NCBI GenBank assembly: GCA_038128265.1
Contig: JAYPJE010000082.1
Location: 1-14,437, forward strand
Direction of reading: 5' to 3'
DNA: 14,437 nt
Origin: Gemmatimonadota bacterium
Lineage (GTDB): Bacteria; Latescibacterota; UBA2968; UBA8231
Made by a program: the position numbers and the translations under genes
Shown: piece after piece, positions 1-14,437 of the stretch
How the letters are laid out: every line of letters begins with the position of its first letter
How positions within the stretch are numbered: position 1 is the stretch's first letter
The notes under the pieces: generated by a model
What the model was told of the DNA's origin: nothing
Seen by the model: only the letters and a program-made list of their open reading frames with translations
The model's database searches: none

Positions 1-48
1 GTATACGAAGCACCGGACGAGTCGCACCACGCGCGTTTTTAAGTTGGA

Positions 49-927
49 TTGAACATATCGCTGGCCGAATGGGCCGCCCTCTCCTGCGCGCTAATCTGGG
101 CGACCAACGGCCTGCTGCTGCGCACCCAATCCGAACACGTCACGCCCGGTGCCATGAACGCCATTCGCTGCGCCGTGGCCGGCGTGGCCTTTTGGCTGGC
201 CATCCCCTTTGACAGCGTGCCCCTGACCGGCCTGCTCGAGGTAACGCTGGCCGAGTGGGGCATGATGCTGGCTGCGCTCAGCCTGGGCGTTGCGCTGGGC
301 GACACGCTCTACCTGATCGCCATGAAGGAAATCGGCGTCTCGCGCACCCTGGCGCTAACAGGCACCTTTCCGCTGACGACGCTGTTCTGGCAAACCCTCC
401 TGCTCGACGCACCCTTTAACCCAACGCTGCTGCTGGGCAGTGCGCTGGTCGTGGGCGGGCTGTTCTTTCTTTCGCGCAGCGGTGCGGCCGACGAGCGACC
501 CGTGCGCCTGCAGTGGGGCATTGCCCTATCGCTGATCGCCGCTCTATGCTGGGGCTTCTCGGCCACCCTGCTCAAACCGGCCACCGTGCACATGAGCGCG
601 ATTCAGACCAACGCCATCCGCATGCCGCTCATCGCCCTGCTGCTCTTTGTCGCGCGCGTGCTGCCCAGCGGCAACGAGCGCCTGCGCGGCATCCGCCCGC
701 GCAGCCTGCTCATCGTCGGTGCCACCGGCCTGCTCGGCATGGGCGTGGGCGCCTACCTCTTTATTTATGCGCTCACGCAGGCCAATCCGGCCAAGGTCGT
801 TACGCTAACCTCGAGTTCGCCGCTCTTTGGCATGCTGCTGGCCGCTGTTTTTTTGGGGGAAAAAATTACGCTGCAAATCGCCCTAGGTATGGCGCTATGC
901 ATGGGCGGGGTCTACGTCGTGCTGTAG
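49..927 (+). CDS. EamA/DMT (drug/metabolite transporter) family permease
   Basis: 292 aa, about 10 hydrophobic segments in two EamA-like halves (ALIWATN...NAIR...AMKEIGVSRT...FPL; ALCWGFS...NAIR...SSPLFGMLLAAVFLGEKIT). The TTG start is uncertain. Confidence 0.9.
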   Translation: MNISLAEWAALSCALIWATNGLLLRTQSEHVTPGAMNAIRCAVAGVAFWLAIPFDSVPLTGLLEVTLAEWGMMLAALSLGVALGDTLYLIAMKEIGVSRTLALTGTFPLTTLFWQTLLLDAPFNPTLLLGSALVVGGLFFLSRSGAADERPVRLQWGIALSLIAALCWGFSATLLKPATVHMSAIQTNAIRMPLIALLLFVARVLPSGNERLRGIRPRSLLIVGATGLLGMGVGAYLFIYALTQANPAKVVTLTSSSPLFGMLLAAVFLGEKITLQIALGMALCMGGVYVVL

Positions 928-960
928 AAGCGCTGGGATTTCTCTACCGCGCGCCGCCGG

Positions 961-1779
961 TTACTCTGGCCCGTACCACCACACCTTGCGCCGTATCCGC
1001 ACGCTGGCGCCCTTGGCGATACTGGCGAAAGAGCTTTTCAGATATAGCATGTCGAAAAAGCGCTGTCGAGGCCGGGACTGCACCATGCCATCGGCGACCT
1101 GCTTCCACTGAGCCGCTGTTTCTACGATCACGCGATCCTCGCCTATCAGGGTAGCGGATATGACAGTGCGAATAAAGTACGACCCCTTTGACCACAGCTC
1201 CACGTTGTCTCTGTGCTCCAACTCATACGGTATACCCATCAAGTCTCTGCCGTGGTGCGCCTTATCGTATACGCGCTGGCGCATACGCCGATCGCTCTCG
1301 GGGGCGCGCTCGTCCCACGCACTACCGTCTTCCAACTCGACGTTGGAAATTTCCGTATAGTGGTGCGTACAGCACAGGTAGTCCCTTGTCACGTACTTGC
1401 CCAGCCCCTCGACACCGGACTCGGTCATCTCGCCGTATATATCCACCAACATCGCATCAATGGCCGGCACGCCTGTCCAATTGCCCGTGATGGGGTCCTC
1501 GGATAGCAGCAAACTCGGCTCGTAGTCCATCAGCTCCATCGCGCGACAGCAGAGGTTCATATTCAACCGCTCCTGGCCGGCGATAATGCGCCCTAGCGTA
1601 TTGTTGGTAACGCCCAGTGCTTCTGCTAGCTGAGTTTGGCTCCATCCCCGCACCCCCATAGCTTGAGCGAGGCGACTGCCAATGGTCACAGAGTAGGATA
1701 CATCTGTACTGCTGAGGTCTGCGCGCGCGCTGGGCGCGCCCCTACCCGCGTCGTTTGACGATGTACTACGCACAGACAT
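961..1779 (-). CDS. XRE/Cro-C1 HTH regulator with putative NTF2/SnoaL-like C-terminal domain (paralog 1)
   Basis: IGSRLAQAMGVRGWSQTQLAEALGVTNNTLGRIIAGQ is a typical HTH_3 motif. Start moved from 1809 to ATG 1779 because GGAGG (1790-1794) lies directly after the upstream stop. The C-terminal fold is inferred from the sequence pattern only. Confidence 0.8.
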   Translation of the reverse strand: MSVRSTSSNDAGRGAPSARADLSSTDVSYSVTIGSRLAQAMGVRGWSQTQLAEALGVTNNTLGRIIAGQERLNMNLCCRAMELMDYEPSLLLSEDPITGNWTGVPAIDAMLVDIYGEMTESGVEGLGKYVTRDYLCCTHHYTEISNVELEDGSAWDERAPESDRRMRQRVYDKAHHGRDLMGIPYELEHRDNVELWSKGSYFIRTVISATLIGEDRVIVETAAQWKQVADGMVQSRPRQRFFDMLYLKSSFASIAKGASVRIRRKVWWYGPE

Positions 1780-2406
1780 AGCGCCATATCCTCCGTTAAC
1801 CGCCCGCACTGGGGCGGCCCAAGCTAAACCATACCTTGCGCCGTATCCGCACGCTGGCGCCCTTGGAAATGCTCATAAATGTGTTCTTCAGGTAAAACAT
1901 ATCTGCACAGTTAAACCGACTCTCTAGCGCATCGCTGTCGATCATTCTCCGCTGGACATCCACCTGCACAAAGACGCAATCCTCGTCTATCAGGACCGCT
2001 GAAGCGACGTGGCGCACATAGCGCGTGCCCAATGAACCGCGCAGATTTTCTTTTCTCTCCAACTCGTACGGAATCCCGATGAGTTCTCTGCCGTAATGCG
2101 CCCTGTCGTATACGCGCTGTCGCAGCGCGCTGTCGCCTCGTGGCGCGTCCTCTTCCCACGCCCCTCCGTCTTCCAGCTCGCACGTAGATTCGTCGACGTA
2201 GTGGTGCGAACAGCACAGATAGTCACCCGTCACGTACTTGCCCAGCTCCTCGACGCCAGACTGACTCGTCTCGCCGTATACATCCGTCAGCATCGCATCG
2301 ATGGCGGGCAAGCCCGTCCAACTGCCTGCAATCGGCTCCTCGGATAGCAACAGGCTTGGCTCGTAGCCCATGACCTCCATCGCGCGACAGCAGAGGTTCA
2401 TATTCA
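983..2406. repeat. Tandem gene duplication with exact nucleotide blocks
   Basis: 34 bp ACCTTGCGCCGTATCCGCACGCTGGCGCCCTTGG at 983-1016 and 1833-1866; 32 bp CTCCATCGCGCGACAGCAGAGGTTCATATTCA at 1534-1565 and 2375-2406. Period about 840-850 bp. Confidence 0.95.
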
Positions 2407-2620
2407 GCCGCTCTTGGCCGGCGATGACCCGCCCCAGCGTATTGTTTGTAACGCTCAGTTCGCCCGCCAGTTGGGTCTGGCTCCAGCCGCGTGCGCGCAT
2501 CGCCTTAGACAGACGACTACCAATATGCCGCGAGTACTGCACATCTGTGAACTTGGGGGATTGACGGCCGCTGCGCGGCACCTTTTCCACGCTCTCTATC
2601 AACCCGTCGCGCACATCCAT
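1796..2620 (-). CDS. XRE/Cro-C1 HTH regulator with putative NTF2/SnoaL-like C-terminal domain (paralog 2)
   Basis: IGSRLSKAMRARGWSQTQLAGELSVTNNTLGRVIAGQ; colinear with paralog 1. Start moved to ATG 2620 (MDVRDG), with GGAGG at 2628-2632, 7 nt upstream. Confidence 0.8.
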   Translation of the reverse strand: MDVRDGLIESVEKVPRSGRQSPKFTDVQYSRHIGSRLSKAMRARGWSQTQLAGELSVTNNTLGRVIAGQERLNMNLCCRAMEVMGYEPSLLLSEEPIAGSWTGLPAIDAMLTDVYGETSQSGVEELGKYVTGDYLCCSHHYVDESTCELEDGGAWEEDAPRGDSALRQRVYDRAHYGRELIGIPYELERKENLRGSLGTRYVRHVASAVLIDEDCVFVQVDVQRRMIDSDALESRFNCADMFYLKNTFMSISKGASVRIRRKVWFSLGRPSAGG

Positions 2621-2884
2621 ATAGCATCCTCCAGTAGAATCTTTGAGTAGCGATCCCCTGTATAAGAAAACGGCTGCGACGGCGCAAGCTATTTTATGGA
2701 ACACTTAACGGGCACGTTCGACTGATTAACCCTGCGTATTGGACCCAAACCGCACTGCGCACAAACACGCCAAGCATTGCCTGCATCCTGCGGTGGCATA
2801 GATTCAGACAGGCATAGTAAATGCGGCATACGGCACCGCAGACCGATCTGCCTGTGGGGCGGGCTCGCACGAAAGAAATTCCAT

Positions 2885-3496
2885 ATGAGAAGTCGACCCG
2901 AGAATGGACATCGCCATTGGCGCCGACGCGCAGTGCAGCGGCTGTGGGGACTCGCCCTGCTGGTGCTGCCAGTGGCCTGCGCGGACGAAGGCGACCCATC
3001 CACTGGCGATGCGGTCGACTTTGCGCGCTGGACAAACCCCGTTACCGGTGCCGTTGTCGAGCTGCCCGAAGGCTGGCGCCACAGTCCGGACACGGCGGCC
3101 AGCGGCCGGACCGTCGTCGGCTACTTTCTGCCGCGCTACGCTTGGATGAAAGGCCAGTACGGCCATATCAGCCTGCACCGAGAAGACCTAGCGGACGCGC
3201 CCCTCAGCATTGAAGAGTACAGCGAGCGTCTAGTGGCCTATCTACAACCCCAAGCAGAAAGCGTTACGCAGACCGTCTTCGCCAAGGGTGCCGACGTAGA
3301 AAAGGCGCATTTTGAGGTAGAGACTATTTACCAGCGCAAACGCAAGGTGCTGCGCTGCCTGGTATGGACGCGCGGCGACGGCCACTTCTGGTACGCCATT
3401 ACCGAACTGCTGGCCAGCGACCGCGCGTTTATCGCCCAAGCCACGCCCGTCGTCGACCGACTTGTCGACAGCACGGCACCTATACCCGCACCTTAA
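2885..3496 (+). CDS. Putative lipoprotein of unknown function (possibly PsbP/DcrB-like fold)
   Basis: Basic N-terminus, then LWGLALLVLPVAC (lipobox-like VAC). AVVELPEGW resembles the PsbP/DcrB start motif. Start is ATG 2885 or GTG 2933, not 2777. Confidence 0.6.
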   Translation: MRSRPENGHRHWRRRAVQRLWGLALLVLPVACADEGDPSTGDAVDFARWTNPVTGAVVELPEGWRHSPDTAASGRTVVGYFLPRYAWMKGQYGHISLHREDLADAPLSIEEYSERLVAYLQPQAESVTQTVFAKGADVEKAHFEVETIYQRKRKVLRCLVWTRGDGHFWYAITELLASDRAFIAQATPVVDRLVDSTAPIPAP

Positions 3497-3926
3497 CGAC
3501 GACCTTTTTAACCGGCTGCGAGGCATCAATAGCCATGCCCGGCATATGCGCATCCTGCGGCTTTAGGATGGTGAAGTAGCCGGCGCGCAGCGTGTAAAAT
3601 TCGCCCTCGCCTTCCAGCGTATAGAAGTCTTTTTCCTCGTCGTAGGGGTTGGCCTGCATGCCCTCGACCGGGCGATAGCCCATGTGTTCAGCACCGGCGG
3701 CCACATACTGCACGTCGAGATAGGCGTGATGAGCCTCCCAGAAGCCCTCGCTCTTGGGCTTGGAATCGTATTCCTGCACCAGCGCATAAACCTCGTCGCC
3801 GTCTATGTCGTAGCGGTCGGGGGCTACCTGGCTAAAGTCCGTTTCCTGCAGGTAGCGCAGGGCCTTCTCAATGCCTGCGCCCAGCGCATAGTACTGCGCG
3901 GCATTTTTTAATTCATCGACAATCAT
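3480..3926 (-). CDS. YhcH/YjgK/YiaL (NanQ/TabA-like) family protein
   Basis: MIVDEL...KALRYL...RYDIDGDEVYALVQEY...WEAHHAYLDVQYV..GAE...PQDAHMP...VKKVVVKV. GGAGGA RBS at 3931-3936 supports ATG 3926. Confidence 0.92.
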   Translation of the reverse strand: MIVDELKNAAQYYALGAGIEKALRYLQETDFSQVAPDRYDIDGDEVYALVQEYDSKPKSEGFWEAHHAYLDVQYVAAGAEHMGYRPVEGMQANPYDEEKDFYTLEGEGEFYTLRAGYFTILKPQDAHMPGMAIDASQPVKKVVVKVRV

Positions 3927-4165
3927 TCTCTCCTCCATGGTGTATATGACCATCGCACGGGCGATGGAGCTGCTTGTAATGCCGTGGACCTTTCGCGCTA
4001 CTTCGCGCTATCCCGTGTGTAATAGGCGCTACAAAATGCCTCGAACGTTATACGCATAGACGCACCCTGTGCCGAGCGTCACCGCGCCCAACGCGGCGAA
4101 CATTCTACGCATAACTGCACGCCGACACAACTAGTTAATCCATCGCAAAAGCCCCGTCCCACCGC

Positions 4166-4182
4166 TTAGCACGCCTTTTGCA
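4166..4182 (+). promoter_or_regulatory. Possible degenerate sigma54 (-24/-12) promoter upstream of the peptide cassette
   Basis: TTAGCACGCCTTTTGCA versus consensus YTGGCACGNNNNTTGCW. Spacing is correct, but the first G of the conserved GG is A. Confidence 0.3.
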
Positions 4183-4230
4183 ACGCCCGCTCCCATCGGC
4201 ACGCACCGCACGCGACAGCGCTGGACGAAT

Positions 4231-5019
4231 ATGGGCGACACTGGTATAACACATCGCTTTTTGAGCAGCATTCCGCACAACGCAGAGGCGCGATGCGCCG
4301 CGCGTGTACCTCCCTGGAGGCTCGCTACTATCGTCTTCTGGCTGGTTGGGTTCGCGGTGCTGTCAGCCGTCGTCGCCGGTGGCTGCGCGCTCGGCATCTG
4401 GCACCTGTCGTCGCGTTACTCGATGCATCTGAACCACCAAGAAATGGCTTTTGCCGTTACCACATCGTCCTATGCGCTCTGCAGCGCAATGGGTCTGACT
4501 TTTATACTGCACCAGCTGAGAAAATCATCGCACTCACTGCGCGACCTGTGGGGTCCACCGACCCTGCGCGGGCGGCACATTGCGCTGGGCCTCGCCGCCG
4601 GCGCACTGCTGATGGGCATGCAGGCGTGGCTGCACGCGCTCTTGGCAGGCTTTCCCACGTCGCCGCCCTACGCCATGCGGATAGGCTGGCCACTGGCCCT
4701 GGCCATAGAGCTGCTGGTAAACGCCGTTTTCATTGGCTGCACTGAAGAAGTGCTCTTTCGCGGCGCCGTTTTCCGCACGCTGCAGGGGCGCTTTTCAAGC
4801 GGACCAGCCGTCGTCCTTTCCACCGCTCTATTCGCACTATTCCACTTTGACTACGCGCACAGCCTGCCAGCCATGACCTATGTCGTAGCCCTGGGCGTTT
4901 CGACGGCGCTGCTGTTGGTGCATACGCACTCGCTCAACGCCTCCGTCGCCCTGCACGCGGCCGGCAACGCGGCCGAGCGCCTGATACACTACGCGCCCTA
5001 CGCGCTGCCGCCGACCTAA
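4231..5019 (+). CDS. CPBP/Abi (type II CAAX) family intramembrane glutamic protease
   Basis: Motifs EEVLFRG, FALFH and HAAGN (EExxxR, FxxxH, HxxxN) in a polytopic membrane protein. Start uncertain. Confidence 0.92.
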   Translation: MGDTGITHRFLSSIPHNAEARCAARVPPWRLATIVFWLVGFAVLSAVVAGGCALGIWHLSSRYSMHLNHQEMAFAVTTSSYALCSAMGLTFILHQLRKSSHSLRDLWGPPTLRGRHIALGLAAGALLMGMQAWLHALLAGFPTSPPYAMRIGWPLALAIELLVNAVFIGCTEEVLFRGAVFRTLQGRFSSGPAVVLSTALFALFHFDYAHSLPAMTYVVALGVSTALLLVHTHSLNASVALHAAGNAAERLIHYAPYALPPT

Positions 5020-5025
5020 AGAGCC

Positions 5026-5640
5026 GTGCGAGACAAGACCATGCGCCAGGGAAATAAATGCGTTGAGCCGCCGCTCACCGCTGGGGATGCCAGCGCGAAC
5101 CAGAGACGTGCGATGGGGGGCATACTCCTACTGATAAGTGCCGTGGCGTTAGCGAGCAGCCTGTATGCCCTTGCACCGCCAGAAACTCGAGACGGCGCAC
5201 GCCGCCACTGGGCGGCCTGGTCTAAGGGTGCCCAATACAAAGGGCTGCAGGACGTCACGCTGCAGACGCATCGCACCAACTGCGGTCCGGCCGCCCTGCA
5301 CATGGCGCTGGCCCGGCTGGGCATTCACCGCCCACTGGAGGCGATCGAGGCGTCCACCGGCACCGACCGCAGCGGCACCTCGCTCTTTGCGCTGGGACGG
5401 TATGCCGAAGACCAGGGCGTAGGCGCAGCTCTATGGCACCTAAATATGGACGACCTGGTCGAGCGCAACCAACTGCCAGCCATCGCCTTTGTCGAGAACA
5501 ACCACTTTGTCGTCATCGACTCTATCGGGCACGGCGGTGACCTGTGGCTGCGCGATCCGGCCATTGGCCAACTGCACATGACGCGCGCGGCGTTTCAGCG
5601 CATATGGCAGGGCGAGGTCATCCTGCTCGACGCGCCGTAG
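5026..5640 (+). CDS. Stand-alone C39 cysteine peptidase with N-terminal membrane anchor/signal
   Basis: LQTHRTNCGPAAL (oxyanion Gln, catalytic Cys), GTSLFAL, NHFVVID (His), RDPAIG (Asp), FQRIWQG. Hydrophobic GGILLLISAVALASSLYALA follows RR. No ABC domain. Start may be 5026 or 5041. Confidence 0.92.
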   Translation: MRDKTMRQGNKCVEPPLTAGDASANQRRAMGGILLLISAVALASSLYALAPPETRDGARRHWAAWSKGAQYKGLQDVTLQTHRTNCGPAALHMALARLGIHRPLEAIEASTGTDRSGTSLFALGRYAEDQGVGAALWHLNMDDLVERNQLPAIAFVENNHFVVIDSIGHGGDLWLRDPAIGQLHMTRAAFQRIWQGEVILLDAP

Positions 5641-5645
5641 TCTTT

Positions 5646-6013
5646 TTCACCGTGTGGGGGAACGGCTGTTCTAACGACCGGTATTTCAAAGGAGCATTAC
5701 ATGATTAAACGCATCTGCAGCAGCTACGCGCTGGCGGCAGCCATGGCGATGGGACTCTTTGTCCAGAGCATCACGGCCAACCGCAGCGAGGTGATATCCC
5801 GGCCAATCTCGCTGTTGGAGGCACAGCATACAAAGGGCGCGGCCCTGGGCATTGTCACCATACCTTGGTCCGTTTACATCGCGGCCATAACCGTCGATGC
5901 CGCCTTTGTCGCGAGCATGGTAAACCTATTTATCGCATCGAGCGAAGCCGAAGAAAAATAGACCTTTCACGCGCACTCTAAGCGCTGACAAGTAGAGCGC
6001 TCCACACGGTGAA
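5646..6013. repeat. 12-bp perfect inverted repeat flanking the precursor gene
   Basis: TTCACCGTGTGG (5646-5657) is the exact reverse complement of CCACACGGTGAA (6002-6013). Confidence 0.9.
5701..5961 (+). CDS. Putative secreted peptide precursor: signal peptide + double-glycine-type (GA) leader + hydrophobic core
   Basis: Strong RBS AAAGGAG at 5688-5694. MIKR + hydrophobic stretch + ITA forms a signal peptide. ISLLEAQHTKGA matches the register of LSxxELxxIxG(G/A). Directly downstream of a C39 peptidase. Confidence 0.8.
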   Translation: MIKRICSSYALAAAMAMGLFVQSITANRSEVISRPISLLEAQHTKGAALGIVTIPWSVYIAAITVDAAFVASMVNLFIASSEAEEK

Positions 6014-6019
6014 TGGGCA

Positions 6020-6053
6020 GGGCTGTCGACCTCGGCAACGGGGTCGACAGCCC
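6020..6053 (+). other. Strong RNA stem-loop (15 bp, GCAA tetraloop) after the precursor gene
   Basis: GGGCTGTCGACCTCG-GCAA-CGGGGTCGACAGCCC gives 14 Watson-Crick pairs plus 1 G-U and a GNRA loop. No U-tract follows. Confidence 0.85.
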
Positions 6054-6118
6054 CGAGCCTAGCGGCGCTCCGCTACGCCGAGCAGCGCACGCACCCGCTT
6101 ACCGAAAGAGGCGAAACT

Positions 6119-6940
6119 ATGGAAATGAGAAACCGTTCATCAGGTAGCTTTATGAGTGACAGCGCGTTCACCCGCATGCTGAGCCTGCCTTTTGGCCACG
6201 TGCACGGCAGAGCGACCAGCGCGCTCCTGCTGTGCGCTTCCACTTACTTCTTGCTGCCTCAGCTCAGGCTCTCCGTTCAGCGCGCCTTCGCACTGAGCGA
6301 CTACGCCGCCGTCTTCCAGAACGCGCTGCCCTTTGCGCTGTTGTTGCTGTCGCTCTTAGCGTTTGCCCACATAGAACGCGTACCGCTCACGGCGCGCACA
6401 TTGGGCCTCTCTCTCGATATGCCGAACGAGCGAAAAAACTCCGTGCTCCTGTATGTCGGGATCATGGCGCTGGGCGGTTTGTGCATTGCCCTATTCCTGG
6501 GCTACTTCAAGCAACTGGGCATTCCCATACACCGCATCAGCACCTATATCGGCCAAGATGCTCCGCTGCTGCATGCGACCACCGATGCCAACAGCTGGCA
6601 CTCCCTGCTGCTCGACGTGCTGCCGCACTGCATAGGCGTTTTAGTGCTGGCACCCGTCATAGAAGAGATCTACATCACCGCTATCGTATTCCCCGTGCTG
6701 CGCAACAGGTTGGGCTTTGTCGCAAGCGCCGGCATTGCCGCTTCTATCTTTGCGCTATTTCACGCCAGCGCCAACCCACTAGCCGACGGGCAGTGGCTGC
6801 CCTTTGCCATCATTGCCGTCGGGCAGATCGCATCGTTCACGCTCTATCAGGGCACGCGATCGCTCTATCCATCCATCGCCTCGCACGCCCTGCGCAACTT
6901 TGCCGTCCTTTTTGTAGAGCTCAGCGCGCTCGTTGGATGA
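6119..6940 (+). CDS. Second CPBP/Abi family intramembrane protease (variant motif 1)
   Basis: LAPVIEEIYIT, FALFH, TRSLYPSIASHALRN; multiple TM segments; AGAGG upstream of ATG 6119. Confidence 0.88.
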   Translation: MEMRNRSSGSFMSDSAFTRMLSLPFGHVHGRATSALLLCASTYFLLPQLRLSVQRAFALSDYAAVFQNALPFALLLLSLLAFAHIERVPLTARTLGLSLDMPNERKNSVLLYVGIMALGGLCIALFLGYFKQLGIPIHRISTYIGQDAPLLHATTDANSWHSLLLDVLPHCIGVLVLAPVIEEIYITAIVFPVLRNRLGFVASAGIAASIFALFHASANPLADGQWLPFAIIAVGQIASFTLYQGTRSLYPSIASHALRNFAVLFVELSALVG

Positions 6941-6967
6941 CGCGCTGTGCGTGCGGTCGCGCCCGAC

Positions 6968-7873
6968 TCAAGCCTCGTCGCCGAGCCGAAAGTTGGCCAT
7001 GCCCTCGAGCACTTTTAGAATGGCTATGTGGTCTGCCTTGCCGTCGCCGTGCGCCAGGCAGCTATTGTAGAGCTGCCAAGCATTGGTCGCGTTGGGCAGC
7101 ACCATGCCCAGCTCCTTGGCCGCGCTGACGGCCAGTCCCAGATCCTTCTGCTGCAGCTCTACGCGAAAGCTCTGCTCAAAGTTCCGCTCTAGCATGCGCT
7201 GGCCGTGGTTTTCCAAAATGAGCGACTGGGCAGCGCCACCCATAAGAGCCTGGCGCACCCTGTGCGGGTCGGCTCCCGCTTTGGCGGCAAAGAGCAGCGC
7301 CTCGGCAACCGCCTCGACCGTAATACCGACGATAATTTGGTTGGCCACTTTGCACACCTGGCCATCGCCGTTGCGCGTGCCGATCAGCGTAACGGTGCTA
7401 CCCATTACCTCAAAGAGCGGCTTGATCTGTGCAAAGGTCGCTTCGGGACCGCCGACCATAATGGTCAGCTCGCCCGTTACGGCGCGGCCCGCCCCGCCCG
7501 AGACGGGCGCATCGAGATAGGCGCATCCCAGCGCGTTGATACGGCGAGCAAAGTCGACGGTAGCCGTTGGGGAGATCGAGCTCATATCGACGACCACCTT
7601 GCCGGGCTGCAGGCCGTTGGCCACGCCGTCTTCGGCAAAGAGCACCGTCTCCACGTCGGGCGTATCGGGCACCATCAACACGACGATATCGGCCGCCTCG
7701 GCCACTTCGCGATTGCTCGCCTTGACCACAGCACCACCGTCCAGTATCTCCTGCGGCAGCGGCGGATCAAAATGGACGACGACCAGATCGTAGCCGGCGC
7801 GCTGTAGGTTGAGCGCCATCGGACGACCCATAATGCCTAAACCGATAAAGCCTACGGTAGGTGTGTCGCTCAC
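6968..7873 (-). CDS. glxR: 2-hydroxy-3-oxopropionate (tartronate semialdehyde) reductase, beta-hydroxyacid dehydrogenase family
   Basis: GFIGLGIMG, MVPDTPDVE, DMSSISP, LDAPVSGG, GDGQVCKVANQIIV, KAGADP.RVRQALMGG and QKDL closely follow GlxR. The AGGAGG RBS overlaps the upstream TAG. Confidence 0.85.
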   Translation of the reverse strand: MSDTPTVGFIGLGIMGRPMALNLQRAGYDLVVVHFDPPLPQEILDGGAVVKASNREVAEAADIVVLMVPDTPDVETVLFAEDGVANGLQPGKVVVDMSSISPTATVDFARRINALGCAYLDAPVSGGAGRAVTGELTIMVGGPEATFAQIKPLFEVMGSTVTLIGTRNGDGQVCKVANQIIVGITVEAVAEALLFAAKAGADPHRVRQALMGGAAQSLILENHGQRMLERNFEQSFRVELQQKDLGLAVSAAKELGMVLPNATNAWQLYNSCLAHGDGKADHIAILKVLEGMANFRLGDEA

Positions 7874-7885
7874 GACCGCTGCCTC

Positions 7886-8305
7886 CTATAGATCGCCCTC
7901 TTCGGCGATGGTGTCCCAGCCGGCAATGCGCACGCTGTCCTCGATTTCACCGATGGCGATATTGGCAAAGGTCAGCGCCAGCGTGCCCTCTTCTAAGTGG
8001 CCGCCAAAACCGTTGCGCTCGTCGGAAAAGTCGATGTGACAATGCACTTTGCCATCGAGAATAAATCCATTGAACGAACAGATATCGAGCGGCTGAATGC
8101 TCTTGGGATAGCTCTCTTTGGGCGGCAGTTCGTTGCTCATCACCACGTGAAAATGCGAATGGCTGCAGGAACCGAAACCGGTCAGGATCAGTCCGTTTTT
8201 GATGCCGTGCTCCTGCACGGCCTGACGCAGGCCCAGCAAAATATCTTCGCCTGGCGCAATGCGCACCAGCACGACTCGCTGCATACTCGTCTCGCGCGAA
8301 ATCAC
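7886..8305 (-). CDS. PPC domain (DUF296 / AF0104-like) protein
   Basis: RIAPGEDIL, GFGS, HCHIDFSD and FGGHL motifs; AAAGGAGA RBS before GTG. Confidence 0.85.
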   Translation of the reverse strand: MISRETSMQRVVLVRIAPGEDILLGLRQAVQEHGIKNGLILTGFGSCSHSHFHVVMSNELPPKESYPKSIQPLDICSFNGFILDGKVHCHIDFSDERNGFGGHLEEGTLALTFANIAIGEIEDSVRIAGWDTIAEEGDL

Positions 8306-8442
8306 ATCCGTCTCCTTTGGTCACGCTTCACCGCGTCTATGCGGTGCAATGCATGGAATAGTAGCTGCTACGCAGCATAACATAACACGGTTATCTAGGC
8401 GACAACATGGCGGGTAAAAAACGGAGGGCGGATCTCGCGGAT

Positions 8443-9354
8443 TCAGCGACAGCCAATGCGTTCGGTAGATACGACGATGTGATCGAAGTAGCGCTCCTGC
8501 TCCTGTGGCGAGCCGGCGTTCCAGTAGTTTTCGAAAAAGAGGCCGTTGATGGCATAGGCGCCGTAGCTACCAACAAAGTCGAGGCTATCGCGCCGCGCTT
8601 CGAGAAGGTCGTCAATCCAGAATGCGTGCACGCCGTTGCGCTCGCCCGGATCGTTAAGACGCACGTACGCTTCTACGCAGCGCCAGGTGCCTGAATCAGC
8701 CGTCGAAAAAATGGCCGTCGAGCCGGCGCGGTAGCCCAGCCAGCGCAGGCTGTCAAAGTCGTTGTACCCCACGCAGGCAACCGAGTCACCGCGCACGCAA
8801 GAGGCCGGGTCGATGAGCAGATGCCCCGCATCATCGCTCCATAGGTGCGCGATCATGGCCTGCGACCAGTCGGTTGCCGATGTAAAAACTGTGGCGCGCG
8901 ACAGCTTGGCCGGCGAACCGCGCCAGCCCTCCTCGTGCTTGAGATACATGCGGTAATACACCGCGCGAAAATCTTTGTCGCCGCGGATACCTCTGTTCAT
9001 ATAGGCGTTGGGATTGCGACCGAAGCCGAGCTTAAAGCCCCCTGCACTCACCTCACCCACTTCAAATCGCGTGCGCATGCCGCGCGAACCGCCAACGCCG
9101 GCGGAGTCGCGCACGACAAAATCGCCGTCGTCATCGCCGTATTCAAAGTAGCGACCGGTGGCAACGAGCGGCCCGTCTGCCTCAAAGTCGTCGCAGAAAA
9201 TCCACTCGGGATGAGCGGTCTGCCAGTTTGCACATTCATCGGATGGGGGAAAAACGACGCCCTGGGCGCTGGCGCTCGGATTGGATCCGCAGGCCCCTAG
9301 GGCAAGGAGCAGAAGATATGAGCGGAGAGCAATACTCATACTGGGCGCGCTCAC
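8443..9354 (-). CDS. Lipoprotein with putative beta-jelly-roll polysaccharide lyase/Cip1-like domain
   Basis: Lipobox LLLLALGAC; FCDDFE, YYRMY, GTWRCVEAYVRLNDPG..NG...FWID, ENYWN, YFDHIVVSTERIG. The GTG start overlaps the fucosidase TGA (alternative ATG at 9339). Confidence 0.6.
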   Translation of the reverse strand: MSAPSMSIALRSYLLLLALGACGSNPSASAQGVVFPPSDECANWQTAHPEWIFCDDFEADGPLVATGRYFEYGDDDGDFVVRDSAGVGGSRGMRTRFEVGEVSAGGFKLGFGRNPNAYMNRGIRGDKDFRAVYYRMYLKHEEGWRGSPAKLSRATVFTSATDWSQAMIAHLWSDDAGHLLIDPASCVRGDSVACVGYNDFDSLRWLGYRAGSTAIFSTADSGTWRCVEAYVRLNDPGERNGVHAFWIDDLLEARRDSLDFVGSYGAYAINGLFFENYWNAGSPQEQERYFDHIVVSTERIGCR

Positions 9355-10709
9355 GGTGAACAGAACAGGCCTACGCGACGCAGCAGCGCCGGCGCGCGCG
9401 ACGCTTCAATGCGCAGGCGCACCCGCCGGACGGCCACCCGGCTAAAGCGCTCCAGCCGCTGGTAGCCGATGCAGCCGCCGCGCACCATTTCCTTCCACTG
9501 ACCGTCGTGCCAACCTTCCAGCACAAAGCGCTCCACGCGCTGGCCCTCCTCGATGAATTCCTGCACGAGCAGGCGATCAATGGTCTTTTCAGCACCCAGC
9601 TCCAGCTCCAGCACATCCTCTTCCGACTGGGCTGACCAGCAGCTTTCCCACGCCCCATCGACGGCCGCCCCACCGCCCTGCGCACCGCGCGCCAGGTCTT
9701 CGGCAAAGGTCGCATCGAGCACGGAACGCAGCTCCTTCAGGCGCGCTACGTCGTTCTCGTGAAAGAGGCCGCGGCGGTCGGGCGGCACGTTGAGCAGCAG
9801 CACGCTGTTGCGCCCGACAGAGCGGTAGTAGATGTCCAGCAGGTGGTCGAGGGACTTAACCTGCAAATCCTGCGCAGCGTGGTAAAACCAGCCCGGACGG
9901 ATCGATACGTCGCACTCGGCCGGATACCAGAAGCACGCCTCACCCTGCGCCAAATTGTCGCGACTGCCCAAGTCTTTGGCGCCGTTGTCCACCGCGAGAA
10001 AATCGACGCCGCGCTCACCGGTCGCGCGCGGTCCGGCCACTACGCTCCATTCGTCGGCGCGCGCCAGACCCGACTCGTTGCCGACCCAGCGCACGTCCGG
10101 TCCACAAATGGCTATGGCCGCCTCCGGCTGCAGCTGGCGCACCACTTCGTAGTAGCGCGCCCAATCGTACTCCTGTCGCTTGCCGTTGGGCCCTTCGGCA
10201 CAGGCTCCGTCAAACCACACTTCTGCTAGGGGACCATAGTTGCTCAGCAGCTCGCGCAGCTGCGCACAGAAAAACGCATTGTAGGCCGGCGAATCGCCGT
10301 AGCTGTGCTCGTGGCGATCCCACGGCGAGCAGTAGACGCCAAACTTCAAACCGGCGCGTGCACAGGCTGCGCTGACCTCAGCGACGACGTCGCCCCGACC
10401 GGCGCGCCACGGGCTGTTTTTGACCGAGTGCTCGGTGTGTGCGCTGGGCCATAGGCAAAAGCCATCGTGGTGCTTGGCCGTCAGAATCAGCAGCTTCATA
10501 CCGGCGTCGCAGCAGGCCGCTACCCACTGGTCGGCGTCGAATTCGGTTGGATTGAACAGGCTGGGATCTTCCGCGCCGTCGCCCCACTCGCGGTCGGTAA
10601 ACGTGTTAATACCAAAGTGGGCAAACGCGATGTATTCCAAGCGCTGCCACGCCAGCTGGCGCGGCGTCGGACGCGCCGCCAGCGCGCGCGCCAGCACGTC
10701 GTTACTCAC
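9351..10709 (-). CDS. Alpha-L-fucosidase, GH29 (GH29B-like), with C-terminal F5/8 / CBM32-like domain
   Basis: HFGINTFTDREWG, LTAKHHDGFCLWPS, SPWDRH, EVWFDGA (nucleophile Asp), RWVGNESG, ECDVSIRPGWFYH, SVGRN..LLLNVPP. GGAGG at 10717-10721 supports GTG 10709. Confidence 0.95.
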   Translation of the reverse strand: MSNDVLARALAARPTPRQLAWQRLEYIAFAHFGINTFTDREWGDGAEDPSLFNPTEFDADQWVAACCDAGMKLLILTAKHHDGFCLWPSAHTEHSVKNSPWRAGRGDVVAEVSAACARAGLKFGVYCSPWDRHEHSYGDSPAYNAFFCAQLRELLSNYGPLAEVWFDGACAEGPNGKRQEYDWARYYEVVRQLQPEAAIAICGPDVRWVGNESGLARADEWSVVAGPRATGERGVDFLAVDNGAKDLGSRDNLAQGEACFWYPAECDVSIRPGWFYHAAQDLQVKSLDHLLDIYYRSVGRNSVLLLNVPPDRRGLFHENDVARLKELRSVLDATFAEDLARGAQGGGAAVDGAWESCWSAQSEEDVLELELGAEKTIDRLLVQEFIEEGQRVERFVLEGWHDGQWKEMVRGGCIGYQRLERFSRVAVRRVRLRIEASRAPALLRRVGLFCSP

Positions 10710-10744
10710 CTGTGGACCTCCTGCCTGCGCCGCCGAACACACTG

Positions 10745-12076
10745 CTATCGCGTCGCGTTGTCCCTGCGCCGCTCGCGTGCGCTGCGCGGCATTTTTTCCT
10801 GCAGCGCATTCACGCCGCCTTCGCCCTTGGTCAGGTTAAACGCATCGTAGAGCTCGCCCGTCGCCATATAGGCGCGGTAGACCAACTCGTCTCCATCGAC
10901 CTCAATGATTTGATAGAGCTGGGTATCTTCAGCCACGCGGCGCATCAGCGGGTGGACGCCGCTCTCGTACATTTTTGGACCGCTGACCGAAACCACGTAC
11001 ACCGTACCGCTGTCGTCGTCGCGCACGCTGAGCCCCTCGCGCACGTTGCGCGTGCGGCCATAGGTGTGGTCGTGGCCCTGCAGCACCAGGTCTACCCGGT
11101 GCCGATCGATAATCGGCATCCACAGCGCGCGCAGCGTTTCGTTGTCGCGCCCGGCAGCAGCTGAAAAAATGGGATGGTGAAAGACGAGCACCGTCCAGCG
11201 CTGCGGGCTGTCGTTGAGCACGGCATCGAGCCAGGCGACCTGCTCCTCAAGCATCTCGTTGGTGTTGAGTACGACGATGCGCACGCCCTGATAGTCCACG
11301 TAGTAGACGCTCTCCTCTAAGCCGGCGGGCCCGTGCGTCGGCAGGGCGAACTGCGGACGCCAGTGGGTGGATAAATGACGCGCTCCCGACGCATCGGCTC
11401 CGTATTCGTGGTTGCCCGCCGCCGGTATGCTCGGCAGCATGCCGTTGAGCCAGCCGGCCGCATAAAACCACTCGCCCCATTCGGCATCGCGATTGTGCCT
11501 ATTGATCAGATCGCCTGCGTGGATGATAAAGCGCGCATCGCTGGCGTGCTTGTAGGCCTGGCGAATCACGCGCGACCAGTGCGCCTTGACCTCGTTCTGG
11601 GCGTCGCCGAAGTAGATAAACTTGAACGGCTTGCGCTGGCGGCTAGCCGTGCGAAACTGGAACCACTCACTCCAATTGGCCCCGTCGCCAACGCGGTAGG
11701 CGTAGAGCGTCTCGGGCAGCAGGCCCTTAAACTCGGCCGAGTGATAGCTGGCTTCGCCCAGGTCGGTGGCCAACCTCTGCGTTGTGGCCAGTATCGTCAC
11801 CGCGCTATCGCGCATGCCCTCGATTTTTCCGTAACCACCGTGCGGCGTGGCCAGCGTCAGTTCAGCCACCGCGCTGTCGACGCGCGCGGCCGTGCGCCAG
11901 GTGACCGCCTGAGAGGTCGCCGGGTCGTCCGTCCAGGTCAGCACGATGCGATCGGGCACGTCGAGCGGACGGTGCACCTCGGTCTCGGCGACGGGCTCGG
12001 GCGTATGGGCGTAGGCCAGCGCAGCCTGCAGTGCACATGCCAGCGCAAATAGCGCCCGTTTTGCTATAAAAAACAT
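10745..12076 (-). CDS. Secreted purple-acid-phosphatase-like metallophosphoesterase (FN3-like N-domain + calcineurin-like domain)
   Basis: Signal peptide ending in AYA; VTWRT, GLLPETLYAYRVG, FRTA; metal motifs GDAQ, GDLIN, GNHE, FHHP, GHDH. Confidence 0.9.
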   Translation of the reverse strand: MFFIAKRALFALACALQAALAYAHTPEPVAETEVHRPLDVPDRIVLTWTDDPATSQAVTWRTAARVDSAVAELTLATPHGGYGKIEGMRDSAVTILATTQRLATDLGEASYHSAEFKGLLPETLYAYRVGDGANWSEWFQFRTASRQRKPFKFIYFGDAQNEVKAHWSRVIRQAYKHASDARFIIHAGDLINRHNRDAEWGEWFYAAGWLNGMLPSIPAAGNHEYGADASGARHLSTHWRPQFALPTHGPAGLEESVYYVDYQGVRIVVLNTNEMLEEQVAWLDAVLNDSPQRWTVLVFHHPIFSAAAGRDNETLRALWMPIIDRHRVDLVLQGHDHTYGRTRNVREGLSVRDDDSGTVYVVSVSGPKMYESGVHPLMRRVAEDTQLYQIIEVDGDELVYRAYMATGELYDAFNLTKGEGGVNALQEKMPRSARERRRDNATR

Positions 12077-12187
12077 TCGTTTCCTTTCGACGTATACAGC
12101 GATGCAGAACGGCGTTGCATCTTAAGAACGAATACGGGGCGTGCACTTGGCAAGGCGCGCCAAAACACACCCGATGGCGCGCGTGCG

Positions 12188-13381
12188 CTAGCCCAAATCG
12201 GTATACTGGGCGATGGGCGCCGAGTGCACCGTGCGCTCGGTGCCGGCCTGCAGCGCGTCGATTTCCCGCTGTGCAGCCTGCACCTGCTCGCCGCTGTCGA
12301 GCACTTCGAGGCCCATGCGCACGCGATGCGTCTGGCCCGGACCCAGCTTGATCAGACGTCCCTGCGCGCGTTCAAAAGCCTTAGCATTGGGATAGTCAGT
12401 GGCCGGTTCCAACCCCGTCACGTAGCCATCGGCCTGCGACGCCGTGTTTTTCCACTGGGTAAACGCCGGCAGTTCGCGCTTGTTAAAGCGCAGCAGCAGC
12501 GCCCGGTCGGCCGCGGCGTTGCGCAGCATGGCTAGCGTGGCTCCGTCTTCGCCCGCGAGCAGATCGTACCAGTACACCTGTTCGACGTAGCCTGCCGTCG
12601 GTCCCAGATATTCCTCGTAGGCATCTAACCCTTCGACGGCGCGCGCATCGCGCGGGGCCACCTCGCGGGCGGCCACCTCTAGGCGCGACCCAGCCTCGAG
12701 AAAGGGCGCGCCAAAGTTGCAGTGATAGAGCAGCTCCATCTCGGCATCAATGCCCTTCATATTGGTGACCTCGTCCTCAATGAGCAGTTCGTTGGAGCCC
12801 ACGCGCGTCGAAGCGGTAGCCACCAGCCGGTACTGCGGACAAAATAGACCGGCCTCGTGCACTTCGCCCCGCACCACGAGCGTTGCCGGATCGCCGGGCA
12901 GGACCCGCACTTCCACGCGCCAGGCCGGCAGGTTGGCAATCTTACCGTGCAGCGTCAGGTCGACCTGCGTCGGCACGCCCATATTATTGGGCACGACATC
13001 GGGGCCCGGCGCACCCGTCGAGTCGAGGCCGCATCGCACGATGGCCTCGTCGAAGCCGGCTAACCAGCCCAGGCCGCCGCGATCCTGCAAATCGACCAGG
13101 TTGGGATGTACGGGACCGCGCACCGGCGAGTTCCAGCCGACATCCAAGCCCTTGTACTGGCCCTTCCAAATGCCCATGCCGCGCGTGGGCAGAATGGAAA
13201 AAGACAGGGCGCCGTTGTCCACCTCTATAAGGTCGACGCCGTCTCCGGGACCACCGCGCAGCACGCGCTTTCTAATGGACCAATTGCCCTCCATGCCGAG
13301 GTCGGCGGCCGCAAGCTCAAATGTCTCTAGCCAAATTCCCTGTCCTGCATCCGTCAGCACCCAAGATGTTTCTTCTGTCAT
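12188..13381 (-). CDS. Aldose 1-epimerase/mutarotase-like protein (DUF4432 / DeoM-like)
   Basis: LRGG..DGVD, PTRGMGIW, GWNSPV, RCGL, LHGKIAN, LLYHCNFG, YVTGLEPAT. Likely start is ATG 13381 (MTEETSW), with a GGGGAGA RBS. Confidence 0.88.
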   Translation of the reverse strand: MTEETSWVLTDAGQGIWLETFELAAADLGMEGNWSIRKRVLRGGPGDGVDLIEVDNGALSFSILPTRGMGIWKGQYKGLDVGWNSPVRGPVHPNLVDLQDRGGLGWLAGFDEAIVRCGLDSTGAPGPDVVPNNMGVPTQVDLTLHGKIANLPAWRVEVRVLPGDPATLVVRGEVHEAGLFCPQYRLVATASTRVGSNELLIEDEVTNMKGIDAEMELLYHCNFGAPFLEAGSRLEVAAREVAPRDARAVEGLDAYEEYLGPTAGYVEQVYWYDLLAGEDGATLAMLRNAAADRALLLRFNKRELPAFTQWKNTASQADGYVTGLEPATDYPNAKAFERAQGRLIKLGPGQTHRVRMGLEVLDSGEQVQAAQREIDALQAGTERTVHSAPIAQYTDLG

Positions 13382-13574
13382 AGCGGTTTCTCCCCGTAAA
13401 AACCCACGGTTTTGTTTTGCACCTATTTCCCGTTTTTGCACGGCACGAGCGCGCGCTAAAGGTATAGCAGATGGCGCGCGCGGCGTCAACGAAGCAGCGA
13501 GGCGTTGAGGCGCGCCGCAAACGGAATTATCTTGCTGCTGAGTACCACGCAGTGCTAGCAACGGAGAATGCGGT

Positions 13575-14437
13575 ATGAGCACAATTCCCAAACGCACGTT
13601 GGGCCGCACGGGCCTCGACATCAGCGCGCTCGGCTTTGGTGGCGCCCCGCTGGGGGATCTCTTTGACGCGGTGCCCGAAGAGCGAGCCCAGTCAACCCTG
13701 CAGGCGGCCTGGGACGCCGGCATTCGCTATTACGATACCTCGCCCTTCTACGGCTACGGTAAGAGCGAGCACCGTTTAGGCTATTTTCTGCGTGGCCAAG
13801 AGCGCGCAGACTTCGCACTGTCGACCAAAGTAGGCCGCGTCTTCAAGGCGGCGCGCGACTTGAAAACCTTTGATAAGGGCGGCTGGGTCGGCGGTCTACC
13901 GTTCACGTTTCACTTTGATTACAGCTATGACGGCATTATGCGCTCATGGGAAGACAGCCTGCAGCGCACCGGACTCAACGCCGTCGAGCTGCTGCTAATC
14001 CACGACCTGGACAGCTTCTTCCACGACAGCGAACAGCGCTTCTCCGCCTACTTAAACCAGCTGATTACCAGCGGCTGGCGCGCGCTGGACGAGCTCCGTT
14101 CGCAGGGGCTGATCAAGGGAGTGGGCGCCGGACTCAACCGCATGGGCGCCATGCCGCGCCTGCTCGACGCCGTCGATTTAGACTTCTGCATCGTCGCCAT
14201 GCCCTACACGCTGCTCGACCAAGAAGTGCTCGACGAGGAGTTTCCCCTGTGCCAGGAGCGCGGCGTCCACATCGTCATCGGCGCCGTCTTCGCCTCCGGC
14301 ATCCTCGTCAACGGGCCGGTAGAGGGCGCGCGCTACGCCTACGCGCCGGCCTCGGAAGACATACTGGAAAAAACGCGGCGCATCGAGGCGGTGTGCCAGC
14401 GCCACGAGGTGCCGCTACCGGCCGCCGCCATGCAATT
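13575..14437 (+). CDS. Aldo/keto reductase, D-threo-aldose 1-dehydrogenase (L-fucose dehydrogenase)-like; 3' truncated by the window edge
   Basis: Absent from the ORF track because it has no stop in the window. My translation: MSTIPKRTLGRTGLDISALGFGGAPLGDLF...AWDAGIRYYDTSPFYGYGKSEHRLG...LSTKVGR...FDYSYDGIMRS...LLIHDLD, with the D/Y/K/H tetrad present. GGAG RBS at 13563-13566. Confidence 0.9.
   Translation, partial: MSTIPKRTLGRTGLDISALGFGGAPLGDLFDAVPEERAQSTLQAAWDAGIRYYDTSPFYGYGKSEHRLGYFLRGQERADFALSTKVGRVFKAARDLKTFDKGGWVGGLPFTFHFDYSYDGIMRSWEDSLQRTGLNAVELLLIHDLDSFFHDSEQRFSAYLNQLITSGWRALDELRSQGLIKGVGAGLNRMGAMPRLLDAVDLDFCIVAMPYTLLDQEVLDEEFPLCQERGVHIVIGAVFASGILVNGPVEGARYAYAPASEDILEKTRRIEAVCQRHEVPLPAAAMQ

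Follow-up and report, generated by a model that had tools for sequence, protein, structure and literature searches.

Stand-alone C39 peptidases paired with predicted Sec-exported double-glycine precursors in Latescibacterota and other bacteria

Double-glycine leaders are usually understood as signals that act in the cytoplasm and go together with a PCAT exporter. How might such a leader be processed when its C39 peptidase stands apart from any transporter? The question is raised by the window analysed here, a 14,437-nt stretch of DNA from a Latescibacterota genome (G000, 84% complete). Its cassette comprises four plus-strand ORFs (4231–5019, 5026/5041–5640, 5701–5961 and 6119–6940). Pfam assigned the two outer ORFs, CPBP1 and CPBP2, to the Rce1-like family (3e-17 and 2e-12) and the second ORF to Peptidase_C39 (3e-26); the third, of 86 residues, had no Pfam family. 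A yhcH-like gene (DUF386; 3480–3953) and a garR-like gene (NAD_binding_2/11; 6968–7873), both on the minus strand and outside the system, flank the cassette. The ORF coordinates and Pfam assignments thus confirmed four co-oriented genes between oppositely oriented neighbours, as described in the first-pass annotation. The insertion site is patchily occupied; in genome G006 it is empty and the yhcH-like gene adjoins the garR-like gene. Relative to genome G002, dS was 1.1–1.4 for the cassette and 0.55–0.71 for the flanks. A promoter and terminator scan inside the cassette gave a signal no higher than that of shuffles, and a search of viral contigs found no relatives.

Across genomes, the conserved core consists of two genes: a stand-alone, N-terminally anchored C39 peptidase of PCAT type, followed by a precursor. 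With a precursor filter and GG positions chosen after the data had been seen, and with many loci being kin, a precursor was found beside all 27 C39 genes that stand alone at genome loci (22 by the strict filter, five by eye), compared with 2 of 52 PCAT-fused loci under the strict filter. The pair was also present at 37 of 43 distinct metagenome loci, the remaining six being truncated. Carriers belong to Latescibacterota, Bacteroidota/Ignavibacteria, Acidobacteriota and Aminicenantes, and with E values up to 1e-30 the C39 family falls into 139 clusters when grouped at 50% identity. In a reciprocal search, the precursor profile and the C39 occurred in the same 7 of 168 genomes of the phylum, always adjacent. 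The linkage between a stand-alone C39 and a signal/double-Gly precursor was therefore borne out across phyla, in genomes and metagenomes alike. A cognate PCAT elsewhere in the genome, which the annotation had considered as a competing explanation, was searched for, and none was detectable in the seven carrier genomes checked (73–95% complete); G000 itself has no second C39. The complete order CPBP–C39–precursor–CPBP, by contrast, did not hold up as a class, as it was found in two genomes only (G000 and G002).

The partner genes differ between branches. At 20 genome loci outside the window's clade, a ResA/DsbE-like thioredoxin gene lies upstream in 16, sometimes fused to the C39, Yip1/YknW genes occur in 15 and peptidase-free ABC genes in seven; MauE is a further partner. 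Genome G005, from the same genus as the window, carries a longer cluster at the same site, which includes glycosyltransferases as well as an ABC system resembling YknWXYZ (Yip1-MFP-MacB-MacB-ATPase). None of the ABCs in the G005 cluster or at the seven loci has a C39 domain. The absence of an ABC transporter, part of the original description, is thus true of the window cassette, and also of the G002 and G004 loci, but is not general. A GT2-TPR gene is present at G005, L041–L044 and L119; with regard to a glycocin, the window holds no glycosyltransferase, and an orthologue of the GT2-TPR gene of G005 is missing from G000. An atlas search with a 177-residue neighbour returned unnamed clusters only. 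We read the window as a reduced, Cys-free Latescibacterota offshoot of a broader family; in typical members a ResA-like thioredoxin accompanies the C39 and the cores are disulfide-bonded.

The C39 gene (5041–5640, plus strand; alternative start 5026) begins at 5041 in public gene calls and encodes 199–204 residues, with a predicted N-terminal membrane anchor and a PCAT-type catalytic domain (Q75, C81, H155 and D172). It scored 92 bits against PF03412 (cut-off 22). Across an alignment of 27 family members, C81, H155 and D172 never vary, and Q75 is found in at least 90%. The structure model (pLDDT 93) has an N-terminal helix of 28 residues, and its best match is LahT147 (6MPZ). The protein is not fused to ABC membrane or ATPase domains, scoring 60 bits against the PCAT model TIGR03796 (cut-off 853), and the best 150 family representatives are 110–345 residues long. 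Owing to long branches, the phylogenetic tree does not settle whether the stand-alone family forms one clade versus the PCATs; we used only its nine-row CPBP clade (99/99), the tree label 'TrxCys' being a default for every stand-alone row outside it.

On which side of the membrane does this peptidase act? An N-terminal hydrophobic segment was present in 105 of 109 complete family C39s, 79 of which are more positive before the segment. The window C39 carries a net charge of +1 on each side of its anchor, so its topology rests on the family. Four of the five thioredoxin–C39 fusions have a single N-terminal anchor. Cysteine counts are even in 42 of 43 cores outside the window's clade, and together with the thioredoxin partners this supports cleavage outside the cytoplasm; the nine clade cores are Cys-free, with no thioredoxin beside them. 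Several lines thus point to the extracytoplasmic C39 that the annotation had proposed.

The precursor gene (plus strand) is preceded by the Shine-Dalgarno sequence AAAGGAG. Residues 1–26 (5701–5778) form a predicted Sec signal or signal anchor, which is Ala-rich and weaker than in other family members; residues 27–47 (5779–5841) form a double-Gly-type pro-leader ending in Gly46-Ala47, the predicted C39 site; and residues 48–86 with the stop codon (5842–5961) form a predicted 39-residue core, a hydrophobic helix with no Cys and an acidic polar tail. A basic N-terminus followed by a hydrophobic stretch is shared by 52 of 52 precursors. Most relatives have classic signal peptides; the signal segments of the clade are weaker (median 2.05 versus 3.08), and an [AVST]-x-A site occurs in 0 of 9 clade precursors versus 26 of the 43 others. 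Leaders of PCAT substrates are hydrophobic at positions -4, -7 and -12 (PMC10885120). Among the 52 precursors, -12 is one of LIVMF in 47, -8 is Glu in 28, -7 is hydrophobic in 44 and -4 is one of LIVMF in 37; the window leader has Ile at -12, Glu at -8 and Ala at -7, yet an off-consensus Thr at -4.

A chance ORF or pseudogene can be discarded, given the filter background (213 matches in 4.29 Mb of G000, or 0.018 per 730-bp strand window), the Shine-Dalgarno sequence and purifying selection on the precursor (dN/dS ~0.21 versus G002 and 0.36 versus G004; 0.13–0.15 for the core). Eight G000 filter matches combine a Shine-Dalgarno sequence with a short frame, the window ORF being the only convincing one. 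We also rejected a lipoprotein, since no Cys follows the window's hydrophobic segment. None of 38 precursors scanned matched a bacteriocin family above cut-off (best sub-threshold, TIGR03949); NCBIfam matches to BLB8/JUQZ-1, TIGR03949 and TIGR04149 were weak and all under cut-off, and an atlas search with the precursor gave generic helix matches only, with no usable feature match.

We propose that the precursor is exported through Sec and that the predicted anchored C39 cuts it after Gly46-Ala47 on the outward side of the inner membrane. The cut would free a hydrophobic, probably bacteriocin-like peptide, from which CPBP2 would protect the producer, while mRNA for the precursor would be lifted above that for the enzymes by RNA stems flanking the precursor gene. 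Judged from sequence, we lean slightly towards this reading as a whole, in which CPBP2 is the likely protector. Sec export with an outward-facing C39 is highly probable, and we place similarly high confidence in cleavage at the predicted GA site.

The contribution of the two CPBPs is less certain. CPBP1 (4231–5019, plus strand) has intact EExxxR, FxxxH and HxxxN motifs at residues 172, 201 and 242, but is confined to G000 and G002; its nearest other homologues (29–30%) lie in ABC/HlyD clusters, adjoining Gly-rich small ORFs. It is a late add-on. CPBP2 (6119–6940, plus strand; 47.9 bits in Pfam, above cut-off) directly follows the precursor and is restricted to one Latescibacterota clade, that with Cys-free cores. 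All clade features changed on a single branch, so that their co-occurrence amounts to one event. EExxxT replaces EExxxR in 7 of 7 aligned CPBP2 orthologues, and G002 CPBP2 is without the motif-2 His. The count of three proteases given earlier is hence uncertain: the catalytic residues of the C39 and the CPBP1 motifs are intact, whereas the motif-1 Arg is missing from CPBP2, and proteins of the CPBP family can be non-catalytic (PMC13692083). The CPBP2 structure model (pLDDT 53, from seven sequences) was too poor to judge and was left unused. Most loci of the family have no adjoining CPBP, as assessed with a home-made HMM, whose sensitivity is modest (it recovered the control at 6e-4), and a motif regex as backup. 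The CPBPs are, on the evidence of these sequences, accessory to the C39–precursor core.

CPBP/Abi proteins such as SkkI and PlnI belong to bacteriocin loci. In the three-gene version of the cassette (G004, L117 and L118), CPBP2 is the sole candidate immunity gene. For CPBP2, immunity or clearance has about an even chance, maturation a somewhat smaller one, and a scaffold role is improbable. With Sec export and the C39 cut unchanged, CPBP2 could be a second maturase, similar to MroQ or a myxosortase, that trims the polar C-terminal tail or an uncleaved N-terminal anchor within the membrane. The window CPBP2 retains EE, FxxxH and HxxxN, and precursors of its branch have lost the signal peptidase I-type site and gained a polar tail, which is absent from most Cys-type cores. 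SilX and SagE resemble CPBP2 in their Rce1-like fold family and their position beside a peptide gene; both exemplify peptide processing by CAAX proteases, and the SilX CPBP is not an immunity protein (PMC9298176). CPBP2 differs from them in its EExxxT motif and in having a Sec-type precursor and a free C39 as partners. The confinement of CPBP2 to one branch and the missing His in G002 argue against a maturase, which would also leave the three-gene version without an immunity candidate. As a full account of the cassette we consider it unlikely.

What might the mature peptide do? Hydrophobic cores (46 of 52) that diverge widely between loci, Yip1/YknW neighbours, the full YknWXYZ-like set of G005, a patchily occupied site and the raised cassette dS are toxin-like traits, and antibacterial membrane activity of the core is, from sequence features, reasonably probable. 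A central Asp in the core helix is kept in 9 of 9 clade cores. On the other side, no part is more strongly conserved among G000, G002 and G004 than the core, unlike in a fast-diversifying toxin. This conservation of the core, and core charges that are neutral or acidic in contrast to cationic bacteriocins, would suit a pheromone-like signal or a small resident membrane peptide, and ComC also has a double-Gly leader (PMC10885120). However, the loci scanned have no conserved neighbour that is a sensor kinase or regulator, genes of YknW-like and ABC type turn up repeatedly, and the cores are long and hydrophobic; we regard a non-toxic peptide of this kind as improbable.

The closest precedents for the proposed bacteriocin-like system are the Neisseria nap island, FapD and Bacillus SDP. 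In the nap island (NapP, NapF and NapA-C), likewise, a stand-alone C39 that bears a signal peptide neighbours bacteriocin-like peptides containing GG, and its authors, for whom NapP cleavage is predicted, propose that it is periplasmic; in the available text of that report, the Naps are cationic with no signal peptide annotated, NapF is a FapF-like channel, and no CPBP, thioredoxin or Yip1 is mentioned (PMC11798529). With this precedent, the novelty of the principle is smaller than the first-pass annotation claimed. Bacillus subtilis SdpC, in the portions of the SDP literature available, shares a Sec signal, a pro-region and a hydrophobic C-terminal core of ~40 residues with a disulfide (PMC6818787, PMC4887032), and YknWXYZ, which protects Bacillus from SDP (PMC4887032), resembles the Yip1/YknW-MFP-MacB-ATPase genes of G005. 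In the same sources, SdpC is 203 residues long, needs SdpAB rather than a C39 and has no double-Gly leader described; the window core is Cys-free, the precursor has no Pfam or NCBIfam match indicating SdpC homology, and SdpAB genes are absent from its neighbours.

Pseudomonas FapD and Acinetobacter FilB are also stand-alone exported C39s, though acting on fibre-system proteins. FapD has periplasmic activity and is required for fibre secretion (PMC5557850), which raises the case of a fibre or pilus subunit. RNA stems suggesting high product expression would fit, as would the precursor's signal-loop-helix layout, which we take to resemble that of coat or pilin subunits. The window C39 nevertheless scores low against the FapD and FilB equivalogs (NF058616 and NF050078; 21.9 versus a cut-off of 330 and 31.6 versus 475 bits), far below its 60 bits against the PCAT model. 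A FapF-like channel is absent from the window cassette, G002 and G004, no such channel or pilus gene is named among 103 neighbours (some unannotated), and the cores, of 21–57 residues, are highly varied, leaving a fibre or pilus subunit quite improbable. PCAT/AMS class II (double-glycine) bacteriocins and microcins (LahT, PCAT1, ComA) share the C39 fold, catalytic residues and the -4/-7/-12 leader with GG, GA or GS, but the family C39 is free of the ABC and N-anchored, and a signal-like segment precedes the leader. Least probable of all is a cytoplasm-facing C39 whose N-terminal segment is a mere tether, with the core exported by a generic or neighbouring ABC/MacAB, for although the PCAT-type domain, the peptidase-free ABCs, the MacAB-like genes of G005 and the ambiguous anchor charge would allow it, the singly anchored thioredoxin–C39 fusions, the classic signal peptides of most relatives and the ABC-free window, G002 and G004 loci speak against it.

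In the C39–precursor family, a PCAT-type protease appears uncoupled from export, probably acting outside the membrane on Sec-delivered substrates. This is likely an overlooked route to secreted, probably antibacterial peptides without the customary dedicated exporter, in dozens of mostly uncultured bacteria. More tentatively, and we hold this doubtful, the family may be an undescribed class of Sec-exported double-Gly peptides matured wholly outside the cytoplasm; in the clade, a C39 outside and a CPBP within the membrane would act on a Cys-free transmembrane peptide whose mid-helix Asp is a possible proton carrier, glycosylated in longer clusters and encoded by an mRNA that a long-range RNA stem serves to excise. 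As dozens of small, mostly disulfide-rich cores are unmatched by Pfam or NCBIfam precursor models, they constitute a candidate antimicrobial pool from uncultured phyla. The family is also a source of natural stand-alone double-glycine proteases, listed as wanted tools in a 2023 review (PMC10885120), and the cassette a simple system for testing CPBP function in peptide loci.

A small share of one RNA run gave two 151-nt pieces, both within CPBP1, and is uninformative on expression. The precursor gene is bracketed by a 12-nt inverted repeat (5′ arm 5646–5657, 3′ arm 6002–6013; plus strand), a predicted long-range RNA helix. All 10 clade loci have this repeat, and none of the 78 other family loci does. 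In duplex-energy shuffles its support was weak for the window (9 of 200), G002 (76), G004 (18) and L119 (19), and strong for L040–L044 (2, 0, 0, 0 and 0 of 200). Rfam had no match to the conserved intergenic stems. A 15-bp hairpin with no U-tract lies 3′ of the precursor (6020–6053, plus strand; z -8.1) and is predicted to be an mRNA-stabilising or attenuating stem; a strong hairpin of different sequence occupies the same position in all six clade loci folded.

The conserved unit is a stand-alone C39 peptidase plus a small precursor, and the family that they form is real and conserved. All four open reading frames (ORFs) named in the first-pass annotation were found in the window, in one orientation: CPBP1 (4231..5019), the C39 (5041..5640), the precursor (5701..5961) and CPBP2 (6119..6940). 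Pfam recognised two Rce1-like CPBPs and one C39 domain, and matched no family to the 86-aa ORF. This ORF is a real gene, as its Shine-Dalgarno sequence and dN/dS attest; Nei-Gojobori values against the comparison genomes G002 and G004, with dS near saturation, were 0.21-0.36 for the precursor and 0.13-0.15 for its core. C81, H155 and D172 of the window C39 were invariant in 27/27 aligned relatives, and its structure model (pLDDT 93) contains a papain-like domain preceded by a 28-residue N-terminal helix.

From 532 relatives, the genome scan retained the 79 best loci, comprising 27 stand-alone C39s (L038-L064) and 52 longer fusions; L053, in which the C39 frame continues into its precursor without an ABC domain, was counted as stand-alone. 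A filter for the precursor (ORF of 45-130 aa, <=700 bp downstream, whose N-terminus is basic and hydrophobic and which contains a double-Gly-type motif) was positive at 22/27 stand-alone and 2/52 fused loci; it was drawn up after inspecting the loci, and the fused control gauges background only. The other five stand-alone loci carry such ORFs by eye, one of them frameshifted, and the filter background in the window's genome (G000) was 0.018 per window. The best 80 of 150 metagenome matches included 61 loci of the family, which amount to 43 distinct C39s, some duplicating genome loci. Precursors, a few of which end in AG or GE, were located at 34/43 by script and at three more by eye; six sequences end within 263 bp. 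Across 168 genomes of the window's phylum, the C39 and precursor profiles matched the same seven, side by side every time, and five additional C39 matches were long fusions. Conserved linkage of stand-alone C39 and precursor is supported. A cognate PCAT (C39 fused to an ABC transporter) elsewhere in the genome was absent by Pfam search from 7/7 carriers (73-95% complete), with one weak additional match, in a 295-aa frame, in G002. At E up to 1e-30 the C39 family falls into 139 clusters, and its 150 best members all measure 110-345 aa. C39 and precursor read as a single ORF in L053, L144-L146 and P0026, and L049 carries two near-identical C39 genes, at 627-1657 and 5510-6400, that precede different precursors, the core of one being similar to that of L052.

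The CPBPs are accessory to this pair. The window C39 was placed in a nine-row clade (support 99/99), in which CPBP2 directly follows the precursor wherever the sequence extends (window, L038-L044, L117, L118); the G005 copy is divided between two contigs and L119 stops too early. No CPBP was adjacent at the 78 other family loci, many of them short, and two related loci have one ~3 kb upstream. CPBP1 was found only in G000 and G002 (52%). Of the proposed CPBP-C39-precursor-CPBP system, the central pair is therefore what is conserved, with CPBP2 confined to one clade and CPBP1 to two genomes. The next CPBP1 homologues (29-30%), in G018 and G035, adjoin ABC/HlyD genes and Gly-rich small ORFs. CPBP1-like genes at L221:2719-8045 (G018), L222 (G035) and L223 (G029) lie with HlyD, peptidase-free ABC exporters, S8 proteases and Gly-rich small ORFs, and CPBP/TPR units are repeated in G035. 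The clade signal segment is weaker, an [AVST]-x-A site occurring in 0/9 clade and 26/43 non-clade precursors (window residues 24-26 are Ile-Thr-Ala), and the clade core has gained a polar tail; these changes on the CPBP2 branch are one evolutionary event.

On the most likely reading, the precursor would be exported via Sec, the anchored C39 would cleave it extracytoplasmically after Gly46-Ala47, and the peptide released would be hydrophobic and bacteriocin-like, with CPBP2 shielding the producer from it. Protection is the most likely role of CPBP2 because it is the sole candidate in the three-gene version of the cassette. A rival role is that of a second maturase. CPBP1 has all three motifs; every CPBP2 copy has EExxxT, and CPBP2 of G002 lacks the motif-2 His. 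SilX, with a comparable Arg loss, is required for activity and not for immunity (PMC9298176, excerpt); certain CPBPs are non-catalytic (PMC13692083, excerpt). On the most likely reading the system would work like SDP, which likewise has a Sec signal, pro-region and hydrophobic core, but has SdpAB where this system has a PCAT-type protease (PMC6818787, excerpt). Against a toxin, the cores are neutral or acidic and conserved within the subclade, and a scan of 38 precursors gave no family match. A signal or resident peptide is a rival reading. The peptide might also be a fibre subunit; the best match of the window C39 in sequence and fold was to PCAT double-glycine protease domains (6MPZ, 3e-27), and neither FapD nor FilB was its best match there or in the family-model comparison.

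Cleavage in the cytoplasm, the last rival, has to be set against the features of both partners. In 52 tabulated precursors, with cut sites placed by hand, a basic N-terminus and hydrophobic stretch were universal (52/52). Their leaders (40-62 aa) have LIVMF at -12 (47/52), Glu at -8 (28/52), a hydrophobic residue at -7 (44/52) and LIVMF at -4 (37/52), the same -4/-7/-12 pattern as PCAT substrates (PMC10885120, excerpt). An N-terminal hydrophobic segment is present in 105/109 complete family C39s, 79 with greater positive charge ahead of it; charge is balanced on both sides of the window anchor. A ResA/DsbE-like thioredoxin lies upstream of the C39 at 16/20 non-clade genome loci (two misses are contig ends), thioredoxin-C39 fusions make up five of the ten longest representatives scanned, and 42/43 non-clade cores, a count that includes kin, have an even number of cysteines. 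Because ResA-type proteins work, and disulfides form, outside the cytoplasm, the sequences suggest that the C39 faces outward. All nine clade cores are Cys-free and have no adjacent thioredoxin. The fusion proteins are P0045, P0075, P0116, P0144 and P0149, four of them with one N-terminal anchor.

Stand-alone exported C39s have precedents, to which the Pseudomonas PA2778/PA2779 pair can be added. FapD, invoked as such by the first-pass annotation, has indeed been shown to be periplasmic (PMC5557850, excerpt), and the Neisseria nap island encodes a stand-alone C39 with a signal, for which periplasmic cleavage of cationic peptides containing GG has been proposed (PMC11798529, excerpt). No description of a C39-thioredoxin-Yip1 or C39-CPBP family was found in the literature searched, consulted partly in excerpt and sparse in subscription journals. 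The claim of an undescribed class holds in that the family is apparently undescribed as a family; it is a variant of double-glycine peptide systems, made of known parts and with the nap island as published conceptual precedent.

The cassette splits a garR-yhcH pair (minus strand; 6968..7873 and 3480..3953) that is contiguous in G006. G002 has all four genes and G004 only C39-precursor-CPBP2. At the same site, G005 carries a transglutaminase-domain gene, GT2-TPR, C39, precursor, CPBP2, Yip1, MFP, two MacB permeases and an ATPase; L041-L044 share the front part, plus Yip1. The absence of an ABC transporter is thus correct for the window cassette and does not extend to G005, whose Yip1-MFP-MacB-MacB-ATPase has the layout of the SDP-protection transporter YknWXYZ (PMC4887032, excerpt). 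No orthologue of the transglutaminase-domain or GT2-TPR enzyme was found in G000 (84% complete). The simplest reading, unrooted as to direction, is that the window cassette was reduced and acquired CPBP1. Cassette dS is ~2x flank dS, hinting at exchange. The longer cluster (transglutaminase-domain protein, GT2-TPR, Yip1, MacAB-like transporter) occurs at L040:980-5995, L041-L044, L119 and L219 (G005), with an ABC1/UbiB-like kinase gene at its far end; to us, the N-terminus of the transglutaminase-domain protein looks glycosyltransferase-like. A lone Yip1 gene elsewhere in G000 (C79:4059-4790; 28-30% to the cluster Yip1s) could act in trans. Also in the window are two HTH_3 paralogues in tandem, both ending in an unnamed domain (961-1809 and 1796-2704, minus strand), whose G004 counterpart is a single 546-aa fused ORF, and a probable lipoprotein without a Pfam family (2777-3496, plus strand), kept in G002, G004 and G006.

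A 12-nt inverted repeat (5646-5657, 6002-6013) surrounds the precursor gene. All nine clade loci examined retain both arms, in which one change is compensatory and some pairs are G-U; when the whole region is folded, the arms pair at a probability near 1; the duplex shuffle test was weak in 4/9 loci. Beyond the repeat lies a 15-bp hairpin (z -8.1), with a counterpart in 6/6 relatives folded. At non-clade loci the precursor is preceded by a long covarying stem, in which 84% of cells are paired against 37-51% for slid controls; it had no Rfam match. Such stems may selectively stabilise the precursor mRNA. The non-clade stem, ~110 nt, lies between C39 and precursor, just 5' of the precursor ribosome site, at L045, L046, L048, L049, L052, L054, L055, L059, L120, L122, L130, L137, L147, L151, L164 and L169.

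At Bacteroidota/Ignavibacteria loci, the precursor is followed by an unnamed exported protein of 160-200 aa, a candidate immunity protein (L046:7530, L047:3546, L049:1823, L051:1032, L052:6940, L054:1279, L055:6925, L059:7015, L061:850). One core subfamily, 26-32 aa long and with a CCC run among its 5-8 Cys, adjoins MauE/DoxX genes (L055, L059, L061, L131, L154, L161, L163, L166, L175).

Follow-up and report, generated by a model that had tools for sequence, protein, structure and literature searches.

Cleavage after a double-glycine leader is normally coupled to cytoplasmic PCAT exporters. Published C39 peptidases are described as PCAT domains, and in the two-step cases the PCAT acts first and an outside protease second (PMC10885120, in its accessible text). 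In the PCAT and AMS class II systems (LahT, PCAT1, ComA), the leader ends in GG, GA or GS and has hydrophobic residues at positions -12, -7 and -4, and the peptidase has the C39 fold and triad. For LahT150, the accessible part of the report gives positions -12, -7 and -4 as important, Thr at -4 as fully processed and Glu at -8 as dispensable (PMC6363468). Bacteroidetocin loci have a thiol oxidoreductase and membrane proteins by the peptide gene (PMC6671954, in part). The nap island of Neisseria (NapP, a C39 peptidase, with NapA/B/C and NapF) combines a free C39 bearing an export signal with small GG peptides, for which periplasmic cleavage is proposed; the paper also proposes a holin for inner-membrane passage and describes the Naps as cationic, with a FapF-like pore, and in the available portion of its supplementary file 1 "signal" is given only for NapF and NapP (PMC11798529). 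FapD of Pseudomonas is a periplasmic C39 with no transporter, encoded next to Sec substrates, and its catalytic function is required; it has a Sec signal peptide, its target is left open in the accessible text, and the substrates are fibre subunits with the FapF barrel (PMC5557850). FilB of Acinetobacter, compared here by NCBIfam name only, is also a transporter-less C39. SdpC of Bacillus subtilis, the precursor of SDP, has a secretion signal, a pro-region, a second processing step and a hydrophobic product of about 40 residues with a disulfide (PMC6818787, in part).

The loci described here share with one or another of these systems a leader ending in GG, GA or GS, the C39 fold and triad, membrane proteins (in most other clades also a thioredoxin) encoded by the peptide gene, a C39 with no transporter and, by prediction, a secretion signal, a pro-region, a second processing step and a hydrophobic product of about 40 residues. 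They differ in other respects. Unlike in the PCAT and bacteroidetocin systems, the C39 peptidase stands alone, with no ABC exporter joined to it, and carries a membrane anchor of its own. Unlike in class II double-glycine bacteriocins, a signal-like segment precedes the leader, the cores are mostly neutral or acidic and no family cut-off is reached. In contrast to the nap island, the precursor bears a signal-like segment, the C39 is anchored and a pore was not found in the genomes and neighbours searched; in contrast to Fap and Fil, the C39 scores far below the FapD and FilB models and best against the PCAT model. SdpC differs in being 203 amino acids long and in requiring SdpA and SdpB for processing, and the available part of that paper mentions neither C39 nor double-glycine motifs (PMC6818787); our general Pfam/NCBIfam scan of the proteins gave no match to SdpA, SdpB or SdpC. 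YknWXYZ protects against SDP (PMC4887032, in part), and Yip1-family neighbours occur here. Judged by its sequence, the cassette is outside both the PCAT bacteriocin and the Fap/Nap systems and would work like a hybrid of the two. The window, by which we mean the whole stretch of 14,437 nucleotides analysed, contains the following features.

3928..6965, + strand: complete cassette of CPBP, C39, precursor and CPBP genes, which occurs as a block or not at all
4231..5019, + strand: CPBP/Abi (Rce1-like) membrane protease 1
5026..5640, + strand: stand-alone C39 cysteine peptidase, 204 amino acids; the start may be the ATG at 5041
5646..5659, + strand: 5' arm of the inverted repeat on either side of the precursor gene; pairs with 6000-6013 over 14 contiguous positions
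5701..5961, + strand: precursor open reading frame, 86 amino acids
5701..5769, + strand: precursor residues 1-23, probable Sec signal peptide with a weak h-region, which may be an uncleaved anchor
5770..5841, + strand: precursor residues 24-47, putative pro-leader of double-glycine type, ending in G46-A47
5842..5961, + strand: precursor residues 48-86, predicted mature core of 39 amino acids, a hydrophobic helix with net charge -3 and no Cys
6000..6013, + strand: 3' arm of the inverted repeat, pairing with 5646-5659
6020..6053, + strand: hairpin of 15 bp immediately 3' of the repeat arm, no U-tail; similar ones in L035-L038
6119..6940, + strand: CPBP/Abi membrane protein 2, 3' of the precursor in all close loci

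The C39 protein matches PF03412 with an E-value of 3e-26 (92 bits, cut-off 22). It contains a single N-terminal hydrophobic or transmembrane anchor (around residues 31-49), lacks an ABC domain and has intact catalytic residues Q80, C86, H160 and D177. Its AlphaFold2 model (pLDDT 91.5) is most similar to LahT (PDB entry 6MPZ) according to Foldseek, with an r.m.s.d. of 1.2 Å across 128 columns. By profile, Cys-His-Asp triad and predicted papain-like fold, the window C39 is a member of Peptidase C39 (PF03412). It is the sole PF03412 match in G000 (an 84% complete genome) and is not fused to an ABC exporter. G004, G149, G151 and G156 have one C39 each as well, and G002 has a second, weak PF03412 match in a frame of 295 amino acids. 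In the genus, three of seven other genomes carry the C39; in the phylum search, the stand-alone form was present in 7/168 genomes.

The cassette behaves as a unit: in G006, of the same genus, flanks matching window positions 2987-3927 and 6966-8321 are separated by 128 bases and the cassette genes are absent. The first CPBP protein (PF02517, E 3e-17) has intact EExxxR, FxxxH and HxxxN sequences, which we take to be the CPBP motifs, and is accessory, not being found upstream in L033. The second (PF02517, E 2e-12) lacks the Arg of EExxxR, and in the alignment the His of FxxxH is replaced by Tyr in L036; it is therefore perhaps non-catalytic and may be a self-protection protein. Elsewhere in the window, two paralogous genes in tandem at 961-1809 and 1796-2704 (- strand), syntenic in genus relatives, encode XRE-type HTH proteins whose C-terminal domain is unannotated, and a conserved, probably exported protein of no known family is encoded at 2777-3496 (+ strand), with 70-87% identity in the same relatives.

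Used as a lone query against genome contigs, the C39 returned nothing, and loci were recovered only with an alignment as query; an ESM Atlas search gave generic C39 clusters. From the alignment searches we took 19 loci in genomes and, of 113 in metagenomes, the best 80; they divide into 57 short forms with profile scores of 119 or more and long forms scoring under 92, 28 of the latter PCAT-sized. Nearly all short forms have a hydrophobic segment before the catalytic Cys. In the full library, clustering at 50% identity left 179 representatives with E-values up to 1e-30. All of the best 150 profile matches are 345 amino acids or shorter, and of the members with 50 or more residues before the Cys, 106/114 have a segment of transmembrane strength there. 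These counts come from separate analyses that overlap and should not be added. Records of the subfamily are from Latescibacterota, Bacteroidota/Ignavibacteria and Acidobacteriota. We identified no cultured carrier, and in the plasmid collection no record covers 80% of any member. The literature searched, in which subscription journals are thinly covered, holds no description of this subfamily, and for stand-alone, periplasmic, secreted or anchored C39 peptidases only the FapD paper turned up. Separately, many long C39-like-domain proteins (500-1250 amino acids, not PCAT-sized, up to five per genome) are present in L006-L031, L141-L153 and L048-L049.

In the tree, the window C39 groups with other stand-alone forms, apart from the sampled PCATs; the tree does not establish an origin separate from FapD, because it has no FapD or FilB rows, its PCAT sample is narrow and its bootstrap is not settled.

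The pairing with a small precursor gene extends through the subfamily. An open reading frame encoding a signal, a double-glycine motif and a core lies no more than 1 kb 3' of the C39 gene in 43 of the 47 stand-alone loci that offer at least 600 bases for the search (10 that offer less were dropped), by a detection rule set post hoc, once the loci had been seen. After clustering at 90% and 70%, the counts are 35/39 and 23/25. The background is about 4%: the rule fires in 1/28 PCAT loci (a narrow sample, in which precursors may fall outside the stretch scanned), 306/8134 genome bins and 15/348 flank bins. At several loci it fired at a Gly pair other than that of the alignment. The four misses are L043 (precursor apparently frameshifted), L073 (GN), L078 (precursor visible by eye) and L096 (none found). 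A second C39 gene follows the first immediately in L096 (3965-4510).

We selected 41 family precursors by hand. The Gly at -2 is their only invariant column, and positions -2 and -1 are GG in 29, GA in seven, GS in two and other in three. Position -12 is L, I, M or V in 33/41 and position -8 is E or D in 25/41; at -7, L, M or V is found in 23 and A in eight. Several loci have tandem precursor pairs, and the cores are wholly different between clades. A profile of 34 precursors from other clades gives the window peptide 2.5 bits, does not list it among the 2462 matches from 63268 genome segments, and gives the other members of its clade 5.7-14.6 bits. The link of the window to the clearer signal peptides of other clades is thus the shared C39 and architecture and not peptide homology.

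The precursor frame itself was confirmed as present and looks coding. Differences from L036 are distributed 25/13/48 over the three codon positions, with the third dominating, and differences from L035 25/20/39, with the third again highest; a Shine-Dalgarno box precedes an identical ATG in all eight close loci. A homologue search with the peptide as lone query gave two near-identical proteins and nothing further, and an ESM Atlas search gave no usable match. The AlphaFold2 model of the precursor has low confidence (pLDDT 59.5).

The inverted repeat that brackets the precursor is found in all eight close loci, with 12-16 contiguous pairs and one G-C/A-U swap between sub-clades, and a strong hairpin comes after it; the repeat was not seen in other clades. 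An equally long perfect inverted repeat is present elsewhere in the region, so the bracketing repeat is supported by conservation only. When the energy of the whole duplex was compared with 200 shuffles, 63 were as low for the window, 78 for L035, 28 for L036 and 33 for L034, which is not significant, and none of 200 for L037-L040. The bracketing stem is possibly an RNase processing stalk that would stabilise the precursor message. A promoter scan of the region was uninformative. Other clades have a hairpin of about 118 bases immediately 5' of the precursor (among L041-L046 and L054-L093, e.g. L045:5514-5631 and L062:1294-1411), in which both partners of 15 of 24 pairs have changed. It matches 29 of the 44 other-clade loci searched, 15 of them used for training, none of the eight close loci and none of 13 PCAT loci. 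It has no Rfam match, and identity of this intergenic RNA with a c-di-GMP riboswitch was rejected on the same ground.

The first-pass annotation had placed a double-glycine leader in the precursor, with I36 at -12, S37 at -11, E40 at -8, A41 at -7 and T44 at -4 before G46-A47, and this register stands as proposed. I36, E40, A41 and G46 are invariant across nine close homologues; the -1 residue is A, S or G, and in five of the nine the motif ends in GG. The window precursor has GA preceded by hydrophobic or tolerated residues at -12, -7 and -4, Ala at -7 deviating from the Leu consensus and being the weak point of the leader. In the AlphaFold2 model, residues 38-48 are helical, with low confidence. 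The same annotation had expected a conserved leader and a variable core. That pattern is found between distant clades only; within the genus, the core is the most conserved part, with 25/32 and 22/30 residues identical, against 6/12 and 7/12 for residues 36-47. P55 and D66 of the core are invariant in the clade.

Our preferred reading, which we regard as probable, is export by Sec followed by periplasmic cleavage at GA, releasing the 39-residue hydrophobic peptide. Sec would carry the precursor through the inner membrane and signal peptidase I would trim roughly residues 1-23. The C39, whose anchor would run N-in/C-out and so place the catalytic domain in the periplasm, would bind the leader helix (residues 36-44) and cut after G46-A47, as motif, fold and gene pairing suggest, and the cut would free the 39-residue core, a hydrophobic helix. 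Most other clades encode a membrane-anchored thioredoxin immediately upstream, in some cases as one protein with the C39, and this would act on paired cysteines of the core; the window clade has neither core cysteines nor the upstream thioredoxin gene.

Given this route, the product may well be a membrane-active antagonistic peptide, comparable to Bacillus SDP or the class II bacteriocins, although we would stop short of calling this probable. The hydrophobic helix, the patchy distribution, the tandem precursors, the analogy with SdpC and YknW and the neighbouring CPBP, Yip1 and DrrA-like ABC genes, which would serve self-protection, argue for it. Yip1 neighbours number 25 open reading frames, the Yip1 neighbour being YknW-like at 77 bits, under the cut-off of 110; the DrrA-like ABC genes number 15 frames, and 15 loci have a downstream ABC ATPase. 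Against a toxin stand the 37 of 41 cores that are neutral or acidic, the conservation of the core within the genus and the failure to find an outer-membrane exit. The window precursor matches no Pfam or NCBIfam bacteriocin family, and none of its 41 relatives reaches such a cut-off (best PF10439, 20 bits against 27.1); the weak matches below cut-off are positioned as expected, N-termini on NprX/Phr signal regions and middles on PF10439, TIGR03949 and TIGR04149. Among published GG peptides accompanied by a free C39, the Naps come closest, and they are reported to have no antimicrobial activity in the accessible text (PMC11798529), and SilX, a CAAX protein in a bacteriocin locus, conferred no immunity in the part of the report available (PMC9298176).

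The same route might instead deliver a self-directed product with a structural, regulatory or signalling role, residues 50-79 staying in the membrane of the producer or acting as a pheromone. We consider this rather unlikely, if the strongest of the alternatives. It would suit an anionic core that is the most conserved part of the precursor within the genus, encoded in a single copy (no second copy was found in the 84% complete G000), with no outer-membrane pore gene found; the RNA elements suggest a separately stabilised, abundant message, and the Nap peptides act on their producer (PMC11798529, in part). It is harder to reconcile with cores that are wholly different between clades and often encoded in tandem pairs, with a patchy presence in the genus, including the empty site in G006, with the Abi, Yip1 and ABC-2 neighbours and with the weak similarity that several precursors show to class II bacteriocin models.

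All 41 family precursors have about 23 residues of n/h-type sequence ahead of the double-glycine leader. In the window precursor, a signal peptide is plausible but weak. The n-region has two K/R residues; the best 10-residue hydropathy, 2.14, is the fourth lowest among the 41 (the other precursors have a median of 3.05), and 15% of the genome's 2663 long open reading frames attain the same N-terminal values. The basic n-region fits the signal peptide of residues 1-26 annotated earlier, the h-region is weak, and the proposed cut after I-T-A is not supported. Residue 26 is Pro in P0001 (97% identical) and in eight of nine close-homologue rows. By the (-3,-1) rule of von Heijne for signal cleavage, position 26 passes in 1/9 rows, position 23 in 8/9, 18 in 9/9, 16 in 8/9 and 21 in 6/9. 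The 26/27 site was therefore rejected, and since positions 16 and 18 leave hardly any h-region, the first cut is probably at 23/24. It follows that the pro-leader comprises approximately residues 24-47 (24 residues), not 27-47; it might keep the core inactive, as the first-pass annotation proposed. Two stacked leaders with two-step processing, the central proposal of that annotation, are well supported by the transporter-less, signal-anchored C39 upstream, the 43 of 47 loci and the thioredoxin fusions, with the boundary so moved. A lipoprotein reading was rejected, as the Cys near position 20 is not conserved (we took the lipobox as the criterion), and reading of the precursor sequence gave no twin-arginine motif.

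Given a weak h-region, and a clade in which several candidate sites compete and A-x-A is not conserved, residues 1-23 might also be an uncleaved signal anchor, in which case the GA cut by the anchored C39 would alone free the core. In the family, 15/41 precursors have no strong site with Ala at -1 and 2/41 no site at all. Such one-step release seems improbable to us, given that the 23/24 site fits 8/9 close homologues, that a strong Ala -1 site is present in 26/41 family precursors and that the N-termini of L042 and L056 match the NprX signal region (E 1e-4 and 7e-3).

For the orientation of the peptidase under the preferred two-step route, we counted charges on both sides of the C39 anchor. 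The N-terminal side is richer in K/R in 34 of 40 distinct members, equal in four and poorer in two, with eight loci dropped (the pattern missed their Cys motif), two lacking an anchor and the remainder duplicates. The window C39 has two Arg before and three after its anchor, so its charges do not settle the topology; L036 is also reversed, and both count against the preferred reading. ResA/TlpA-type proteins face outward. A thioredoxin-like gene (a cluster of 39 open reading frames; AhpC-TSA, ResA-like) is found upstream in most other loci, and its product has an N-terminal hydrophobic segment and a CxxC motif in 17/17 inspected. AhpC-TSA domains are fused to the C39 in five of nine long matches tested; four of the five begin with one hydrophobic segment and, by reading, none has a second between the domains. 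These thioredoxin-C39 fusions (P0057, P0063, P0105, P0137 and P0122) fall in three places on the tree, with P0137 on a long branch and P0122 not included. The charge bias of the family and the fusions favour a C39 domain that would face the periplasm.

Cysteines are present in 34/41 cores, in even number in 32 of the 34. At 26 of the 34, a thioredoxin gene is in the locus, and six of the other eight have under 350 bases upstream. The seven Cys-free cores are all in the window clade, which lacks the thioredoxin gene; being confined to one clade, this association counts as one event and not as seven.

An inward-facing C39 that cuts in the cytoplasm, with the hydrophobic N-terminus belonging to one long leader and the core secreted by an ABC exporter encoded nearby or elsewhere (a split PCAT), would account for a C39 nearest to PCAT peptidase domains, for the 15 loci with a downstream ABC ATPase and for a window anchor whose charge bias is not N-in. 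We judge it very improbable: the window cassette has no ABC gene, the neighbouring ABC proteins are DrrA-like or lantibiotic-protection-like and not PCAT-like, the family shows a positive-inside bias, the ResA-like fusions lie behind one anchor and other clades have clear signal peptides. Periplasmic C39s are known in Fap and Fil systems, yet a fibre subunit processed by a FapD- or FilB-like protease is scarcely credible here, as the core is a short hydrophobic helix, the FapD model gives about 22 bits (cut-off 330) and the FilB model 32 (cut-off 475), the PCAT model scores best in 17/17 subfamily members, and PF13557 (FapF-like barrel) is absent from G000, G002, G004 and the 44 neighbour representatives and present but unlinked in G149 and G151. 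Among these, no gene for an outer-membrane exit was found. Unannotated exported proteins at L044:6492-7196 and L057:1619-2338 look barrel-like by eye and match no Pfam or NCBIfam family.

Under the two-step route, a C39 without attached transporter beside an exported peptide points to widespread extracytoplasmic maturation of small hydrophobic peptides in uncultured bacteria. We tentatively propose a class of peptides, spread over several phyla, that Sec exports and dedicated signal-anchored C39s process in the periplasm, with thioredoxin for disulfide-rich cores and precursor-specific RNA structures. If so, double-glycine proteolysis would have parted from ABC export in a lineage other than that of FapD, and uncultured Ignavibacteria/Bacteroidota, Acidobacteriota and Latescibacterota would be a large source of bioactive peptides overlooked by PCAT-based mining and by current family models. 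Because each locus combines a periplasm-type C39 with a single small substrate whose leader is canonical, two genes suffice to test which substrates periplasmic C39s accept. If the products are bioactive, an anchored C39, an upstream thioredoxin and the next open reading frame would form a genome-mining handle on peptides to which neither Pfam nor NCBIfam gives a name, and possibly a tool for peptide release in the periplasm.

Several further genes accompany the C39 in other loci. In L037-L040, a GT2-TPR glycosyltransferase gene (about 860 amino acids) is located directly upstream of the C39 gene, preceded by a transglutaminase-like gene (about 790 amino acids); the glycosyltransferase is also noted at L034:1509-4049. 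Their products could modify the peptide, and the window cassette is without both. At L045:7250-7750, and in six related open reading frames, a MauE/DoxX-like membrane protein is encoded downstream in Cys-rich loci, with a weak match to the RiPP maturation protein HvfX.

Follow-up and report, generated by a model that had tools for sequence, protein, structure and literature searches.

Gene-enclosing duplexes in bacterial messengers

Operons for peptide natural products need far more precursor than enzyme, and the usual account of how this is achieved is the hairpin that follows the precursor gene. Long-range pairing within one messenger has been described in other operons and genes. In the polycistronic yabJ-spoVG mRNA of S. 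aureus the region preceding a gene pairs in cis with the intercistronic region that follows; the duplex is an RNase III substrate and exerts sub-operonic control, according to the preprint (bioRxiv 10.64898/2026.09.18.752551). The B. subtilis hbs gene has a short leader-trailer helix, a 14-bp pairing of its 5′ and 3′ UTRs that modulates RNase Y cleavage, as outlined in PMC5737220. The helix of S. aureus icaR is likewise short and pairs with the ribosome site, RNAIII offers another leader-trailer or gene-enclosing duplex, and such 3′ UTRs, hbs included, are summarised as not conserved in close relatives by the review that treats them (PMC7821165). In the RNase III stems of pre-rRNA and in long-range mRNA duplexes, as presented in PMC11780869 and PMC6212723, distant arms loop out a functional unit; B. 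subtilis RNase III is reported to cut duplexes of 10–36 bp spanning hundreds of nucleotides (PMC11780869), and the duplex minimum given for the E. coli enzyme is 11 bp (PMC1540722). Finally, in the selective processing and stabilisation outlined for cip-cel, intergenic stem-loops were proposed to set unequal output of co-transcribed genes (PMC4423207).

The locus described here lies in a stretch of 14,437 nucleotides from a Latescibacterota genome, hereafter the window, where a helix predicted from sequence alone would enclose a whole precursor gene, distant arms again looping out a functional unit. As with yabJ-spoVG, the sequence ahead of a gene would pair with the intercistronic stretch behind it, inside a polycistronic mRNA. 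The yabJ-spoVG duplex, in the preprint's description, starts in a 145-nt 5′ UTR and represses the downstream gene, whereas here both arms are intercistronic, a peptide precursor is enclosed and a hairpin abuts the second arm (arm 2). The helix has the same 14-bp length as that of hbs; unlike hbs and icaR as portrayed in PMC5737220 and PMC7821165, it lies inside an operon and is conserved in two genera and in a record labelled Poribacteria, and unlike that of icaR it leaves the ribosome site unpaired. With cip-cel it has in common that the gene required in excess is followed by a 3′ hairpin, and it adds a gene-enclosing helix to the local stem-loops described in PMC4423207. A literature search with most subscription journals outside its coverage returned no account of a bacteriocin or RiPP precursor gene lying inside such a helix. 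Since long-range mRNA duplexes are already known, the surprise is only moderate. The repeat is most likely an mRNA helix that serves sub-operonic control of the precursor gene.

The precursor locus

The features of the locus, by position in the window, are the following.

4231–5019, + strand: CPBP (Rce1-like/Abi) intramembrane protease 1 (PF02517, E 3e-17)
5026–5640, + strand: stand-alone C39 peptidase with an N-terminal hydrophobic segment (PF03412, E 3e-26)
5646–5657, + strand: core of arm 1 of the long-range helix, which 5658–5659 extend by G-U and G-C (sequence)
5688–5694, + strand: precursor-gene Shine-Dalgarno, AAAGGAG, not part of the helix (sequence)
5701–5961, + strand: 86-aa precursor-like gene (ORF, family alignments)
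6000–6013, + strand: arm 2 of the long-range helix, core 6002–6013 (sequence)
6020–6053, + strand: 15-bp hairpin right after arm 2 (structure conserved, no U-tail)
6119–6940, + strand: CPBP intramembrane protease 2, 3′ of the hairpin (PF02517, E 2e-12)

The order on the + strand is CPBP protease, stand-alone C39 peptidase, small ORF and CPBP protease, and the C39, precursor and CPBP genes are presumably co-transcribed. CPBP protease 1 is present only in the genome of the window (G000) and in G002; in G005, L047 and three genomes of a second genus, g14, a GT2-TPR glycosyltransferase gene replaces it before C39. The second genus and G005, where this arrangement is seen (L043:3379-8573, L033:1509-4049 and L041:8993-13974), may modify the peptide; g14 also encodes a large protein with a transglutaminase-like domain upstream of C39. 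In G146 a TonB-dependent receptor and a TPR protein are encoded downstream of the C39/precursor locus. The C39 peptidases are stand-alone proteins of 181–204 aa in which Cys, His and Asp are invariant in the alignments. Their N-terminal hydrophobic segment would be a membrane anchor, and CPBP protease 2 would act in immunity or in processing.

The precursor protein carries a conserved double-glycine-type motif, PIxxxEAxxxKG(G/A), with S as a variant at the last position (PIxxxEAxxxKG(G/A/S)); its hydrophobic core is variable but contains an Asp that never changes. Its N-terminus appears as a signal-like helix by eye and in a low-confidence structure model (pLDDT 60); the ESM Atlas gave no match. 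No Pfam or NCBIfam family scored over its cut-off; two relatives gave sub-threshold matches to TIGR03949, a class IIb bacteriocin model. The family comprises 31 protein clusters, whose database labels point to Latescibacterota. We infer that the small ORF encodes a bacteriocin-like precursor whose signal peptide would direct its export and whose double glycine would be the cleavage site of the membrane-anchored C39. Class II double-glycine bacteriocins, which are served by PCAT C39 transporters, resemble it in the GG/GA-type motif with upstream hydrophobic positions before a hydrophobic core, the C39 peptidase and the CPBP neighbours, as far as these are characterised in PMC10885120. Unlike the class II systems of that source, the C39 peptidase is not fused to an ABC transporter and the precursor has a signal-like N-terminus.

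Related C39 genes followed by a signal/GG precursor occur in Bacteroidota-type genomes. The pair of a stand-alone C39 with its N-terminal hydrophobic segment and a small signal-like/GG precursor (window 5026–5961; L051–L063) is often accompanied by Yip1-like, CPBP or ABC genes, and the system was seen in Latescibacterota-type and Bacteroidota/Ignavibacteria-type genomes. A search of the literature by title or abstract start found nothing on a C39-associated signal/GG precursor family, and this signal-peptide/double-glycine family with its stand-alone C39 in Latescibacterota- and Bacteroidota-type genomes is apparently undescribed. One 121-aa member, P0004, has two tandem leader-GG-core units behind one signal-like region. 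Viral contigs yielded no precursor match; three distant C39 loci were seen in them.

Elsewhere in the window, positions 961–2704 (− strand) hold two tandem paralogous HTH_3 proteins (ORFs of 282 and 302 aa, 82% DNA identity over 300 nt), whose C-terminal domain has no assignment and which are kept as a pair in G002 and G004. A hypothetical protein at 2777–3496 (+ strand), convergent with a YhcH gene, is 70–87% identical in three genomes of the genus and has no Pfam or NCBIfam match.

The inverted repeat and its conservation

The sequence TTCACCGTGTGG is located at 5646–5657 (+ strand) and its exact reverse complement at 6002–6013. Arm 1 is separated by five bases from the C39 stop, which ends at 5640; arm 2 follows the precursor stop after 40 nt of trailer and stands 6 nt before the 15-bp hairpin (6020–6053, GCAA loop). 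The arms enclose a 5′ spacer, in which a strong Shine-Dalgarno is located, followed by the 86-codon ORF and the trailer. The perfect 12-bp repeat around a precursor-like gene, on which the original prediction was built, is thus found at these positions, together with the proposed continuation of the RNA pairing inward, through G-U and G-C, to 14 bp. A GNRA hairpin had been placed just past arm 2, and it is there; its GNRA loop, however, is not kept in relatives. Folding of 5641–6070 with RNAfold, suggested as a check, gives the helix in both the MFE and the centroid structures (z −3.9; 0/100 shuffles).

The 12-mer is not a dispersed repeat, as the genome-wide search for it had been meant to establish: three exact copies exist in the 4.29-Mb genome, the third one on another contig. 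The chance expectation below 1e-3 that accompanied the prediction holds per gene, but not genome-wide, where a perfect flanking repeat of at least 12 bp was found at 2 of 1260 genes against 0.55 expected (roughly called genes with both flanks, the null being flanks re-paired at random). Because of these figures a single genome cannot establish the repeat; it is the orthologues that establish it. The sole other gene in G000 with such a repeat (G000:C19 16248-17163) has one of 13 bp, A/T-rich, that may be due to chance.

A search of 168 genomes of the phylum found the precursor in seven. One further genome, L047, was reached through the C39 alignment, and six metagenome contigs with the precursor were found by a pattern without any arm sequence, made of the ribosome site and coding positions only; arm 1 is present in the five of these contigs that have upstream DNA (5/5), and arm 2 in all six (6/6). 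A metagenome scan with a single C39 protein confirmed 0 of 80 candidates. Both arms occur, at the same place and in the same orientation, in 13/13 loci having both flanks, and a fourteenth locus (L080), which ends upstream, has arm 2. As L084 duplicates L082, 12 loci were aligned. Their precursor DNA is 53–67% identical to the window, arm 1 begins 4–7 nt past the C39 stop (12/12) and 54–58 nt before the precursor ATG, and the distance from the precursor stop to arm 2 varies from 20 to 63 nt. Invariant columns in the 12 aligned loci amount to 11/12 in arm 1 and 9/12 in arm 2 (20/24 in total), compared with 5/27 in the leader spacer, 1/36 in the trailer and 2/46 at third codon positions. The motif formed by arm 2 and the hairpin has eight places in the 168 genomes, all of them the precursor locus or its remnant; in 76 genomes arm 1 has two further matches, which are without arm 2 and within long ORFs. 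Judged by its conservation, the repeat is real and selected.

A remnant in L096:1500-2450 (G146:C2 near 4143175) retains arm 2, the hairpin and a CPBP-paralogue gene, without precursor or arm 1. It is located downstream of a gene-fragment mosaic and a transposase-like ORF, and in its arm 2 a C stands at the position of the wobble U of the intact g14 loci.

In the Bacteroidota-type C39/precursor loci no enclosing helix was found in 9 of the 10 tested, so that the system can work without it; the tenth was borderline (1/60 shuffles). The ten were drawn from the 13 of L051–L063, with L055, L056 and L058 left out. By this comparison the enclosing helix is specific to the clade of the 13 loci that have both arms.

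Evidence for pairing

All 12 core pairs are intact in all 12 sequences, and nine are invariant. One core pair has changed on both sides, being A-U in eight loci and G-C in four, and two alternate between G-C and G-U. The covariation sought in orthologues as a check on the prediction has therefore been met with in the form of one compensatory change and two G-C/G-U changes, which, added to the conservation, support a long-range 5′-3′ RNA helix. The compensatory change counts as one event, because it is confined to a single branch (4 vs 8 loci, support 100/100). The two wobble changes are probably one event each, although the tree does not resolve the groups that carry them. The loci are related and not independent. 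The nine invariant pairs are uninformative on pairing, since DNA sites fit them equally well.

RNAalifold finds the helix and the hairpin without guidance. In all 11 loci folded, the mean pairing probability of the core is 0.86–1.00, with or without flanking operon sequence, and in each of them the best helix exceeds 59–60 of 60 shuffles. Contiguous pairs range from 12 to 18, reaching 31 when loops are counted. The longest duplexes are those of L047, G144, G146 and G151 (17–18 contiguous pairs, 28–31 in total, −42 to −47 kcal/mol); in G000, G002 and G004, where the DNA repeat is a perfect 12 bp, there are only 12–14 contiguous pairs. The sense duplex exceeds the antisense one in stability in only 8/12 loci. 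At the 13th position the bases do not pair in 7/12, four of these being A-C, equal to G-U on the other strand. Rfam covariance models gave no family match (best E 5). On this evidence base pairing of the arms in the operon mRNA is likely, and it would place the precursor gene in a loop beside the 3′ hairpin.

The roughly 30 pairs in four precursor loci resemble the 32-pair rRNA processing stems of G146. Unlike these stems, the helix has only 12–14 contiguous pairs in G000, G002 and G004, and it shows no notable sequence match to the rRNA stems of the host lineage. In the rRNA operon of G146 (L088, L100) one 32-pair stem of leader and trailer encloses the 16S and another the 23S, and both stems contain sequence that we take to be boxA-like. 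The g14 helix and the 16S stem show a 6-bp likeness (CAUGUG/UACAUG), which was considered and is within chance by a rough estimate.

The hairpin after arm 2

The hairpin covaries freely: 8 of the 11 counted pairs have changed on both sides, and 5/22 columns are invariant against 20/24 in the arms. A standard intrinsic terminator was considered and rejected, the U-rich tail being absent in 12/12 loci, which have 0–3 U in the next 8 nt; the promoter/terminator scan did not call the hairpin, and the terminal hairpin of the G146 rRNA operon has, unlike it, a U7 tail. By its structure it looks like an exonuclease barrier or a processing signal rather than a standard terminator. That the outer six helix pairs are invariant while the hairpin drifts suggests a sequence-specific reader.

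A model for unequal output

We propose, as a reading that these data make reasonably probable, that the long-range helix sets the precursor message apart from the operon through processing and end protection. The helix would release the precursor message from the operon transcript, and this message would outlast its neighbours. Two routes can be envisaged: (i) RNase E/G or RNase Y would cut among the few A/U-rich bases that separate arm 1 from the C39 stop, and trimming as far as the hairpin would leave a message of 410–460 nt with its 5′ end paired and its 3′ end blocked by the hairpin, or (ii) RNase III would cut inside the helix and free the cistron, as it does with pre-rRNA. By either route precursor output would rise above that of the flanking proteases, an excess of precursor over enzymes being the purpose. 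End protection is slightly preferred over excision by RNase III, because the 12–14 bp helix of three genomes leaves little stem after a double cut.

Models for RNase III (TIGR02191), RNase E/G and RNase Y score over cut-off in 5/5 genomes tested. RNase J is not over cut-off in any of the five, and protection from a 5′ exonuclease is therefore not invoked. The 12–18 contiguous pairs exceed the duplex length that RNase III requires (at least about 11 bp); a helix of 12 bp is only slightly longer than the E. coli minimum and falls inside the 10–36 bp of the B. subtilis long-range sites. When the helices were scored with the E. coli RNase III pair matrix (pair counts of PMC6212723 Table S4, ten central positions), 30–73% of permuted helices scored as high as the real one or higher in the 11 loci; with the same matrix, rRNA stem controls are weak too (7% and 76%), the 23S stem likewise showing no enrichment. 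This E. coli motif score gives no support to RNase III in particular.

The helix might also act in the opposite sense or as a switch, marking the precursor message for decay started by RNase III in the manner of icaR or yabJ-spoVG, or freeing arm 1 from local 5′ folds and so opening the ribosome site once the gene is fully transcribed. In 8/11 loci the segment from the Shine-Dalgarno to the AUG is cheaper to open in the full-length RNA than in the nascent leader (in G151, 4.9 against 10.2 kcal/mol), and repressing 5′-3′ duplexes are on record among the cases covered by PMC7821165 and bioRxiv 10.64898/2026.09.18.752551. However, the shift is reversed in 3/11 loci and below 1 kcal/mol in two more, the helix pairs with neither the Shine-Dalgarno nor the start codon, arm 1 beginning 54–58 nt before the ATG, and a strong Shine-Dalgarno with a stable 3′ hairpin would better suit high expression; we regard decay or switching as unlikely. 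Translation control of the type I toxin kind, which the original prediction also entertained, is not borne out, the helix excluding both the Shine-Dalgarno and the start codon and the opening cost not being raised in 8/11 loci; in this the helix differs from icaR as well as from type I toxin messages. An upstream ORF from an AUG or GUG within arm 1 was rejected, its frame and length not being conserved by eye, and the promoter/terminator scan found no antisense unit near the locus.

The arms could instead be two inverted DNA sites for a sequence-specific protein, with consensus TTCACCRTRTRG, placed about 350 bp apart and possibly looping the precursor gene, in which case their complementarity would be a by-product. 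Each arm is an imperfect palindrome, TTCAC-N3-GTGGA, core variation is entirely G/A on the motif strand, and the primary sequence of the arms is far better kept than that of the hairpin (20/24 vs 5/22 columns). It is this contrast between invariant outer pairs and a drifting hairpin that keeps DNA sites in consideration, at a low probability: a binding site needs neither the change of the same central base in both copies nor a complementarity that continues for about 30 pairs in four loci, arm 2 with the hairpin is confined to the locus or its remnant (eight places, 168 genomes), no arm 2 accompanies either of the further arm 1 matches (76 genomes), and the scan shows no sigma-70-like promoter near arm 1. 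Much less credible is a role of the arms in recombination, whether by inverting or exchanging the precursor cassette or as termini of a miniature mobile element, to which the perfect 12-bp repeat of G000, G002 and G004, the core peptide varying between relatives and the patchy distribution (7/168 genomes) would lend themselves. The inversion that the original prediction offered as its alternative is not supported by the single orientation of 13/13 loci and by arms that differ at one DNA position in 8/12; moreover, no target-site duplication or dispersed copies were seen, no recombinase or transposase was recognised in the part of the ORFs that was inspected, in the window and in the 18 kb surrounding two g14 loci, and the cassette follows the C39 and CPBP genes. 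The least probable reading is a chance repeat passively inherited; 0.55 such repeats are expected per 1260 genes in this genome, but the arms are conserved far above spacer and third-codon columns and their core pairs are unbroken.

Implications

As a tentative possibility, a helix enclosing the precursor would be a recurrent, convergent route by which bacteriocin and RiPP operons obtain precursor in excess; here the invariant UUCACC/GGUGAA end beside the hairpin would be read sequence-specifically by a nuclease or an RNA-binding protein, giving a message closed at both ends. A conserved helix around a whole precursor cistron within an operon would, if true, constitute a compact and portable booster of one gene's output, of possible use for heterologous peptide production.
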